Source of the DNA: Candidatus Saccharimonadota bacterium
GTDB taxonomy: Bacteria > Patescibacteriota > Saccharimonadia > Saccharimonadales > JACOTW01
DNA length: 64,000 nt
Direction: 5' to 3'
NCBI GenBank assembly: GCA_016178135.1
Contig: JACOTW010000012.1
Location: 1,064 to 65,063 of the forward strand
Positions 1 through 64,000 of this stretch are shown piece after piece. Made by a program: the position numbers and the translations under genes. The notes below the pieces were generated by a model, which did not search any database, was not told the origin of the DNA, and saw nothing but the letters and a program-made list of their open reading frames with translations. Position 1 is the stretch's first letter. Each line of letters starts with the position of its first letter.

Positions 1-2976
1 ATCAATGCCACGTTGAGTTTTTTTAACACTGCCCGACACGCCGCGGTCTATAAAATCCAAGGTTACGAATTTGGGCAGTTCACCATGTGATATTTGCCAA
101 GCTAGGGCGTATATCGCCAATTGTTGACTGCTACTTGCTCGTAGTTTGGCTTTTTGAATCGTGTCTACACTACTCATAGTTTTATAGTCCACGATCTCGA
201 TTCCACCACTTTCAGACGGTAAAATCGCATCGAATCGGCCAGTAATTGATAGGTTTATGTCTTTAACGGTAAAACTAAACGGTTTTTCTACGGCAATCGG
301 AATACGTTGTTCTTTAGTAGCTTGGGCATATAGTCTCTTTAGAGTAGAGTGAGCCTGCGTAAGCGATCTTTCGCGATGGCGTAATGAAGCGTAGCCAGCT
401 TTTGGCCACTGTGTTTCAAGCTGATTGATTAACTCGGTAAGCGATGGCAGTTTACCGGCAATTAAGCCAAGATTTATTTCCTCGACCAATCCGTGCATTA
501 TAGATCCGTAGCGTAGTGCTGGACTAGGCTCTTTAGGGATATTCAAAATGTAACAATAATAGAAGTCTAAGGGACAATCCAAATATTTTTGAGCCTGACT
601 AACACTTAAATGTACATGACCGTTATTGAGTATATTGTTGGGAACACGCAAGGATTGTAGGGGCTTATTACCGTGTAAATCTATTGCGTGAAAGGCGGCC
701 TTGTTGGCAGTGGCAGGGCTTGAAAAATCTTGCAAGTCTAATGCCTCGGTCAAAAATCTGGACGGTTTACGTATAGTTGAAGAAGAATGGTGTTCCGAAT
801 ACGTCAAGATTAACTCGTTTCTGGCACGAGTCATGGCAACATACATAAGTCGGCGTTCTTCAGCCATATGAGTATTGGCTTCACTTTCTTGACTTGTGTC
901 CTTACTGGATTTACTGGACTTACGCAAAGCTCCCCCATCCCCAGACCAATTCATCTCGGCTGGTAGCGGTCTGTATTCTCTCGATGTAGCTATGGCTACC
1001 TCTCCTTCAGTCAAACTACTATCTGCTCGAGCTGATTTGCCCTGGGAACGGGCGATTTTGCGTAAGTCCAGTTTAGCTTGGTGATGAGGAGCTTCGCGCG
1101 AATCCAATAGCTTTTCTGGTAGGATAATGCCCCGAAGATTCTCTCGTAGAGGAAATGATTCTTCAGAGCAGTCGGCAACATAGACTATCGGCCATTCTAG
1201 TCCCTTAGCTTTGTGTATGGTGAGGATGTTAACGAATTGATTTGCTAGATCCATAGTGTTATCTTCACCCCCTTCCCCTGCGGCCTGGAGTGCCGGTAAT
1301 GTTTCTATGAACTGAATAGCACTGGGTACTAGAGCAATCTGCTCAAACTCTTTCATGACCGCAAAAAACTGTCCCAATCTGCTGGCAACTATAGCTGAAG
1401 AAGCATCTTCTTCACTGATTTTGTAGAGGCGATCTTTATAGCCACTGTCATCTAATATTGCATAAGCCAATTGTCCAACGGTTGTGATGCCAATTTTTTC
1501 GTGCCAGATTTTTATCAATTCTATAGCACTTCTGGCTTCAGCCAATTCAGGTTCTTCGGAGTTGGTAATATTATCAAGTAAAGATTCGTGCTGGTTTTTT
1601 GTTACTGCGTTTAGGCCACTTAATGTTGAGGCGGGTATTGAGAATAGCGGCCCCAAGAGGGTGTGATATAGACTGGTGTTGTTGTGCGGATCAACAACTG
1701 TCTTAATTGACTCTAGTAACATGCGTACAGACGGATCTTTATATAGTTCATAGCGTTGACCAGTAACGGCGTGTTCAATATCAAGATAATCCAAATGTTC
1801 ATGTAAAAGCTGAATGGTAGTATTGCGACGGGCCATTATGGCAATTGATCCAGGTGAAGCTCCGGCATTTAGCCGTCGCTTGACGTCGTTGGCTATCCAA
1901 GTAAGTTCTTCGTCCAGGGTAGTGAATTTGTATGCGCGTGGTGGTTCACCTGACCTATCACTCACCAGTTGTTTATCTATGTTGAGGCGCACCTCAAGTC
2001 GATGTGGATTATTGTGCTGGATAAGCCGATAGGCGCTTGCCAGTATTTCTTTGGTTGAGCGATAGTTTTGTGTTAGGGCTATTTCTTTAGCTGCAGGATA
2101 ACGGTCTTTAAATTCCAAGATGTTGGCGAGTGTAGCTCCCCTCCAACCGTAGATACTTTGGTCATCATCACCAACCACGAACAAATTTTTTCGCGGAGCG
2201 GCAATTAGATCAACCAGCACTGATTGCATAGTGTTTGTGTCTTGAAACTCATCTACCATGACGTAGTCATAACTGTCTTGAACTTCTTTTAATACATTTG
2301 ATCGTTTTCTTAATAGCTCAATGAGTAAATAGATTTGGTCATCATAATCAATTACATTGGCTTCACGACAAAGTCGAATGTATGCTTCGTAAGCTTTAGC
2401 CAATTCTTGGTACTTGATCTTATTAAGTTTTTCCTCTGGTTGGCTAGTTGGCATATTTTCGACGTATTGATTATGGGTTTCGGGAGTTATTATCTGCTGC
2501 TTGAGTTGTGAAAAATAAGCAGCAAGATCACTGATTAAGCTATCTGGTCTGGCAAGTGGCGCAAAATATTCTAAACCTAATGCATCTACTCTTTCTCCTA
2601 AAAATACAATCTGCGCGCTCTGTCCTAAAACTATGAAATTACGCCCCAAACCAATATCTGCTGCATAACGCCTAAGCAAACTCTCGCCGTAGGCGTTAAA
2701 AGTCATTATTGGTAGCTCAAGTTCATATAATCCGCGTGAAGCGTTAACGCGGTCTAGCATTTCAGTGGCGGCTTTTTCAGTAAAAGTTAATGCCAATAAT
2801 CGTTTTGTCGGTACGCCTTTTTCGATGAGTCGATTAATTCGTTCTACTATAACACTGGTTTTTCCGGTACCGGCACCAGCTACTACCAATATTGGACCTT
2901 TTTCGGCAGTAATTGCTGCTCTTTGAGCATCATTAAATCTCTCGTATGCTGCAATAGAGTTATCCACAGGCTTCAT
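1..2976 (-). CDS. UvrD/PcrA-family ATP-dependent DNA helicase with C-terminal PD-(D/E)XK-like nuclease motif. The 3' end runs off the window start. Carries an in-frame family-A element.
   Basis: Own translation from ATG at 2976: MKPVDNSIAAYERFNDAQRAAITAEKGPILVVAGAGTGKT (Walker A), VDEFQDTN, QNYRS, TIHKAKGLEWP, EERRLMYVAMTRA, IEIVDYKT. Absent from the ORF track, presumably because the ORF has no stop inside the window. Confidence 0.85.
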   Translation of the reverse strand, partial: MKPVDNSIAAYERFNDAQRAAITAEKGPILVVAGAGTGKTSVIVERINRLIEKGVPTKRLLALTFTEKAATEMLDRVNASRGLYELELPIMTFNAYGESLLRRYAADIGLGRNFIVLGQSAQIVFLGERVDALGLEYFAPLARPDSLISDLAAYFSQLKQQIITPETHNQYVENMPTSQPEEKLNKIKYQELAKAYEAYIRLCREANVIDYDDQIYLLIELLRKRSNVLKEVQDSYDYVMVDEFQDTNTMQSVLVDLIAAPRKNLFVVGDDDQSIYGWRGATLANILEFKDRYPAAKEIALTQNYRSTKEILASAYRLIQHNNPHRLEVRLNIDKQLVSDRSGEPPRAYKFTTLDEELTWIANDVKRRLNAGASPGSIAIMARRNTTIQLLHEHLDYLDIEHAVTGQRYELYKDPSVRMLLESIKTVVDPHNNTSLYHTLLGPLFSIPASTLSGLNAVTKNQHESLLDNITNSEEPELAEARSAIELIKIWHEKIGITTVGQLAYAILDDSGYKDRLYKISEEDASSAIVASRLGQFFAVMKEFEQIALVPSAIQFIETLPALQAAGEGGEDNTMDLANQFVNILTIHKAKGLEWPIVYVADCSEESFPLRENLRGIILPEKLLDSREAPHHQAKLDLRKIARSQGKSARADSSLTEGEVAIATSREYRPLPAEMNWSGDGGALRKSSKSSKDTSQESEANTHMAEERRLMYVAMTRARNELILTYSEHHSSSTIRKPSRFLTEALDLQDFSSPATANKAAFHAIDLHGNKPLQSLRVPNNILNNGHVHLSVSQAQKYLDCPLDFYYCYILNIPKEPSPALRYGSIMHGLVEEINLGLIAGKLPSLTELINQLETQWPKAGYASLRHRERSLTQAHSTLKRLYAQATKEQRIPIAVEKPFSFTVKDINLSITGRFDAILPSESGGIEIVDYKTMSSVDTIQKAKLRASSSQQLAIYALAWQISHGELPKFVTLDFIDRGVSGSVKKTQRGID
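914..1071 (+). mobile_element. Family-A hairpin MITE-like element, copy A1 (158 bp), intragenic in helicase
   Basis: Termini CTGGACTTACGCAAAG ... ATTTTGCGTAAGTCCAG. Direct TTTA at 910-913 and 1072-1075. Confidence 0.9.
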
Positions 2977-2983
2977 TATACCA

Positions 2984-3553
2984 TCAGGCTCTATGGTTTT
3001 TTTTCGGACGAACTAATATAATTAACAGGGTTGCTAAAACAAAAAATAGTACGGAGTAAAATCCTACTTCTCCGTATAATTCAATTTTGTAACCTTCGTT
3101 GAAGTTTAAGACAAAGTAACTGATGGCTGTTGTGGTATAGGCGGCGACCGACAAAAGGGTTGTAGCTAAAATTGCTGCGCGGCTATATAAAGCGGCCGAA
3201 ACCAATATTGGTACAGCGTATAACATAACCGCTCGGCTGGCCATCCCTCGCTGGGTATAGACATTGAATGAGGCGGCTCCTATATCGACAAAAATAAGTG
3301 CAAAGACTAAAGCCTTATAAGCACCAGTGCTATTGATTTTATTTTTGGCGAGATACCAAACGACCGTGGATGTCAGGAATAAAATCGCTGTTACAATCCA
3401 GCGATTTAGCACGGCGTTAGGAGCTATTAATTTCCAGGCATCATAAATAATTGTCTGGGCAGCAAAAAGAAAAACATATAAAAAGTGAACACGCGCGAGC
3501 CTGACTGTGCTTGAGCGTAACCAGCTTTGTTTTTCTTTTTTTGCTAGTGCCAT
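2984..3553 (-). CDS. Hypothetical polytopic membrane protein
   Basis: ORF 2984..3616. The internal ATG at 3553 (MALAKKEKQ...) is preferred because the upstream part overlaps a repeat fragment. Several hydrophobic segments. Confidence 0.5.
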   Translation of the reverse strand: MALAKKEKQSWLRSSTVRLARVHFLYVFLFAAQTIIYDAWKLIAPNAVLNRWIVTAILFLTSTVVWYLAKNKINSTGAYKALVFALIFVDIGAASFNVYTQRGMASRAVMLYAVPILVSAALYSRAAILATTLLSVAAYTTTAISYFVLNFNEGYKIELYGEVGFYSVLFFVLATLLIILVRPKKNHRA

Positions 3554-3565
3554 GCATATCACTTT

Positions 3566-3595
3566 AACACGAATTTCGCACTTTTCCATCGCCTC
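3566..3595. repeat. Orphan fragment of the divergent family-A terminus
   Basis: AACACGAATTTCGCACTTTTCCATCGCCTC matches 6252..6280 (ACACACATTTCGCACTTTTCCATTGCCCC) at most positions. Confidence 0.5.
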
Positions 3596-3739
3596 AATAA
3601 TGGTAATGAGAAGCAAAAAGCCGCGTTCTATAAAGGCTCTAGGCTCAAACTCCAGCTCTACGAATCAGGGTAATGATGTCTAATTTAGGGGCACTGGATA
3701 GACCCCATATGACAACAAACTACACTTCTCAAGGCTAGA

Positions 3740-3897
3740 CTGGACTTACGCAAAGCTCCCCCATCCCCAGATCAATTCATCTTGGCTGGTAGCGATCTGT
3801 CTTCTCTCGATGTAGCTATGGCTACCTCTCCTTTAGCCAAACCACTCCCAACTCGAGCTGATTTAGCCTGGGAACGGGCGATTTTGCGTAAGTCCAG
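3740..3897 (+). mobile_element. Family-A element, copy A2 (158 bp), intergenic
   Basis: Perfect 16-nt inverted termini. Direct TAGA at 3736-3739 and 3898-3901. Confidence 0.9.
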
Positions 3898-3926
3898 TAG
3901 ACCTTGTACTCCTTCGCCGGGGTTGT

Positions 3927-4580
3927 TTAACCCAAGATATTGATAGACCGAGCTAGTACGAGGGCAAGAGTAAAAACTGATACCAAAGCCTGTATTCCCA
4001 TGAGTAGTTTGGCTTGGTGGGTAATGGGTTTAGTGTCCGCGGGCGCAAAGTTAATGCCGTTGGTTGTGGAAAGATATAAATAATCAATAAATCCGGGCTG
4101 CCAATTGGCAAAGTCATCACTCATATCTTGCTGAGTAAATTGAAAGTCTTTGTCGTGTTTAGACCACTTACTGCCAGTTAGGCCAGGGCTGTCGATTTCC
4201 CAATACCAAAGTGCGAAAACGATGATGTTTGTTAGGAATATGGCTACTGCCGCGACCAACAGTTCGCGGCCGGACAAACCCTGGCCGTTTGTAATTAGCA
4301 AACGTGCAACCAGAAAAAACGAAGTAATATTGGCCACCGAAATAAGTGCAAGTAATCCGGTCGAGAGCACGCGGTAAAGGGATTTTGCCTGAACATGGCG
4401 TTTCCTGGCGGTAAAACCGATAATAATAGCCAAAGTAATTTCAGTAACAACGATTAGATTGTGTGGTCCGTAGGTCAGCTCTTTGTTGATAGCCCAGACA
4501 ACGACCTGTAGGACTATAGCAACTGCTAGGGCCGATTGTGCGGCCCAAAGCTCATGGCTTGTTATAGGGTGAACCTTCAT
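3927..4580 (-). CDS. Hypothetical integral membrane protein
   Basis: 217-aa ORF with multiple hydrophobic helices. No motif recognised. Confidence 0.5.
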   Translation of the reverse strand: MKVHPITSHELWAAQSALAVAIVLQVVVWAINKELTYGPHNLIVVTEITLAIIIGFTARKRHVQAKSLYRVLSTGLLALISVANITSFFLVARLLITNGQGLSGRELLVAAVAIFLTNIIVFALWYWEIDSPGLTGSKWSKHDKDFQFTQQDMSDDFANWQPGFIDYLYLSTTNGINFAPADTKPITHQAKLLMGIQALVSVFTLALVLARSINILG

Positions 4581-4627
4581 TACATCTAATTATACGACGA
4601 TAATACGTGTCAGGCTAGAAAAAAGTA

Positions 4628-4702
4628 TGGCTGGGACGGTAGGATTCGAACCTACGAATGCCAGTACCAAAAACTGGTGCCTTACCACTTGGCCACGTCC
4701 CA
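4628..4702 (-). tRNA. tRNA-Gln (anticodon UUG), CCA encoded
   Basis: Reverse complement TGGGACGTGGCCAAGTGGTAAGGCACCAGTTTTTGGTACTGGCATTCGTAGGTTCGAATCCTACCGTCCCAGCCA. Cloverleaf with 7-bp acceptor stem and anticodon loop TTTTGGT. Confidence 0.9.
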
Positions 4703-4740
4703 TGAATTGCTAACTACTATATTTTAACGTCTACTGACGA

Positions 4741-4912
4741 TTTTTGGTACTGATAGCCAGTACCATATTAATGACTTTGTTGTCGAAAGCAACAACTGGC
4801 GGTGCCTTGTCACAATCCTACTGCCAGTAAACTGGCAATCGGTTGCGACCCCGCCTCAACATGGTGACATTCGTCAGCCAGGTTTCCGGCCTTGCAAAGT
4901 GCCACTGGCACT
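4741..4912. other. Hairpin-rich intergenic segment (unassigned, possibly a structured RNA or terminators)
   Basis: Four hairpins: TTTTTGGTACTG/CAGTACCA (4741-4765), TTGTTG/CAACAA (about 4776-4796), TGCCAG/CTGGCA (about 4822-4838) and AAAGTGCC/GGCACTTT (about 4888-4910). Confidence 0.25.
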
Positions 4913-4956
4913 TTTCACACTTGGCTACTCCCTATTAATACTAGAACTAGTACATT

Positions 4957-5424
4957 TTACATTCTGTTGCTGTTTAGAGCAATCTGACCCGTAGCCATTA
5001 ATATACATTTAGGGCGTCCATCTATGATTGGGTTTGATTCTCCTCTGTTGGTTGTGCCTGGAATATAGCGGTGCCATTCGCCTAGTAAATTAGTTTCATT
5101 ATCTTCACATACTTTTATAAGGCTTAATGCTACTGCCTCATAGACATGTCCGGCACTTTGTTCTATCTCTATCTCAGGATAAAGCAAACTAATCACCTCA
5201 CCCCAATCACGGGAATACGCTGTTAAGGCTATTTTTGACATATGACCGTATGTTTTTCCGTTGAGCCTATGACGCACAAAATTAAATAATACTTCTGTAT
5301 CTAATGGGGACGGGTTTGTAGGTACAATAATTGGAGGTAGTAAAAAGTCTGATCTCTCGTTGATCGGTATACCTTGATAGCCCAAAGTTTCGGGGTCGGG
5401 CGACGCCACTTCACGTGTGTTCAT
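4957..5424 (-). CDS. Hypothetical protein
   Basis: 155-aa ORF. No recognisable motif. Confidence 0.45.
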   Translation of the reverse strand: MNTREVASPDPETLGYQGIPINERSDFLLPPIIVPTNPSPLDTEVLFNFVRHRLNGKTYGHMSKIALTAYSRDWGEVISLLYPEIEIEQSAGHVYEAVALSLIKVCEDNETNLLGEWHRYIPGTTNRGESNPIIDGRPKCILMATGQIALNSNRM

Positions 5425-5673
5425 GTTTGCATTTCCATAGCTTTTTATAAGATGCCTATTATTCCACTATGCTCCGTTTCTAAAATGTGTCAAGTATTTA
5501 TATGGTTCATGACGTAAATTGCTTTAGAATGTCATGTTTGTCTCATTTAACTGATAACGAACATAAGGCGCAATGGTTCTAGGCCGGTATGTCCAGCCAG
5601 GATTATTACAATACGTCTCGTGCTATTTTAAAAATATAAACTCACCTGATTTAATATTGGCTTATCGACAGGG

Positions 5674-6168
5674 CTAAACCGCAAATATGTTACCAACTAT
5701 TATGCCGATCATGGTTGCCAAGCCACCTATTATGAAGATTTCTAAAGCACTTTTGATTGGTGGGACATCAACAACCTTGCCCTTCACATAACCTAGTGCT
5801 AACAAGCATATCAAGGCTGCAATTATAGCAACGTTTCTTGAATAGCTAATCGGGAAGAAGATAATGGCCAGTAATGGTACTAAGCCAGCAAGAAAATACG
5901 CCCAAAACATAATAATGCCACTTACTACGGGAACTCTAAAAGACTCACTTTTATCAAGTTGATGAGCAGATTTAGAACTAAGATACTGACCTGAACCCAT
6001 AGAAAGAGCTTCAACTAAAATAGTTACTACGCCAGCCAAGATAACCACCTGTTTATTGCGCGTGCCGGTGCTGATACCTACAATGACACCAGTTGTTGAG
6101 ACCAAGGCATCATTAAACCCAAACATAGCACTCTGTAGATATTCTTTTTGTATACTGGATTTTCTCAA
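5674..6168 (-). CDS. VIT1/CCC1-family membrane protein (iron/manganese transporter-like)
   Basis: FGFNDALVSTTGVIVG and EALSMGSGQYLSSKS resemble the conserved VIT-family segments. C-terminal TM helices. Confidence 0.65.
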   Translation of the reverse strand: MRKSSIQKEYLQSAMFGFNDALVSTTGVIVGISTGTRNKQVVILAGVVTILVEALSMGSGQYLSSKSAHQLDKSESFRVPVVSGIIMFWAYFLAGLVPLLAIIFFPISYSRNVAIIAALICLLALGYVKGKVVDVPPIKSALEIFIIGGLATMIGIIVGNIFAV

Positions 6169-6246
6169 GATTTAACCCCTAAATAACATTGTACTCCAGC
6201 AGACCTCTTTCACAACCCTCCAGGGGCACAACAAACCACAATGTTA

Positions 6247-6580
6247 TTCCGACACACATTTCGCACTTTTCCATTGCCCCAGTTCACTCCTAACTGGCTA
6301 CAAACTATTGATCTGCCCTCCATGTAGCTACAGCTACCTCTCCATCAGTTCAACAGTTTTCGCTCAGCTATAGCCATTCCAAAACAAAATGACCAAATTT
6401 TGAGTGATGGATGATGAGTCTAAAAACTAGCTTTCTTTGACTAAAGCATATCCGTAGATATGCTGCAGACAAAAAAGTAGTTTTTAGATCATCAGGCGCA
6501 GACAAAAATGGTCATTTTGTTTTGGGATGGCTATAGGCGCAAACTGGCATCAACGGCTAAGTGCGAAATGCGTGTCCGAG
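6247..6580 (+). mobile_element. Composite: divergent family-A element (termini GACACRCATTTCGCAC) interrupted by a family-B-like element
   Basis: 6251-6268 GACACACATTTCGCACTT is the inverted complement of 6559-6576. The interior aligns to A4 (GGCTACAAAC...GTAGCTACAGCTACCTCTCC...CAGTTTTCGCTCAG) up to the nested insertion. Confidence 0.7.
6368..6536. mobile_element. Family-B-like variant element (169 bp) nested inside the composite
   Basis: Termini CTATAGCCATTCCAAAACAAAATGACCA ... TGGTCATTTTGTTTTGGGATGGCTATAG. Confidence 0.75.
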
Positions 6581-6589
6581 TTAAGGTAT

Positions 6590-8482
6590 CTAAAGCTTGC
6601 AAATGGCTAGGGTACATTTGATTTTAACGGATTTTGAAGGACCAGCCGCACGATTACCGTCCCTGTCAACTGCAAAAACCCGATAGTTAAAGTTACTAGT
6701 TTTGTTTATATTGTCTGTGTAATATTGATCATCTGGCGAGTTGACGTATAGCTTAACGGCTGGCTTATTATCTGTACTGCGCCATACCTCGTATCCCTTG
6801 ATCTGGTTATCATCCGTAGCGAATGGCCAAGATACATAGATCTTACACTTAGACTTAGCCGAACAATTATTTTTCCACCAGTTTGTATCAAAACCACTTT
6901 TCATGCTCGCGTTACTTGGCCAAACCGGAGCATTACCACTAACGGTTTGCGTAGTCGTAACCGTAACTACGACACCACTGGATGTTGTATCTAGTCCTTT
7001 ATCATCAGTAGCTTTGGCTTTAAATGTATAGGTGCCTGCCGGATAGTTACTGATACTAAATGAATAGGGGGACGATGTATCGGTGCCGATTTTAGTATTG
7101 GCTGAATAGAATTCAACCTTGCTAATTGTACCATCTTGATCATTCGCACCGGCAGTTAGCGTGAAGTAAGCCGGAGCTACAATTGTTGCCGCTGGATTTT
7201 TTAGGGTTACTGTGGGGGCTATATTATTTGGTGGTGGCGGTGCCGACTTGGCTAATACCGTAATCGATAATGACGTACTGGCTTTATTGTTATTAGAAGA
7301 TGAAGAGTTATCAGTGGCAACTGCACGTAGGCTATGAGTGCCCGGAGCTAAGCCACTAACCGTCGTACTGTAAGGAGCTGTGTTGTTGACCGATATACTG
7401 GTGTCGCCGTTAAAAAACTCTACTTGCTTGATGGCTCCATCGGTGTCATTGGCATTCGCTGATAATGTAATGGAGCTTCCGGCAGCAAACTCTTGACCGT
7501 TGACGGGGCTTGATATGCTGATAGTTGGTGGTAAATTAGTGGTCGAGCCTTTATTATCGCCACTGGTTCGGCACGGTGTACGTGGTCCGTTGAGGTCCAA
7601 ATTCATTAAATAAGCGTCATAGTTTTTGATGGATGCATCTTTACAGCTGGCACTCGTAGGCCAACTACTGGCACCACCTTTATATTCAATTACAAAGACT
7701 GCCTTATTAGCGTTGACAAAAGGCTTGTAAGTATCACATTCATTATATTCATAACATTGCTCTACAATCGCAAAGTCATGGGCGCTTATTACAGATTTGC
7801 CGTTAGGCAGGTTTTTATTGACTAAATCGCCACTATTTTTTAAGGCTACTGATAGATTAAAGCTATGTCCGGTATTGGTAAGAAACTGTAGATAATCTAA
7901 AGTGGTTGTTTCGTTGAGTGGTATATTGCTGGCATTTGTATAGGCATCAACGTTATCTGGTTCTATGCCATCGCAACCCAAGCTACTCATGGTTTGGATG
8001 CGGTTATACATTATGGATCGTACATTGGCTGAACGTGTGTCAACAATAAGTTCGCCCTCCCATCCGGGAAGTTGTCCGAATGTATCACCGGGAAGAAATT
8101 GGCTATGATCTGGTCGCCAATCTTCATCCGTTCCGGCCGAAAAGTAACAAATAACAGTTATGCCCTTGGCCTTAATACTAGCAATTTGGGTAGCATTTGA
8201 GTTGAGGTAATCAAAATCATAAACTTTTGGTCCGGATTCGGCGTCCATGACTTTTTCGTTTGGTGCGCCTTGCAATAACCACGCGAAACGACTATTTGGT
8301 TCCACTGGCTTTAAGGTCGATGCGGCAGAAATGCTAAGTGTTAGATAGGTGCCTATTACCCCAAAAACTATTAAGGCAAGCCACCTTTTACTGATTTTGC
8401 TTATGAATTTATTGGATGACGACCGTAGTTGTTTGGTGGTATTAGATTTTTTTTGCTTAGCAATTTTTGTAGTTTTTTTCAT
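6590..8482 (-). CDS. Secreted GH114-like (endo-alpha-1,4-polygalactosaminidase-type TIM barrel) protein with Ig-like repeats and an FN3-like C-terminus
   Basis: N-terminal signal/TM. VICYFSAGTDEDWRPD ... GWEGELIVDTR ... GCDGIEPDNVDAY resembles the Glyco_hydro_114 pattern. Two repeated about-90-aa beta-rich modules. Confidence 0.6.
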   Translation of the reverse strand: MKKTTKIAKQKKSNTTKQLRSSSNKFISKISKRWLALIVFGVIGTYLTLSISAASTLKPVEPNSRFAWLLQGAPNEKVMDAESGPKVYDFDYLNSNATQIASIKAKGITVICYFSAGTDEDWRPDHSQFLPGDTFGQLPGWEGELIVDTRSANVRSIMYNRIQTMSSLGCDGIEPDNVDAYTNASNIPLNETTTLDYLQFLTNTGHSFNLSVALKNSGDLVNKNLPNGKSVISAHDFAIVEQCYEYNECDTYKPFVNANKAVFVIEYKGGASSWPTSASCKDASIKNYDAYLMNLDLNGPRTPCRTSGDNKGSTTNLPPTISISSPVNGQEFAAGSSITLSANANDTDGAIKQVEFFNGDTSISVNNTAPYSTTVSGLAPGTHSLRAVATDNSSSSNNNKASTSLSITVLAKSAPPPPNNIAPTVTLKNPAATIVAPAYFTLTAGANDQDGTISKVEFYSANTKIGTDTSSPYSFSISNYPAGTYTFKAKATDDKGLDTTSSGVVVTVTTTQTVSGNAPVWPSNASMKSGFDTNWWKNNCSAKSKCKIYVSWPFATDDNQIKGYEVWRSTDNKPAVKLYVNSPDDQYYTDNINKTSNFNYRVFAVDRDGNRAAGPSKSVKIKCTLAICKL

Positions 8483-8539
8483 AACCGTCCTATTCGTATT
8501 ATAAATAACATGAGTTCAAAATCCAGTATACTATAAATT

Positions 8540-9781
8540 ATGCGCATTATAGAGCCGCTTATGCTTGAGTCTATCAAAAAAAAGCATCGGCCAAGGCGAT
8601 TTGTAAGAATTTTTCTGCTTATTCTAGTGGCATTACTTATAGGTTACGGAGCTATTGCTTATACCAATCCCCTGCCACCTATATCGCCAGTAATGACCGC
8701 TAAGCTTGATTTAGTCAATGAACCAGTGCCTATACCTTGGTCCGCCCAAGGACAGGCCGCTATCGGCGCACAAGGTTATGGGGTACTTTCCGAGACCCCA
8801 CACCAAAAAGCCCTGCCCATGGCTAGCGTGGCCAAGGTCTTTACTGCTTATATGATATTGAAAAAGCGACCATTGGAGCGTGGCGCAATCGGACCTGGGA
8901 TCACTATTACTAATGCTGATATTGACATATATAACCATTACATAACACTTGGCGGATCCGTTTTACCGGTTTTTGTTGGCCAACAGTTTTCCCAATACCA
9001 GGCCTTACAAGCACTTTTATTACCTTCGGCAAACAATATCGCTGATCTATTGGGGAACTGGGCTTATGGGTCTGTTTATGATTATAGTGTGGCCGCAAAT
9101 GCGGAGTTAAAAGTTCTAGGTCTTCGTGATACGCATATCGCTGATGCTAGTGGTTTCTCTTCGGAGACAGTTAGTACGCCGCACGATTTAGTTTTGCTTG
9201 GCGCCATTGTTTTGGCTAATCCCGTTATCGCTCAAATTGTCGATTTGCCACGTATTCAATTACCCGCGGTAGGTACAGTAGCTAATACCAACAAGCTCGT
9301 TGAGAATCCGGAAATTATAGGAATAAAAACAGGTCATACTAACGAATCTGGCGGTTGTTTTTTGTTTGCCGCCCGCCACAAAGTTGTGCCTGGAGAATTT
9401 GTTACGGTTATTGGCGCTATTATGGCTGCGCCGGATATTATCACTGCTCTTGACGGTGCTATGCCCTTACTCGAGGCGACTTATAGGGGGTTTGCAGAGG
9501 TTACGCTCATAAAAAGCGGTCAAAAGATTGGTGAATACAGAATTCCCTGGGGTGGCAGGGTTAATGTGGTGGCTCAAGCAGACGTTCGTGAGGTCCTATG
9601 GAAAGGTACTAAGCCAACGATAACCAGTGGCCTTGAGTCAATAGACGGACCACGCAAAATCAATGATGAAGTTGGTCGTCTGTCCATTGATGGTGGGCCG
9701 CTCAAGGTGAGCATTCCGGTAGTCCTTGACCAAGCAGTTATTTCGCCGTCTATAAAGTGGCGAGCCACAAGGATTTTTTAA
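8540..9781 (+). CDS. D-alanyl-D-alanine carboxypeptidase (serine-type, PBP5/6-like)
   Basis: SxxK (SVAK), SxN (SANN) and KTG (KTGHT) motifs in the correct order. N-terminal TM. Confidence 0.8.
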   Translation: MRIIEPLMLESIKKKHRPRRFVRIFLLILVALLIGYGAIAYTNPLPPISPVMTAKLDLVNEPVPIPWSAQGQAAIGAQGYGVLSETPHQKALPMASVAKVFTAYMILKKRPLERGAIGPGITITNADIDIYNHYITLGGSVLPVFVGQQFSQYQALQALLLPSANNIADLLGNWAYGSVYDYSVAANAELKVLGLRDTHIADASGFSSETVSTPHDLVLLGAIVLANPVIAQIVDLPRIQLPAVGTVANTNKLVENPEIIGIKTGHTNESGGCFLFAARHKVVPGEFVTVIGAIMAAPDIITALDGAMPLLEATYRGFAEVTLIKSGQKIGEYRIPWGGRVNVVAQADVREVLWKGTKPTITSGLESIDGPRKINDEVGRLSIDGGPLKVSIPVVLDQAVISPSIKWRATRIF

Positions 9782-9833
9782 TGTGCTAATGCTTGCCCTT
9801 TCAGGTGTGCTTGCCCTAGAATCTATCCTGTAG

Positions 9834-10754
9834 ATGATAAAGACGAAAAAAATACAACTTGATGATTTCATTGTGCCGATTAATATCAATGGGCTGCATG
9901 GTAGAATGCTTCGTTTACCGTCGCCTAAAGCTAGAAAACGTGAAATCCTGCTAATTTACGGCCAGCATTCCAATTTGGAACGTTACTTTGGCTTAGCTGA
10001 ACTTTTTAATGATTTTGGCGGTGTTACGATGCCAGATTTACCTGGTTTTGGTGGCATGGGTAGTTTTTATAAGATTGGCGAAAAACCAACACTGGATAAT
10101 TTGGCAGATTACATGGCGACTTTTATAAAATTACGCTATCGTGGTCGACGCTTGAGTATTGCTGCTATATCATTTGGTTTTGCGGTGGTTACGCGTATGT
10201 TGCAAAAATATCCCGACATAGCCAAAAAAATCGATTTAGTTATCAGTATTTCTGGTTATGTTAGACATGATGAATTTAATCTTGGTAGATCAAGGTATTT
10301 TTTGTTGAGATTTGGGTCGTGGCTACTTTCGTCACGTTTATTATCTGTATTTTTTCGCAATATAGCCCTACATCCCTATGTTATTAGGGGTTATTATAAA
10401 AGATTTGCCGAGCTACCTCCTAAATTGTCGGCATCTGACCAGCAAAAAATAATTGACTTTGAGGTTTATCTTTGGCGTTGCAACGATCTAAGAACACATA
10501 TGTACACAACAAATGCTAGGTTGCGATTGGATAATTGTACAGGTTCAGTAAAAATACCGGTATGGTATGTGCATGCCGATATGGATGTTTCTCTGGACAG
10601 CGCTGTCGTGGAACAACACATGCAAGTAGTTTTCTCGGATTTTCACGCTGTGAGTGTTAAGCGCGAGGCCGGGAAATTTTATATTTTTGGAGATAAAAAA
10701 ACCGCACGGAAACTTATTTCTCCCCAACTTCGCCATGTTTTGCGCCAAATCTAA
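9834..10754 (+). CDS. Alpha/beta-fold hydrolase
   Basis: LLIYGQHS...MPDLPGFGGMG and a nucleophile-elbow-like AISFGF. Confidence 0.5.
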   Translation: MIKTKKIQLDDFIVPININGLHGRMLRLPSPKARKREILLIYGQHSNLERYFGLAELFNDFGGVTMPDLPGFGGMGSFYKIGEKPTLDNLADYMATFIKLRYRGRRLSIAAISFGFAVVTRMLQKYPDIAKKIDLVISISGYVRHDEFNLGRSRYFLLRFGSWLLSSRLLSVFFRNIALHPYVIRGYYKRFAELPPKLSASDQQKIIDFEVYLWRCNDLRTHMYTTNARLRLDNCTGSVKIPVWYVHADMDVSLDSAVVEQHMQVVFSDFHAVSVKREAGKFYIFGDKKTARKLISPQLRHVLRQI

Positions 10755-10871
10755 GACCTCTTTTGTTCCAGGCCGATTAACTGGACCTGTCGCGAAACTC
10801 GTGTCCGCGTAAAGCCAGCTAGTACTCGGGTACTCATTGCAAAAATGTTATAAAAACGTAATAATGATTGC

Positions 10872-11996
10872 ATGTCTTTCTGGCTTCGTTCAAAAAACAA
10901 AGAACCTGGAGTAGTTGAGGTTACCCTATCGAACCGAACAATTATAAGGGTATTTTTGTTGGCCATTATGTTTATCATTTTTTGGTCGGCTTTTCAGGAG
11001 GCCAGTCATGCCCTGTTGCTTATTTTTACTGCTTTTTTCTTGGCACTGGCGTTAAATGCTCCCGTCCACTGGCTAGCCGAGCGTCTGCCTGGTAAGCGTC
11101 GAGGTAATCGAACTACAGCAACCGCTCTGTCGTTTTTTGTAGTATTGGCATTGCTTATTGGATTCATAGCTAGTATTTTGCCTCCGCTGGTACGTCAGAC
11201 TAGCAGTTTTATAGATGTTGCACCAACTCTAGTTGATGACGTTAGAGACGAAAATACTAGTCTCGGGCGGTTTGTTCGCCACTACAAGCTTGAAGATCAG
11301 GTTGAAAAATTCTCCAGTCAATTATCAGATAGGCTTGATAATTTATCTGGTACGGCAGTTTCTACATTTAACCGTGTTACCAGTAGTATTTTTTCAACTT
11401 TAACTATTTTAGTTTTGACTTTTATGATGTTGATCGAGGGGCCAGCTTGGATGGCTCTATTGAAACGTTTAGTACCAGATGAAAACATGGTTCGAGTGGA
11501 CAATCTCGGCAACGAGATGTATCGAGTCGTTAAGGGATATGTTAACGGACAAGTTTTGCTGGCCGCTATTGCTTCAGTAATGATCTTGGTACCATTACTA
11601 ATTCTAAATGTTAGCTATCCGGTAGCTCTGATGGTTATTGTTTTTGTTTGCGGTCTTATTCCTTTGGTTGGCCATACGATTGGCGCGTTGATTGTCAGTA
11701 GCGTAGCGCTGTTTCATTCAGTTCCGGCGGCAATCATTATATTAGCCTACTATATTCTCTATCAACAGATAGAAAACTATATAATTCAGCCCAAGGTTCA
11801 GTCTAATTCAACTAATATGTCGCCACTGCTGGTATTTTCTTCGGTTATAGTTGGCGTTAGTTTTGGTGGTTTGTTTGGTGGCCTGGTGGCTATACCGATA
11901 GCTGGATGTGTTCGTATTATCGTCTTGGATTATCTCAACTCGCACAAGCTACTTAGCAAAGCCGAAGTCAACGAATCTATTAAGACAGTTGATTAA
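10872..11996 (+). CDS. AI-2E family (PerM/UPF0118) transporter
   Basis: 374 aa, about 8 TM. C-terminal GLIPLVGHTIGALIV and FGGLFGGLVAIP are typical of the family. Confidence 0.7.
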   Translation: MSFWLRSKNKEPGVVEVTLSNRTIIRVFLLAIMFIIFWSAFQEASHALLLIFTAFFLALALNAPVHWLAERLPGKRRGNRTTATALSFFVVLALLIGFIASILPPLVRQTSSFIDVAPTLVDDVRDENTSLGRFVRHYKLEDQVEKFSSQLSDRLDNLSGTAVSTFNRVTSSIFSTLTILVLTFMMLIEGPAWMALLKRLVPDENMVRVDNLGNEMYRVVKGYVNGQVLLAAIASVMILVPLLILNVSYPVALMVIVFVCGLIPLVGHTIGALIVSSVALFHSVPAAIIILAYYILYQQIENYIIQPKVQSNSTNMSPLLVFSSVIVGVSFGGLFGGLVAIPIAGCVRIIVLDYLNSHKLLSKAEVNESIKTVD

Positions 11997-13408
11997 ATTC
12001 TGAACCAAACTTGCCCTTGTTTTGTGTCGCGCACGCCGATACCTTCTCCTGCAAGCCTATCACGAAGTTGGTCTGATTTTACCCAGTTTTTGTTGTCCCT
12101 TGCCTTTTGTCTTTCACTGAGGGTTAGCTTTTGGGCATCTGATATATTGCTACGATTAGTTAAGTCTAGACCCAGAATCTGGTCAATATAGTCCAATAAG
12201 TTCTTAAAATAACTTAGCTGATCTTCTTCAATTGTGAAGTGCAACATATCAGCCGTTAAGTCGCTGACTTGTTTTAGTACCTCCGGCAGATTTATGTCAT
12301 CTTCGATAGCTTTCTTGATGCTCTCAAGGTGTTTGAGAAAATCTCCTTCAACCAGACCCGACTCGCCTTTGGTTCGCGTCTGGAATACTAAGTCTGCCAT
12401 TGCTCGGATATCTTTTATACGGTTTTGGGCGGCCTCGAGGTTTGTCCAGGTGAAATTGCTTTGGCTACGATAGTGGGATTGTAGAACCATCAGGCGGAAG
12501 GCTAGCGGGTCAAGATCATTGTCCTGTATATCTTGGAGGGTGAAAAAATTATTTAGTGATTTACTCATTTTTCTGCCATCAACCAGTAGATGCTCGTTAT
12601 GGATAAATATATTCGCGAGCGTTGGGTTGGCTTTACCTGCGGTGCTTTGAGCAATCTCGTTTTCGTGATGTGGAAAAATCAAATCTACGCCTCCGGTGTG
12701 AATATCAAAAGGTTGTCCAAGCGTGTTAGCACTCATAGCCGAACACTCGATGTGCCAGCCCGGTCGGCCATCAAGTTTCTTGCCGTCCAGTGTAAAATCC
12801 CAGATTGGTTCGTCCGCTTTTCCGATTTTCCATAGCGCGAAATCATGTGGCGAATCTTTATCGTATTCATCATTTTGAATACGTGCCGAGGAAGTATTAC
12901 TGTCCGTGATATCCAGTAGCTGGCCATACTTTTTGCCACTGTCTCGATATTCTTTAATCGAAAAATACACGCCATCGTCGGCTATGTACGCGAAGCCATC
13001 GTCATGAAGTTTTGTGATCAGGGCTTTCATATCTTCAATGCGATCGGTAGCATTTATAAACTTAATGGACTCTACATCACAGCCGACGCTCCGCATATCA
13101 TCCAGAAATAGTTTAGAATATTCGGTGGTTAGTTTCTTTAGCGCTTGTTTGGGGTCGAGATTGGGGTATTTTTCTTTACTTCGCTTGATAGTTTTATCGT
13201 CTACATCAGTAAAGTTCATGACATGATCGATCTCGTAGCCACTGGCTCGCAAGGTTCGACTCAGTGTATCGGCATAGATAAAGCTAGCCAAATTACCAAT
13301 GTGTATATGATCATAAACTGTCGGGCCACAAGAATAAATCGACACCTTTTTATTATTCAGTGGCGTAAAATCTTCAATCTCTCGTATAAGTGTGTTATAT
13401 AATCTCAT
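11993..13408 (-). CDS. cysS: Cysteinyl-tRNA synthetase
   Basis: CGPTVYDHIHIGNL (HIGH) and KMSKSLNN motifs. Confidence 0.95.
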   Translation of the reverse strand: MRLYNTLIREIEDFTPLNNKKVSIYSCGPTVYDHIHIGNLASFIYADTLSRTLRASGYEIDHVMNFTDVDDKTIKRSKEKYPNLDPKQALKKLTTEYSKLFLDDMRSVGCDVESIKFINATDRIEDMKALITKLHDDGFAYIADDGVYFSIKEYRDSGKKYGQLLDITDSNTSSARIQNDEYDKDSPHDFALWKIGKADEPIWDFTLDGKKLDGRPGWHIECSAMSANTLGQPFDIHTGGVDLIFPHHENEIAQSTAGKANPTLANIFIHNEHLLVDGRKMSKSLNNFFTLQDIQDNDLDPLAFRLMVLQSHYRSQSNFTWTNLEAAQNRIKDIRAMADLVFQTRTKGESGLVEGDFLKHLESIKKAIEDDINLPEVLKQVSDLTADMLHFTIEEDQLSYFKNLLDYIDQILGLDLTNRSNISDAQKLTLSERQKARDNKNWVKSDQLRDRLAGEGIGVRDTKQGQVWFRI

Positions 13409-14580
13409 GACTTGTCTGTAATTTTATCAAGTAATTCTGTGGCGATGGTTAGGCATTCGGTTTTGACTGCTTGCGCTGTGCGACTGTCCGTGACCTTGAA
13501 GCCACTGGCGTAAACGTGCCCACCACCGCCAAAATGAGATGCCAAATCGGCCGCGATGCTGGCACCGGCATTACATCGGATTGAACCGGTAATTTTGCCG
13601 TCATTATAAACTTTCAAGACTATCGCTACTTTTACGCCTTCGGTTTGTAGCATGTCTGTTTGAATAAGTGGGGCTGGATTGTATAGCGGACTGTATTTCA
13701 TTAGTTCATCATGCCCAATACTGACTAATGCGATTCTGTCATCGCTCAATAATTCAGTTCTGTCTATCAGGGTAGCTTTGTATTTAAAAATCGTTTTGGG
13801 CATCTTGGCCTGTGCGCGACGAGCTTCCTCGAGTTTTATTCTGTTAACTCCGCCCTCTATGAGGTCGGCCATAATTCTATAGGTATTTGGCGTTGTGCCT
13901 TCGCTGGAAAGCCCCAGGGAATCTGATAGGATTGAACTAGTGATATGGGTTTTTGCCTGGAGGTTGAGCGGCCAGTTTAGCTCATCGGCCAGTTTATAAA
14001 TCACTTCGCCGGTTGCTACGGCATCATGATCATTTATGACAAGTGTAGCGTAGGTTATGTCGCACTCCACATCAGTGTGATGATCGAGTACGATTACTGG
14101 CTTGGAAGCTACGATGCTTTTGTAGCTACTGTTGTCGAGTTTCTCCAGAAGGATTGCAGCACTAGTGTCTACTATGATGCTTAAGTCGATTTTGTTCGGA
14201 ATCTCCTTACTGACTCTGTCCCAGCCGTCCAAATGACGCAAGTATTCTGGAATATTTACACCACAATACAGAAATGTTTGCTTGCCTGCGTCCCCCAGTA
14301 TTTCCTCAAGTGCCAGGGCACTTCCCAGACTATCCCCATCCGGGTTATCCGCCTGGATTATTGCAATCCGCTCTGATTCATCAACCAACTTCTTAATACC
14401 CTGGTATAGCCCCCGCAAAACAAATTCGGGGGTTTTGGAGCCGATGATCTTCGAGTCAAAAACTGGCTTTTCTGAGGGAAGCATATCATTAGATAAGGTG
14501 AGTGAGGAAAGACAGCTTTTGACCGGAGAGGGCGGTTCAAAAAGCAGTGAATTTGTTTTGCGGGGGCTATAATTATTCAT
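13405..14580 (-). CDS. DHH/DHHA1 phosphoesterase (NrnA-like) carrying an in-frame family-B element after codon 3
   Basis: DNPDGDSLGS, DHH and GGGH motifs. ATG overlaps the recR stop (ATGA). Confidence 0.8.
   Translation of the reverse strand: MNNYSPRKTNSLLFEPPSPVKSCLSSLTLSNDMLPSEKPVFDSKIIGSKTPEFVLRGLYQGIKKLVDESERIAIIQADNPDGDSLGSALALEEILGDAGKQTFLYCGVNIPEYLRHLDGWDRVSKEIPNKIDLSIIVDTSAAILLEKLDNSSYKSIVASKPVIVLDHHTDVECDITYATLVINDHDAVATGEVIYKLADELNWPLNLQAKTHITSSILSDSLGLSSEGTTPNTYRIMADLIEGGVNRIKLEEARRAQAKMPKTIFKYKATLIDRTELLSDDRIALVSIGHDELMKYSPLYNPAPLIQTDMLQTEGVKVAIVLKVYNDGKITGSIRCNAGASIAADLASHFGGGGHVYASGFKVTDSRTAQAVKTECLTIATELLDKITDKS
14405..14571 (+). mobile_element. Family-B element, copy B1 (167 bp including both TA), intragenic
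   Basis: Termini TATAGCCCCCGCAAAACAAATTC ... GAATTTGTTTTGCGGGGGCTATA. Confidence 0.9.
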
Positions 14581-15182
14581 AACAACGTTCTTCCTTCCAG
14601 TGCTCGTCCAAGGGTAATCTGATCAGCATATTCCAGGTCTACGCCAACAGACAGACCGCGTGCCAAGCGAGTGATCTTTACTTTTTGATGGCCCATTTGT
14701 TGTTGAATATATAATGCGGTTGATTCGCCCTCAACACTTGCGTTAGTGGCCAAAATAATTTCCTTGACCTTATCTTCCCTAACGCGTTTAACTAGTTCAG
14801 TTATATGTAATTGCTCTGGACCAATACCGTCAATTGGCGACACTAGACCACCCAAAACATGGTAGGTTCCTCTAAAATGGCCGGTTTTTTCAATAGCGGC
14901 AACATCAAAAGATTCAGCAACTACTGCAACGATTTTTTTGTCTCTGCTTGGATCGGTGTAAAGTGGCGACAACGTTTGACCCTTTTCTACTAAAGCAAAA
15001 GTTTTTTGGCAACGCTCAATGCCGCTATGTAAGCTACTTAATTTTTGTGCTATACGTTCGGCGACACTAGGTTCGGCCTTCAGTAAATAGTAGGCATAAC
15101 GTTCAGCAGTGCGTGGACCTACGCCAGGTAGATCGCCCAATGCTTCGATCACTTCAACTAGTGCCTTGGGTAAAACTTGCAT
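14577..15182 (-). CDS. recR: Recombination protein RecR
   Basis: LPGVGPRTAERYAYYLL helix-hairpin-helix and Toprim-like ILATNASVEGE. Confidence 0.9.
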   Translation of the reverse strand: MQVLPKALVEVIEALGDLPGVGPRTAERYAYYLLKAEPSVAERIAQKLSSLHSGIERCQKTFALVEKGQTLSPLYTDPSRDKKIVAVVAESFDVAAIEKTGHFRGTYHVLGGLVSPIDGIGPEQLHITELVKRVREDKVKEIILATNASVEGESTALYIQQQMGHQKVKITRLARGLSVGVDLEYADQITLGRALEGRTLL

Positions 15183-15187
15183 AAAAT

Positions 15188-15481
15188 CTATAGGCCAAGA
15201 TCACCGAGCATGCCCATAAAAGGTTGCATTTTCTCGGCAGCAATTTTCTGGCTTTGCTGAAGCGCTTCCTTAACGGCATCTTCGACCCACCGTTCTAGTT
15301 GATGGATATCATTAAGATCAACAGCGGCAGGATCAATAGATATTTTTTTGACTTTCTGTTCGCCGGTAATCTCAATTTTGACGGCTCCGTCACCTTCTTC
15401 TACTTCAATGGTCATTTTTTGTAATTCTTTTTGTAGTTTTTTGACTTTTAATAACATTTTAGCTTGATCAAATCGATTCAT
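15188..15481 (-). CDS. ybaB: YbaB/EbfC nucleoid-associated protein
   Basis: 97 aa. Typical size and position upstream of recR. KLQKELQKM...GDGAVKIEITGEQKV. Confidence 0.85.
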   Translation of the reverse strand: MNRFDQAKMLLKVKKLQKELQKMTIEVEEGDGAVKIEITGEQKVKKISIDPAAVDLNDIHQLERWVEDAVKEALQQSQKIAAEKMQPFMGMLGDLGL

Positions 15482-15595
15482 AAATTATCTCCAATTAAAG
15501 TCCTATATATTGTAGCAGAATTAATAGGACTTCAGCACCTTTCTGCGTCTACTCACTATATTGTGGATAATCGGGATCTTGGAATAGCTGTGAAA

Positions 15596-15762
15596 TATAG
15601 CCCCCGCAAAACAAATTCGGGGGTTTTGGAGCCGATGATCTTCGAGTCAAAAACTGGCTTTTCCGAGGGAAGCATATCATTAGATAAGGTGAGTGAGGAA
15701 AGACAGCTTTTGGCCGGAGAGGGCGGTTCAAAAAGTCGTGAATTTGTTTTGCGGGGGCTATA
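15596..15762 (+). mobile_element. Family-B element, copy B2 (167 bp), intergenic
   Basis: Differs from B1 at 4 positions by manual alignment. Same orientation. Confidence 0.9.
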
Positions 15763-15765
15763 AGC

Positions 15766-16944
15766 CTATTGACGAATGAAGGCTGCTTTAGTTTCAGGCG
15801 CGTTTGGCCAAGCTATAAAATACTGGCTTATATGATAAAAACTAGTCAGAGCTACCGTGATAACAATAAGACCAGTGCCAATCGTATGGGCTAGTGGGTT
15901 ACGAGGAAAGACTGTAAGCCATTGTTGCAATAATAGGGCTAGGCCAGCCGCACCTATAATGTAAATGAATGGCATTAAAATCAATAGTTTTACTGGGCCG
16001 CCAATTGATACCAGTATAAAACCAATAATTGATACCGCAGCGAGTAGCCTGGTACGGTCCAGCTTGACACTAAACCAATAAGCGTAGAGACCAACCGCAA
16101 ACATCGTGATATTGAACACATCAAGTAATGGTATGGTTCCAAGCCAATGAGCTGGATCTTTGGGGCCACGCCAAAGCAGTTGCCTAGGTATGGCTAACGC
16201 GTTATCGAATACTTGTTTGATAGTTGGCCAATGGTCTGGCAATCCTAGTAGTGGTCTTAAGATTTCGGGCTTTAACCACACGGCTCGTAAAAGTGGAACA
16301 ACGAGTAGTAATACAGCTATAGTCCAGAGTACGCTAAGCCATAAGGGCATTTGGTTGAGCGTGGTAAATATTCGTTTTCGTTGCCAAAATAGCCCAGGCA
16401 ACACAAACCAGATTAAACCCGGTATGTACAGTAATAGTGTACCTATAATAGCTAGCCCAAAAAGTGTTATACTTGGCCACTTACCCTTCTTTAACCATAT
16501 ACCAAATAGCACCAAACTTAGTAAGGCAGTGTAAAGAATGTCTGGAGTTCCTAATCTTGCCGCGTGTAGAAGCCAGCTGGATGAGGCGAACAAAGCAGTT
16601 GCCATGAAGGCGATTCTTGTGGTATGCCATGATCGAATAATCAAGTAAAACAACCAAACAGCTAGCAATCCAAAAAGTGCACTCACGCTTCTTAGGACAA
16701 AGATACTATGACTACCAAATATCTGAATAACGGCGGTTAGTGCCGCATGTGGCAAGTTTAGGGGTTTGTTCGCTACTAGATTAAGGTTTGCGTTGTTGGC
16801 GGCATAGGATAGTTCGGATTGATGTGGTCCAATCGTCAATGAGCCAAGCTTAAACCAGAATAGGCCAACTATAAATAGTGTAGAAATGCCTATGATAAGA
16901 GCTGGTTGCCAATTATCGGCTATTATTTGACGAAGCTTATTCAT
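15766..16944 (-). CDS. Polytopic membrane protein, GT-C/ArnT-PMT-like glycosyltransferase candidate
   Basis: ORF 15766..17124. ATG at 16944 (MNKLRQ...) is chosen because residues 1-60 are translated family-A repeat. More than 10 TM helices. Confidence 0.5.
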   Translation of the reverse strand: MNKLRQIIADNWQPALIIGISTLFIVGLFWFKLGSLTIGPHQSELSYAANNANLNLVANKPLNLPHAALTAVIQIFGSHSIFVLRSVSALFGLLAVWLFYLIIRSWHTTRIAFMATALFASSSWLLHAARLGTPDILYTALLSLVLFGIWLKKGKWPSITLFGLAIIGTLLLYIPGLIWFVLPGLFWQRKRIFTTLNQMPLWLSVLWTIAVLLLVVPLLRAVWLKPEILRPLLGLPDHWPTIKQVFDNALAIPRQLLWRGPKDPAHWLGTIPLLDVFNITMFAVGLYAYWFSVKLDRTRLLAAVSIIGFILVSIGGPVKLLILMPFIYIIGAAGLALLLQQWLTVFPRNPLAHTIGTGLIVITVALTSFYHISQYFIAWPNAPETKAAFIRQ

Positions 16945-17032
16945 GAATTTCTTAAGTAGTATACATCGAAAAAGGAAAAACTGTTTGCAACCGGCTTGGG
17001 ACAAGCTGGTATCAACGGCTAACTGGACCTGT

Positions 17033-17182
17033 CGCAAAACTCCTCCATCCCCAGATCGAATTCTATCGGCTACAAACAGTTTTTCTTCTCTCGATGTAGC
17101 TACGGCTACCTCTCCTTCAGACAAAACAGTTTTCGCTCAAGATAATTCACTCTGGGAACGGACGATTTTGCGACAGATCCAG
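17033..17182 (+). mobile_element. Family-A element, copy A4 (150 bp, CTGTCGC subtype), intergenic
   Basis: CTGGACCTGTCGCAAAAC ... ATTTTGCGACAGATCCAG. Flanks are CTAA and TTAA. Confidence 0.85.
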
Positions 17183-17200
17183 TTAAGTTCAGTAAAAAGA

Positions 17201-18559
17201 CTACGTTTCGAACGGTTCAGTGTGTTTGCTGTCTAAGCTACGGAATCGTTGTTTTTCTCTGTCAAAATATAATTCTATACCGCCGGTAGGACCATTACGA
17301 TGTTTTTTAATAAAGATATCAGCGATGTTTTTACGATCTGTTTCAGGATTATAATATTCTTCGCGGTAAATAAAAGCTACGACGTCAGCATCTTGTTCTA
17401 TGGAGCCCGATTCTCGTAGATCGGCTAGTTGTGGGATCTGTGGGCTGCGACTTTCTACCGAACGACTTAACTGACTTAGGGCAAGTACAGGCACGTTTAA
17501 TTCGCGGGCTACACCTTTAAGCCCACGCGAAATTTCTGAAATTTCCTGTACGCGATTGCTGTCGCCACCGTATCTCGCTCCACCACTCATAAGTTGCAAG
17601 TAGTCTACTACGATTAGTCCGAGCGGTCTGGTATGAGCTTCTCGTCTAGCTTTGGTGCGCAAATCACTAATGGTTATGCCGGGCGTATCATCAATAAATA
17701 TCTGGGCCTCTGAAAGTGTGCCCATGGCTTGGCCGATTTTTTCAAAGTCCGAATCGGTAAGATTTCCGGTACGTAGTGCCCAGGCATCAACGCCTGATTC
17801 CATGGCTAGTAAACGGTCGACGAGCTGTTCCTTGCTCATTTCCAAAGAAAAAATCAACACCGGTAATTCGGCTTTCGTGGCGATATTATGCGCCAAATTG
17901 AGGGATAATGCTGTTTTACCCATAGAAGGTCGAGCGGCAAGTATAATTAAGTCTGATGCTTGGAAACCGGCTAATTTTTCATCTAGATCTTTATAGCCAG
18001 TAGGAACGCCGCGAATTTTTCCCTTATCTTTATGTAGTTCATCCAATCTATCAAAACTTTCGGTAAGAATTGTTTCAAGACTGACGATGTCTTGTTTGAT
18101 ATGTTTTTGGCTAACATCAAAAAGTCGGCTCTCGGCTTCTTCTACTAACTCTTGGAGGCTTCTGGCTTCATCGTAACCTAATCCACTGATATCTTGCGAG
18201 GCCTTGATGAGTCGGCGGCGAAGGGCTTTTTGAGAGACGATTTGTGCGTACTGTTCAACGTGTGTTGCGGTTGGTACAAAATTAGTAAGCTCACTAAGGT
18301 ATGAAGCTCCGCCGACAAGATCCAAAAAACCAGCACTTTTTAGCTGATCCGCAAGAGTTAAGACATCTATGGGGCTGTGTTTTTCGTATAGACTAACGAC
18401 TGCTTCGTAGATTCGTCCATGACGTTCTTCGTAGAAATCGTCGGCAGTTAGACTATCGGCAACTTTAACGATAGCGTCGCTATCAATCAATATAGCGCCA
18501 AGCAGACTGGCTTCCGCCTCTATATTTTGTGGGGGGATTCGAACTCCTTCGGATTCCAT
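17201..18559 (-). CDS. dnaB: Replicative DNA helicase DnaB
   Basis: PPQNIEAEASLLGAIL N-terminus, Walker A ARPSMGKT, and the SGSIEQDADVV motif. Confidence 0.95.
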   Translation of the reverse strand: MESEGVRIPPQNIEAEASLLGAILIDSDAIVKVADSLTADDFYEERHGRIYEAVVSLYEKHSPIDVLTLADQLKSAGFLDLVGGASYLSELTNFVPTATHVEQYAQIVSQKALRRRLIKASQDISGLGYDEARSLQELVEEAESRLFDVSQKHIKQDIVSLETILTESFDRLDELHKDKGKIRGVPTGYKDLDEKLAGFQASDLIILAARPSMGKTALSLNLAHNIATKAELPVLIFSLEMSKEQLVDRLLAMESGVDAWALRTGNLTDSDFEKIGQAMGTLSEAQIFIDDTPGITISDLRTKARREAHTRPLGLIVVDYLQLMSGGARYGGDSNRVQEISEISRGLKGVARELNVPVLALSQLSRSVESRSPQIPQLADLRESGSIEQDADVVAFIYREEYYNPETDRKNIADIFIKKHRNGPTGGIELYFDREKQRFRSLDSKHTEPFET

Positions 18560-18563
18560 GTAT

Positions 18564-20279
18564 CTACTCTAGCACTTCAGCGCCACCGAAGATATTGCTT
18601 ATGGTTCCCAGTGCTGTTGACGGCGCTTTGATCACTGGTTTATCAATGGCGGACTGTACATCCATGTTCTTAACAACAATACAATTTATGGAAATTTTTT
18701 TACCAGTTTGTTCATACAAAATGGATTCGATTGTCGCTTTATTTTTGGATTCGTTAAGTTGTTTTTGATGAAATGGAAAGCCGAAGCTAAGGGTCAATAC
18801 GTCATCATTTAATTCTGCGGAAGCCATACGCGCAAGGCTATATAGTGTGTTGTGTTTGTTTTTTATAGCTACTAACGCGGCCGGCCATATATTAGATTCA
18901 TGCAAAGTCTTCTCGTTCCCAGACTGGCCAACCTCGGCTGATTCGATATTTTTGTCAGATAAGATTTTTTGCGGTTCTTGTTTTTGGATGGTAGTAGTCT
19001 GCTGGGAGGTGGTTTTTTTGGTGTGGTTCTTTGGAGTTTTCTTGTGCGATACGGGTAACGTGGCTGGTGGTGCTAAGCTCGATTTATGCGAAATCTCCGC
19101 ATCCCCAGACCAACTAATCTCAAGCGGTAGCGGTCTGCCTTCTTTCGATGTAACTAAGGCGGCTACCTCTCCTTCAGTCAAACCACTATCTGCTCGAGCT
19201 GATTTAGCCTGGGAACGGGCGATTTTGCGTAAGTCCAGTGAATGATCTTCTGATTCACTTTTGGCTAGCCCAGTAGAATGCGAGGTTTTGCGTAGGTCTA
19301 GGGACTGCTTTGTTTTGGTATTCTCCAGGGCTGCTCCGATAAGCGTGATTTCCAGCGCCGAGGCTGGATCGTGAGCAGTTGGTACGGTCAGTAACTTTTC
19401 CAAGATTGAGGTAAATGCAGATGGCTCAAAAGACCATTCGCCATCCAGTAGATCATGGCGTAATTGTGCACTTAGTTGTTTGGCTATTTGACCAGGGTGA
19501 AAGCCTTGCTCGGATAGTTCGTCAAGCAGTTTAACTACTTCTTTTGCTGCACCTTCACTAACGACCTTTTTAAGTTGTGTTATAACTGCATTGGGAGCAA
19601 TTCCCAAAACTTCAATAACGTTATTCTCGCTAATATTTTTACCACTACTTGCTATTTGGTCGAGTAGGCTTATGCTATCACGGAATGATCCATCCCCGTG
19701 TTTAGCTATAAGCTCAAGAGCACCGTCGTCTATGTCAATATTTTCTGATTTGGCAATTGTGCGCAGATGTTGCGCGACTTTATGGGTTTCTATCGGTTTA
19801 AAAGTAAAACGCTGAGTTCTGCTGATTATGGTTTCCGGCAATTTGTGGGCTTCTGTGGTTGCCAAAATAAAAATAGCGTGCGCTGGTGGCTCCTCAAGCG
19901 TTTTTAAGAGAGCGTTGAAAGCTTCTCGGGTCAGCATATGTACTTCATCAATAATGTAAACTTTGTATTTCGTGCTGGTCGGGGTATTGTGTACTCGTTC
20001 ACGAATTTCTCTAATTTCATCAATTCTTCGGTTGCTCGCGGCATCAATCTCAATAATATCGAGATGCGATCTATCATCATCGTAAGGCAAATTATTAACT
20101 TCATGCGCTAAAATTCTGGCAATACTGGTTTTACCAGTGCCACGTGGTCCAGTAAATAAATAGGCGTGACTTATAGAGTTATTTTTTATGGCATTCTTGA
20201 GGGTCGTGGTGATGTGTTCCTGTCCCACTATTTCAGATAATTTCTTAGGTCGGTATTTCCGATACAATGCTTTCCCCAT
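18564..20279 (-). CDS. dnaX: DNA polymerase III gamma/tau subunit with in-frame family-A element
   Basis: YRPKKLSEIVGQEH, GPRGTGKTS, IIDEVHMLT, LLKTLEEPP. Confidence 0.9.
   Translation of the reverse strand: MGKALYRKYRPKKLSEIVGQEHITTTLKNAIKNNSISHAYLFTGPRGTGKTSIARILAHEVNNLPYDDDRSHLDIIEIDAASNRRIDEIREIRERVHNTPTSTKYKVYIIDEVHMLTREAFNALLKTLEEPPAHAIFILATTEAHKLPETIISRTQRFTFKPIETHKVAQHLRTIAKSENIDIDDGALELIAKHGDGSFRDSISLLDQIASSGKNISENNVIEVLGIAPNAVITQLKKVVSEGAAKEVVKLLDELSEQGFHPGQIAKQLSAQLRHDLLDGEWSFEPSAFTSILEKLLTVPTAHDPASALEITLIGAALENTKTKQSLDLRKTSHSTGLAKSESEDHSLDLRKIARSQAKSARADSGLTEGEVAALVTSKEGRPLPLEISWSGDAEISHKSSLAPPATLPVSHKKTPKNHTKKTTSQQTTTIQKQEPQKILSDKNIESAEVGQSGNEKTLHESNIWPAALVAIKNKHNTLYSLARMASAELNDDVLTLSFGFPFHQKQLNESKNKATIESILYEQTGKKISINCIVVKNMDVQSAIDKPVIKAPSTALGTISNIFGGAEVLE
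19078..19238 (+). mobile_element. Family-A element, copy A5, intragenic in dnaX (left terminus degenerate)
   Basis: CTCGATTTATGCGAAATCTCCGCATCCCCAGACC ... GATTTTGCGTAAGTCCAG. Confidence 0.8.
19286..19301 (+). repeat. Orphan family-A right terminus inside dnaX
   Basis: TTTTGCGTAGGTCTAG, 47 nt from A5. Translated as a second LDLRK. Confidence 0.6.
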
Positions 20280-20432
20280 TACATAGCATTATACGCTTTT
20301 AGTGCTAGGCGAGGTGTTGTTTTATTGCTTACGCCGAGTTGGCTGTTTGCCAATAGGCTCGTGTAGCCTTTAGGCCCTGGAATATGCCAGAAATAGCAAT
20401 TACACTACCGGCGATTTTTATGGTTTTACCGG

Positions 20433-20927
20433 CTATCGGATACTTTTTTCAATATTGAGGCCGATGACATTTAGACCCAATCCAAGTTGTTGTTTCAAGA
20501 TGCCTCTCTTGCCATTGATGTCAGGATGTACTTTGGGCGTTTTGTTGCTAACTCTGTCGTAGGCAGTGATTATCGCATTAGCCGTATTTTGCATCCCTAT
20601 ACCTACCATTATTGGTTTGGGGGCAAGTCCGCCGCCCCAAATCTTTAGTAAATAGTACCCAAGCTTAATTTTATCGCCAACAGCATCAATCACCTCACCT
20701 TTATCACTAGTAGTTCCGGTTTTTCTAGCTATTGTTCCGTCCACGCCATCAATACCAAATGCAACTGCCGCTTGAGCAATACCTATGGGATCGTCTAATT
20801 TCTCCGCCGCGCCCAAAGCTAAAACAAAGGCACCTAGGTCGAGTATATTGGCCGGTGTTAGCCAGTGGTTAGTTGCTTCCGCGACTCGTTGAAAAACATT
20901 TTGTTGATCAGTATCTGATGCTGACAT
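20433..20927 (-). CDS. CDP-alcohol phosphatidyltransferase family protein
   Basis: DGTIARKTGTTSDKGEVIDAVGD fits DG(x2)AR(x8)G(x3)D(x3)D exactly. Confidence 0.65.
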   Translation of the reverse strand: MSASDTDQQNVFQRVAEATNHWLTPANILDLGAFVLALGAAEKLDDPIGIAQAAVAFGIDGVDGTIARKTGTTSDKGEVIDAVGDKIKLGYYLLKIWGGGLAPKPIMVGIGMQNTANAIITAYDRVSNKTPKVHPDINGKRGILKQQLGLGLNVIGLNIEKSIR

Positions 20928-20976
20928 TGCTAAAGAATATAATCCATCGAATTTTCATGTTTCGGGGGCTTAATAT

Positions 20977-21486
20977 TTAGAGGGCGGCTTCTAGGGCGGC
21001 CCACTCGGCTTGAGAATCGTCTTCTGGAACATTGACGCTAACTTGATCGCCAGGCTTGGCTTTGAAATAAGTTACACTTGCCAAAAGAATTCGGAATAAT
21101 TTACCACCAACATCAACGTAGTAGTGGCCATTGTCGAGCTTTAAAAGCCCTACGACTTGCTTGCGGGCTATGGGACCGATTTGTTTATACAGAAACGAGC
21201 CATCCTCGGCTACGGTTAATTTTAGGATGTCGCCTTGGACAAGTTTGGATTTGCTGGCGTAATTGGCTGGTACGGGGTAGGTTTTGCCATCAGAACCAAC
21301 CATAGTTTGACCATCAAAAACACCTTCAATAACCTTACCGAGCGGTTCATCTTTTATAGATGCCGTTACTGTCTCATCATCACCAATCAAGCTCAATAGT
21401 AGTTCTTTTGCGGCGGCAAGACTTGTCTCGGCTTCTTGAATAAGTGCCCGCAATCTTTTAGTTTGTTTGTCTGATACGTCTAACAT
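20977..21486 (-). CDS. Hypothetical protein
   Basis: 169-aa ORF. No motif recognised. Confidence 0.5.
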   Translation of the reverse strand: MLDVSDKQTKRLRALIQEAETSLAAAKELLLSLIGDDETVTASIKDEPLGKVIEGVFDGQTMVGSDGKTYPVPANYASKSKLVQGDILKLTVAEDGSFLYKQIGPIARKQVVGLLKLDNGHYYVDVGGKLFRILLASVTYFKAKPGDQVSVNVPEDDSQAEWAALEAAL

Positions 21487-21650
21487 TATTTCTGTCTCTC
21501 TATAAGTATTTGTATAGCTACACCTATGACCTACCGTAACACGAAGATAGTGTCAAGTCAAAGATGCCACAAAAAACTGTGGATAAATGACGAGTATGTA
21601 GCCAAGACAACCACCTCAACAGAGCTATGTTTCACTTATCCATATGGATG

Positions 21651-21679
21651 TTGACAATTCAAACCGAAAGTAGTATCAT
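21651..21679 (+). promoter_or_regulatory. Sigma70-type promoter candidate for 21727..22689
   Basis: TTGACA (21651-56), 17-nt spacer, TATCAT (21674-79). GTAAGGAG Shine-Dalgarno sequence upstream of the ATG. Confidence 0.5.
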
Positions 21680-21726
21680 ATATTCAAAATCTCATAAGAT
21701 TAGGAAAGTAAGGAGTTATATCAGCT

Positions 21727-22689
21727 ATGGACGCTAAAAATGCATTTGAGGCTATAGAAGCAATTCGCGCTACTGTTCCTGTAGAAGATCAAGCTGGCCT
21801 AGACGCAGAGTACGCTACTCGTTTTAAAGTAATTGGTGAGGCTGTCGGTACGGTAGCTGTAGCTGAGACTGCTCCGGCTCCAGAAACCCAGCTAGAAAAG
21901 AAACTTCCAGACTTCTTAAATCCGGATATTAAACTTGGCGCTAAGGATCAACTAACCTTGATGCGGGAATTCTGGAACGACCTTGGTTATGTTGTGCCCG
22001 ACCTAAGCTCTGAACAAGAAACTCGACTTGAGGCAACTGTTGATTCAAGTTTGGGTAGCCGTGTAGTTCCTACCCCGTTGCTTGACTTGACTGGCCGAAT
22101 GCATGTAGCAGCGTCTGCTTCTGAATTATTCAAAAAGAATAGTTTCCATCCTGATTGCGAAGCACTACGGGCACCTGGTACAAGCTATACCTACGGCAAA
22201 CTAATGGCTAATCCCGAAAGCACCGTTAAAGTAGGTCGCAAGGAGTACGGCTTACGTTACAAGACGCCAGATGGTGAAATCGTTTCTCGCGCTAGTTACA
22301 TAGAATCTCTAGTGTCTGCCGGCCAAGCTGTCGTGGCGGAAGATGGAACAGTGTGGACATTCCCGGTCATGGATGTTCGTATGCGTGCTCCTAGAACTCG
22401 AAATTATGCCGCTAAACTACTCGAACGCATCAGTGCGGTTAGTACTCCCGAATCTCTCATTACTATGCAGTTACTGCACCAAGCGAACGGTACACCTAAT
22501 TCAGAATGGGAAGTAGATTTTGCCAACGAAGCCGTGTATGAATTAGACAAGAACGGTAAACTAGTTGCTCTGGTGAGCGTCACGAGCGTGGACTGGGATC
22601 CGGACAGTCGGCAGTTGTACTTGGACGACTGGGACGCGGGCAGTCGGAATGACAACTTTGGCGTTCGCGCCGAGGAGAGTGGGCTCTAA
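21727..22689 (+). CDS. Hypothetical protein
   Basis: 320-aa ORF with a good SD. No motif recognised. Confidence 0.55.
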   Translation: MDAKNAFEAIEAIRATVPVEDQAGLDAEYATRFKVIGEAVGTVAVAETAPAPETQLEKKLPDFLNPDIKLGAKDQLTLMREFWNDLGYVVPDLSSEQETRLEATVDSSLGSRVVPTPLLDLTGRMHVAASASELFKKNSFHPDCEALRAPGTSYTYGKLMANPESTVKVGRKEYGLRYKTPDGEIVSRASYIESLVSAGQAVVAEDGTVWTFPVMDVRMRAPRTRNYAAKLLERISAVSTPESLITMQLLHQANGTPNSEWEVDFANEAVYELDKNGKLVALVSVTSVDWDPDSRQLYLDDWDAGSRNDNFGVRAEESGL

Positions 22690-22949
22690 GGCTTTGGCCT
22701 TTTTGTCTTCCTTCTTCTTTTCTTTTGAACTTTGGTACAATCTAATTATCGGTGAATAGTAACCCGCTGTGTGCGGACTACCGTGTCATTGTTTTTAGTC
22801 AAAAAGCCAAGCGCAGCGAGTGTTTTTATAACCCACTGGACGGCTGACCAGGAGCAGGTTTACATTTTCTTTTAATTCAAGAAGTTGATTTTCTGTAGCC
22901 ATAGTCACTCCATATTAATCTAGTTTAATAGTAACGCCATGAGCAAATT

Positions 22950-22978
22950 AAAACCGCTCGGTGGTGCCGAGCGGTTTT
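22950..22978. terminator. Bidirectional rho-independent terminator downstream of rplL
   Basis: AAAACCGCTCGG-TGGTG-CCGAGCGGTTTT, a perfect 12-bp stem with A/T runs on both sides. Confidence 0.75.
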
Positions 22979-22995
22979 AATGATTCTGCCTTGAT

Positions 22996-23376
22996 TTAGG
23001 CGAGTTCTACTGTTGCACCCGCTTCTTCTAGGGTTTTCTTGGCGGCTTCGGCATCTTCTTTTTTGGCTTTATCAAGCACGTTCTTTGGGGCACCATCAAC
23101 TATTGCTTTGGATTCGCCTAGTCCTAGTCCGGTGATGTCCTTGACGGCCTTGATGACGGCGACTTTTTGGGCGCCTGCATCCTTGAGCACTACATCGTAC
23201 TCGGCTTTAACATCCTCTGCTGGAGTAGCATCTGCTACGGCTGGTCCAGCTACGGCTGCCACAGCGGCGGCTGGCTCGATACCAAACTCATCTTTTAGAA
23301 TTGTTTTGAGCTCATTGACTTGTAGGACTGTTAGCCCTACTAATTGTTCTGCGAATTTTTTTAGATCTGTTGCCAT
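22996..23376 (-). CDS. rplL: 50S ribosomal protein L7/L12
   Basis: Ala-rich hinge and [21 protein letters not shown]. Confidence 0.95.
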
Positions 23377-23416
23377 TTTATTATCCTTTCGGGGTTATAT
23401 ATAAATTATTGAATGA

Positions 23417-23941
23417 TTAGATACTAGCTTTTTGCGCTAATGCGTCTAATATGCCGTGCAAATTGCCCTGGAGTCCGTTGATGATTTCATTGGTTGGCGA
23501 TGCCAGCGTAGCTAGAACTTGAGCGATAAGCTCGTTTTTGCCAGGTAGGGTTGCCAGAGCCGTAACCTCATCGGAGGATAAAAACTTACCTTCACTAGAG
23601 ATCGCACCTACAAACTTTAAGGTTGGTTGCGTTTTGGCAAATGATGCCAAGGTTTGAGCTGGTGCTACCTCATCCTGGTCATTAAAGGCGTATATAAGCA
23701 TTCCGTTCAAGGCGTCAGTCGCAACATTTTTTAGATGTTCGGTGCTTTTGATTGCCTGAATAACCAAGCGATTTTTGACGACCTTGAGTGTTGTGCTGTT
23801 ATCGCGACCTGAACGACGTAGTTCTTGCATTGCCTTAACTGGCGTACCTTGGTAGGTAGCAATTACTGTCATCTTAGAATTAACCAGTAAACCAGCAATA
23901 TCTTCAACAACTTGATTTTTTTTATCTTTTGTTAGAGCCAT
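23417..23941 (-). CDS. rplJ: 50S ribosomal protein L10
   Basis: Position upstream of rplL. 174 aa. LRRSGRDNSTTLKVVKNRL. Confidence 0.9.
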   Translation of the reverse strand: MALTKDKKNQVVEDIAGLLVNSKMTVIATYQGTPVKAMQELRRSGRDNSTTLKVVKNRLVIQAIKSTEHLKNVATDALNGMLIYAFNDQDEVAPAQTLASFAKTQPTLKFVGAISSEGKFLSSDEVTALATLPGKNELIAQVLATLASPTNEIINGLQGNLHGILDALAQKASI

Positions 23942-24128
23942 TAGATCTCCTTTGGAGTAATTTCTAATTGATAGTTATTGTTGACATGATTCGCTTCGAC
24001 CATCACGAACCTTCAGTACCAAAAAGCCTCTGCATTACCAGAGGCTAAAACATGCTCACAAACAAAAATGTCGGCTTGCACCTCGGCGACAAATCAAGCC
24101 ACTAATGGCAGTCGCTGTCTTTGGTAAC
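23942..24128 (-). promoter_or_regulatory. Long 5' UTR of rplJ, candidate L10-leader autoregulatory RNA
   Basis: About 186 nt between the predicted promoter and the rplJ ATG. Contains hairpin GCCTCTGGTAATGCAGAGGC. The assignment rests on analogy only. Confidence 0.3.
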
Positions 24129-24134
24129 ACGGTA

Positions 24135-24163
24135 ATTCTATCTGTTAAAAAGCTTTTTGTCAA
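24135..24163 (-). promoter_or_regulatory. Sigma70-type promoter candidate for rplJ-rplL
   Basis: On the minus strand: TTGACA (24163-58), 17-nt spacer, TAGAAT (24140-35). Confidence 0.55.
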
Positions 24164-24255
24164 TCAAAAAAACCATCGTGGCGGGAAAGTGGGCTAAAAA
24201 AATTGCAAATTGTGCATTTATATATTATATTTGTCAATTGGAATTGAGGTAGAAT

Positions 24256-24564
24256 ATGCATTTTTCAGAAGCAAATTTTTCACGAGTAAATATGGACGGG
24301 GAGACTCTAGGTGGATTGGTGGAGAGTGTTTTGAGCGCCGCCACTAGTACCGATAGTCCTAATATTGAAATAAATCCAGAAGACGTGCGTGTTTTGACTG
24401 GTATGCTGATCGGGAGTCCTCCTATTGACGGAAATGAAGAAATCAGGCGTTTTGATGTCGTGCAGGCTGGTTATCGTCAGAACAATAATATACCCGTCGA
24501 TGGGCATGTGAAAAGGCTTTACGACATCTGGCGTTCTCTAAAAAGAAATATCAATGAAACTTAA
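24256..24564 (+). CDS. Hypothetical protein
   Basis: 102-aa ORF. No SD or motif recognised. Confidence 0.35.
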   Translation: MHFSEANFSRVNMDGETLGGLVESVLSAATSTDSPNIEINPEDVRVLTGMLIGSPPIDGNEEIRRFDVVQAGYRQNNNIPVDGHVKRLYDIWRSLKRNINET

Positions 24565-26900
24565 CTGACTTTGGATAGTTTGAATTGAGTGTAGCGCTCG
24601 GCGGCTAGACGAGCCAACTCTGGATCTTCAGAGGTGTTTACAAATTTCATGGCTTCGGCGAGTAATGGGTGAACCTCGGCGAGTTTTTCGTGCATTTCAA
24701 GTATCAATTTTCTATAACCGGAATGTCCCTGGGGACTGGTACGGAGCTCGTGCAAGTGAAATGCTTCTCTGGCGTTGTATGTAACCTTCCAGCGCATTTT
24801 GTGGCCGAGTAGCGTGGCATATTGAGCTTCCAGCGCAAAACCGGTGGCTTGAAGTTGACTGTAAAGTTTTAGGCTAAGCTCAAAACATGCCTCGAACTGT
24901 TCTGCTAATCCGGCATCTTCTATGATGCGAGGAGTTTCATACCCATAACGTGGTGTGAGAAATTGCCACTGTAGGTCATCTACCATACGATGTCGTTGCA
25001 AATCACGAAAAATACCATAATCACAGATTAAATCCCAGCTATAATGTGCTTTTTCCAGGGCTCTACCTGGCCTATGACGTCGGTTAAGCCGTTCGCCCAC
25101 ATAAGCTTCAAAAGCTTCTTCTTTGCGTTTTATGGACCATTTTTCCACTTCATTTTTAATGTCTTTTAAAGATAGATTACTGTGCTCGTAGAGCATGTCT
25201 GGAATAAGGTTAAGCTCATTTTTGGGCCAGAAGCTGGTTAGTTGAACGGCTTCGTTTTCGCCGGCATGATTATCCGGTAGATATTTTTTAGTAACTTCTC
25301 TGACTTTGGCGTAGGTATTGGCTCGATAGGCTATCAAGGCGCCACCCCTATCAGGCTTATCGGCACGCTCCAAAAAAGTCGGTATAACCTTACGACCATG
25401 ATCGAGGAGTTTCTGGCCCGTTACTTGAGCTTCAGGAAGCTCATCACTTAAAAGGTGCATTATAAGACTTTCCAAGGCTTGACCGGAAGCATAGATGCCT
25501 ACCGTGGACTTTGTGGCTACGGGTAAAACAGGGCGAACGGCATCACAGGCTTGAGCTCTAATTGCGCTTTTCCAGGCCCCATCGCGTTCTTGTTCTGGTA
25601 CTGAAGAGTGTTCCTGAAGATGGGCAGTCAATTTGCCTGCCATTTCGGAATAAAGGTCAAATATTTGATCCATAGTGGCGTTGTACGAGGCAGTTGTTTT
25701 TTGATCCAGGTTTTGAGGCGTGTAGTATTTGTATTGCCCATGTTCGTCTTTTTGATCAAAATATATGTATCGTGTTGATTGTTCTAGGTAAGATGCCAGC
25801 CTACCCCACTCTAATTTTTTGGTCAGTAAATTAGATGCACCTTCAATCACAACGTGCTGACCGACCAGTTGCTGGACAGAATCATCGCCAAAGGCGGTTA
25901 TGACGCGCTGGAGCAATTTTTCGTCTTTACCCAGAGCACCTGCGAATTCATCCAAAATAGTAATTCGCATATCATCGCCACGTCGACTTAGTCGAGCCAT
26001 CGCCGCGGCTATCGTAATGGGGCTTAATGTGTCGTTGAAAGCGTATACATTATCAGAAGTGCTAGTAACCGCGTCAGCCAAGAATGCTTCGCCGGCGGTG
26101 GTAATTTTGTAGCCGGTATTTGTCTTTTCAACGTACGGATTATCGATTTTTAGGGATAGATTAGTGGTTTTTAGTGCTGCGTCTGCGGTTTGCTTTTTTG
26201 GTTTTGGAGGCAACAAGGGTTCTATAGTTTTCCAAAGCATGTCCTGTACGGTGGCAATGCTCATTAGCTTTTCGCTGCGTACACAGTCAATACGCAGAAA
26301 ATCTTTAGGGAATAATTGGCATAAATCATCATAAACTTCGACGGCTAATTCTAGATGATTGAGGTCTGCTTCGTGAATATCTCGTTTGTTGGTCGTATAG
26401 CTACGTTCTGCTTTTTTGTCGACTAACTGCTGGGCGATTTTTGCTGGCACGCGCAGGACTATCGATTTATCAGGTCTGGGTATGCCAAGCATTTCAAACT
26501 CAAGATTATCCAGCCAGATAAAATATCCGCGTCGCTCTTCAGCATGCCGAAATTTCGTTCCCTGATGTGCCATATTGGAACCAGTAAATCGGTTAACTAG
26601 AACAACCTTACCTTCAGTCAGTGCCTGCTTGATAGCTGGAGCCGCCTGATAGCGATCCATCGCGTAAAAAAGCGATCCGGTATAAGGTCCCACTTCTTCG
26701 GCGCTACCATACTTGCCGTTCAGGTATTCCTTTACAAAAAAACTCGACGGTTGTTCGTATTGGGGAAAATCAAAAGTAGCAACGTCGTAGCCCTCTTTTT
26801 GCAAATGATCGGCCAATAGCTGAAACTGGGTACCCTTACCGGATCCGTCAGTTCCTTCAATAACCAGCATTAGGCCGTTACGAGAAGACTCGGTTTTCAT
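24561..26900 (-). CDS. Fusion protein: dTMP kinase (N-terminal about 210 aa) plus a large ThyX-like (flavin-dependent thymidylate synthase-like) region
   Basis: LVIEGTDGSGKGTQ P-loop at the N-terminus. C-terminal FRDLQRHRMVDD and NAREAFHLHELRTSPQGHSGYR resemble the ThyX RHR and C-terminal helices. Confidence 0.65.
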   Translation of the reverse strand: MKTESSRNGLMLVIEGTDGSGKGTQFQLLADHLQKEGYDVATFDFPQYEQPSSFFVKEYLNGKYGSAEEVGPYTGSLFYAMDRYQAAPAIKQALTEGKVVLVNRFTGSNMAHQGTKFRHAEERRGYFIWLDNLEFEMLGIPRPDKSIVLRVPAKIAQQLVDKKAERSYTTNKRDIHEADLNHLELAVEVYDDLCQLFPKDFLRIDCVRSEKLMSIATVQDMLWKTIEPLLPPKPKKQTADAALKTTNLSLKIDNPYVEKTNTGYKITTAGEAFLADAVTSTSDNVYAFNDTLSPITIAAAMARLSRRGDDMRITILDEFAGALGKDEKLLQRVITAFGDDSVQQLVGQHVVIEGASNLLTKKLEWGRLASYLEQSTRYIYFDQKDEHGQYKYYTPQNLDQKTTASYNATMDQIFDLYSEMAGKLTAHLQEHSSVPEQERDGAWKSAIRAQACDAVRPVLPVATKSTVGIYASGQALESLIMHLLSDELPEAQVTGQKLLDHGRKVIPTFLERADKPDRGGALIAYRANTYAKVREVTKKYLPDNHAGENEAVQLTSFWPKNELNLIPDMLYEHSNLSLKDIKNEVEKWSIKRKEEAFEAYVGERLNRRHRPGRALEKAHYSWDLICDYGIFRDLQRHRMVDDLQWQFLTPRYGYETPRIIEDAGLAEQFEACFELSLKLYSQLQATGFALEAQYATLLGHKMRWKVTYNAREAFHLHELRTSPQGHSGYRKLILEMHEKLAEVHPLLAEAMKFVNTSEDPELARLAAERYTQFKLSKVS

Positions 26901-27610
26901 AGTGCTTTTAAACCTTTTATCGTCCCCGGTAGAGCACGCTTGTCTTTATAGGCTCGCGGCAATAGCATTTCTGGCTGCCAGTTTTTTATAATTTCTTTGA
27001 GATTGGTTCCTGTTTGATACTTGCCACTAAAGCCATTGTGGCGGCCTTCTCCGTAACTGCCATCAACAGGTCCGGTTTCCAGAAAAACAGCTTGTGCTAT
27101 ACGTTCACCGACCGGTAAAAGCACGGTTTCGTGTTCGTTCAAATTATAAATTTCCAACGTTAAGCGATTAATGTAGCCTGGTTCAACCCAGCCGGCATCA
27201 AAACAAACAGCTATACCATTTCTGCCCCAGCTGGATCGGGATTTGACCTCGTAAGCTCCGGGTGGTTTAATCCCAAAAAATTCATGGGTGTGGGCCAAAA
27301 TTCGTTCGCCTGGACGCAGTGGAATTATAGGATGATTCGGAGGTATATTCTCTAATAATTCTACGCCATTATCGGTACACCAATCCTGATGCGGTATAGC
27401 TTGGTGAACTTCACCGAAATACCGATCCACATCATTTTCATCAAATGGATTGTAGACGTAACCCCTCTTGGCTTGCCCTGTGCGGTAATAGTAGTAGCCT
27501 AGCGTGACATCAAGGCTTGCGTGGGAAATATGCTTAGGATTGAATGGCGTGCAAACAATATGACCTTCCTCTATGGCCTGACGAATTTGAATATTGCTGT
27601 AAACTCCCAT
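26897..27610 (-). CDS. dcd: dCTP deaminase / dUTPase-superfamily protein
   Basis: SLDVTLG, SSWGRNGI, DAGWVEPGYINRLTLEIYN. Confidence 0.7.
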   Translation of the reverse strand: MGVYSNIQIRQAIEEGHIVCTPFNPKHISHASLDVTLGYYYYRTGQAKRGYVYNPFDENDVDRYFGEVHQAIPHQDWCTDNGVELLENIPPNHPIIPLRPGERILAHTHEFFGIKPPGAYEVKSRSSWGRNGIAVCFDAGWVEPGYINRLTLEIYNLNEHETVLLPVGERIAQAVFLETGPVDGSYGEGRHNGFSGKYQTGTNLKEIIKNWQPEMLLPRAYKDKRALPGTIKGLKAL

Positions 27611-27676
27611 GTCGTATATTGTACGGAATGTTTTGATATTTGCACAACCTTATGTGGAAATATTACAACTATTCTA

Positions 27677-27836
27677 CTGGACCTGTCGCAAAACTCCCCC
27701 ATCCCCAGACCAATTCATCTCGGCTGGTAGCGGTCTGTCTTCTCTCGATGTAGCTATGGCTACCTCTCCTTCAGTCAAACCACTCCCACCTCGAACTGAT
27801 TTGCCCTGGGAACGGGCGATTTTGCGACAGGTCCAG
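27677..27836 (+). mobile_element. Family-A element, copy A6 (160 bp, CTGTCGC subtype), intergenic
   Basis: CTGGACCTGTCGCAAAAC ... ATTTTGCGACAGGTCCAG. Direct TCTA at 27673-76 and 27837-40. Confidence 0.9.
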
Positions 27837-27873
27837 TCTAGAAGTCAATTTTCCTGAACCCAGAGTTTGATGA

Positions 27874-28875
27874 CTATATACCGGCTGTAGATACTGGAAT
27901 ACTTGGACCCATAGAGGTAGTAACGTACAGGCTTTTTAGGTAGATGCCTTTTAGGCCAGTAGGTTTGGCGGACTTAATGCTAGCCATCACTGTTTCGGCA
28001 TTTTGAGCTAATTTTTCTTTGCCAAAACTTACTTTTCCAATACCAAGATGAATTATGCCAGTGCCATCAACGCGATATTCAACGCGTCCAGCCTTGGCCT
28101 CTTTCACTGCCTTTGCTACGTCGGTGGTTACAGTACCACTTTTAGGGTTTGGCATCAGACCTTTAGGCCCAAGAATACGCGCGTATTTACCCAACTTGGC
28201 CATTACTTTAGGTGTGGCGATTAATACGTCAAAATCCATAGTTCCTTTATCTAGCTGTTGAAGGAATTCTTCACTACCAGCAATGTCGGCACCAGCCTTC
28301 TTGGCGGCTGTTACATCGTTTGCCTCACCAAATACGGCGATGCGGATATTTTTACCCGTACCAGCAGGCAAAGTAACGGTTCCGCGAATATTTTGATCTG
28401 CTTGCTTAGGATCAACACCTAGTCGTATGTGTAATTCGACAGTGGCATCGAATTTAGCAGGATTGGTTATGGTAGCTAATTCAAGAGCTTCCGGCAGTTC
28501 ATATAATTTATCTTCGATAATTTGATCATGTAGCTTTCTATAATTTTTGCTACGGCGTTCTAGGCGTGTGCGGGGTTTCTTTTGTGCTGGTTTTATTGTT
28601 GCTTTTGCCTCAACTGTTTTACGCTCTTCTTTCTCTTGCTTGGCTACCGTTTCTTGGATGGCTTTAATACTTCTTTTGCCTGATTTCGCGAGTGGCTTAT
28701 CGGTCGTAGCGGAGGGCTTACTGGACTGACTCAAAGCTCCTTCATCTCTACTGGACTTAATAACCTCGGGTGCCACTTCTTTGATTGTGGTTGATGTCTT
28801 TTTCTTGACGGCGGTTGTTGGTAGCTTACTTTTTACTTTTTTTTCGGTCATGTGCTTTATCCTTTCGTGGTTCAA
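27874..28875 (-). CDS. rplA: 50S ribosomal protein L1 with an about 105-aa Lys/Thr/Ala-rich N-terminal extension
   Basis: FDATVELHIRLGVDPKQADQNIRGTV and the C-terminal L1 core. Confidence 0.9.
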   Translation of the reverse strand: MNHERIKHMTEKKVKSKLPTTAVKKKTSTTIKEVAPEVIKSSRDEGALSQSSKPSATTDKPLAKSGKRSIKAIQETVAKQEKEERKTVEAKATIKPAQKKPRTRLERRSKNYRKLHDQIIEDKLYELPEALELATITNPAKFDATVELHIRLGVDPKQADQNIRGTVTLPAGTGKNIRIAVFGEANDVTAAKKAGADIAGSEEFLQQLDKGTMDFDVLIATPKVMAKLGKYARILGPKGLMPNPKSGTVTTDVAKAVKEAKAGRVEYRVDGTGIIHLGIGKVSFGKEKLAQNAETVMASIKSAKPTGLKGIYLKSLYVTTSMGPSIPVSTAGI

Positions 28876-28916
28876 GCCTTGATCGTTTATAGATCAAGTC
28901 CCACAAAATTAAATTA

Positions 28917-29342
28917 TTATTCTATTTCTACGCCCATACTTCGGGCAGTACCGGCAACTTGCTTGATGATTGATTCGATATTATCGGTATTCATGTCGCG
29001 GGCTTTTGTTTCGGCAATTGCACGCAGATCGTTTTGGTTAAGTTTTTTGCTAATTTTTTCGCTGTTGGGTTTTCCTGAACCTTTTTGAATACCTAAAGCC
29101 TTGCGGATCAGGTCGTCAGTTGGTGTGCCAACAAAGCGCCAATTCATAGTACGGTCTTCGTAAATGATTATATGAACCGTCAGGTCTTGACCCATCTGTT
29201 CCTTGGTAGCTTCATTAAATGGATTGATAAAATCCATCATATTTACGCCGTATTGTCCCAGCGTACTACCAACTGGCGGAGCCGCACTGGCTTGCCCGCC
29301 CTTAATTTTTATTTTCAAATTTGCTTTGATTGCTTTAGCCAC
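28917..29342 (-). CDS. rplK: 50S ribosomal protein L11
   Basis: IKGGQASAAPPVGSTLGQYGVNMMDF. Confidence 0.95.
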   Translation of the reverse strand: MAKAIKANLKIKIKGGQASAAPPVGSTLGQYGVNMMDFINPFNEATKEQMGQDLTVHIIIYEDRTMNWRFVGTPTDDLIRKALGIQKGSGKPNSEKISKKLNQNDLRAIAETKARDMNTDNIESIIKQVAGTARSMGVEIE

Positions 29343-29479
29343 TTTTTAACTCCGTTTATAGTATTAAATAGAACGCGTAACGCTAAAGATTAATAGGCTG
29401 AAGCAACACCATGGACTGCTTTAAGCGTGCTACGTACTACCGCGACCATAGGCCACTTATGTGTAACGCATAGATTGTA

Positions 29480-30526
29480 CTATATATCACCTCTGTTGTA
29501 CAGTCCTTCTTTGTGAAGTTTTGATCGTAAGTTACTTAGTCCCTTATTAAGAGTCTTACGGACTTCAGCGATATTGATCCCTAGTTTATCTGCTATTTCT
29601 TGTTGTTTCATTTTTTCTGTGCCGTCAAGTCCATAGAATAATTTGAATATTGTCATGGAGTTTTCTCCTAAGTCTGCTATTAGTTTGAGTACTATAGCGG
29701 TACTTTCGTCTTGAAGTACTCGTTCTTCAGGTCCGATGTTATTATCTGGCAAAGTGTCGCCAAACTCTACAGTGGCACCAGACTCACCAATAGAGTAATT
29801 CAGACTCATTGGCATACTGATTAGTTTTAGTCTGCGCATATCTGGTGTTAAATTGTTAGGACCATCGCTATATCGGATGGCTTGTCGTAACTCTTCCGAT
29901 ACTCCATCCGGTAGCCTGATTATGGATGCGGTGCTATATATATCTCTAACGATTGATTGACGAATCCAAGCGATGGCATAAGTGGAAAATTTGAAACCCT
30001 TTTCCCATCTGAATTTATCGACAGCGTGTTCTAGACCAAGGTTGCCGGCCTGGATTAAGTCCAGTAATTCCTTGCCTGGTGGCGTATGGTTATTGTAGGT
30101 TCTTGCTATTTTTATAACCAGTCGTAGATTTGACAATATGAACACCTCTTTGGCCCGAGCTCCGGTATCTATAATATCCTTGGTGCTGACTGAATGTTCC
30201 GTTGATGTTGTTTGTAGTCGTGCCTGGGTAATTCGGCCATATTCTATGAGCTGAGCTAGTGCTATCTCCTCGTCTTTTTCCAATAAAGGGTATTGACCTA
30301 CTTCATTTAGGTATAATTGAGTGGTGTCACTGATGTCACCTGTCGGGCTCCTTTTGACTGGTTGGCGACGGTCATAAATGTCTAAAAGCACGGCCTGATT
30401 GTCGATATAGTTAAGTTCCTCGGCGTTGGCTACCATTAAATTGGCTAGGGCAGCCACGACAAAATGGGCTTCTGCCGTATCGAGCATTTCCGGGCGTGTT
30501 TCTGGTCGAGACTCCGCGACTACCAT
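29480..30526 (-). CDS. Sigma-70 family RNA polymerase sigma factor (regions 1.2-4)
   Basis: YLNEVGQYPLL, NLRLVIKIARTY, DLIQAGNLGLEHAVDKFRWEKGFKFSTYAIAWIRQSI, and a C-terminal HTH QQEIADKLGINIAEVRK. Confidence 0.85.
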   Translation of the reverse strand: MVVAESRPETRPEMLDTAEAHFVVAALANLMVANAEELNYIDNQAVLLDIYDRRQPVKRSPTGDISDTTQLYLNEVGQYPLLEKDEEIALAQLIEYGRITQARLQTTSTEHSVSTKDIIDTGARAKEVFILSNLRLVIKIARTYNNHTPPGKELLDLIQAGNLGLEHAVDKFRWEKGFKFSTYAIAWIRQSIVRDIYSTASIIRLPDGVSEELRQAIRYSDGPNNLTPDMRRLKLISMPMSLNYSIGESGATVEFGDTLPDNNIGPEERVLQDESTAIVLKLIADLGENSMTIFKLFYGLDGTEKMKQQEIADKLGINIAEVRKTLNKGLSNLRSKLHKEGLYNRGDI

Positions 30527-30594
30527 AGAGATACTATACCAGGATTTTGACGCTTACAAAAATATCATAAACTAAACAAGACTTATGCGAGAGT

Positions 30595-31137
30595 TTATAC
30601 CCGTTTAACCTGCAAGCTGTCCAGTTCTACTGGAGTTTCGCGGCCGAACATGTTGACCAAGACCTTTAGCTTACCTTTTGTTGCATCAACTTCACTTATA
30701 GTACCGTCAAAACTTTTAAACGGTCCATCTGTAATACTCACAACCTCGCCAATATTAAAATCGATCTTGTGTTTGGGTTCTTCGCGACCCATACGCTTCA
30801 TAATCTTATCCATTTCATCAGTGCTAATTGGCGTTGGTTCTGATCCAGAGCCAACAAAACCAGTTACTGATGGCGTATTGCGCACAATGTACCAAGCGTC
30901 TTCACTCATTTTCATTTGAACCATTACATATCCTTGGAAAATGCGCTTTTCTACAACTTTGCGTTTACCATTTTTAACTTCTATCATTTTTTCTTTTGGC
31001 ACTAGAATTTGAAAAATTTTGTCTTTCATGTCCAGCGAATCAGTGCGCTGGCGAATAGATTCGGCGACCTTTTCTTCGTAGCCACTATATGTGTGAATGG
31101 CATACCATTGTTTTGCTATGTCGTAGCGATTTGTCAT
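30595..31137 (-). CDS. nusG: Transcription antitermination factor NusG
   Basis: WYAIHTYSGYEEKV and the KOW motif. ATG at 31137 is preceded by AAGGAG. The track start at 31167 is TTG. Confidence 0.9.
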   Translation of the reverse strand: MTNRYDIAKQWYAIHTYSGYEEKVAESIRQRTDSLDMKDKIFQILVPKEKMIEVKNGKRKVVEKRIFQGYVMVQMKMSEDAWYIVRNTPSVTGFVGSGSEPTPISTDEMDKIMKRMGREEPKHKIDFNIGEVVSITDGPFKSFDGTISEVDATKGKLKVLVNMFGRETPVELDSLQVKRV

Positions 31138-31154
31138 TAAAAAACTCCTTTTAT

Positions 31155-31297
31155 CGGATTTATGCAAAAATCTATCATTACCAGATTGAATAACTTCGAC
31201 CGCAAACAGTTTTTTTGCTTTAGATACATTTCCTTCAGATAAAACTGTTTTCGCTCGAGCTGATTAGATATGGAAAAGAGGTTGTAGCTCATTTTAA
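31155..31297 (+). repeat. Degenerate family-A copy (A7) between secE and nusG
   Basis: TCGGATTTATGCAAAAATC...CGCAAACAGTTTTTTT...CCTTCAGATAAAACTGTTTTCGCTCGAGCTGATT aligns to A4/A11. Termini are eroded. Confidence 0.5.
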
Positions 31298-31711
31298 TAG
31301 AATACCCCTAAATACTTTATCTAATCCGTAATCTGTAACGGCAACCGCTAAACCAAACACGATTGCAAAAATGAATACGGCAAAAGTTAGTCTGATAGTT
31401 TCCCTGCGTGTTGGCCAGGTAACCTGTATTAACTCTTTCCAGCTATTACGGAGATAGCCTAGTAGTAAAATACTTGACAATATCCGACCAATTGCTCGCG
31501 CTGGACGTGTCTTAAAAGGACGCAATAAAAATCTTAAGGGGCGTAGAATAGTAATCAAACCGATCCAGATAGTCCCAAAAGGCCTAATTGCTATCTTGGC
31601 AATTTTTGGCGCACGTCGGGATTTAAGAGGCTTATTGGCATCTTTTTTGGTTCGCTCACGAACAGTTTCAGGCTTGCGAACGCGACGTTTCTTTGTTGCC
31701 CCATTAGTCAC
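31289..31711 (-). CDS. secE: Preprotein translocase subunit SecE (extended N-terminus)
   Basis: C-terminal ELIQVTWPTRRETIRLTFAVFIFAIVFG. Position upstream of nusG. Confidence 0.75.
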   Translation of the reverse strand: MTNGATKKRRVRKPETVRERTKKDANKPLKSRRAPKIAKIAIRPFGTIWIGLITILRPLRFLLRPFKTRPARAIGRILSSILLLGYLRNSWKELIQVTWPTRRETIRLTFAVFIFAIVFGLAVAVTDYGLDKVFRGILLK

Positions 31712-31807
31712 TTTTTATACTCCCAAATTAAAACGCCTATCATATAGACAGGCGCGAACATGTCAATAGTAGCACAACTTATAATATCTGCCAACAACAA
31801 CGGCTTA

Positions 31808-32911
31808 TTATTGAAGATTAGGAACTACGATTGTGAATGTTGACCCTTTGTTTAGCTCGCTTTCCATGGATATTTCAGCATGTAACAACATGGCAAGCTT
31901 AGCGGTTATATAAAGTCCAAGTCCCGTGCCATTATTCTGTCTTGTGCGATAGTCTTCGCTCCGAAAAAATTTATCAAAAATTCTCTCCTGATCTGATTTA
32001 CCAATACCAATGCCAGTGTCTATTACGAAAAATTCGACGCCATCCATGTTAGGTTTTGCGCCAATCGTGATACTGCCCTTTTCAGTATATTTAATAGCGT
32101 TTGTTATGAAATTCTGTAAAATTTCATGTAAATATAACGGGCTGGATTGTAGGGCTTCCAGTGTTGGATCGATGTCGGTTTGAATACTAAGCCCCTTGCT
32201 GGCTGTTTCTGCTGCGTAATTTTGTGCCAAATCTAATAAAAAGTTATGCACATTGATCATTTCAATATCAACCGTTAATTTGCCACGTTCCGCGCGTGAT
32301 AGTGTTGCGAGATCATTGATCATGCTACTTAAGAAATTTATCTGGTCATGGGCTTGAGCCAGTGCTTTATTGATTCTTTCGGGTGCATCGGTCTTAGATG
32401 CAACGAGCCTGGCATTGCTAATATTACCTTCGGCAATAGCTATCGGCGTGCGCAACTCATGACTTATTACACTTATAAACTCATCACGTTCTTCTTCTAA
32501 TGATTTTTCATGGGTGATGTCGCGTAGCAATAGTACGTAGCCCTTAGTACCAAGTTTACCGAAACCAAGCTTGACAGGGGCGATACTAGTGTAAAGATTA
32601 ACTGTACTTTCATCAGGATACTTGAGTCGCCATTCTCTTGATGCTTCGCTTGTCTTTATTCTTAAGATACGCGACTGTAGATCAACGGGTTGATTATTCT
32701 TGTCAATGACACTTAGGACATTTCTAAGGTATTTACCGGTCATTGAGCTGTTTACGTCCAGAATATTTAAAGCGGCTCCGTTATAAAGAACAATCTTAGC
32801 GTTTTCATCAATAGCAATGACGCCATCGGCCATACTGTTTATCAATGAAATGAGACGTTCTCTTTCTAGATTGGCATTGTTAGCTTGGATCTTATGGGTT
32901 TCTGCTGGCAT
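31808..32911 (-). CDS. Sensor histidine kinase (PAS + HisKA + HATPase_c), no TM segment seen
   Basis: H-box SHELRTPI. N/G boxes NAIKYT, DTGIGI, GTGLGL. Start at ATG 32911. Confidence 0.8.
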   Translation of the reverse strand: MPAETHKIQANNANLERERLISLINSMADGVIAIDENAKIVLYNGAALNILDVNSSMTGKYLRNVLSVIDKNNQPVDLQSRILRIKTSEASREWRLKYPDESTVNLYTSIAPVKLGFGKLGTKGYVLLLRDITHEKSLEEERDEFISVISHELRTPIAIAEGNISNARLVASKTDAPERINKALAQAHDQINFLSSMINDLATLSRAERGKLTVDIEMINVHNFLLDLAQNYAAETASKGLSIQTDIDPTLEALQSSPLYLHEILQNFITNAIKYTEKGSITIGAKPNMDGVEFFVIDTGIGIGKSDQERIFDKFFRSEDYRTRQNNGTGLGLYITAKLAMLLHAEISMESELNKGSTFTIVVPNLQ

Positions 32912-32915
32912 ATAT

Positions 32916-33638
32916 TTAATTGTACACGAGTTTCGTATGAGCAAAATGAGGTTGTTTAGATCGTATAACGCGTCGTGCGTCAGCTACGTTTGGCAAGTAT
33001 AGAGCAAGTTCTGACCAAAATGGTTCACCGTGGCGCATGACTTTGGTATGAACAAGTTCATGGAGCAAAACGTAATCAATTAATTCCCAGGGAAGCTGCA
33101 TTAAAAAACAATTAAGAGTGATCTCTTTTTGCTGATTACAGCTTCCCCAGCGGCTAGCCAGCCGTTTTATTTGAACGTTGCGATACGAAAATCCATGCCT
33201 AGAAGCGTGTTCCGCGAGGCGACTGGGGAGTAACTTTTGGGCCTCGACTGTTAGAGCTTTGATCGCAACGCGTTCGGCGGCTTTTTGAACTTTTTGGCTT
33301 TCTATAGCAATTGACCTAGGGTAAATAACTCTTGCCTCATTGCCGACCAGCCTGGTTGTTATCCGTTGGCCAGCAACGGATGGTATAAAAATAAGGCTGT
33401 GAGCTTTACCGATTCGCATATTAGAGCTTAAAAGAGTACTACTGTTTGTCTGGTGTTTTAGTATCCAGTCTTGTTTGGATCGAGCAAATTCAATACCGGC
33501 CTTATACGGCAACCATTTAGGCATTGTTACCCTGATGCCACCGACAGCACTCAAGCTAATACGCAGATTACTACTCCCTCGTCGTTTGTACAGTTTAATA
33601 ATGCCGATCTCTGGCAAATCAAATTCTTTTACTGACAT
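32916..33638 (-). CDS. YgjP/DUF45-like zinc metallohydrolase
   Basis: HELVHTKVMRHGEPFW (HExxH). ATG at 33638 is chosen because upstream residues are translated repeat. Confidence 0.7.
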   Translation of the reverse strand: MSVKEFDLPEIGIIKLYKRRGSSNLRISLSAVGGIRVTMPKWLPYKAGIEFARSKQDWILKHQTNSSTLLSSNMRIGKAHSLIFIPSVAGQRITTRLVGNEARVIYPRSIAIESQKVQKAAERVAIKALTVEAQKLLPSRLAEHASRHGFSYRNVQIKRLASRWGSCNQQKEITLNCFLMQLPWELIDYVLLHELVHTKVMRHGEPFWSELALYLPNVADARRVIRSKQPHFAHTKLVYN

Positions 33639-33650
33639 GTTTTTATTATA

Positions 33651-33890
33651 CTGGGCCTGTCGCAAAATCCCTCGTTCCCAGGACGAATCAGCTCGAGCGA
33701 AAACAGTTTTGTCTGAAGGAGAGGTACCCAGGAGGTATAGTCCCCGCAAAACAAATTCGTGGGTTTTTGAAGCAATGATCTTTGAGCCAAAAACTGACTT
33801 TTCCGAGAGAGACATATCCTTAGATACGTTGAACGAGGAAAGGCGGTTTTGGGCCAAAGAGGGTGATTCGAAATTTTGCGACAGGCCCAG
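33651..33890 (-). mobile_element. Composite: family-A element (CTGTCGC subtype) carrying a nested truncated family-B element
   Basis: CTGGGCCTGTCGCAAAATCCC...GGTACCCAGGAG | TATAGTCCCCGCAAAAC...GATTCGAAA | TTTTGCGACAGGCCCAG. Direct TATA at 33647-50 and 33891-94. Confidence 0.85.
33736..33873 (+). mobile_element. Family-B subtype B' (right terminus missing), copy B3, nested in A
   Basis: 138 nt. Differs from B4 at 2 positions by manual alignment. Confidence 0.85.
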
Positions 33891-33978
33891 TATAGGACCT
33901 TCGTACTTTGTCGCCAATTCCAGAGTAATCCTGCAGCCCTCTAGGATTGGTCTGGGGTGATGAAAAAGTAGGAAAAAC

Positions 33979-34641
33979 CTATCTTATTACTATGTTGCGG
34001 CGTGAGTTGTTGACTCGACCAGCCATTGGGTTGGGGATAAGATTGACCAGACCAGGCTTGGCACGTCCGATGTTTGCGGTTGCAGTATCAATTAGACCTA
34101 GATCGTATAATTTTTTCATTATGGCTGATCGTTGCGTTGTGAAATTATGTTTGCCACTGACAACAATACATTCCTCTGTAGCATTAGGGTTCTGCATGGC
34201 GTTGGCTATTTGCTCAAAACTGGTGCGATCGAGGGGCATAGCGTAGCGGTCATCTATTTTTCGGCGATCTCGTTTTGCTACGCGCGTAAAGGCACTTTCT
34301 AGGTCAATTTGCAACCAAACCAACAGGGGGTGAGCTTTTGTCTTGCGGGCCATGTCTCGTAGTAATCGTCTTTGACTGAAACGCAGAGCGTTGACATCAA
34401 ACACGACGCTAATTCCAGCATTTAAAAATTCTTCTGTCATGTATTCCATTAGATGGGTTACTATATTGTTTTCTTGGCGATCAAGACGAGGCTTTTCGAA
34501 TAATTCATTACGAATCCTGTCGCCGTTTACGTGTGCGGCGTTAATCTCATCACAAAGTTGACGCGCAAAGTAGGATTTACCCGACCCCGGATAACCGTAA
34601 AGCAATATCAGGGCTGGACGTGTGAGACTTAATTTACTCAT
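33979..34641 (-). CDS. P-loop kinase/ATPase (AAA_33 / zeta-toxin-like fold)
   Basis: LLYGYPGSGKSYFARQL Walker A. ATG at 34641 is chosen because upstream residues are translated repeat. Confidence 0.6.
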   Translation of the reverse strand: MSKLSLTRPALILLYGYPGSGKSYFARQLCDEINAAHVNGDRIRNELFEKPRLDRQENNIVTHLMEYMTEEFLNAGISVVFDVNALRFSQRRLLRDMARKTKAHPLLVWLQIDLESAFTRVAKRDRRKIDDRYAMPLDRTSFEQIANAMQNPNATEECIVVSGKHNFTTQRSAIMKKLYDLGLIDTATANIGRAKPGLVNLIPNPMAGRVNNSRRNIVIR

Positions 34642-34701
34642 TCCTATTAAATTATAACAATTAGACAAAATTTGCAAAGTTTTGTTTCGGGTGATTATAG
34701 A

Positions 34702-34861
34702 CTGGACCTGTCGCAAAATCCCTCGTTCCCAGGGCGAATCAGCTCGAGCGAAAACAGTTTTATCCGAAGGAGAGGTACCAGGGAGGTACATCGAGAGAGG
34801 AAAAACTGTTTGCAGCCGAGATTAGTCGGTCTGGGGATGAGGGATTTTGCGACAGGTCCAG
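34702..34861 (-). mobile_element. Family-A element, copy A9 (160 bp, CTGTCGC subtype), intergenic
   Basis: Perfect termini. Direct TAGA at 34698-701 and 34862-65. Confidence 0.9.
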
Positions 34862-34882
34862 TAGAATACAACCGAACCGCGT

Positions 34883-35422
34883 CTATTTACGAAATCTACT
34901 TATATAATCTAAGGCGACGAAGCGTGTCATAGCTACTACCCCTTTTGCAAAATCAGTAATTGATTCCCTCATGCTTGTTACTGCAAACGGTATATCTTCG
35001 TCAGGCGATGGTTCTTCTTTGTAATCATAGTAATCATAAAAGTCATTCGAATCACGAATATTTTCTCCAGCATCAGCGATATAACTTTCTTGTATAGCCC
35101 AAGCTTTTTGGTCAAGGTGGTCCGCCGTTATGTCTAATAACACATCCACCGGACTTAGTACCGAGCCAATAAACGTTGCGCAGGCAAAACGTAGATTGGT
35201 ATTTAGATCACTTCGGTGGTCGCTCCTATCTAGGCGTGTGATAGAACACGTAATTGTCGGGACTATTTGAGGTAAAAAATTTGCTAACTTAAGATACCGA
35301 CCATGTTTGTAAAAATCTCCTAAGGTACTGGCTAATTCCAAATCAACAAACGTAGTGAAACCGTCATTCTTACCGGAGTATTCTGCTGAAGAACCATGGG
35401 TCATAAGCCTATTATAACACAT
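34883..35422 (-). CDS. Hypothetical protein
   Basis: 179-aa ORF. No motif recognised. Confidence 0.4.
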   Translation of the reverse strand: MCYNRLMTHGSSAEYSGKNDGFTTFVDLELASTLGDFYKHGRYLKLANFLPQIVPTITCSITRLDRSDHRSDLNTNLRFACATFIGSVLSPVDVLLDITADHLDQKAWAIQESYIADAGENIRDSNDFYDYYDYKEEPSPDEDIPFAVTSMRESITDFAKGVVAMTRFVALDYISRFRK

Positions 35423-35462
35423 TATGCAGTGAATCGGTTTTGTTCAGATTAAACCACGACCT

Positions 35463-36152
35463 GTGAGCAGTTATAGCCCCCGCAAAACAAATTCGTGGGT
35501 TTTTGAAGCAATGATCTTTGAGTCAAAAACTGACTTTTCCGAGAGAGACATATCCTTAGATACGTTGAACGAGGAAAGGCGGTTTTGGGCCAAAGAGGGT
35601 GATTCGAAAAGAGCTTATTATCTAACACAGTTTGACGCGCTGGAAGCTCTAGACAACGGTGTTGGTAATTGTTTTTCGAAAGCTATGGTTGCATGTGGAA
35701 TAATAGTATTAAAATATGCGGTTGAGCCGTCAATAGTTTATAAAAAGTCGATACATGGCTCTAAAGATACTGCGATTGATAAGCCTACGGACTCAAAAAC
35801 AGGCAAAAAAATCGCGCATGTGGTTGTAGCCGTACCCGGTTCAAATCCAACTACAGATAAATCTATTCCGGGCTTGAATTTTGGAGTAGCAGTTTCCCAA
35901 GGAGTTAAATTTACCCAAACAGATGCAGGTGAAATACTACAGGATTATAATGAACCCGGAGAATTTGTACGTGTTAATGAAACGGGCACAGTGATTGCTA
36001 CTGAAATTGCTACTGAACGGGGTATGTTTGGTGATAGGTGGCGGGATATTGCTCCAGATTATTTACAAGCTTTGGACAGACCTGACCTGGACATAGATCT
36101 CTTAATTGGTAAGCTCAAAGAATCATACCCAGATGATCAAGTTGCGGCATAG
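35463..36152 (+). CDS. Hypothetical protein. The first about 49 codons derive from family-B element B4. Possible Cys-His peptidase-like core.
   Basis: GTG start at 35463. No alternative ATG before residue 75. GNCFSKAMVAC ... AHVVVAV noted, but this is a weak motif. Confidence 0.4.
   Translation: MSSYSPRKTNSWVFEAMIFESKTDFSERDISLDTLNEERRFWAKEGDSKRAYYLTQFDALEALDNGVGNCFSKAMVACGIIVLKYAVEPSIVYKKSIHGSKDTAIDKPTDSKTGKKIAHVVVAVPGSNPTTDKSIPGLNFGVAVSQGVKFTQTDAGEILQDYNEPGEFVRVNETGTVIATEIATERGMFGDRWRDIAPDYLQALDRPDLDIDLLIGKLKESYPDDQVAA
35472..35610 (+). mobile_element. Family-B subtype B' copy B4 (right terminus missing)
   Basis: TATAGCCCCCGCAAAACAAATTCGTGGG...GGGTGATTCGAAA. Confidence 0.85.
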
Positions 36153-36229
36153 AAATATTTGAAACGGGTCATTATTAGCCAGAAATAAGCAAGTAATTTA
36201 GCCACATTTGTGGTAATTTAATCCAATTT

Positions 36230-36306
36230 TGGCAGGGGTGGAGGGATTCGAACCCGCGGCCTTTGGTTTTGGAGACCAACGCTCTAACCAACTGAGCTAC
36301 ACCCCT
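36230..36306 (-). tRNA. tRNA-Trp (anticodon CCA), CCA encoded
   Basis: Reverse complement AGGGGTGTAGCTCAGTTGGTTAGAGCGTTGGTCTCCAAAACCAAAGGCCGCGGGTTCGAATCCCTCCACCCCTGCCA. Confidence 0.9.
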
Positions 36307-36377
36307 GTATGAATCCTTACGAACAGAGTAATCATACCGAAATTACGCTATTTTGTCATCAGCTATTTTGTGTGTAT

Positions 36378-36584
36378 CTAGTGTTTACGCGGTTTTACTT
36401 CGTTGCGACCTAATGATTTTTTGGTTTCGACGTATAAGACATGTTTGCGCAGTACGGGATCATATTTGCGAAGAGATAATTTATCTGGCGTATTCATGGT
36501 ATTTTTGGTCGTGTAATAATGTCGGCCTCCACTAGCTTCGGATACCATACCTATGATTTTTCGTTTGTCGCCTTTTTTTGCCAT
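36378..36584 (-). CDS. rpmG: 50S ribosomal protein L33 (Cys-less form, C-terminal extension)
   Basis: [55 protein letters not shown]. Confidence 0.85.
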
Positions 36585-36628
36585 AACTCAAAAAGTTTAA
36601 CAGATTAGAATAGAATATGCAATATCTA

Positions 36629-36785
36629 TTGGTCTTACGTAAAATCTCTTGTCTCCAGGGTGAATCGGCTCGAGCGAAAACGGTTTTATCCGAAGGAGAC
36701 GTACCCGAGCACATCGATAGTCGATAGAACTGTTTGTAGTCGAGATTAGTCGGTATAGGAATAAGGGAGTTCTAGCTAAGTTCAG
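36629..36785 (-). mobile_element. Family-A element, copy A10 (degenerate termini), between tRNA-Thr and rpmG
   Basis: TTGGTCTTACGTAAAATC...GGGAGTTCTAGCTAAGTTCAG. Ends 3 nt from the tRNA-Thr 3' end. Confidence 0.75.
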
Positions 36786-36788
36786 GTT

Positions 36789-36863
36789 TGGAGCCGTTGA
36801 CGAGAGTTGAACTCGTGACCCCCTCCTTACCATGGAGGTGCTCTACCACTGAGCTACAACGGC
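36789..36863 (-). tRNA. tRNA-Thr (anticodon GGU), CCA encoded
   Basis: Reverse complement GCCGTTGTAGCTCAGTGGTAGAGCACCTCCATGGTAAGGAGGGGGTCACGAGTTCAACTCTCGTCAACGGCTCCA. Confidence 0.9.
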
Positions 36864-36928
36864 AAATTTAACCTGATAATAGTAGCAAATTTACTTCGTT
36901 TTTGCTACACTTTAGAACTGTTACGAGT

Positions 36929-37004
36929 GCCACCTTAGCTCAGTGGCTAGAGCAACACTTTTGTAAAGTGAAGGTCGTCGGTTCGAATCCGACAGGTGGC
37001 TCCA
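36929..37004 (+). tRNA. tRNA-Thr (anticodon UGU), CCA encoded
   Basis: GCCACCTTAGCTCAGTGGCTAGAGCAACACTTTTGTAAAGTGAAGGTCGTCGGTTCGAATCCGACAGGTGGCTCCA. Confidence 0.9.
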
Positions 37005-37013
37005 GTTTTAAAC

Positions 37014-37099
37014 GCAGGGTTAGTGAAGCGGTCAAACACGGCAGACTGTAAATCTGCTGGCTTATGCCTTCGTAGGTTCGAATCCTACACCCTGCACCA
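37014..37099 (+). tRNA. tRNA-Tyr (anticodon GUA), long variable arm, CCA encoded
   Basis: GCAGGGTTAGTGAAGCGGTCAAACACGGCAGACTGTAAATCTGCTGGCTTATGCCTTCGTAGGTTCGAATCCTACACCCTGCACCA. Confidence 0.9.
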
Positions 37100-37163
37100 A
37101 AGCCCTTATGCTGGCCTTGTCTATAAACTTGAGTTATACTAAAATTACATAAAGGAGTAAAAC

Positions 37164-37538
37164 ATGGCTCGCATCAATGAAGTACTACCAATAGTTGTCG
37201 ACCCAAATCATGAACGATTTGGACATATAGGTGAAATGGTTTTCTCAGGTGCTTCTGGTGACGGGACCTGCATCATTAAGTTTGAAGATGGAGAAGAAGC
37301 TCATCTTAATGATGGTTGGCTAACAGGTGTACCGCAGTTTGTAGCACCATTACGAACTGAAGAAGCTGGAGTTCGTCGACTTAAAGACGCATTACCAGAG
37401 ATGCAAAAAGCTCTTAGAGAGCTAGCCGACAAAGTAACTGAGCCGAGAAAGCAACCCCCAGCCGAGGAGACACTTACTACACGTGCAGGTTTCGTTGCCC
37501 TAATTAATAAAGTGCTTTTTGAGACAACAACCAAATAA
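37164..37538 (+). CDS. Hypothetical protein (island cassette 1)
   Basis: 124-aa ORF with AAAGGAG SD 7 nt upstream. Confidence 0.5.
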   Translation: MARINEVLPIVVDPNHERFGHIGEMVFSGASGDGTCIIKFEDGEEAHLNDGWLTGVPQFVAPLRTEEAGVRRLKDALPEMQKALRELADKVTEPRKQPPAEETLTTRAGFVALINKVLFETTTK

Positions 37539-37567
37539 TCCAGGGAGTTTTTTGTTATACTCAGTGT

Positions 37568-38103
37568 ATGGAGAAACCTAAACTACTGCTCATAAAAACT
37601 GGCGGAACGATCGATGGTTGCGTACCTGAATATATATAGAGATTGAGCAAATTGCTAATCTTTTCAATGATTCAGTTAACTTCAGCAAACACATTACTCA
37701 AAGCTTTAAAGCTGCCGTTCAGTTTTCAGAATTCGAAGTCTGCAAGAAGGATAGTCGTAGTATAACTGATAGCGACCGAAGAATTATAAGTGAGGTCATT
37801 GGGCGTGAATTTCAGCAAGGCACTAAGAAGTTTCTGATTACACACGGTACATTTACAATGTCTGAGACAGGTGAATTTCTCATAAACAATCTGCCTAAGG
37901 ATGTTCTGGCTAGTTCCACCATCATATTAACTGGCGCAATGTATCCATGGAACGTTTATGGGTCTGACGCCCCAATGAACTTGGGAGCGTCTATATCCCA
38001 ATTAATTTCCGAGCATGTCAGTGGTGTTTGGATCTGTATGCACGGAAAGTTATTTGACCCACGAAAAGTTAATAAAGATGCTGAAAAGCGTATATTTGAG
38101 TAG
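37568..38103 (+). pseudogene. L-asparaginase-like gene interrupted by a +2 frameshift in a (TA)4 tract
   Basis: Frame 2: MEKPKLLLIKTGGTIDG...EYI then a stop at 37637-39. The next frame continues ...FLITHGTFTMSETG...ILTGAMYP... Deleting one TA restores a 177-aa ORF. Confidence 0.7.
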
Positions 38104-38125
38104 ATCGAGCAAGCGCAAAAAGTAA

Positions 38126-38166
38126 AGTTCTGACCTCAGACATGACCCTGCACCAAAGCATAAGCA
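38126..38166 (+). repeat. tRNA-Tyr 3'-end-like direct repeat R1
   Basis: AGTTCTGACCTCAGACATGACCCTGCACCAAAGCATAAGCA. A 15-nt exact match (ACCCTGCACCAAAGC) to 37089-37103. Confidence 0.8.
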
Positions 38167-38189
38167 CTATAGACTGTGCTTATTTTTTT
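38160..38189 (+). terminator. Rho-independent terminator
   Basis: ATAAGCAC-TATAGACT-GTGCTTAT followed by TTTTTT. Confidence 0.7.
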
Positions 38190-38205
38190 GGCTACAATGT
38201 TGCAC

Positions 38206-39072
38206 ATGAATAAAAAACAACATGGTTTCAGTATCGTTGAATTGTTAATTATATTAGTCGTACTGGGAGCCATAGGGCTTGTAGGGTGGAAGGTTTTCTA
38301 TAGTTCCAGTAGCAATAACATTAACTCTAACACTGGCTCGCAGTCACAGGCTGCAAAAACAGGATCGGGAGAGGAGTCACAAGGCTCGATCTGGCAACAA
38401 ACTGCCACAGGTTGGGAAGCGATCAAAAAAGCACCAGATTGTCCAACTCAGCCAATGCTTAAAGCTCCAGCAGACATTAGTAAAGTCACGGCGATCTTGT
38501 ATCCAGGACAAACAAGAGGTGGTAACTACAAGCCACACGGTGGTTTTCGTTTCGATACTGCCAATGACAATATGGTTACAGTAACGGCTCCACTGGAAGG
38601 CTACATCGTGAAGGGCACACGTTATATTGCTGATGGAGAGAATGAAGTCCAGTATGGTTTTGATATTATGAACAATTGTGGAATTATGTATCGCGTTGGT
38701 CACCTGCGTGAATTACCTGGTAATTTACAGAAAATAGCTGATACATTTCCTGCCCCGAGTTCAAGTTCTATGAACACGAACGTAAACCCCGCAGTATTCA
38801 TAAAACAGGGCGAAGTGTTAGCTACCAAAGTAGGAATAATTTCGGCTCATAATACATTTTTTGACTGGGGTGTCTACGACTACCGCAAAGCAAATGAGGC
38901 CAGTAAGTCGGCAGCTTATCAATCGGCACACGCTGAGGACAAAGAGCTGGCATGGCATGCAGTATGTTGGTTACAAGATGGCTGGTTACCGAACACAGAC
39001 CAGACCAAACTGGTCGCCTTACCTGCAGGCGACCCAACAAGTGGCAAAAAAAGTGACTACTGTAAGCAGTAA
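38206..39072 (+). CDS. Type IV pilin-like protein (prepilin-type N-terminal motif) with an unassigned globular domain
   Basis: MNKKQHG|FSIVELLIILVVLGAIGLVG matches the class III signal / N-methylation motif G-F-(S/T)-x-x-E. Confidence 0.7.
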   Translation: MNKKQHGFSIVELLIILVVLGAIGLVGWKVFYSSSSNNINSNTGSQSQAAKTGSGEESQGSIWQQTATGWEAIKKAPDCPTQPMLKAPADISKVTAILYPGQTRGGNYKPHGGFRFDTANDNMVTVTAPLEGYIVKGTRYIADGENEVQYGFDIMNNCGIMYRVGHLRELPGNLQKIADTFPAPSSSSMNTNVNPAVFIKQGEVLATKVGIISAHNTFFDWGVYDYRKANEASKSAAYQSAHAEDKELAWHAVCWLQDGWLPNTDQTKLVALPAGDPTSGKKSDYCKQ

Positions 39073-39074
39073 AA

Positions 39075-39115
39075 AGTTCGGACCTCAGCAATGATGCTGC
39101 ACCAAGGCATAAGCA
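39075..39115 (+). repeat. tRNA-Tyr 3'-end-like direct repeat R2
   Basis: AGTTCGGACCTCAGCAATGATGCTGCACCAAGGCATAAGCA. Confidence 0.7.
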
Positions 39116-39134
39116 ATGTAATATAAAGGACATC

Positions 39135-39236
39135 ATGGACACAATTATCGTAATTCTGCTTGGTATCATTGTTCTTCAGCTTGGCTTGATTAGAATACGA
39201 ATCGACAAAGTTAACGATCATTCACGCAAAAAGTAA
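39135..39236 (+). CDS. Candidate 33-aa single-TM peptide
   Basis: MDTIIVILLGIIVLQLGLIRIRIDKVNDHSRKK. AAAGGA upstream. Below the ORF-track cutoff. Confidence 0.3.
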   Translation: MDTIIVILLGIIVLQLGLIRIRIDKVNDHSRKK

Positions 39237-39277
39237 AGTTCTGGTTTTTACCATAATACTCCGTCTAGTCATAAGTA
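39237..39277 (+). repeat. tRNA-Tyr 3'-end-like direct repeat R2b (degenerate)
   Basis: The preceding 19 nt CGCAAAAAGTAAAGTTCTG are identical to those at R1. Then ...ACCATAATACTCCGTCTAGTCATAAGTA. Confidence 0.5.
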
Positions 39278-39301
39278 TTTCACAATGTTACGATTGGTGT
39301 C

Positions 39302-39520
39302 ATGAAGTTAATAAAATATGTGTGGCTTGGCAGCATATTAGCTGGAATACTGTTATTTATCGATGATATAGCTGGGACCGATGTAGAAAATGGCGAAGGG
39401 TTGGTCGTAGCCAACAAAGGACTCCTAACAGGTATATACAGCTGGAGATTATTGGCATTAACAGGGATGGTTTTTTTAATAACTTCTTTATTGTTAGTTC
39501 TTAGGATGAGACGCAAATAG
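39302..39520 (+). CDS. Small membrane protein (2 TM)
   Basis: 72-aa ORF with hydrophobic N- and C-terminal helices. Confidence 0.4.
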   Translation: MKLIKYVWLGSILAGILLFIDDIAGTDVENGEGLVVANKGLLTGIYSWRLLALTGMVFLITSLLLVLRMRRK

Positions 39521-39559
39521 TTCTATCGGCGTCGATCACGCTGTACCAAAACATAAGTA
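39519..39559 (+). repeat. tRNA-Tyr 3'-end-like direct repeat R3
   Basis: AGTTCTATCGGCGTCGATCACGCTGTACCAAAACATAAGTA. Confidence 0.6.
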
Positions 39560-39587
39560 CTATCAATCTTTATGTTATTGTTAAGAT

Positions 39588-39827
39588 ATGAAAAAATTTA
39601 TTAGTTTTGCCGTCATTATAATCATATTTATTGCAGTTGGAGTTTACATATGGCAAAGAGATAAAAAAGACCCGCGAACTCAAGACGAAGCCACCAAACA
39701 GGCACAAGAATACAAGCCAGAAGGAACATGCACTCAAGCGTTGGTTTCAGCAGTCCATAAGGCAACAGGTGCAAAATATACATTTAATAGTGGCTGTCTT
39801 GCGCCCGGCTGGGAGCCAGAACGATAA
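39588..39827 (+). CDS. Small membrane-anchored/secreted protein
   Basis: 79-aa ORF. N-terminal MKKFISFAVIIIIFIAVGVYIW anchor. Confidence 0.45.
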   Translation: MKKFISFAVIIIIFIAVGVYIWQRDKKDPRTQDEATKQAQEYKPEGTCTQALVSAVHKATGAKYTFNSGCLAPGWEPER

Positions 39828-39901
39828 GGAATAAATTTCTGGGTTCTAGAGGACTGTCCTCTAACAGATAGTAAGGAGTTGGTTTCAGAAGGCCGTCCTC
39901 T

Positions 39902-39945
39902 AGATTCTGACCTCACCCAAGATGCGGCACCATTTGACAGTATGT
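39902..39945 (+). repeat. tRNA-Tyr 3'-end-like direct repeat R4
   Basis: AGATTCTGACCTCACCCAAGATGCGGCACCATTTGACAGTATG. Confidence 0.55.
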
Positions 39946-39968
39946 AATTCTAGCTGCAATATGAATGG

Positions 39969-40250
39969 ATGATTAGACATCTACGCTGTGAACCTGTTCT
40001 GGACTCGGAACTTGAAGATTGTTTTAATAATGTAGAAAGCTTAGTCGCAGCAAAAATAGCTGCAGAGCAAATATCAGGCACAAACCAGCGTGTGGATTTG
40101 GCTGCAGTCCGGATTATTGAAATTTTCAATAGAGCTGCCGATGAAGGTACGTGCTCCGCTCGTTTAATACTCAACTCCGAAGGTATTTTCGGGCCAGCCT
40201 GCCCACTTAGTATAGATGCATGCCCGTATCAAGCAGCTACTGAGAGTTAG
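39969..40250 (+). CDS. Hypothetical protein
   Basis: 93-aa ORF. Confidence 0.35.
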   Translation: MIRHLRCEPVLDSELEDCFNNVESLVAAKIAAEQISGTNQRVDLAAVRIIEIFNRAADEGTCSARLILNSEGIFGPACPLSIDACPYQAATES

Positions 40251-40331
40251 AAAAATCAATGTCATGCAGTAGGGTTTCCAATTACGAATAACCAAATAAT
40301 TGTACTGAACGGTGCAGCCAATTGGCAAAAA

Positions 40332-40526
40332 GTGCCGTATGCACCATACGAACAAGTGCCTGAGCGTGTCTGGAGGTTTGATGGAACTACAGATGTGCAT
40401 GCAGTTACAGGTAAGGGATACACATCACGTAACCGTTTATTGGTATACGCGGATGGTGAAGATACTAAGTTCACCCAAATTTTTGAAGACGAGTACGACC
40501 CGGCTCCAGAGACATCGCAGATATAG
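40332..40526 (+). CDS. Hypothetical protein (start uncertain; frame open from 40251)
   Basis: 64-aa ORF from GTG. Acidic C-terminus. Confidence 0.35.
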   Translation: MPYAPYEQVPERVWRFDGTTDVHAVTGKGYTSRNRLLVYADGEDTKFTQIFEDEYDPAPETSQI

Positions 40527-40544
40527 CCCCCGCAAAACAAATTC
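40522..40544 (+). repeat. Orphan family-B left terminus
   Basis: TATAGCCCCCGCAAAACAAATTC, 23/23 identical to the B1/B2 terminus. No matching right end nearby. Confidence 0.8.
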
Positions 40545-40568
40545 CCTCACACGGCTTTTATATAGAGT

Positions 40569-40607
40569 AGTTATCGACCTCGACCAAGACCCTGCACAAT
40601 GCAACTC
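40569..40607 (+). repeat. tRNA-Tyr 3'-end-like direct repeat R5
   Basis: AGTTATCGACCTCGACCAAGACCCTGCACAATGCAACTC. Confidence 0.6.
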
Positions 40608-40636
40608 AAAGCTAACCTAGATGCTATAATCGCACT

Positions 40637-40882
40637 ATGGAATTACTAGGATATATTGGCACAGTACTTACTATTACCGCCTTTTTGCCTCAAACTCTAC
40701 AAACGATTAAAACTCGTCAAACGAGAGATATATCCCTACTGACATATATTATTCTTGTGATTAGTGCTTTGGTATGGACGATATATGGTATCGGGACACA
40801 TGCCGCCCCCATTGCTATTACAAATAGCGTGGTCTTCTTGTCGAGCTCAGTGATTCTATTTCTCAAAATAATCGAAAAATAG
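40637..40882 (+). CDS. SemiSWEET / PQ-loop family small sugar transporter
   Basis: 81 aa, 3 TM. AFLPQTLQTIKT PQ motif. Confidence 0.7.
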   Translation: MELLGYIGTVLTITAFLPQTLQTIKTRQTRDISLLTYIILVISALVWTIYGIGTHAAPIAITNSVVFLSSSVILFLKIIEK

Positions 40883-40886
40883 CCCA

Positions 40887-40920
40887 AGTTTCAGTAATAA
40901 ACATGCACCATAACCGTATG
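40887..40920 (+). repeat. tRNA-Tyr 3'-end-like direct repeat R6 (degenerate)
   Basis: AGTTTCAGTAATAAACATGCACCATAACCGTATG. Confidence 0.45.
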
Positions 40921-40970
40921 TGTAATGGATAAATGACGTCAATCTGTTCTTTTTTTGCTAAGATGAATTT

Positions 40971-41527
40971 ATGATTGCAATACCACAGGAACTAATTAAG
41001 GAAATTTCTGATCGTAATAATTCTGGCGTTCTCCTAGTGGCCGTCGATGAGGTGCGGAGGTGCGGGGAAAAGTACGGCTGCAACAGAACTAGCTTCTAAG
41101 CTAGAGGGTAGTCAGATAGTACATATTGACGACTTCTATAAACCAAAGGAACAGAGGATGGAAATAACCGACCAAACTCCAGTTCACATTAATTTTGAGT
41201 TTGAACGGTTAAAACAAGAAGTGCTTGAACCTTTGGGGCGTTTGACCGTAGCTAAACCATACTTCTGCCGGGGAACAGCTCAAAGCTCAACCGAATGGTA
41301 TTGTTGTTGTTGAGGGCCTCGGGACATTGGGAACGGAGCTTAGAGACTATTTCGACTACAAGATTTGGGTCGACTCTCCCGAAGCCATAAGGCGACAACG
41401 AGGCATTGGGCGTGATACTGTGGAATGGACAAGAGTTTGGGACGAAGAATACCTGCCCCAAGATGCTCGTTATGTCAATGAACAGGCACCCCAGAATGTA
41501 GCTGACTGGATACTGAGAAATGAGTAA
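40971..41527 (+). pseudogene. Uridine-kinase-like P-loop kinase broken by two +1 frameshifts
   Basis: Frame 0: MIAIPQELIKEISDRNNSGVLLVAVD. Frame +1: CGGAGKSTAATELA...HIDDFYKP. Frame +2: NGIVVVVEGLGTLGTELRDYFDYKIWVD... Confidence 0.7.
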
Positions 41528-41582
41528 TATTGATACTGCAGCATCCTGGGGATAGGCAGCTTTGGCCAAGTCCAGCTAAAGT

Positions 41583-42236
41583 CTAGATAATAACTCGCTT
41601 GGGGCGTAGAACTCGGCGTGGCTTGGCTGAGCTAGAGACATGTTTCTTGATGCGTTCTTTTATTTGATCAGCTTCGGCCTGCATACCGGCAACTTCATAA
41701 GCGTGAGCTAATAATCCGTAGCTTTCCTGATTCGGCTCAAGTTTAACGGCTCGCTCTAGTTCGTCAAGCATGAGTTTGAAGTTACCCAGTTTTTCTTGAA
41801 CTTTTGCATAGGCAATATGTCTTGCGGCCAGCTCTTCTTCGAGCTTTAGTGCCTCCTCAAAAGCGGTGGCTGCTTTTTGGTAGTTTTCTGTTTCATAATA
41901 TATTAGTCCTAGATTGTGCAGACTTGAGGCCGTGGGCTCAATACTCGAAGCGATTTCAAAACAATCAATAGCGTCTTTGTATTCTCGTTGCTTAGCATAC
42001 AGAATACCTAAACGGTTGTAGGCGGCAGCGTTTTTTTCATCAATCTTAAGAATTGTCAGCAAAGCTTTTTCGGCCCTCAAAAATCTGTTTTCACGCATAC
42101 CCTGGTGAGCAATGTCCCAAAGCTTGCCTAGTTTATCGCTTATTTTACGCGATAGAACTGAAAGTTCTTCATCGCGAATGCGCGTATTGCGATAAACTAA
42201 AATTCCAAATCCTACCACCAAAGCAAGTTCATACAT
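41583..42236 (-). CDS. TPR-repeat protein with N-terminal TM anchor
   Basis: AAYNRLGILYAKQREYKDAIDCFEIASSIEP and further 34-aa repeats. Confidence 0.75.
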   Translation of the reverse strand: MYELALVVGFGILVYRNTRIRDEELSVLSRKISDKLGKLWDIAHQGMRENRFLRAEKALLTILKIDEKNAAAYNRLGILYAKQREYKDAIDCFEIASSIEPTASSLHNLGLIYYETENYQKAATAFEEALKLEEELAARHIAYAKVQEKLGNFKLMLDELERAVKLEPNQESYGLLAHAYEVAGMQAEADQIKERIKKHVSSSAKPRRVLRPKRVII

Positions 42237-42251
42237 GATTCCGTAATTATA

Positions 42252-43121
42252 CTACAGACTGACCATAAGTGAACTTAATAATAGCTTAATATTGGGTTTG
42301 TGTTTAAGCGATGTTTCGGCTTTAAAAAGTTCTTGCATTCGCAAATGCCAGCGTTTGCTCAAAGTCAAGTCGCCTTTTTCGATAGATTGAATCAGCGCCG
42401 CTCGGCTAACTTGTTTTAGTGCGTAGAAAAGCGAGGTAAGTTCTTCTTTTTTACCAACAAGACTATCGACTTCTATCAGTCGCTGATACGTGGTTGATCC
42501 CAGGAGCTTTTTAGCCAGATTCACATGTTGGTTCAATATGTTTTCTGTGTTTTGAGTCAAGAGGCTGTGCATTAGTCCAATCTGCCCACTACTTACGTGG
42601 TATGCTCGAACGATTTCTTGATTGGTAATTCCCTGCTTGCTAAAAAAATCAATAAGCTCTGTTTTTGATGGAGCGAGTAAACGGGCGTGCTGTACCCTTG
42701 AATATATCGTACTACGCAAACCACGTTCGCCATTTTCGGTTAGGATGATTCTTGTATCAAGTGGCGGCTCTTCTAGTATTTTTAAAAGAGCATTTTGAGC
42801 TTCTATGGTCATACTTTCTGAATTTTCTATTACAATAACCCGACGAATCGTTGCTTTGCCCGATGTTTTAAGTTGAAGAAAATGCCGCAAATCTCGTACA
42901 GCATCGATGCCAAGTGAATTTTCACCCCCCCGTAAACGCATGAATCCTGGATTGATAATAAGCTTGTCGAGCTTGACATCAAGTAATCTACCGGCAAGAT
43001 TTAATGCTACGAATTTTTTGCCCGCGCCATTTGGACCACTGATGAGCAGGGCGTGTGCTTGGCTTTTAATGAATTGCTCAAGTTGTGCGGAAACTGTTTT
43101 ATTTATTAATAAGTCCATCAC
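42252..43121 (-). CDS. holB: DNA polymerase III delta' subunit
   Basis: LLISGPNGAGKKF, AQNALLKILEEPP. Confidence 0.75.
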   Translation of the reverse strand: MMDLLINKTVSAQLEQFIKSQAHALLISGPNGAGKKFVALNLAGRLLDVKLDKLIINPGFMRLRGGENSLGIDAVRDLRHFLQLKTSGKATIRRVIVIENSESMTIEAQNALLKILEEPPLDTRIILTENGERGLRSTIYSRVQHARLLAPSKTELIDFFSKQGITNQEIVRAYHVSSGQIGLMHSLLTQNTENILNQHVNLAKKLLGSTTYQRLIEVDSLVGKKEELTSLFYALKQVSRAALIQSIEKGDLTLSKRWHLRMQELFKAETSLKHKPNIKLLLSSLMVSL

Positions 43122-44188
43122 GAATCCAGTAAATTAAAAAATTCTTCGGGTACTGGCACCTGAAATGTCATGTGCTTACCATTTTTCAGTGTAAGCTCTA
43201 GTTTTTCGGCGTGAAGGTATAGCCGATCAGCGGACTGGCCGTCGTATATCGTATCCCCTACAATAGGATAGCCTAGCTTTTTTAAGTGCACGCGTAGTTG
43301 ATGGGTGTGCTCAGTGCGCGGTTTTAGTTCAACTAAATCATAATTTTTTCCTGATTTAACAACATTGTATTCCGTTTGTGCCGTTTTGCCATTTATGCCA
43401 GTTCTAAATGTCTGTGGATGCTTAGGATTCCGCTCTATAGGCATATCAATAATCGCATGCGCAGGTATAATATGGCCAAAAACCACTGCTTTATAAGTTT
43501 TATATACCTTACGTGTAGAGAATTGCTTTTGAAGCCAGCTAAGCGAAGTATTGTTTTTGGCGCAAATAATAACCCCAGAGGTCGCCCTATCCAGACGATG
43601 AACAATCCCCTCTCGAGTTTGCATGGAAGATTTCTGCGAGTCCGATAAACTGGACTTACCCAAAGCTCCCTCATCCCCAGACCGACTAACCTCGGCTACA
43701 AACAGTTTTTCCTCTCTCGATGTACCTTCAGGTACCTCTCCTTCAGACAAAACTGTTTTCGCTCGAGCTGATTCGCCCTGGGAACGAGGGATTTTGCGTA
43801 AGTCCAGTAAACTAGTATTTTGTTGTCTAGCATGTTTATTCAAGTGATCGAATAGCCAAGTTGCGATGGTTGCTTCGGGATTGAACGCTCCTTTGCTGTG
43901 CGTCAACAACCCAGCTGGTTTATTTATAACAACACAGTCGTCATCTTCGTACAAAACCGGCAATTCTATTCTGGGTATATCTTCAGTTGTATTTGGATCA
44001 AAATCAATGTTAATTTGATCTTCTAACCTTAGTTTATATCCGGTTTTTTTGATCTCGTCTCCTACAGTTATAAACCCTCGGTTGCATAATTTTTGAACAT
44101 GCGCCCTACTGATTTGAGGTAATTTGTTATGTACAAAAACATCAAGCCTCTCTCCTGCAGAGGTTTTAGGCACCGTTACTTGTATCAT
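43118..44188 (-). CDS. rluD: RluD-type 23S rRNA pseudouridine synthase (S4 domain + RluA core) with in-frame family-A element
   Basis: N-terminal S4 domain (ERLDVFV...). Catalytic HRLDRATSGVIICAKN. Confidence 0.85.
   Translation of the reverse strand: MIQVTVPKTSAGERLDVFVHNKLPQISRAHVQKLCNRGFITVGDEIKKTGYKLRLEDQINIDFDPNTTEDIPRIELPVLYEDDDCVVINKPAGLLTHSKGAFNPEATIATWLFDHLNKHARQQNTSLLDLRKIPRSQGESARAKTVLSEGEVPEGTSREEKLFVAEVSRSGDEGALGKSSLSDSQKSSMQTREGIVHRLDRATSGVIICAKNNTSLSWLQKQFSTRKVYKTYKAVVFGHIIPAHAIIDMPIERNPKHPQTFRTGINGKTAQTEYNVVKSGKNYDLVELKPRTEHTHQLRVHLKKLGYPIVGDTIYDGQSADRLYLHAEKLELTLKNGKHMTFQVPVPEEFFNLLDS
43650..43807 (+). mobile_element. Family-A element, copy A11 (158 bp), intragenic in rluD
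   Basis: CTGGACTTACCCAAAG...ATTTTGCGTAAGTCCAG. Direct TAAA at 43646-49 and 43808-11. Confidence 0.9.
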
Positions 44189-44189
44189 G

Positions 44190-45275
44190 CTACGTACGCA
44201 ATCCTACGGCTTTTTGAACTTTAGCGAGTATTGTTTCAGCAATTTTACACATAGCGGTCTCGCTCATTGCCAACTTTTGCTCCAATGCTTTAGTATCAAC
44301 CATTTCTAATTTTGTCTGAAAATCCTCTAAAAATTGCCCCGTTAATATCGCGACGGCTTCTTTGAGTGGACCGTATTGCTTGGAACCGATAAATTCATGC
44401 TTTCTTCCGCCGAATAGCTCTAAAATATCCAATAAATTACTTATACCTGGCTGGGTAGTATAGTCATATTTGATCTCGCCTAGACTATCAGTAGTTGCGG
44501 ATTGAATTTTTTTGTGAGCTTGTTCCGGCGTATCATTTAAGAATATAACTCCCTTGCCCGATGCATCTGATTTACTCATTTTTTTAGCGGGATCAAGTAA
44601 ATCGCGTATACGTAGACCTTGGTCTTTGCCGAAAAATTCATGCTGCTCTTTAGCTGATTTCGGTACGATAAATAATTCACCAAACTTACTATTCATTCTT
44701 TCGGCAATATCACGTGTAAATTCCAGGTGTTGTTTTTGGTCATCTCCAACCGGTACGTATATAGCCCCATACAAAAGTATATCCGCAGCCATAAGTACAG
44801 GATAATCGAATAGCCCCATACTTACATGATTTTGTTGAAACGCATTCTTTGGATTAGCAGAAAAGGAATCTTGTCGAGCTGATTCACCCTGAGAACGAGG
44901 GATTTTGCGTAAGTCCAGTTTATCCTTAAACTGGGTCATGCGAGACATCTCTCCAAATCCAGTAAAACTATTCAGAATTATAGTAAGCTCACTATGTGCC
45001 GGCACATAACTTTGACGATAAATGTGTATATTTGGGTTGTCCAGCGGCAAACCAGCGGCTGCAAATACCCGCAGGTTATTCATAATGCCAGCCTGAAGTT
45101 GGCTGTGATCAATCGGTGTAGTAAAACTATGTAAGTCCGGAACGAACAAATTGATTTGATAATCATCGGCATGCCGTCGAGCCATATCAATTATAGGCAA
45201 AAGCGCCCCCAGATAGTTGCCTATATGTAGGTCATTATTAGCCCTAAGTCCGGTCAAAATCACTGGCTTATTCAT
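44190..45275 (-). CDS. trpS: Tryptophanyl-tRNA synthetase with a 15-codon family-A remnant
   Basis: HIGNYLGA (HIGH), KMSKS, YPVLMAADILLY. ATG at 45275 is chosen because upstream residues are translated repeat A13. Confidence 0.9.
   Translation of the reverse strand: MNKPVILTGLRANNDLHIGNYLGALLPIIDMARRHADDYQINLFVPDLHSFTTPIDHSQLQAGIMNNLRVFAAAGLPLDNPNIHIYRQSYVPAHSELTIILNSFTGFGEMSRMTQFKDKLDLRKIPRSQGESARQDSFSANPKNAFQQNHVSMGLFDYPVLMAADILLYGAIYVPVGDDQKQHLEFTRDIAERMNSKFGELFIVPKSAKEQHEFFGKDQGLRIRDLLDPAKKMSKSDASGKGVIFLNDTPEQAHKKIQSATTDSLGEIKYDYTTQPGISNLLDILELFGGRKHEFIGSKQYGPLKEAVAILTGQFLEDFQTKLEMVDTKALEQKLAMSETAMCKIAETILAKVQKAVGLRT
44874..44918 (+). repeat. Family-A right-arm remnant (45 nt) inside trpS
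   Basis: TCGAGCTGATTCACCCTGAGAACGAGGGATTTTGCGTAAGTCCAG followed by TTTA. Confidence 0.85.
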
Positions 45276-45327
45276 TGGTAATAGTATACACGAGTTACGG
45301 CGACAGCTAAAAACGATTGATTGTATA

Positions 45328-45484
45328 TAGGACTTACGCACTTTGTTACCAATGCCAGAGTGTAGCTGGGTGAGCGAAAACGGTTCAGGTTCTGGAGGGG
45401 TAGCCATAGCTACACCGAGAGAACATGGGCCGTTTGTAGCCACATAGGTTAAGTCTGGTGTGGTAAGAAAGTGCGTAAGTCCTA
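45328..45484 (-). mobile_element. Family-A element, copy A13 (157 bp), between rpsI and trpS
   Basis: TAGGACTTACGCACTTT ... AAAGTGCGTAAGTCCTA. Flanked by TATA on both sides. Confidence 0.8.
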
Positions 45485-45491
45485 TATAATT

Positions 45492-45899
45492 TTAACGCTT
45501 AGTGAACTGGCGTTGCTTGCGGGCACCTTTGAGGCCAAACTTCTTGCGTTCTTTTTCGCGTGGATTACGACTTAGTTGATCAGCACGACGCAGGGTACTA
45601 CGAAGGTCTTCGTTCATAAGAGCCAGGGCCTTAGCAATACCTAGACGGATGGCGTCAACTTGTCCGCTTGAACCGCCACCGGAAACCTTGGCGCTTACAT
45701 TGAATTTATTCTCTATTTCAAGAACAGTGAATGGACGTTGAAGTGCGTTGAGTAAATACTTACTATTTTCCAGGTAGTTTTCCGCTGGTTTACCATTAAT
45801 GACGATATCGCCCTTACCGGAAGTTAAACGCACACGTGCAGTGGCGCTTTTGCGACGCCCGAGTGCGTAGAAATAATTTTGCTTAGATGTAGTAGCCAT
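45492..45899 (-). CDS. rpsI: 30S ribosomal protein S9
   Basis: GGGSSGQVDAIRLGIAKAL...RKKFGLKGARKQRQFTKR. Confidence 0.95.
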   Translation of the reverse strand: MATTSKQNYFYALGRRKSATARVRLTSGKGDIVINGKPAENYLENSKYLLNALQRPFTVLEIENKFNVSAKVSGGGSSGQVDAIRLGIAKALALMNEDLRSTLRRADQLSRNPREKERKKFGLKGARKQRQFTKR

Positions 45900-46342
45900 T
45901 ACTTACCTTTCTTAACTGAATATTTTTCAGGCTTTTGGGCTTGATGATTATGTTCGCTACCGGCGTAAATTTTTAGTCGTGCCAAACGTTCGTCGCGCAA
46001 TTTATTGACTGGAAGCATTCCACGAATAGCCCTATATACTGGAAATGTCGGATCTTTGGCGAGTTTTTCGGTCAAAGTCGCGGTTTTTAGTCCGCCAGGA
46101 TAGTGGCTGTGGTGGTAATATTTTTTGTCCTCAAGTTTGTTGCCAGTCACTACTATTTTTTCGGCATTAATAATCACTACGAAGTCGCCACAGTCAATAT
46201 GCTTGGTGAACATCGGCTTATTTTTACCAGTTAGCAAGGTTGCTACTACTGAAGCCATACGACCAAGAGGCATTTCGGAGGCATCAATAACATACCACTT
46301 TCTTGCAACCTCAGACGGTTTGGCGCTATAAGTTTTCATCAT
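45899..46342 (-). CDS. rplM: 50S ribosomal protein L13
   Basis: KWYVIDASEMPLGRMAS... Confidence 0.95.
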   Translation of the reverse strand: MMKTYSAKPSEVARKWYVIDASEMPLGRMASVVATLLTGKNKPMFTKHIDCGDFVVIINAEKIVVTGNKLEDKKYYHHSHYPGGLKTATLTEKLAKDPTFPVYRAIRGMLPVNKLRDERLARLKIYAGSEHNHQAQKPEKYSVKKGK

Positions 46343-46810
46343 TTATTCCTTCTCCTCGGTCTTTGTTGGCTGTTTTTTGGTAGCAGCAGGTTTACTGGTA
46401 TTGGCTTTTTTAACAGTGGTAGCTTTTGCTACAGGCGCTTCTTTTAGATCATCAACAAAACTAATTCTGGCCATTTGACTGTTATCGCCACGACGTAAAA
46501 CAGTTCGCTCTATTCGCAGATGGCCACTTGTTCGACCTTTTAGCTTTGGAGCAATGTCGTCAACCAGCTTATGGGCCATTTCAACTGTCTGTAGATCGGC
46601 AATTATCTGTCGCCGATTATGAAGATCACCTTTTTTTGCTTTAGTGATCAGGTGTTCAACATAAGGGGCTACCTCCTTAGCTTTTGGCAAAGTAGTTTCA
46701 ATCGATTCATATTTAATGAGTGACTCTGCCAGACTCTTGATGAGTGCTGTTCGTTGATCGCGTTCTCTGTGAAACTTCCGACCTTTATATCCATGCCTAT
46801 GCATAGTCAA
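46343..46810 (-). CDS. rplQ: 50S ribosomal protein L17
   Basis: MHRHGYKGRKFHRERDQRTALIKSLAESLI. Confidence 0.9.
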   Translation of the reverse strand: MTMHRHGYKGRKFHRERDQRTALIKSLAESLIKYESIETTLPKAKEVAPYVEHLITKAKKGDLHNRRQIIADLQTVEMAHKLVDDIAPKLKGRTSGHLRIERTVLRRGDNSQMARISFVDDLKEAPVAKATTVKKANTSKPAATKKQPTKTEEKE

Positions 46811-46936
46811 CCTCCGGCTGTAATAATTCGGAATTCGTATAACGTATACTGGACTTGTACAGAGTCGCTTGCTCCCATACCAAAGGAGAGATATCTGAGT
46901 TTACTGTTTTACGTTCTACGCTACACGCACTGTTCA

Positions 46937-47881
46937 TTATAGTTCCAGTTCTGCCATTTTCTCTTTAGCTTCATCTAGGGCTTTGCTACCGAAACCTTTA
47001 AGTTCGCGCAACTCGCTATCACTAAGTGAAAAAAGATCCTTTAGTGTATGAATATCGTTATTAATAAGCGCATTTGTAGTACGCGCTGACAAATTTAGAT
47101 CTTCTATGGGTGTCATTAATTCCGCAGTATCATCGTTGTCAAATTCTATATGTTGGTCTTCTTTTTCTTTGGCATGTGGGGACGAGACTTCAATGCGAGT
47201 TTGACCGGCCAAGGCAGTGTATTGATTGACTAATATAGCCGATGCTTCTTCGAAAGCGTCGCTTGGGCTTATAGAACCGTCAGTGTCGATTGTTATAAGC
47301 AATTTGTCTAGGTCGGTCATCTGCCCTACGCGAGTATTCTCTATTTTGTAACGAACACGCAGAACGGGACTAAAGATAGCATCAAGTGCTATCATATCCG
47401 TATTTTTACGGCTAGAACCTTCTTCTATTGTCCGGTAACCTCTGCCAGTTTCTACTACTAAGTCCATGGTCAGATTTGATTTATCATCATCTATTGTGGC
47501 AATTAGATGTTCTGGATTTACGACTTCAACATCAGCATTTTTCTGGATATCTTTAGCTGTAACCTTACCCTTGCCATTCTTAACAATTCGCAAGGTTTGA
47601 GGTTCATCGCTAAAGATACGAAAACGAACACTCTTAAGATTAAGCATGATATCTACGATGTCTTCTTTTACACCTGGTAAGGTAGTAAATTCGTGCGAAG
47701 CACCTTCAACCTTGAAGGCAGTAATTGCTGCTCCGGCTATCGAAGATAGTAATACGCGCCGTAAACTATTACCAAGAGTCATTCCGTAGCCCGTGTGTAG
47801 GGGTTCGATGACAAACGTTGCGCTAGAAGGACCATGCTCATCAACGCTGACTAGTCCTGGGGTATGAATTATTTTTGACAT
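46937..47881 (-). CDS. rpoA: DNA-directed RNA polymerase alpha subunit
   Basis: N-terminal domain GYGMTLGNSLRRVLLSSI. C-terminal domain LNLSARTTNALINNDIHTLKDL. Confidence 0.95.
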   Translation of the reverse strand: MSKIIHTPGLVSVDEHGPSSATFVIEPLHTGYGMTLGNSLRRVLLSSIAGAAITAFKVEGASHEFTTLPGVKEDIVDIMLNLKSVRFRIFSDEPQTLRIVKNGKGKVTAKDIQKNADVEVVNPEHLIATIDDDKSNLTMDLVVETGRGYRTIEEGSSRKNTDMIALDAIFSPVLRVRYKIENTRVGQMTDLDKLLITIDTDGSISPSDAFEEASAILVNQYTALAGQTRIEVSSPHAKEKEDQHIEFDNDDTAELMTPIEDLNLSARTTNALINNDIHTLKDLFSLSDSELRELKGFGSKALDEAKEKMAELEL

Positions 47882-47900
47882 TGTTCTTTTCTCGCCTCCC

Positions 47901-48521
47901 TTAGCGTGAGTAATATTCCACGATTAGTTGTTCATTAATATCCGGCTCGGCCTCTTCGCGGGTTGGCACGCCGGTTACATTGATCTCAAACTTCTTACGA
48001 TTGACCTTTAGCCAGTTCGGCAACTCTGACGGAGCCGGACTAACATCATCAATTTTCTTGAAGTACTCGGTTGTTTTACTACGACCGCGAAGTACTAAAA
48101 CATCACCGGTCTGTAATCTAATAGAAGGTATGTCAACACGACGACCATTTAACATGAAGTGTCCGTGCGTAACCAGTTGTCTGGCAGCACGACGGCTAGG
48201 AGCAAGGCCAGCACGATACACGGCATTATCGGCGCGTTGTTCCAGGTATTGTAACAGTAATTGGCCTGATTGACCTTTTGTGCGGGACGCTTCTTTCATA
48301 AGTCTACTGAATTGCCGCTCAAGTAAACCATAGAGTCTTTTGACTTTTTGCTTTTCTCGAAGCTGTAATGAATACTGGCTAGCCTTGTTACGCATATTAT
48401 AGCCACCAGCCTGTTGTCCGGGTAAGGCTGTTCGTTTTGCTAGTGCTTTATGTGCCTTGGGATGCAGTGCATAGCCTTCTCGCCGACTCATTTTTACAAT
48501 GCTTTGAGTATCTCTAGCCAT
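47901..48521 (-). CDS. rpsD: 30S ribosomal protein S4
   Basis: YSLQLREKQKVKRLYG and S4 domain RQLVTHGHFMLNGRRVDIPS. Confidence 0.95.
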   Translation of the reverse strand: MARDTQSIVKMSRREGYALHPKAHKALAKRTALPGQQAGGYNMRNKASQYSLQLREKQKVKRLYGLLERQFSRLMKEASRTKGQSGQLLLQYLEQRADNAVYRAGLAPSRRAARQLVTHGHFMLNGRRVDIPSIRLQTGDVLVLRGRSKTTEYFKKIDDVSPAPSELPNWLKVNRKKFEINVTGVPTREEAEPDINEQLIVEYYSR

Positions 48522-48587
48522 TACAAATCTCCAGTTTCAACAATCTTGTACTAATCAAATTTTCTGTCTTATAGGTTCTATACATAC

Positions 48588-48983
48588 TTAGATCCTCCGC
48601 GCTTTCTTAGGACGAACGCCACCATGCGGTATGCCAGTTACGTCCTTGATGGCTTCAACCTGAATATCTAAGCCTTGAAGTGCCCGTACAGCCGATTCGC
48701 GTCCCAGCCCAATCCCTTTAATGTATACGTCAACCTTGCTCATTCCGTGTATTTGTTTAACGGCTTGTCCGGCCTTTTCAGCTGCGATTTGGGCAGCATA
48801 GGCGGTACCCTTCTTTGATCCGCGAAAGCCACAGCCGCCAGCACTTGCCGTAGTCAAAACACCACCTTTAGTATCAGTAAAACTCACTATGGTGTTATTG
48901 AAAGTAGCAAGTATATGCACCTGACCAATTGGAACTGGCCGCTTGGCCTTCTTTTTTTTGGATACTGTAGTTGATTCTGCCAT
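48588..48983 (-). CDS. rpsK: 30S ribosomal protein S11
   Basis: GQVHILATFNNTIVSFTDTKG...GIPHGGVRPKKARR. Confidence 0.95.
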   Translation of the reverse strand: MAESTTVSKKKKAKRPVPIGQVHILATFNNTIVSFTDTKGGVLTTASAGGCGFRGSKKGTAYAAQIAAEKAGQAVKQIHGMSKVDVYIKGIGLGRESAVRALQGLDIQVEAIKDVTGIPHGGVRPKKARRI

Positions 48984-48995
48984 ATTATTGATACC

Positions 48996-49382
48996 TTACG
49001 TCTTTGATGCTGATTTAGGTTGTGAACCACCAATAGCGGTTTTTTTACCGCGCTTAGTGCGAGCATTTGTACGAGTACGTTGTCCACGCACCGGTAAACT
49101 AGCTTTATGTCTGATTCCTCGGTAGCTATTAATGTCTTTGAGGCGCTTAATATTCGTGCTGACAATGCGTTGTAACTCACCCTCGACGGTATACTTTTCA
49201 TTAATTAAATCTTGGATGCGGGAAATTTCATTGTCAGTAAGATTTTTAACACGTACTGTTGGCTCAATTTTAGCTGAAGTTAGGATATCCGCACTGGATT
49301 TTGGCCCAATACCATACACATAAGTCAAGGCTACATGGACTTGCTTGCCGTCTGGAATAACTACGCCTGAAATTCTAGCCAC
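48996..49382 (-). CDS. rpsM: 30S ribosomal protein S13 (GTG start)
   Basis: ARISGVVIPDGKQVHVALTYVYGIG... Confidence 0.95.
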   Translation of the reverse strand: MARISGVVIPDGKQVHVALTYVYGIGPKSSADILTSAKIEPTVRVKNLTDNEISRIQDLINEKYTVEGELQRIVSTNIKRLKDINSYRGIRHKASLPVRGQRTRTNARTKRGKKTAIGGSQPKSASKT

Positions 49383-49408
49383 GAGATACCTCTTTTCGAG
49401 AGCTTAAA

Positions 49409-49551
49409 CTGGATTTACGCAAAACCGCTCGTTTCCAAAGTGATTCAGACCGACCCAAAACAGTTTTACCTGAAGGTACATCAAAAGAATAAAAACCGTT
49501 TGTAGCCGAACTGAATCGGCCTGGGGATGAGGGAGTTTTGGGTAAGTTCAG
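49409..49551 (-). mobile_element. Family-A element, copy A14 (143 bp, eroded), between rpmJ and rpsM
   Basis: CTGGATTTACGCAAAACCGCTCG...GGGAGTTTTGGGTAAGTTCAG. Confidence 0.8.
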
Positions 49552-49608
49552 CATACGACTAAATCCGACCGCTGTATTAGCTGCATTATATGTTCCATGC
49601 ATAAAATA

Positions 49609-49725
49609 TTAGCCCTGCCTTTGCTTATGCTTAGGTTTGAGCTTGTTAATAACATACAAACGTCCCTTACGACGAACAATTTTGTCGTCGGGACTGATTT
49701 TTTTAATACTTGCACGCACCTTCAT
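49609..49725 (-). CDS. rpmJ: 50S ribosomal protein L36 (Cys-less form)
   Basis: Own translation: [38 protein letters not shown]. Below the ORF-track cutoff. Confidence 0.9.
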
Positions 49726-49764
49726 GCGGATCATGCTCCTTCCAGCGATGACACACTGCTTACT

Positions 49765-49986
49765 TTATGATTTGCGATAGGTTATCCGACCCTTCGTAAG
49801 ATCGTAAGGTGTCAACTCAACCGTTACGCTATCGCCGGGTACGAGGCGAATATAATGTTTTCGCATCTTTCCCGCGACATGGGCTATGATTTGATGGCCA
49901 TTCTCGAGCTCCACACGGAACTGTGTTCCGGGCAGAGCTTCGATAATAATTCCGGTTAGTTCGATAACTTCCTTGTTTTTGACCAT
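49765..49986 (-). CDS. infA: Translation initiation factor IF-1
   Basis: [45 protein letters not shown]. Confidence 0.95.
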
Positions 49987-50056
49987 ACAAATATAACGTC
50001 ATTCGAGTGTATCAGATTACACTACAGATTGCAAAGGTTTTTTTGGTGAATCATAT

Positions 50057-51562
50057 TTATTTCTTTTTTGGTGAGCGTTTTTTGAACCCTAAACGTGCTA
50101 GTACGCGCCGTCCTTTAGGTGTCTTTAGGTCTTCAGTCTCATAGAAGTAGTCAGGCTGTTCGTACTGGTCATATGTGACCATGAGAGCTCGTGATTCCAG
50201 AGATCGTAACGTCTCGAGAGCTACGGCCACCAAAATCAGTATACTGGTACCGCTAAGCGCAATATTTGAACTCAAAAATACTTGTCCTATGATCGGCAAT
50301 AAGGCCAATATACCTAAGCTAAAAGCACCGAATAAAGTTAGTCGGTTTACTACTTTGCTTAGATATTTTTCAGTTTGCGTGCCAGAACGAATATCGGCGA
50401 TGAAGCCACCTTGTTTTTGAAGATTTTCGGCGATTTCCTTAGAATTAAAAGCAATACTTGTATAGAAAAATGTAAATGCAAAGATCAGCAGGAAATATAC
50501 AACCGGATAAACATAGGGCTCGAAACCGCCCTTGGCAAATGTCTGCGCCGATGGGTTCTGGAACCATAATATCAGCTTTTCGCCGACATTTTGGAGATGG
50601 GCGCTGTTATTGCCTCGTAGTAATTGACCGACAAAACTGGGAACGCTCAAAAACGCCACAGCAAATATAATAGGTATCACGCCAGCCGTAATAAGTTTAA
50701 CGGGTAGGACAGTCGTAACGCCGCCATAAGTACGATTACCTTGTACGCGTTTGGCATAATTGATAGTTATTCTTCGGGAGGCTTCATTAAGCATAACCAC
50801 CATAACGGTTACGGCAACCGTAACTACCGCAATAATAATTGTATAGACAAGTGCAGTTTTATTAATCGGTAGTTCCCTACCTAGGACATTGAGTTTGGAC
50901 CCTTGATTTATTACTGAATTTGCTAATTCAGTAATAGTTTTTGGCAAACTACTTACAATACCAACGGTAATAACCAGCGATATTCCATTGCCAATACCCT
51001 GTTCGGTTATTAGCTCGCCAAGCCACATGAGCAACATTGAGCCTCCAGTCAACGCGGTAATCATCAGCGCCCACTGCGCCAATGAAGTATTGGCCGTAAT
51101 ATCTCCGATACCACCTATTTGAGCTGCCGATTGACGAACAAGATAAATAGCGCCAACTGATTGAACAATAGCTAGAGGAAAGGCCATCAAGCGAGTGTAT
51201 TGATTAATCTTTTTACGACCGAATTCGCCTTCTTTGTTGAGCGCTTCAAGCTGGGGTATCGCCTTGGTAAGCAACTGCATAATAATAGAGGCATTAATGT
51301 AAGGTCCTAAACCGATAAGCATAATCGAGAAATTAGCCAAAGCTCCACCCGATAGAACATCAATAAAACTTAGTAGTTGGGGTGTTTTCGTCGATGTAAA
51401 AAGATTTTCTAGAACTTGTTTGAGGGTTTCAGGGCTACTAAGTGGAATAGGTATATGGGCCAAGATTCGAAAAACTAAAAGCATTCCAACGACAGCTAAA
51501 ATACGCTTGCGCATATCACTGTTGCCGAGTGCTTTCCAGATAATCTTCCAGCTCATTTTCAA
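50057..51562 (-). CDS. secY: Preprotein translocase subunit SecY (basic C-terminal extension)
   Basis: 10-TM pattern. LGPYINASIIMQLL, ITEQGIGNGISL. Confidence 0.95.
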   Translation of the reverse strand: MKMSWKIIWKALGNSDMRKRILAVVGMLLVFRILAHIPIPLSSPETLKQVLENLFTSTKTPQLLSFIDVLSGGALANFSIMLIGLGPYINASIIMQLLTKAIPQLEALNKEGEFGRKKINQYTRLMAFPLAIVQSVGAIYLVRQSAAQIGGIGDITANTSLAQWALMITALTGGSMLLMWLGELITEQGIGNGISLVITVGIVSSLPKTITELANSVINQGSKLNVLGRELPINKTALVYTIIIAVVTVAVTVMVVMLNEASRRITINYAKRVQGNRTYGGVTTVLPVKLITAGVIPIIFAVAFLSVPSFVGQLLRGNNSAHLQNVGEKLILWFQNPSAQTFAKGGFEPYVYPVVYFLLIFAFTFFYTSIAFNSKEIAENLQKQGGFIADIRSGTQTEKYLSKVVNRLTLFGAFSLGILALLPIIGQVFLSSNIALSGTSILILVAVALETLRSLESRALMVTYDQYEQPDYFYETEDLKTPKGRRVLARLGFKKRSPKKK

Positions 51563-51608
51563 CTACCCCCTGATATTTATACCTAACAATAGGCCTGTTT
51601 ATACAAAC

Positions 51609-52070
51609 TTAAGCCTTTTCAGTGGCTTTTTCTCGTCCGATACGAGGTACAGCCTGAAAATTACCACCAGCTTTCTGAATTGCAATTACAGCATTTTTGC
51701 TTGCCGCTTGCAATTTAACATCAGTTTTTTTTGTCACGTTACCCTTAACGACTAGCTTAACCTTAACATACGGACTAGATACTAAGCCTGCTTTTGTAAG
51801 GGTAAAATTATCTACTTGGGATCCGATGTTATTGATCTGTCCGGTATATACAACTTCAGCTTTTGGGCGAATACTACGAAATCCTCGAAGTTTTGGCAGA
51901 CGTTGCATAAGAGGATTTTGTCCACCCTCAAATCCAGGTCTAGTACCGCTACCGCGAGCATTTTGACCTTTCGTACCACGTCCAGCTGTTTTACCCTGTC
52001 CGGCAGCAATACCGCGACCAACTCTTTTGGCTGAACGATTAGAAGTGGTTTTTAATTCGTGATACTTCAT
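51609..52070 (-). CDS. rplO: 50S ribosomal protein L15
   Basis: KRVGRGIAAGQGKTAGRGTKGQNARSG-type N-terminus. Confidence 0.95.
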   Translation of the reverse strand: MKYHELKTTSNRSAKRVGRGIAAGQGKTAGRGTKGQNARGSGTRPGFEGGQNPLMQRLPKLRGFRSIRPKAEVVYTGQINNIGSQVDNFTLTKAGLVSSPYVKVKLVVKGNVTKKTDVKLQAASKNAVIAIQKAGGNFQAVPRIGREKATEKA

Positions 52071-52636
52071 TTTAAGACCTCTGATTTAGCTGACGATTTT
52101 TTTGTAGATTTAGCGCTGACAGCCGCTGCTGGCCTGCTGACTTTTTGCCTAGTAACCCAATTTTTTGCCGGCTCAATACTCTTTAATGCTTCAACTGTTG
52201 CGTAAGCAGTGTTGATTTTGTTAGTTGAACCGAACGATTTACTAAGGGCATTACCGATACCAGCAACCTCCAAAACGGTGCGCACTACACCGCCAGCGAT
52301 TAAACCCGTACCGGGACTCGCTGGTTTAACTAAGATGTGGGCGCCACTAACCTTGGCTTCAGCCTCATGCGGAACAGTACCCTTATATACGTTGATGGTG
52401 GTTATATTTTTCTTGGCAATTTCTACTGCCTTTGTTACGGCCGAAGTAACATCGGCACCTTTGGCGGTACCTATACCAACTCGATTTTTGTGGTCACCAA
52501 TAACTACTAGTGCACGGAAACGGAAACGACGGCCACCCTTGACGACGCGTGCCACGCGATCAATATGAACTACGCGTTCATCAAGTTGTTTTTCTTCTGG
52601 CTCTATTCTTGGCCGGCTTCGCTGATGATCTGCCAT
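52067..52636 (-). CDS. rpsE: 30S ribosomal protein S5
   Basis: VVHIDRVARVVKGGRRFRFRALVVIGD. ATG at 52636. Confidence 0.95.
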   Translation of the reverse strand: MADHQRSRPRIEPEEKQLDERVVHIDRVARVVKGGRRFRFRALVVIGDHKNRVGIGTAKGADVTSAVTKAVEIAKKNITTINVYKGTVPHEAEAKVSGAHILVKPASPGTGLIAGGVVRTVLEVAGIGNALSKSFGSTNKINTAYATVEALKSIEPAKNWVTRQKVSRPAAAVSAKSTKKSSAKSEVLK

Positions 52637-52637
52637 A

Positions 52638-52991
52638 TTAAAACTCCAATCCTGCTTCACGCGCTGCGTTAGCCAGAGCCTTTACGCGTCCATGATATAG
52701 TTTGCTACCCCTATCAAAGACAACTTTATTAATCTTAGCAGTTGCTGCCTTTTTGGCAATAGCGCTACCGATTGCCGTAGCTTTTTCTGTCATACTTCCG
52801 TTAATTTTACTACCAATAGTCGTACTATAAGCCAACGTTACATGCTTTGTGTCATCAATAATTTGGGCCGTAATGTGTCGATTACTGACAAAAACACTCA
52901 ATCGTGGTCGTTCAGTAGTACCAGAAACTACGGCACGGACACGATGTTTACGACGCGTAATGTTATTTAATTTTTGGGTAATTCTATTCAT
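52638..52991 (-). CDS. rplR: 50S ribosomal protein L18
   Basis: RKHRVRAVVSGTTERPRLSVFVSNRHITAQIIDD. Confidence 0.95.
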   Translation of the reverse strand: MNRITQKLNNITRRKHRVRAVVSGTTERPRLSVFVSNRHITAQIIDDTKHVTLAYSTTIGSKINGSMTEKATAIGSAIAKKAATAKINKVVFDRGSKLYHGRVKALANAAREAGLEF

Positions 52992-52993
52992 AA

Positions 52994-53533
52994 TTATTTA
53001 TCCTTACCTGACTTACCACTCTTACGAATTATTCGTTCGCCAACATATTTTATGCCTTTACCTTTATAAGGTTCAGGTTTTTTTAATGCTCGGATTTCGG
53101 CAGCAACTTGTCCTACCTGTTGCTTATTTATACCAGTTATAGTAATGATGTTCTGCTCTACCAAAGCCCCAACATCATCAGGAATCTTGTATATAACATC
53201 GTGAGAAAAACCAAGATTAAGCTTAAGGTTAGTGCCTGCCGGAGCTACACGATAACCAACTCCGTTTAGTTCAAGCTGCTTAGAAAAACCAGATGAAACA
53301 CCGACCACCATATTATCAACAAGCGAACGCATCAACCCATGTTTGGATCGTGTAACCGGTTCGTCATTGGCGCGTGTTACAAGGAGTTGATCACCATCCT
53401 GTTTGACTGTAATGTCAGGCATAGTAAATTGTACCAAACTACCCTTGGGGCCTGTAACTGTAATATTTTCTGGATCAACAGTAACTGTCACGCCGGTCGG
53501 TAGGGTGATCGGCTGTTTTCCTATACGACTCAT
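52994..53533 (-). CDS. rplF: 50S ribosomal protein L6
   Basis: MSRIGKQPITLPTGVTVTV... Confidence 0.95.
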   Translation of the reverse strand: MSRIGKQPITLPTGVTVTVDPENITVTGPKGSLVQFTMPDITVKQDGDQLLVTRANDEPVTRSKHGLMRSLVDNMVVGVSSGFSKQLELNGVGYRVAPAGTNLKLNLGFSHDVIYKIPDDVGALVEQNIITITGINKQQVGQVAAEIRALKKPEPYKGKGIKYVGERIIRKSGKSGKDK

Positions 53534-53575
53534 AACAAGAAACCTCCGATTGCGGTAGTAATTTGTAGATATAAA

Positions 53576-53733
53576 CTGGACTTACGCAAAATCGCCCGTT
53601 CCCAGGCTAAATCAGCTCGAGTTGGGAGTGGTTTGACTGAAGGAGAGGTAGCCATAGCTACATCGAGAGAAGACAAACCGCTATCAGCCGAGATGAATTG
53701 GTCTGGGGATGGGGGAGCTTTGCGTAAGTCGAG
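53576..53733 (-). mobile_element. Family-A element, copy A15 (158 bp), between rpsH and rplF
   Basis: CTGGACTTACGCAAAATCGCCCG...GAGCTTTGCGTAAGTCGAG. Direct TAAA at 53572-75 and 53734-37. Confidence 0.9.
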
Positions 53734-53811
53734 TAAAGTATTATCACAAGCCTCCATAAGACCTGTCCTAACCATTCTATATTCTACGTTATATGTTGCT
53801 TTACTCATCTT

Positions 53812-54201
53812 TTAGTATACCTTGCATATTAATTCACCACCAATACTCTGTTTTTTAGCTTGATCGCCAGTCATGAGTCCTTTGGATGTTGAAACAATTA
53901 CCATGCCACGTCCGCGTTTAACGACCGGAATTTCAGTAGCACCAACGTAATGCCTGCGACCAGGGCTACTTAATCGAGCAATCTCAGTAATTTTAGAATT
54001 GGTGTCAGCTGAATTGATTACAATACGTAGCGTTTTGCCAACAACGGCATCTTCAACGAACACGCCATTAATAAAACCATTATCTTTCAATAAGCGAGCT
54101 ACCGCTTCCTTTAACTTGGAGTGGGGTAATTGTATTTCGTTTTTGCGAACGGCAATCGCGTTACGGATACGTGACAACATATCAGCTATAGGATCAGTCA
54201 T
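53812..54201 (-). CDS. rpsH: 30S ribosomal protein S8
   Basis: MTDPIADMLSRIRNA. ATG at 54201. Confidence 0.95.
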   Translation of the reverse strand: MTDPIADMLSRIRNAIAVRKNEIQLPHSKLKEAVARLLKDNGFINGVFVEDAVVGKTLRIVINSADTNSKITEIARLSSPGRRHYVGATEIPVVKRGRGMVIVSTSKGLMTGDQAKKQSIGGELICKVY

Positions 54202-54322
54202 GGGCAACCTCCATTTGCGGCACCATAGGATCACTGCTATTACACATTATACCAATAATCCGTAAACAGTCATCGACGGTTGTTATCTTTAAAATTTCAA
54301 GATTTATATACATATCTTCTCC

Positions 54323-54592
54323 TTACCAGCTCGCCTTTGTTACACCAGGTATTTCGCCCTTACTGGCGTGCTCGCGAAATGCCAAACGACTCAAGCCAAA
54401 TTGACGCATATATCCACGAGGACGTCCGCTTTCTATGCAACGATTCTTCTGTCTAGTAGGTGACGAATTGCGTGGCAAGTAGTACAAGCCTTCGCGATCA
54501 CCCATAGATTTAAATTCAGCACGTTTGACCGCGTATTTATCAATCATTTTGGCGCGTTTTAGGTCGCGCGCGATACTGGATTTCTTAGCCAC
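54323..54592 (-). CDS. rpsN: 30S ribosomal protein S14 (long, Cys-less form; GTG start)
   Basis: [19 protein letters not shown]...[24 protein letters not shown]. Confidence 0.9.
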
Positions 54593-54736
54593 GAGAAGCC
54601 TCTTTTCGGAAGCCTAAAAACTCTTCGGAACCTTGGGCGGTCAGTTGTAGCAATACGAGGTTCGTACAATGCATAACGACTGACTTCAATAAGGTCGTAT
54701 CATTCGTTGCGTGTTCTATGCTATATGTTCTACGCA

Positions 54737-55339
54737 TTATTTCTTCTCCTTTTCAAATAATTTACTCTGGTTTTTTTCAAAAGGCATACCAAGTTTCTCT
54801 AGCAACGCTCTACTATGAGACGGTTCAACGGCGTTAATGACGATTATGATCTGTAGGCCGTGAGATGTTGTGGTTTCCTCAAAAGTTAATTCTGGAAAAA
54901 CTGATTGATCAACAATGCCGATACTATAATTACCTTGCGCGTCAAAAGCCTTGGCGCTTACACCGTGAAAATCGCGCAGTCGCGGTAATACTAGACTAAT
55001 GAAACGATCAAGAAACTCGTACATACGATCTCCGCGCAATGTTACTTTGAGACCGATTTTATTGCCTTCACGCAACTTAAAACCGGCGATAGAGTTCTTG
55101 GCGATTGTTCCAATGGGCTGAAGGCCAGTTATCTTACGTAAAGTATTTTCGGCGGTCTCCATCATCTTCTTGTCGTCCTTGGTGCGTCCCAAACCAACAT
55201 TCAGGACAACCTTCTCAATACTAGGTACTTGATGACGGTTCTTTAGTTTTAGTTCTTTATGTAGCTCTGCGACAAGTTGCTGATTGTACAGCGACTTTAA
55301 GCGTACAGTTGTAATGCTGGGATTTTTAGTTGCAACCAT
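54737..55339 (-). CDS. rplE: 50S ribosomal protein L5
   Basis: RLKSLYNQQLV...VVLNVGLG. ATG at 55339 is preceded by AGGAG. Confidence 0.9.
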   Translation of the reverse strand: MVATKNPSITTVRLKSLYNQQLVAELHKELKLKNRHQVPSIEKVVLNVGLGRTKDDKKMMETAENTLRKITGLQPIGTIAKNSIAGFKLREGNKIGLKVTLRGDRMYEFLDRFISLVLPRLRDFHGVSAKAFDAQGNYSIGIVDQSVFPELTFEETTTSHGLQIIIVINAVEPSHSRALLEKLGMPFEKNQSKLFEKEKK

Positions 55340-55391
55340 TACTTTATACTCCTGGATTGTTGGCATGTGTTAGTGAGTTTCATGTGGTAGT

Positions 55392-55757
55392 TCATTTTTC
55401 TGACCTCTTTTCAGAAACTTTTGGTAAATGAATTTCCTTACCGCTCTTCTTGAAGATTCGTGTTTTATTGCCGTCTTTGTCGATCTTGTAGCCAATACGA
55501 TCAGGTTGATTATTTGCTGGATCGGCAATTCCTACCTTACTTACCCAAATAGGTTTGGTAATTTCGACAATCGCGCCCTGCGGATTTGAACGATTGGGCT
55601 TAACGTGCTTCTTGACAATATTAATGCCCTCCACAGTTACCTTATTAAGGCTAGGATGAGTAGCTGTGATTTTACCGCTCTTACCTTTATATTTACCGGA
55701 GCGAACAATAACTAAGTCATCTTTTTTGAGGCGAATTTTATATACGGATTTATTCAT
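55392..55757 (-). CDS. rplX: 50S ribosomal protein L24
   Basis: KKDDLVIVRSGKYKGKSGKI KOW motif. Confidence 0.95.
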   Translation of the reverse strand: MNKSVYKIRLKKDDLVIVRSGKYKGKSGKITATHPSLNKVTVEGINIVKKHVKPNRSNPQGAIVEITKPIWVSKVGIADPANNQPDRIGYKIDKDGNKTRIFKKSGKEIHLPKVSEKRSEK

Positions 55758-56125
55758 TACAGAACCTCCGGTGCTAAGCTAATAATTTTACTATAGCCTA
55801 GGTCGCGAAGCTCGCGGGGAACAGGGCCAAAGATACGAGTTGCTTTTGGAAGCTTATCATCGCCAATAATCACCGCTGCATTATCATCGAAACGAATAGT
55901 TGAGCCATCTTTACGACGTATGGTGTCGCGAGTACGCACAACAACTGCCCTTACAACAGACTTTTTCTTCACGTTACCGCTAGGATTTGCTTGCTTAACC
56001 GTGGCAGTGATTATGTCGCCAACGCGAGCATAGCGTCGTCGTGTCCCACCGAGCACACGAATACACAAAATCTCCTTAGCACCGCTATTATCACAAATAG
56101 TTAGCCTGGATTCTTGTTGTATCAT
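55757..56125 (-). CDS. rplN: 50S ribosomal protein L14
   Basis: [27 protein letters not shown]. Confidence 0.95.
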
Positions 56126-56168
56126 AGCAATATTCCTTTCATAGTAAGTCGTGAGTCTGGTAATTGGT

Positions 56169-56477
56169 TCATTTCTTGGCCTTTTTTGCCGGTTCCGGCA
56201 TTAGGGTATTATTGGATTCTGGCTCTTCGTGACGAATCAAAGCTGGTTCAATTATTTCGGTCAATACGAAGCGTTTTCGAGCACTTAGCGGACGAGTTTC
56301 TTCTATGGAAACCTTGTCACCTATTTTGGCTTCATTAACTTCGTCATGAACCATAAACTTACGATTAACCGTATATCGTTTGCGGTAAAGCGGATGCGTC
56401 TTGCTTCTTTGCACAGTAACTACGATGGTTTTATTGGGCTTGTCAGACGAAACAATACCTACGAATGTTTTAGCCAT
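56169..56477 (-). CDS. rpsQ: 30S ribosomal protein S17
   Basis: [29 protein letters not shown]. Confidence 0.95.
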
Positions 56478-56677
56478 TACACGTTCTCCTTTGTGAACTG
56501 CTCACCGAGCACAGTCAGTATACGAGCAAGGTCTTTGCGTTTTTCACGCAACACCTTAACGTTCTGTACTTCGCCCATATGCAGTCGTCTTTTAAGTTCA
56601 GCTATCTCTTCGCGGAGCTTAGTACTCTCTATAGTAAGCTCTGTGGTTGGAAATTTACGTATTTCTGCGATTTTCAT
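56477..56677 (-). CDS. rpmC: 50S ribosomal protein L29
   Basis: MKIAEIRKFPTTELTIESTKLREEIAELKRRL. ATG at 56677. Confidence 0.9.
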   Translation of the reverse strand: MKIAEIRKFPTTELTIESTKLREEIAELKRRLHMGEVQNVKVLREKRKDLARILTVLGEQFTKENV

Positions 56678-56770
56678 AAATTCACTCCATTCACGATAAC
56701 GTGTCCACGTATCATATAATCGACAGTCGCAAAATATTTCCTGACCGTCATACATTCAGCGGTACGCATC

Positions 56771-57184
56771 TTAGGCATCTTCCTTTACTAAAAATTTGGT
56801 TTTAACCGGTAGTTTGTGGGCCGCTAATCGCATGGCTTCCCGTGCGACATCTTCACTTACTCCTTGCATCTCAAATAAGACCGTACCGGGTTTCACTTTC
56901 GCTACAAAAAACTCTGGATTACCTTTACCGCTACCCATCTTAACATCTTGGGGTTTGCGGGAAACTGGAGTATGCGGGAAGATTCGAATCCAGATTTTAC
57001 CGCCACGTTTTACGTAGCGAGTCATAGCCTGACGGGCAGATTCTATTTGTCTAGAAGTAATTCTTTCACCACCCTGTGATTGGAGCGCATACGAACCAAA
57101 AGCAATTTCATTGCCAGTAGTCGCAACACCACGTATTTTACCTTTGCGTACCTTGCGGTATTTGGTTCGTTTGGGCATCAACAT
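56771..57184 (-). CDS. rplP: 50S ribosomal protein L16
   Basis: [22 protein letters not shown] at 57184. Confidence 0.95.
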
Positions 57185-57185
57185 C

Positions 57186-57818
57186 TTAAGCAACCTCGCC
57201 TTTATAAATCCAGACCTTAACGCCAATCAATCCAGCGCCAGGATATTTTGCTGTTGCACTATAAAAATCAATATCAGCCCGAACTGTATGTAACGGAACA
57301 CTTCCCTGAACTTCTTTTTCGCGGCGCGACATCTCCGCGCCATTTAATCGACCAGCGATTTCGATACGTACACCCTTTGCGCCGGCGCGCATAGTAGCAG
57401 CTGCTCCGGCTTTCATGGCTCGACGAAAAGAAATACGGCGTTCAATTTGATGGGCAATGTTTTCGGCAACTAATTTGGCATAAAGCTCTGGCTTTTTAAG
57501 TTCCTCAATGTTCACGCGAACTGGTACAGCGTAAATCTTTTCAAAGGCTACTTTTAGTTCCTGTGCGCCACTTCCGCCTCGACCAATAACCACGCCAGCC
57601 TTCGCTGTGCTGATAGTTATAGATACCAAGTTAGGGGATCGTTCAATATCAACCTTATTAATAGCTGCACGGCTGCCAAGCTTATTCTGTATTAGGCGTC
57701 GTACGGCAAGGTCTTGCGTCAAAAATTGAGCATAATTACGCTTATTGGCAAACCACTTACTACGCCAGTCTTTGTTAAGCTGTAGTCGCATTGAGATTGG
57801 ATTTACTTTTTGTCCCAT
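57186..57818 (-). CDS. rpsC: 30S ribosomal protein S3
   Basis: [25 protein letters not shown] domain. Confidence 0.95.
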
Positions 57819-57848
57819 TATACGATTCCCCTAGAATTATTGAATAGA

Positions 57849-57991
57849 CTTGACTTACGCAAAATCGCTCGTTCCCAAGGCGAATTAGCTCGAGCGAAAA
57901 TAGTTTTGTCTGAAGATACATCGAGATATGAAAAACTGTTTGCAAGCGAGGTTATTCGGTCTTCGGATAGGACAACTTTGTATGAGTCCAG
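57849..57991 (-). mobile_element. Family-A element, copy A16 (143 bp), between rplV and rpsC
   Basis: CTTGACTTACGCAAAATCGCTCG...CTTTGTATGAGTCCAG. Direct TAGA at 57845-48 and 57992-95. Confidence 0.85.
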
Positions 57992-58077
57992 TAGAGGCCT
58001 ATGGGATAGCCCCCAGCGAATTACCAGATACGAAGACCTGTTATCTATTACCTGTAATCTGTAATCTGATAATTTCA

Positions 58078-58452
58078 TTATTTTGTCTCCTTGGCGACAA
58101 TAGGTTTTTTGGGTGTGCGCATTTCGCCGTCAACAATTACGCGAATATGAGCGCTACGACGCTGAAACGGCAGGGCGCGGCCTTGGGCTGCTGGACGAAA
58201 ACGCTTCAAACTTGGACCAGGTGTAACTTCTATAGAAACAATTTGTAATGTTTCGATCTTAAAATTATGATTATGATCAGCGTTTGCCCGAACACTTTCA
58301 ATAACCTTTTTTACTGGCAAAGCGGCACGGCGCGGAGTATGTTCAAGAATCGTTATCGCATCAGCTACACTACGGCCACGAACAAGTGAAGCTACAATTC
58401 CAAGCTTACGCGGACTCATACGAACACCTTTAGCAACAGCCTTAACTGGCAT
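58078..58452 (-). CDS. rplV: 50S ribosomal protein L22
   Basis: VRMSPRKLGIVASLVRGRSVADAITILEHTP. Confidence 0.95.
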   Translation of the reverse strand: MPVKAVAKGVRMSPRKLGIVASLVRGRSVADAITILEHTPRRAALPVKKVIESVRANADHNHNFKIETLQIVSIEVTPGPSLKRFRPAAQGRALPFQRRSAHIRVIVDGEMRTPKKPIVAKETK

Positions 58453-58453
58453 A

Positions 58454-58729
58454 TTACTTACCGCCCTTTGCTAATTTACCACCATGTTTGCGGAATTTAC
58501 GGGTAGGGCTAAACTCGCCTAACTTATGACCAACCATATTTTCAGTTACAAATACGGGTACATGAACTTTGCCATTATGTACAGCTATAGTTCGTCCGAC
58601 AAATTCTGGTGAAATAGTTGAAGCACGCGCCCAAGTCTTGATTATGGTGCGGTCTTCACTGCCCAGTGCACTTACCTTTTTGGCAAGTTTTGGATCTATA
58701 AATGGTCCTTTTTTTAGCGATCGCGACAT
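58454..58729 (-). CDS. rpsS: 30S ribosomal protein S19
   Basis: [15 protein letters not shown]...[23 protein letters not shown]. Confidence 0.95.
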
Positions 58730-58735
58730 AATTTA

Positions 58736-59572
58736 TTACTTCCTTCTAGCCGCATGACGACTGCGGACAATAAAGTTATTATTTTTCTTCTTAGAACGAG
58801 TCTTGTAACCCAGGGTCTTTTGCCCCCAGGGAGTTCGTGGGTCCTTACCGGTACCATGACGACCGCCATCACCACCACCATGCGGGTGATCAGCGGCGTT
58901 CATAACCACTCCTCGGACTGTTGGTCGAATGCCCTTATTGCGCGACCGGCCAGCTTTACCTATCTTGATGTTCTGGTGCTGTTCATTGCCAATACTCCCA
59001 ATACTTGCGGTACATTCAACATTAATCATTCGAACTTCACCGCTTGGCAGTTTAATTTGAGCGTAGGCACCTTCTCTAGCAACTAATTGAGCTCTATTTC
59101 CAGCACTTCTAGCAAGCTGGGCTCCTTTTCCTGGAGTAAGCTCAATGGCGTGTATCACACTTCCGACTGGAATACTTTTCAATGGTAAACGATTGCCATT
59201 TTCAATAGCTGCATCTTCACCCGTATTAACTATTTGACCGATTTTCATACCGCTGGCAGCAATAATATAATGATACTGGCCACTCTGCTCTTTAATGCGA
59301 GCAATACGAGCAGAACGGTTCGGATCATATTCAATCTGCTCAATAGTGGCAGTTATATTTGCGGGTAAATTAAAATTAACAAGACGATAAAATTGCCGAA
59401 CACCACCGCCTTTATGTCTAGTAGTAATACGGCCCTGATTATTACGACCGCTGGTTTTTTTCTTTACGACTAGAAGCGATTTGAGTGGTTTTTTGGTTGT
59501 AATGTCACTCATATCTTGCGTAGTCATACCGCGACGACCGGGAGTGGTTGGATTATAGGTTTTGATACTCAT
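58736..59572 (-). CDS. rplB: 50S ribosomal protein L2
   Basis: GRNNQGRITTRHKGGG...MNAADHPHGGGDG. Confidence 0.95.
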   Translation of the reverse strand: MSIKTYNPTTPGRRGMTTQDMSDITTKKPLKSLLVVKKKTSGRNNQGRITTRHKGGGVRQFYRLVNFNLPANITATIEQIEYDPNRSARIARIKEQSGQYHYIIAASGMKIGQIVNTGEDAAIENGNRLPLKSIPVGSVIHAIELTPGKGAQLARSAGNRAQLVAREGAYAQIKLPSGEVRMINVECTASIGSIGNEQHQNIKIGKAGRSRNKGIRPTVRGVVMNAADHPHGGGDGGRHGTGKDPRTPWGQKTLGYKTRSKKKNNNFIVRSRHAARRK

Positions 59573-59934
59573 GCTTTTTCCCTTTTGACGGTAGCTTTTA
59601 CTGTGGCTTTTTCGGCTTTCTTGTCGGCTTCTTCTTCAGCAGCAAAGATAGGAATATGGTCACCATTCTTTATGGTAACGTAGGCTTTTTTAAAATCGGA
59701 TTGCTTACCCCTGGAAACACGACCACCCTTGCGAACACTACGAGTTGCCTTGCCTTTAATATTTATGATATTTACCGAGGTAACGGTTACATTAAATTGA
59801 GTAGCTACAGCACCAGCAATAGTTTGCTTGTTTGCATCTTTTGGAGTGACAAACACGTAGACATTACCTAGCTGACTTTGCTTATAGGCCTTTTCACTTA
59901 CTCGCGGGCGCAGAGGCATAAGTTTATCGTTCAT
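59569..59934 (-). CDS. rplW: 50S ribosomal protein L23 (C-terminal extension)
   Basis: Position between rplD and rplB. YVFVTPKDANKQTIAGAV... Confidence 0.9.
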   Translation of the reverse strand: MNDKLMPLRPRVSEKAYKQSQLGNVYVFVTPKDANKQTIAGAVATQFNVTVTSVNIINIKGKATRSVRKGGRVSRGKQSDFKKAYVTIKNGDHIPIFAAEEEADKKAEKATVKATVKREKA

Positions 59935-60568
59935 GATTCACCCCTAGCCATTCATGCACTATATCAAGTGACTTCTGGCTCATTATAATCGAGTCGGCGT
60001 TCATAACGTCGTACACATTTAAATACTTAGCTTGAATTGCTTTTAAGTCAGGAATATTACTGGTTGCACGCTCTACTAAATTGTCTTTGACGCTTACCAC
60101 CAGCAATATTTTGCCTTTTGCCTCAATCTTATCAATCAATTTGAGGGTTGATTTGACTTTACCATCCTTGCAATCAAATGTTTCAATAATCTTTATGGCA
60201 TCAGAATCAGCTTTAAGACTTAGGGCTTGACGAATAGCTCGACGCTTAGCGTTGACATGCAATTTATGCGTATAGTTTTCGTTGCCAGTTGGACCAAAGG
60301 CCACGCCACCACCACGCCAAATAGGATTACGGCTAGATCCAAAACGTGCTCTTCCGGTACCTTTTTGCTTCCATGGCTTTTTACCACCACCACTAACTTC
60401 GCCACGGCTTTTTGTCTGGGCAGCATTTTCTCTACCATTCGACAAGTAAGCGACGTAAGCTTGTTTTAGCAATTCATGGTTCTCTGGCACAATGCCAAAA
60501 ACTGTCTTATCAAGCTTGGCGGATATTGTTGCCTTGTTGCCAGTTTTAGTATAAGTCGAGATAGCCAT
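59924..60568 (-). CDS. rplD: 50S ribosomal protein L4
   Basis: SRGEVSGGGKKPWKQKGTGRARFGSSRNPIWRGGGVAFGP. Confidence 0.95.
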   Translation of the reverse strand: MAISTYTKTGNKATISAKLDKTVFGIVPENHELLKQAYVAYLSNGRENAAQTKSRGEVSGGGKKPWKQKGTGRARFGSSRNPIWRGGGVAFGPTGNENYTHKLHVNAKRRAIRQALSLKADSDAIKIIETFDCKDGKVKSTLKLIDKIEAKGKILLVVSVKDNLVERATSNIPDLKAIQAKYLNVYDVMNADSIIMSQKSLDIVHEWLGVNHER

Positions 60569-60626
60569 TACAGACCTCTTTCGGTCGTATTTACGTTTAT
60601 ACTCTGTATTCTGTATCCTGATAAAC

Positions 60627-61241
60627 TCATGATTCTTGTCCTCTAATCATGACAATACCTTTGCGAGGACCAGGTACGGCCCCTGATATACCAATTATGC
60701 CCAATACTGGATCAACAATAGCCACTTTGAGATTTTTGACTGTTACTTGTTCATGCCCCATCTGACCGGCCATCTTCTTCCCTTTAAATATATGTTGCGG
60801 ATACATTGAGCCGATAGAACCAGGACGCCTATACGAACGGCCGCCATGAGTCTTGCGACCTCGATGAAAATTATGACGCTTTATGGTGCCGGCCCAGCCC
60901 TTACCCTTACTTGTGCCGGTGGCCTGTACGATATCCCCGATATTAAAAATGTCGGCTGATATGACCTCGCCGACTTTGATTTCTTCTTGAGTTTCTGTAA
61001 TACGAAATTCACGCACTACCTTGGGTTGTACTTTTGCAATCTTAAAATGACCGGCTAGTGCTTTACCAATTTTCTTGACCTCACCGTAGCCCATCTGTAC
61101 GGCACTATAACCATCGATTTCATTTGTTTTGATTTGCGTTATTGTGCAAGGACTAGTGGAAAGCAAAGTAACAGCCTGTACAGTACCATCGTCATCGATA
61201 GTACTAGTCATGCCAACTTTTCTTGTAATTAGTGCTTTCAT
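60627..61241 (-). CDS. rplC: 50S ribosomal protein L3
   Basis: TSKGKGWAGTIKRHNFHRGRKTHG. Confidence 0.95.
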   Translation of the reverse strand: MKALITRKVGMTSTIDDDGTVQAVTLLSTSPCTITQIKTNEIDGYSAVQMGYGEVKKIGKALAGHFKIAKVQPKVVREFRITETQEEIKVGEVISADIFNIGDIVQATGTSKGKGWAGTIKRHNFHRGRKTHGGRSYRRPGSIGSMYPQHIFKGKKMAGQMGHEQVTVKNLKVAIVDPVLGIIGISGAVPGPRKGIVMIRGQES

Positions 61242-61433
61242 AGTAAATCTTTGCTTATTATTTCCTGCTTATGAATCATGATCATGACACAAAAATACCT
61301 GGCACCTAGTGGTTTCTACCTCTGTTGTTTGGTAGACCTGCTAAATCACCAAGACCAGGAAACATTTATATACCAATAAAGAGTAGCAGATTACTACGAC
61401 TCCTGTCAATGTGTTGTGTATTTTACGTGGTTA

Positions 61434-61739
61434 TTAGAAATTAATATATATCCCGAATGGCATCCAGAAGCCTACTAACATCGCAATAAGAAGCACGGCA
61501 AATTCTATTTTGCGATCAATCTGAAAATGTTCATGACCGGCAAAAACAAGACCTGCCAACATGCCCACCGGAAGAGGAACCTGTATATCAGCTCCCCTGG
61601 TAACCTTGAGCCATAACGACCCAAGAATCAGATAAAAGACAAGTTTTAAAAAGAAGACACTGTCCAGCTCTTTATTGGTCGCTTGAGTTGCTTTCTTAAT
61701 CTGTATCTTCCGTTGAGCTTTGGTTTTTGATTTAGGCAT
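61434..61739 (-). CDS. Small membrane protein (3 TM), hypothetical
   Basis: 101-aa ORF with a basic N-terminus and then hydrophobic helices. Confidence 0.45.
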   Translation of the reverse strand: MPKSKTKAQRKIQIKKATQATNKELDSVFFLKLVFYLILGSLWLKVTRGADIQVPLPVGMLAGLVFAGHEHFQIDRKIEFAVLLIAMLVGFWMPFGIYINF

Positions 61740-61758
61740 AAGCGCTATTATATAGAAG

Positions 61759-62235
61759 TTATTTGATTATGCCACGTGTTTTGACAACGTCAAAAATCTT
61801 GTGAAATTGTGAATGCATTGGCGTTGGTATTGTATCGGCATTGAACCAGCCAATTTCAGATATCTTATGTGGCTCTTTATTGATAACAGTAGATGGGTCA
61901 ATACGCACTGAGTGTAGCAAGTATACCCAGTGGGTATTGTTGCCGTTGTGCTCCCTATGTGCATCACCTGCAGTTATAAACTCAATCTCTAAGGGGTCAG
62001 TCCCCAGTTCTTCCAGAACTTCACGTCTTACAGCATCCTCCAGCAATTCTCCCATTTCTACTGCTCCTCCGCCGATATCCCATCGGCCTTGTTCATCACG
62101 CGCTTTTGGACCGCGTTTTTGTAGCAACAGGTTGCCCTGGCCGTCATGCACAACAAAACACACAGTCACACCAATATGATCTATACCTCTGCGGTGGTCT
62201 GTTTCCTCATCTGCAACTTTTACCTTCCTAGTCAT
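61759..62235 (-). CDS. NUDIX hydrolase
   Basis: [24 protein letters not shown] fits the Nudix box GX5EX7REUXEEXGU. Confidence 0.85.
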
Positions 62236-62237
62236 GG

Positions 62238-62579
62238 CTACATCTTGATTTCGGCATCACAGCCAGCTGGAAGAGATAGATTCATGAGCGAATCAATTGT
62301 CTTTGGAGTAGGTTCCAGAACATCAATCAGACGTTTATGTACGCGCATCTCGAATTGTTCACGACCTTTTTTGTAGACATGTGGGCTTTTAACAACCGTA
62401 TAAAGGCTGCGTTGAGTTGGTAGCGGAATCGGTCCGGAAATAACGGCTCCGGTTCGCAGAGCGGTATCGACGATTTGCTTCGCAGCCTGATCAATAACCT
62501 TATGGTCATAGGCCTTTAGACGAATACGAATACGTTGCTTAACTTCCTTGACGGGTGCGTTTTTTTTGGCTTCAGCCAT
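62238..62579 (-). CDS. rpsJ: 30S ribosomal protein S10
   Basis: [26 protein letters not shown] at 62579 lies 7 nt after AGGAG. The track start at 62585 is TTG. Confidence 0.95.
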
Positions 62580-62700
62580 AATCAATCTCCTGGTTGTGAT
62601 GTAATATCTCTACAAACTTATTGAGAAGTATTGTAGCGACTTTTAGTCATCACGATTAGTTTATGGCTTTATTTTACACCATTCTTAGAACTAAGAGAAG

Positions 62701-63882
62701 CTATTTATTGATCTTTGTTACTACACCAGCACCGACTGTGCGACCGCCTTCGCGGATAGCAAAGCGTAGACCTTGCTCCATGGCAATCGGTTGTAGCAAC
62801 TTAACTTTAAAAGTTACAGTGTCGCCCGGCATAACCATTTCTTTGCCTTCTGGTAGCTCAACTTCACCAGTAACGTCGGTTGTGCGGAAGTAAAACTGTG
62901 GTTTGTAGCCTTTGAAGAATGGCGTATGACGACCACCTTCTTCTTTGGTTAAGATATAAACTTCAGCATCAAATTCAGTATGCGGAGTAATTGTACCTGG
63001 CTTAGACAAAACTTGCCCGCGTTCAATATCATCGCGTTCAATACCACGAAGTAAGATACCGGCATTGTCGCCAGCCTGACCTTGGTCAAGGCTCTTTTTG
63101 AACATTTCAATACCCGTTACGACGGATTTTTGAGTAGCACGAACACCTACAATTTCAACCTCATCATTAACCTTAACTACGCCTTGCTCAATACGTCCAG
63201 TCGCAACAGTACCACGACCCTTGATAGAGAATACATCTTCTATGGCCATCATGAACGGCTTGTCGAGATCTCTTTTTGGTTCTTCAACGTAATCATCCAT
63301 AGCTTTTACGAGCTCCATGATTGCGTCCTCATTGGCTGCATCGCCTTCAAGGGCCTTTGTAGCGGAGCCCTTGATGATTGGAGCGTCTTCGTCAAAGTCA
63401 TTCTTGGCAAGAAGTTCACGAATATCCATTTCGACTAGCTCAACTAACTCTGGGTCAGCAAGATCCATTTTATTCATGAAAACAAGTATCTTGGGTACAC
63501 CCACTTGCTTAGCAAGCAATACGTGTTCACGGGTTTGAGGCATAGGGCCGTCAGCTGCTGACACCACCAAAATAGCGCCATCGATCTGAGCGGCACCGGT
63601 AATCATGTTCTTGATATAATCGGCGTGACCAGGCATGTCAACATGCGCGTAGTGACGTTTTTCTGACTCATATTCCTGATGCGAAGTAGCGATAGTAATG
63701 CCACGAGCTTTTTCTTCTGGGGCGTTATCGATTTCATCATATTTGATTGCCTTATTTACGTCGCTTGGAAGTTTTTTTGCAAGCACGGCCGTTATAGCCG
63801 CCGTTAATGTGGTCTTGCCGTGGTCAACATGCCCCATAGTACCAACGTTTACATGCGGCTTGCTGCGATCAAAATTTGCCAT
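62701..63882 (-). CDS. tuf: Elongation factor Tu
   Basis: [27 protein letters not shown]. Confidence 0.98.
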
Positions 63883-64000
63883 AATTATACTCCTATTACT
63901 TCACTGATTAATTAAATTAATTTGGCGCAATTACAAAATAATAGCCAATGTGATTTACAGAAGCCATTGTACCGAATAACCTGTTTCTTGTAAAGTTTAT

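Follow-up and report, generated by a model that had tools for sequence, protein, structure and literature searches.

In the window (the whole 64-kb stretch of DNA that was analyzed; 43% GC), the junction between the ribosomal protein genes rplV and rpsC carries a copy of a miniature inverted-repeat element (MITE) of mobile origin, here called family A, which inserted into the junction inside an older cassette. An open reading frame (ORF) of 86 codons now fills the resulting spacer exactly, with its ATG overlapping the rplV stop codon (TAATG) and its TAA overlapping the rpsC ATG (again TAATG). We regard it as rather probable that this was a translation-transparent insertion into a junction with a layered history, and that it kept rplV and rpsC translationally coupled. 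We infer that the 86-codon ORF is translated and that its translation affects rpsC expression.

The junction belongs to the tuf-S10-spc-alpha ribosomal gene cluster, which lies on the minus strand of the window. Best matches to the S3 protein came from Saccharibacteria (TM7, Saccharimonadales; MAG OFTM59 with 86% identity and CP025011 with 83%), and an identical L22 protein occurs on seven public contigs, the three multi-kilobase ones of which align to the window at 99.7-100% identity. NCBI annotations of the window's lineage carry the locus tags HY003_ and HYS01_. The rplV-rpsC spacer spans 57819..58077 and measures 259 nt where a few nucleotides are normal, as had been predicted from the letters alone: the ORF coordinates give this length, and the same junction measures -1 to +3 nt in 31 of 35 Saccharibacteria relatives, mostly as a 1-nt TAATG overlap. 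Beyond the species, the closest L22 clusters (n = 5) share 80-83% identity, and all four that were examined have the direct 1-nt overlap and no spacer. Relatives with the direct overlap share the context AAGGAGACnAAnTAATGGG / ...AAGGAGACnAAnTAATGGGnCAA, the Shine-Dalgarno (SD) sequence of rpsC lying within the last rplV codons. The window retains GCCAAGGAGACAAAATAATG, the same context, ahead of the bridging ORF, with AAGGAG (58087..58092) in the last rplV codons 8 nt before TAATG, and rpsC follows a second ATAATG 260 nt downstream. The AAGGAG inside the end of rplV is the ancestral SD of rpsC. The spacer is not conserved in genomes that lack family A, so that the original prediction withstands its own refuting test, and family A was absent from all 80 related ribosomal loci searched. 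No empty-site allele was found among same-species contigs (99.7-100% identity, from an exact-protein look-up), all of which carry the insert, and these contigs show no SNPs in the spacer, a comparison that is powerless for selection on the ORF since the strains are 99.7% identical. An origin of the spacer by tandem duplication was rejected on inspection: it would need an S3-like start and an L22-like end, and the peptide shows neither.

The element at the junction belongs to a subfamily without the 15-nt apical stem (Table 1), and the claim of a 143-bp family A copy with a TAGA duplication was borne out (nhmmer E = 5e-33; TAGA at both flanks). Its termini read CTTGACTTACGCAAAAT... and ...TTTGTATGAGTCCAG, and the ends of the family consensus are terminal inverted repeats, CTGGACTTACGCAAAAT... 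and ...TTTGCGTAAGTCCAG. The 15-nt gap of this copy is identical to that in the copy at 49409..49551. At least 16 family A copies were found in the window, or about 1 per 4 kb, including essential genes and the cell's most conserved operon; they measure 143-161 bp and hold no transposase gene. The canonical form is 158 bp (162 with its duplication) and the short subfamily 143 bp (147). Duplications at other copies are also 4-bp TNNA sequences (TAAA, TCTA, TTTA, TATA), and they were present at 9 of 12 copies in the window and at most of those from metagenomes. The original prediction had counted this copy as the second hit in the S10/spc superoperon; further copies do exist there, but the S10/spc/alpha cluster holds three family A copies rather than two, the others lying between rpsH and rplF (53576..53733) and between rpmJ and rpsM (49409..49551), and a fourth copy lies between secE and nusG.

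Table 1. Coordinates of the features discussed, numbered from the first letter of the window.
Feature	Position	Strand	Basis
rpsC (ribosomal protein S3)	57186..57818	-	ORF; Pfam KH_2 and Ribosomal_S3_C on the identical gene in L081
86-codon bridging (relay) ORF	57818..58078	-	Sequence and ORF list
3' module of the older cassette, TTCAATAATTCTAGGGGAATCGTATA then ATG on the gene strand	57819..57844	-	Resembles L026 cassette ends GGGAGAATCGCATAATG
Target-site duplication TAGA, copy 1	57845..57848		Sequence, copy alignment
Family A MITE copy, 143-bp subfamily without 15-nt apical stem	57849..57991		nhmmer E = 5e-33; aligned with 12 other copies
Target-site duplication TAGA, copy 2	57992..57995		Sequence, copy alignment
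Middle part of the older cassette, containing the 18-mer of the original prediction	57996..58037	-	RNA fold; no family B profile match
Heptamer array of the older cassette	58038..58073	-	Tandem Repeats Finder, lag-7 score, cassette match
rplV (ribosomal protein L22)	58078..58452	-	ORF and Pfam Ribosomal_L22
rplC-rplD spacer, second heptamer cassette copy, MITE-free, with 20-codon bridging ORF MSLSGYRIQSINVNTTERGL	60569..60626	-	Likeness to rplV-rpsC spacer
Sister bridging ORF, 92 codons, via family A 53576..53733, rpsH-rplF	53530..53808	-	Null probability 0.009
Sister bridging ORF, 75 codons, via family A 49409..49551, rpmJ-rpsM	49375..49602	-	Null probability 0.038
Sister bridging ORF, 51 codons, via truncated family A 31155..31281, secE-nusG	31137..31292	-	ATGA start, TAATG end

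An independent sample of the family was obtained by scanning metagenomes with the 17-nt terminus, which returned 120 loci, 31 of them with true copies. Among these metagenome loci with the 17-mer terminus, no transposase or autonomous partner with family A termini was found. Two kinds of candidate were rejected: 18 loci with a homologous ORF just inside the 17-mer, whose Pfam matches were acyl-CoA dehydrogenases with the 17-mer as a conserved coding stretch by coincidence, and L116, in which two inverted 17-mers proved to be a fold-back assembly artefact. Searches with the peptides of family A recovered 34 clusters in 5.8 billion proteins for one orientation and 72 of 1.84 billion representatives for the other; most matches were short "hypothetical proteins", and the named ones all came from Saccharibacteria/Patescibacteria bins.

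Family A has a reading-frame design. Most full-length copies in the window are stop-free in one frame per strand and, the element being a palindrome, either strand encodes a peptide that starts with LDLRK and finishes with LRKSS; the exceptions are five copies with a stop in one of the two frames and a 160-bp variant at 34700 that is not open through on the reverse strand. Among 27 distinct full-length metagenome copies, which span several diverged subfamilies with very different interiors, the forward frame is open in 23 and the reverse frame in 22, the length plus 4 is a multiple of three in 23, and the remaining four frames usually hold 1-6 stops. In-frame copies also occur inside genes, namely in dnaX (residues 348-401) and in an RluA/D-type pseudouridine synthase between its VVNKPAGL and HRLD motifs, where alignment with the solved RluA shows ~74 extra residues at the insertion point. 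Open frames of at least 150 codons contain 8 of the 31 metagenome copies.

At the rplV-rpsC junction, the bridging ORF survived the insertion because one frame per strand of the element is stop-free and the length of the element with its duplication is a multiple of three. The MITE and one copy of the duplication together make 147 nt, or 49 whole codons, so that a pre-existing 37-codon bridging ORF was kept; excision leaves this ORF intact (MKLSDYRLQVIDNRSSYLVIRWGLSHRPLFNNSRGIV) with the same two overlaps. Residues ~28-77 of the present ORF are encoded by the duplication and the MITE. Gene callers called the ORF as a gene on four independent same-species contigs. It was absent from the original prediction, which had raised the question of whether translation of rpsC depends on sequence made by the insertion. 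For the start signals this is not the case: an SD-like GGGG (57828..57831, 9 nt before the rpsC ATG) and the TAATG were not created by the insertion because they are part of the older cassette, and the MITE is 23 nt or more away. The path of the ORF, however, does now cross the MITE, and termination-reinitiation coupling, if any, must read through the element.

The spacer minus the MITE and one duplication copy amounts to 112 nt, and this remainder is an older, separate junction cassette, composed of a heptamer array after the upstream stop and a 3' module GGGGAATCGTATAATG with an SD-like motif and the second TAATG. The tandem heptamers first seen at 58052..58073 are real (Tandem Repeats Finder: period 7, 3.0 copies, 93% matches, score 35), but they are no remnant of either family A or family B, and two more decayed units stretch the array to 58038. 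On the gene strand the array reads ATTATCAG ATTACAG ATTACAG GTAATAG ATAACAG, directly after ATGAA, and it encodes residues 3-14 of the bridging ORF. Self-similarity of the spacer was highest at lag 7 (17/21), followed by lag 14 (15), with all other lags at 11 or below, and lag 7 was also the top lag in four other spacers of the cluster. The middle part of the cassette holds the hairpin partner of the array, AUCUGGUAAUU, and a small GGGGGCUA/UAGGCCUC hairpin; the minimum-energy fold pairs the array with AUCUGGUAAUU, and the whole spacer is no stabler than its shuffles. In gene direction the spacer ends with CTAGGGGAATCGTATAATG.

Comparable cassettes occur elsewhere in the window and in related genomes. 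The MITE-free rplC-rplD spacer has the heptamers TTATCAG GATACAG AATACAG, and its encoded peptide MSLSGYRIQSIN is similar to MKLSDYRLQVIDN of the rplV-rpsC spacer. Across 34 Saccharibacteria genomes, 55 expanded S10/spc spacers were scored for periodicity; 14 were strongly periodic at lag 7, and none was at the other lags from 3 to 13. Clear versions of the cassette with heptamers and an SD/TAATG end occur in five related genomes, and L026, L035, L001 and L006 carry it in multiple copies. The order in these relatives is upstream stop/ATG, heptamer array, inverted complementary array (clear inverted arrays are present there), GCGACYGAAAGGAG with the SD, and TAATG; an ORF connects the upstream stop with the downstream start in all five L026/L006 cassette copies and also in the spacers of L001, L035 and L006. 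In targeted nhmmer searches confined to six spacers, the array from the window matched the left arm of the L026/L006 cassettes in register (E = 0.007) and the end module GGGGAATCGTATAATG aligned with the cassette end GGGAGAATCGCATAATG (E = 0.18), and a window-wide search of the non-MITE spacer against the L026/L006 cassettes was not significant (E = 2.2). Judging by this weak sequence likeness, the non-MITE spacer is likely homologous to the cassettes of the relatives. A protein search with cassette ORFs gave a single match; ORFs below 40 residues are rarely in the database.

Taken together as a history, these layers would have formed in three steps. At the outset, rplV and rpsC would have overlapped by one base (TAATG), with the AAGGAG in the last rplV codons serving rpsC. 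The cassette (heptamer array, short hairpin region, and 3' module with a new SD-like motif and a second TAATG) would then have inserted immediately after the ancestral start codon, a position indicated because the old SD/ATG context is kept, its ATG being today the start of the bridging ORF; at this stage, a 37-codon ORF ending on the new rpsC start would have begun at that SD and ATG. Finally, the family A MITE would have entered the middle of the cassette together with its TAGA duplication, lengthening the ORF from 37 to 86 codons. Under the proposed mechanism, ribosomes finishing rplV would restart at the overlapping ATG, translate both cassette and MITE and, having terminated on the rpsC ATG, initiate anew at that codon, so that coupling would be relayed across 259 nt; the inserted palindrome would stay unfolded under the ribosomes, and the bridging peptide itself would probably be functionless.

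A junction was counted as bridged if an open frame began no more than 10 nt from the upstream stop and terminated on the start of the downstream gene; bridging so defined is non-random. With the MITEs kept and their flanks shuffled, the null probabilities for the three family A copies of the ribosomal cluster were 0.004 (rplV-rpsC), 0.009 (rpsH-rplF) and 0.038 (rpmJ-rpsM). Within the ribosomal cluster, 7 of 11 expanded junctions are bridged, compared with 0.97 expected (P = 4e-7). At the rpsH-rplF junction the ORF starts 3 nt past the stop of rpsH, and its own stop overlaps the rplF start as ATGA; at secE-nusG the true nusG start is the ATG at 31137. Expanded spacers that are MITE-free are bridged too (rplC-rplD, rplX-rplE, rpsK-rpsD and rpsQ-rplN), and four expanded junctions are unbridged (rplO-secY, secY-infA, rpoA-rplQ and infA-rpmJ). 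The bridges at secE-nusG and rpsQ-rplN are uninformative, with null probabilities of 0.5 and 0.45.

These counts bear on a rival reading, in which the MITE and the cassette are tolerated selfish or junk DNA, rpsC has a ribosome-binding site of its own, and the ORF is a by-product of the open frame of the element. The SD-like GGGG would permit an independent start of rpsC, the cassettes of relatives have a clear GGAGG just before the downstream start, the open frame makes bridging likely wherever the flanks are short (as at secE-nusG, with its null of 0.5), and four expanded junctions are unbridged. At rplV-rpsC, however, a bridge requires that the 82 + 26 nt of flanking sequence stay open and in phase and finish in overlaps, for which the probability was 0.004 when the MITE was kept and the flanks were shuffled; the pattern recurs at the 7 of 11 junctions and in the MITE-free cassettes of five other genomes; and the 3' overlaps are exactly -1 or -4, which is the geometry of termination-reinitiation (PMC12548453). 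We consider such a neutral passenger a good deal less probable than a relay of coupling, with about one chance in four of being right.

A role at the RNA level was also weighed, with the palindrome acting as an mRNA processing site, a stabilizer, an attenuator or a terminator that uncouples the distal S10-operon genes in the manner of Correia or REP elements. Canonical family A copies do form very stable hairpins (-80 to -100 kcal/mol, z -9 to -15), copies within operons are co-transcribed judging by their position, and heptamer hairpins between co-transcribed genes of cyanobacteria have been proposed to affect transcript stability (PMC2670836). The copy at 57849..57991, however, reaches only -32.5 kcal/mol in the mRNA sense (z -1.6), a stability that shuffled sequence matches, z for the entire spacer is -0.29, and all three ribosomal-cluster copies are oriented so as to give the weaker RNA hairpin. 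No promoter- or terminator-like site was found on the gene strand of the spacer, where counts were near the shuffle expectation, and Rfam searches of 57700..58200 (E <= 1) and of five related loci (gathering scores) were empty. This copy is therefore unlikely to act as a structural RNA, and an RNA-level element is an improbable explanation of the junction as a whole. The hairpin of this copy has largely decayed, and for the relay proposed above, keeping it unfolded may no longer matter.

The 18-mer GATAGCCCCCAGCGAATT (58005..58022), which had been thought to resemble the family B terminus, did not stand up as such, with only the 9-mer ATAGCCCCC common to both. A family B remnant was rejected: a profile of four B copies found nothing in the spacer, even at E <= 100 when the spacer alone was searched, and the same profile does detect the solo B end at 40522..40544.

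Another reading takes the 86-residue product for a genuine small protein that has a function in its own right, such as a ribosome-associated factor. In its favor, the ORF is called as a gene on every contig of this species and has a good SD (AAGGAG) and an ATG. Against this, 50 of its 86 residues (~28-77) derive from the MITE and duplication, the search of 5.8 billion proteins brought up no relatives except other short ORFs read across copies of this element, ORFs that bridge other junctions or occur in related genomes have different sequences, and no Pfam family matches. We find this reading very hard to credit.

Known elements resemble parts of this arrangement. Rickettsia palindromic elements (RPEs) are ~150-bp palindromic repeats with an open frame that insert in-frame into essential genes of unrelated kinds, where the host protein gains a stretch of peptide and is not destroyed (Ogata et al. 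2000, as summarized in PMC10969869). Family A is alike in keeping an open frame and lying in-frame in dnaX and the RluA/D-type synthase, and it differs in having clear inverted termini and a 4-bp TNNA duplication that is counted in the multiple-of-three rule, in being open on both strands, and in also serving between genes as a bridging ORF. The host phylum of family A is a different one (Saccharibacteria), the likeness is one of resemblance only, and membership in the Rickettsia RPE families is unlikely judging from host and GC content.

Mycobacterial-type MIRUs offer a second comparison. MIRUs are short repeats between operon genes at the start codon, with an ORF coupled to the downstream gene by a stop/start overlap and little effect on expression (Supply et al. 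1997, as summarized in PMC12548453). They resemble the heptamer cassette, which sits right after the ancestral ATG and brings its own TAATG, and a MIRU-like internal ORF joining the stop of one neighbor to the start of the next is also found at three other junctions. MIRUs are 40-100-bp units, often in tandem variable-number arrays, without inverted termini or a target duplication, whereas the bridge here crosses a single-copy MITE nested in a heptamer cassette, in another host and with no sequence similarity to MIRUs. Tandem units of 40-100 bp are absent at the junction, which has a single MITE copy, and the rplV-rpsC insert is not a MIRU in the strict sense.

Cyanobacterial STRRs are tandem 7-bp repeats, capable of forming hairpins, between co-transcribed genes such as hupS-hupL, with proposed roles in transcript stability or translational coupling (PMC2670836). 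The heptamer arrays at this junction and in the 14 of 55 expanded spacers of related Saccharibacteria are similar in architecture, but they belong to another phylum, lie directly after the stop codon and inside the bridging ORF, end in a conserved SD/TAATG module, and vary in heptamer sequence between loci.

Family A is also similar to the Correia elements of Neisseria and the ERIC elements of enterobacteria in size, inverted termini, short duplications and place within transcription units. Those elements are non-autonomous, ~100-170 bp long, with inverted termini and short duplications, and they are abundant within transcription units; they are thought to act mainly via RNA, through processing, stability or promoters. 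We know of no description of a frame-preserving design or of relay ORFs in ribosomal operons for Correia or ERIC elements. ERIC ORFs are treated in PMC10969869.

The genomes of candidate phyla radiation bacteria are very small and dense, with frequent gene overlaps. Family A is evidently tolerated in such a compact genome because both of its strands are readable and its copies add whole codons, and an in-frame insertion that leaves the bridge unbroken points to a way in which selfish DNA could become established in very compact genomes at little cost. Extending this to the lineage, we would propose only tentatively, and at somewhat short of even chances, that Saccharibacteria host a guild of translation-transparent mobile elements suited to near-zero intergenic space, made up of a MITE superfamily and start-codon-targeting heptamer cassettes that turn overlaps into relay ORFs. 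If so, the diverged subfamilies of the MITE superfamily would all retain a stop-free frame on both strands and a length that, counted with the 4-bp duplication, is divisible by three, so that copies could land in genes or junctions without stopping ribosomes; the cassettes would enter at the start codons of stop/start overlaps, each supplying an SD and a TAATG of its own; and the readable design would be selected at the level of the element and not merely filtered by the host. For Saccharibacteria and the candidate phyla radiation, full-text literature searches brought up no publication on MITEs, heptamer cassettes or repeats inserted in-frame. RPEs, MIRUs and STRRs are precedents for the single ingredients; their combination, their host lineage and the multiple-of-three design open on two strands appear to be undescribed. 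The system opens tests of how selfish DNA persists under extreme compaction and of whether a disposable ORF can carry coupling across hundreds of nucleotides, and it places the unexplained 7-bp architecture of cyanobacteria in an unrelated phylum. For annotation, dozens of 45-93-residue "hypothetical proteins" in these genomes are translations of the repeat, and the insertions in dnaX, the pseudouridine synthase and other genes should be flagged as repeat-derived.

Junction cassettes built on a 7-bp array were multi-copy in related Saccharibacteria and sited between ribosomal protein genes (see table). Those of four relatives (L026, L006, L035 and L001) all presented the same order: heptamers in tandem, a second array inverted and complementary to the first, the conserved module GCGACYGAAAGGAG, and TAATG. 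Every cassette was spanned by an ORF that linked the stop codon of the gene upstream with the start codon of the gene downstream. Periodicity at lag 7 was detected in 14 of 55 expanded spacers, whereas none of the 55 showed it at any of the remaining lags between 3 and 13. The 7-nt arrays themselves differed in sequence from one cassette to another.

Positions of repeats, cassettes and genes in the window and in compared loci (L handles)
Feature	Sequence	Positions	Strand	Location or note
Junction cassettes	L026	5356-5477, 6630-6751, 7364-7482, 9447-9544		between ribosomal protein genes
Junction cassette	L006	1220-1344		between ribosomal protein genes
Junction cassettes	L035, L001			S10/spc spacers
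~75-nt element	L002			rplC-rplD, rplX-rplE spacers
~75-nt element	L011			rpmC-rpsQ spacer
~75-nt element	L012			rplW-rplB, rpsQ-rplN, rplE-rpsZ spacers
dnaX	window	18564-20279		family A sequence
RluA/D-type pseudouridine synthase	window	43118-44188		family A sequence
Class I Tyr/Trp-tRNA synthetase	window	44190-45443		family A sequence
Family B copies	window	14405-14572, 15596-15763, 33736-33903, 35472-35639		
Family B solo end	window	40522-40544		
rpsJ	window	62238..62585		
NUDIX hydrolase gene	window	61759..62235		between rpsJ and rplC
Unassigned 101-residue ORF	window	61434..61739		between rpsJ and rplC
Ribosomal protein L10 leader	window	24011-24142	minus	upstream of rplJ; Rfam RF00557, 51 bits

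Another conserved element of ~75 nt, distinct from the heptamer cassettes (consensus GGGAAAAGAGCAGCC.GAGC..GATTCATTCC..C.GCGCGATGAGAAAAACCG.AGGTTTGTCTCAT), was repeated in three further genomes, again in spacers of the ribosomal operons. The element resembles a structured RNA; searches against Rfam at gathering scores returned no match.

Within the window, dnaX and the pseudouridine synthase gene each contain an in-frame copy of the MITE family A, and the tRNA synthetase gene is overlapped by a 52-nt family A fragment and one further copy. The rplA ORF (27874-28875) encodes 333 residues, of which the L1 domain begins only at residue 139; its long N-terminal extension, from a TTG start, includes a partial family A copy (28719..28786) and probably reflects either an ORF called too long or an addition derived from the repeat. 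The second palindromic repeat, family B (~168 bp, termini TATAGCCCCCGCAAAACAAATTC), bears similarity to family A in its interior, and one copy is nested within a family A copy (33649..33915). In-frame family B copies form the N-terminal parts of the DHH-family protein encoded by ORF 13405..14580 and of the product of ORF 35463..36152.

Family A termini also occur elsewhere. A 119-bp element in another compared locus (L160, 779-897) carries 17-nt termini identical to those of family A around an unrelated interior, which suggests that several non-autonomous families are mobilized by one transposase. A widespread gene for an acyl-CoA dehydrogenase also contains the terminal 17-mer CTGGACTTACGCAAAAT, within a conserved part of its coding sequence (loci L105, L127, L130, L144, L200, L201 and others), and this accounts for part of the metagenome-scan matches lacking a true family A copy.

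In the ribosomal operons, the rpsH-rplF gap of ∼1.9 kb in two more distant Saccharibacteria (L028 and L031) implies a gene-sized insertion in their spc operon. In the window, rpsJ and rplC, normally neighbors, are separated by the NUDIX hydrolase gene and the unassigned 101-residue ORF (61434-62235).
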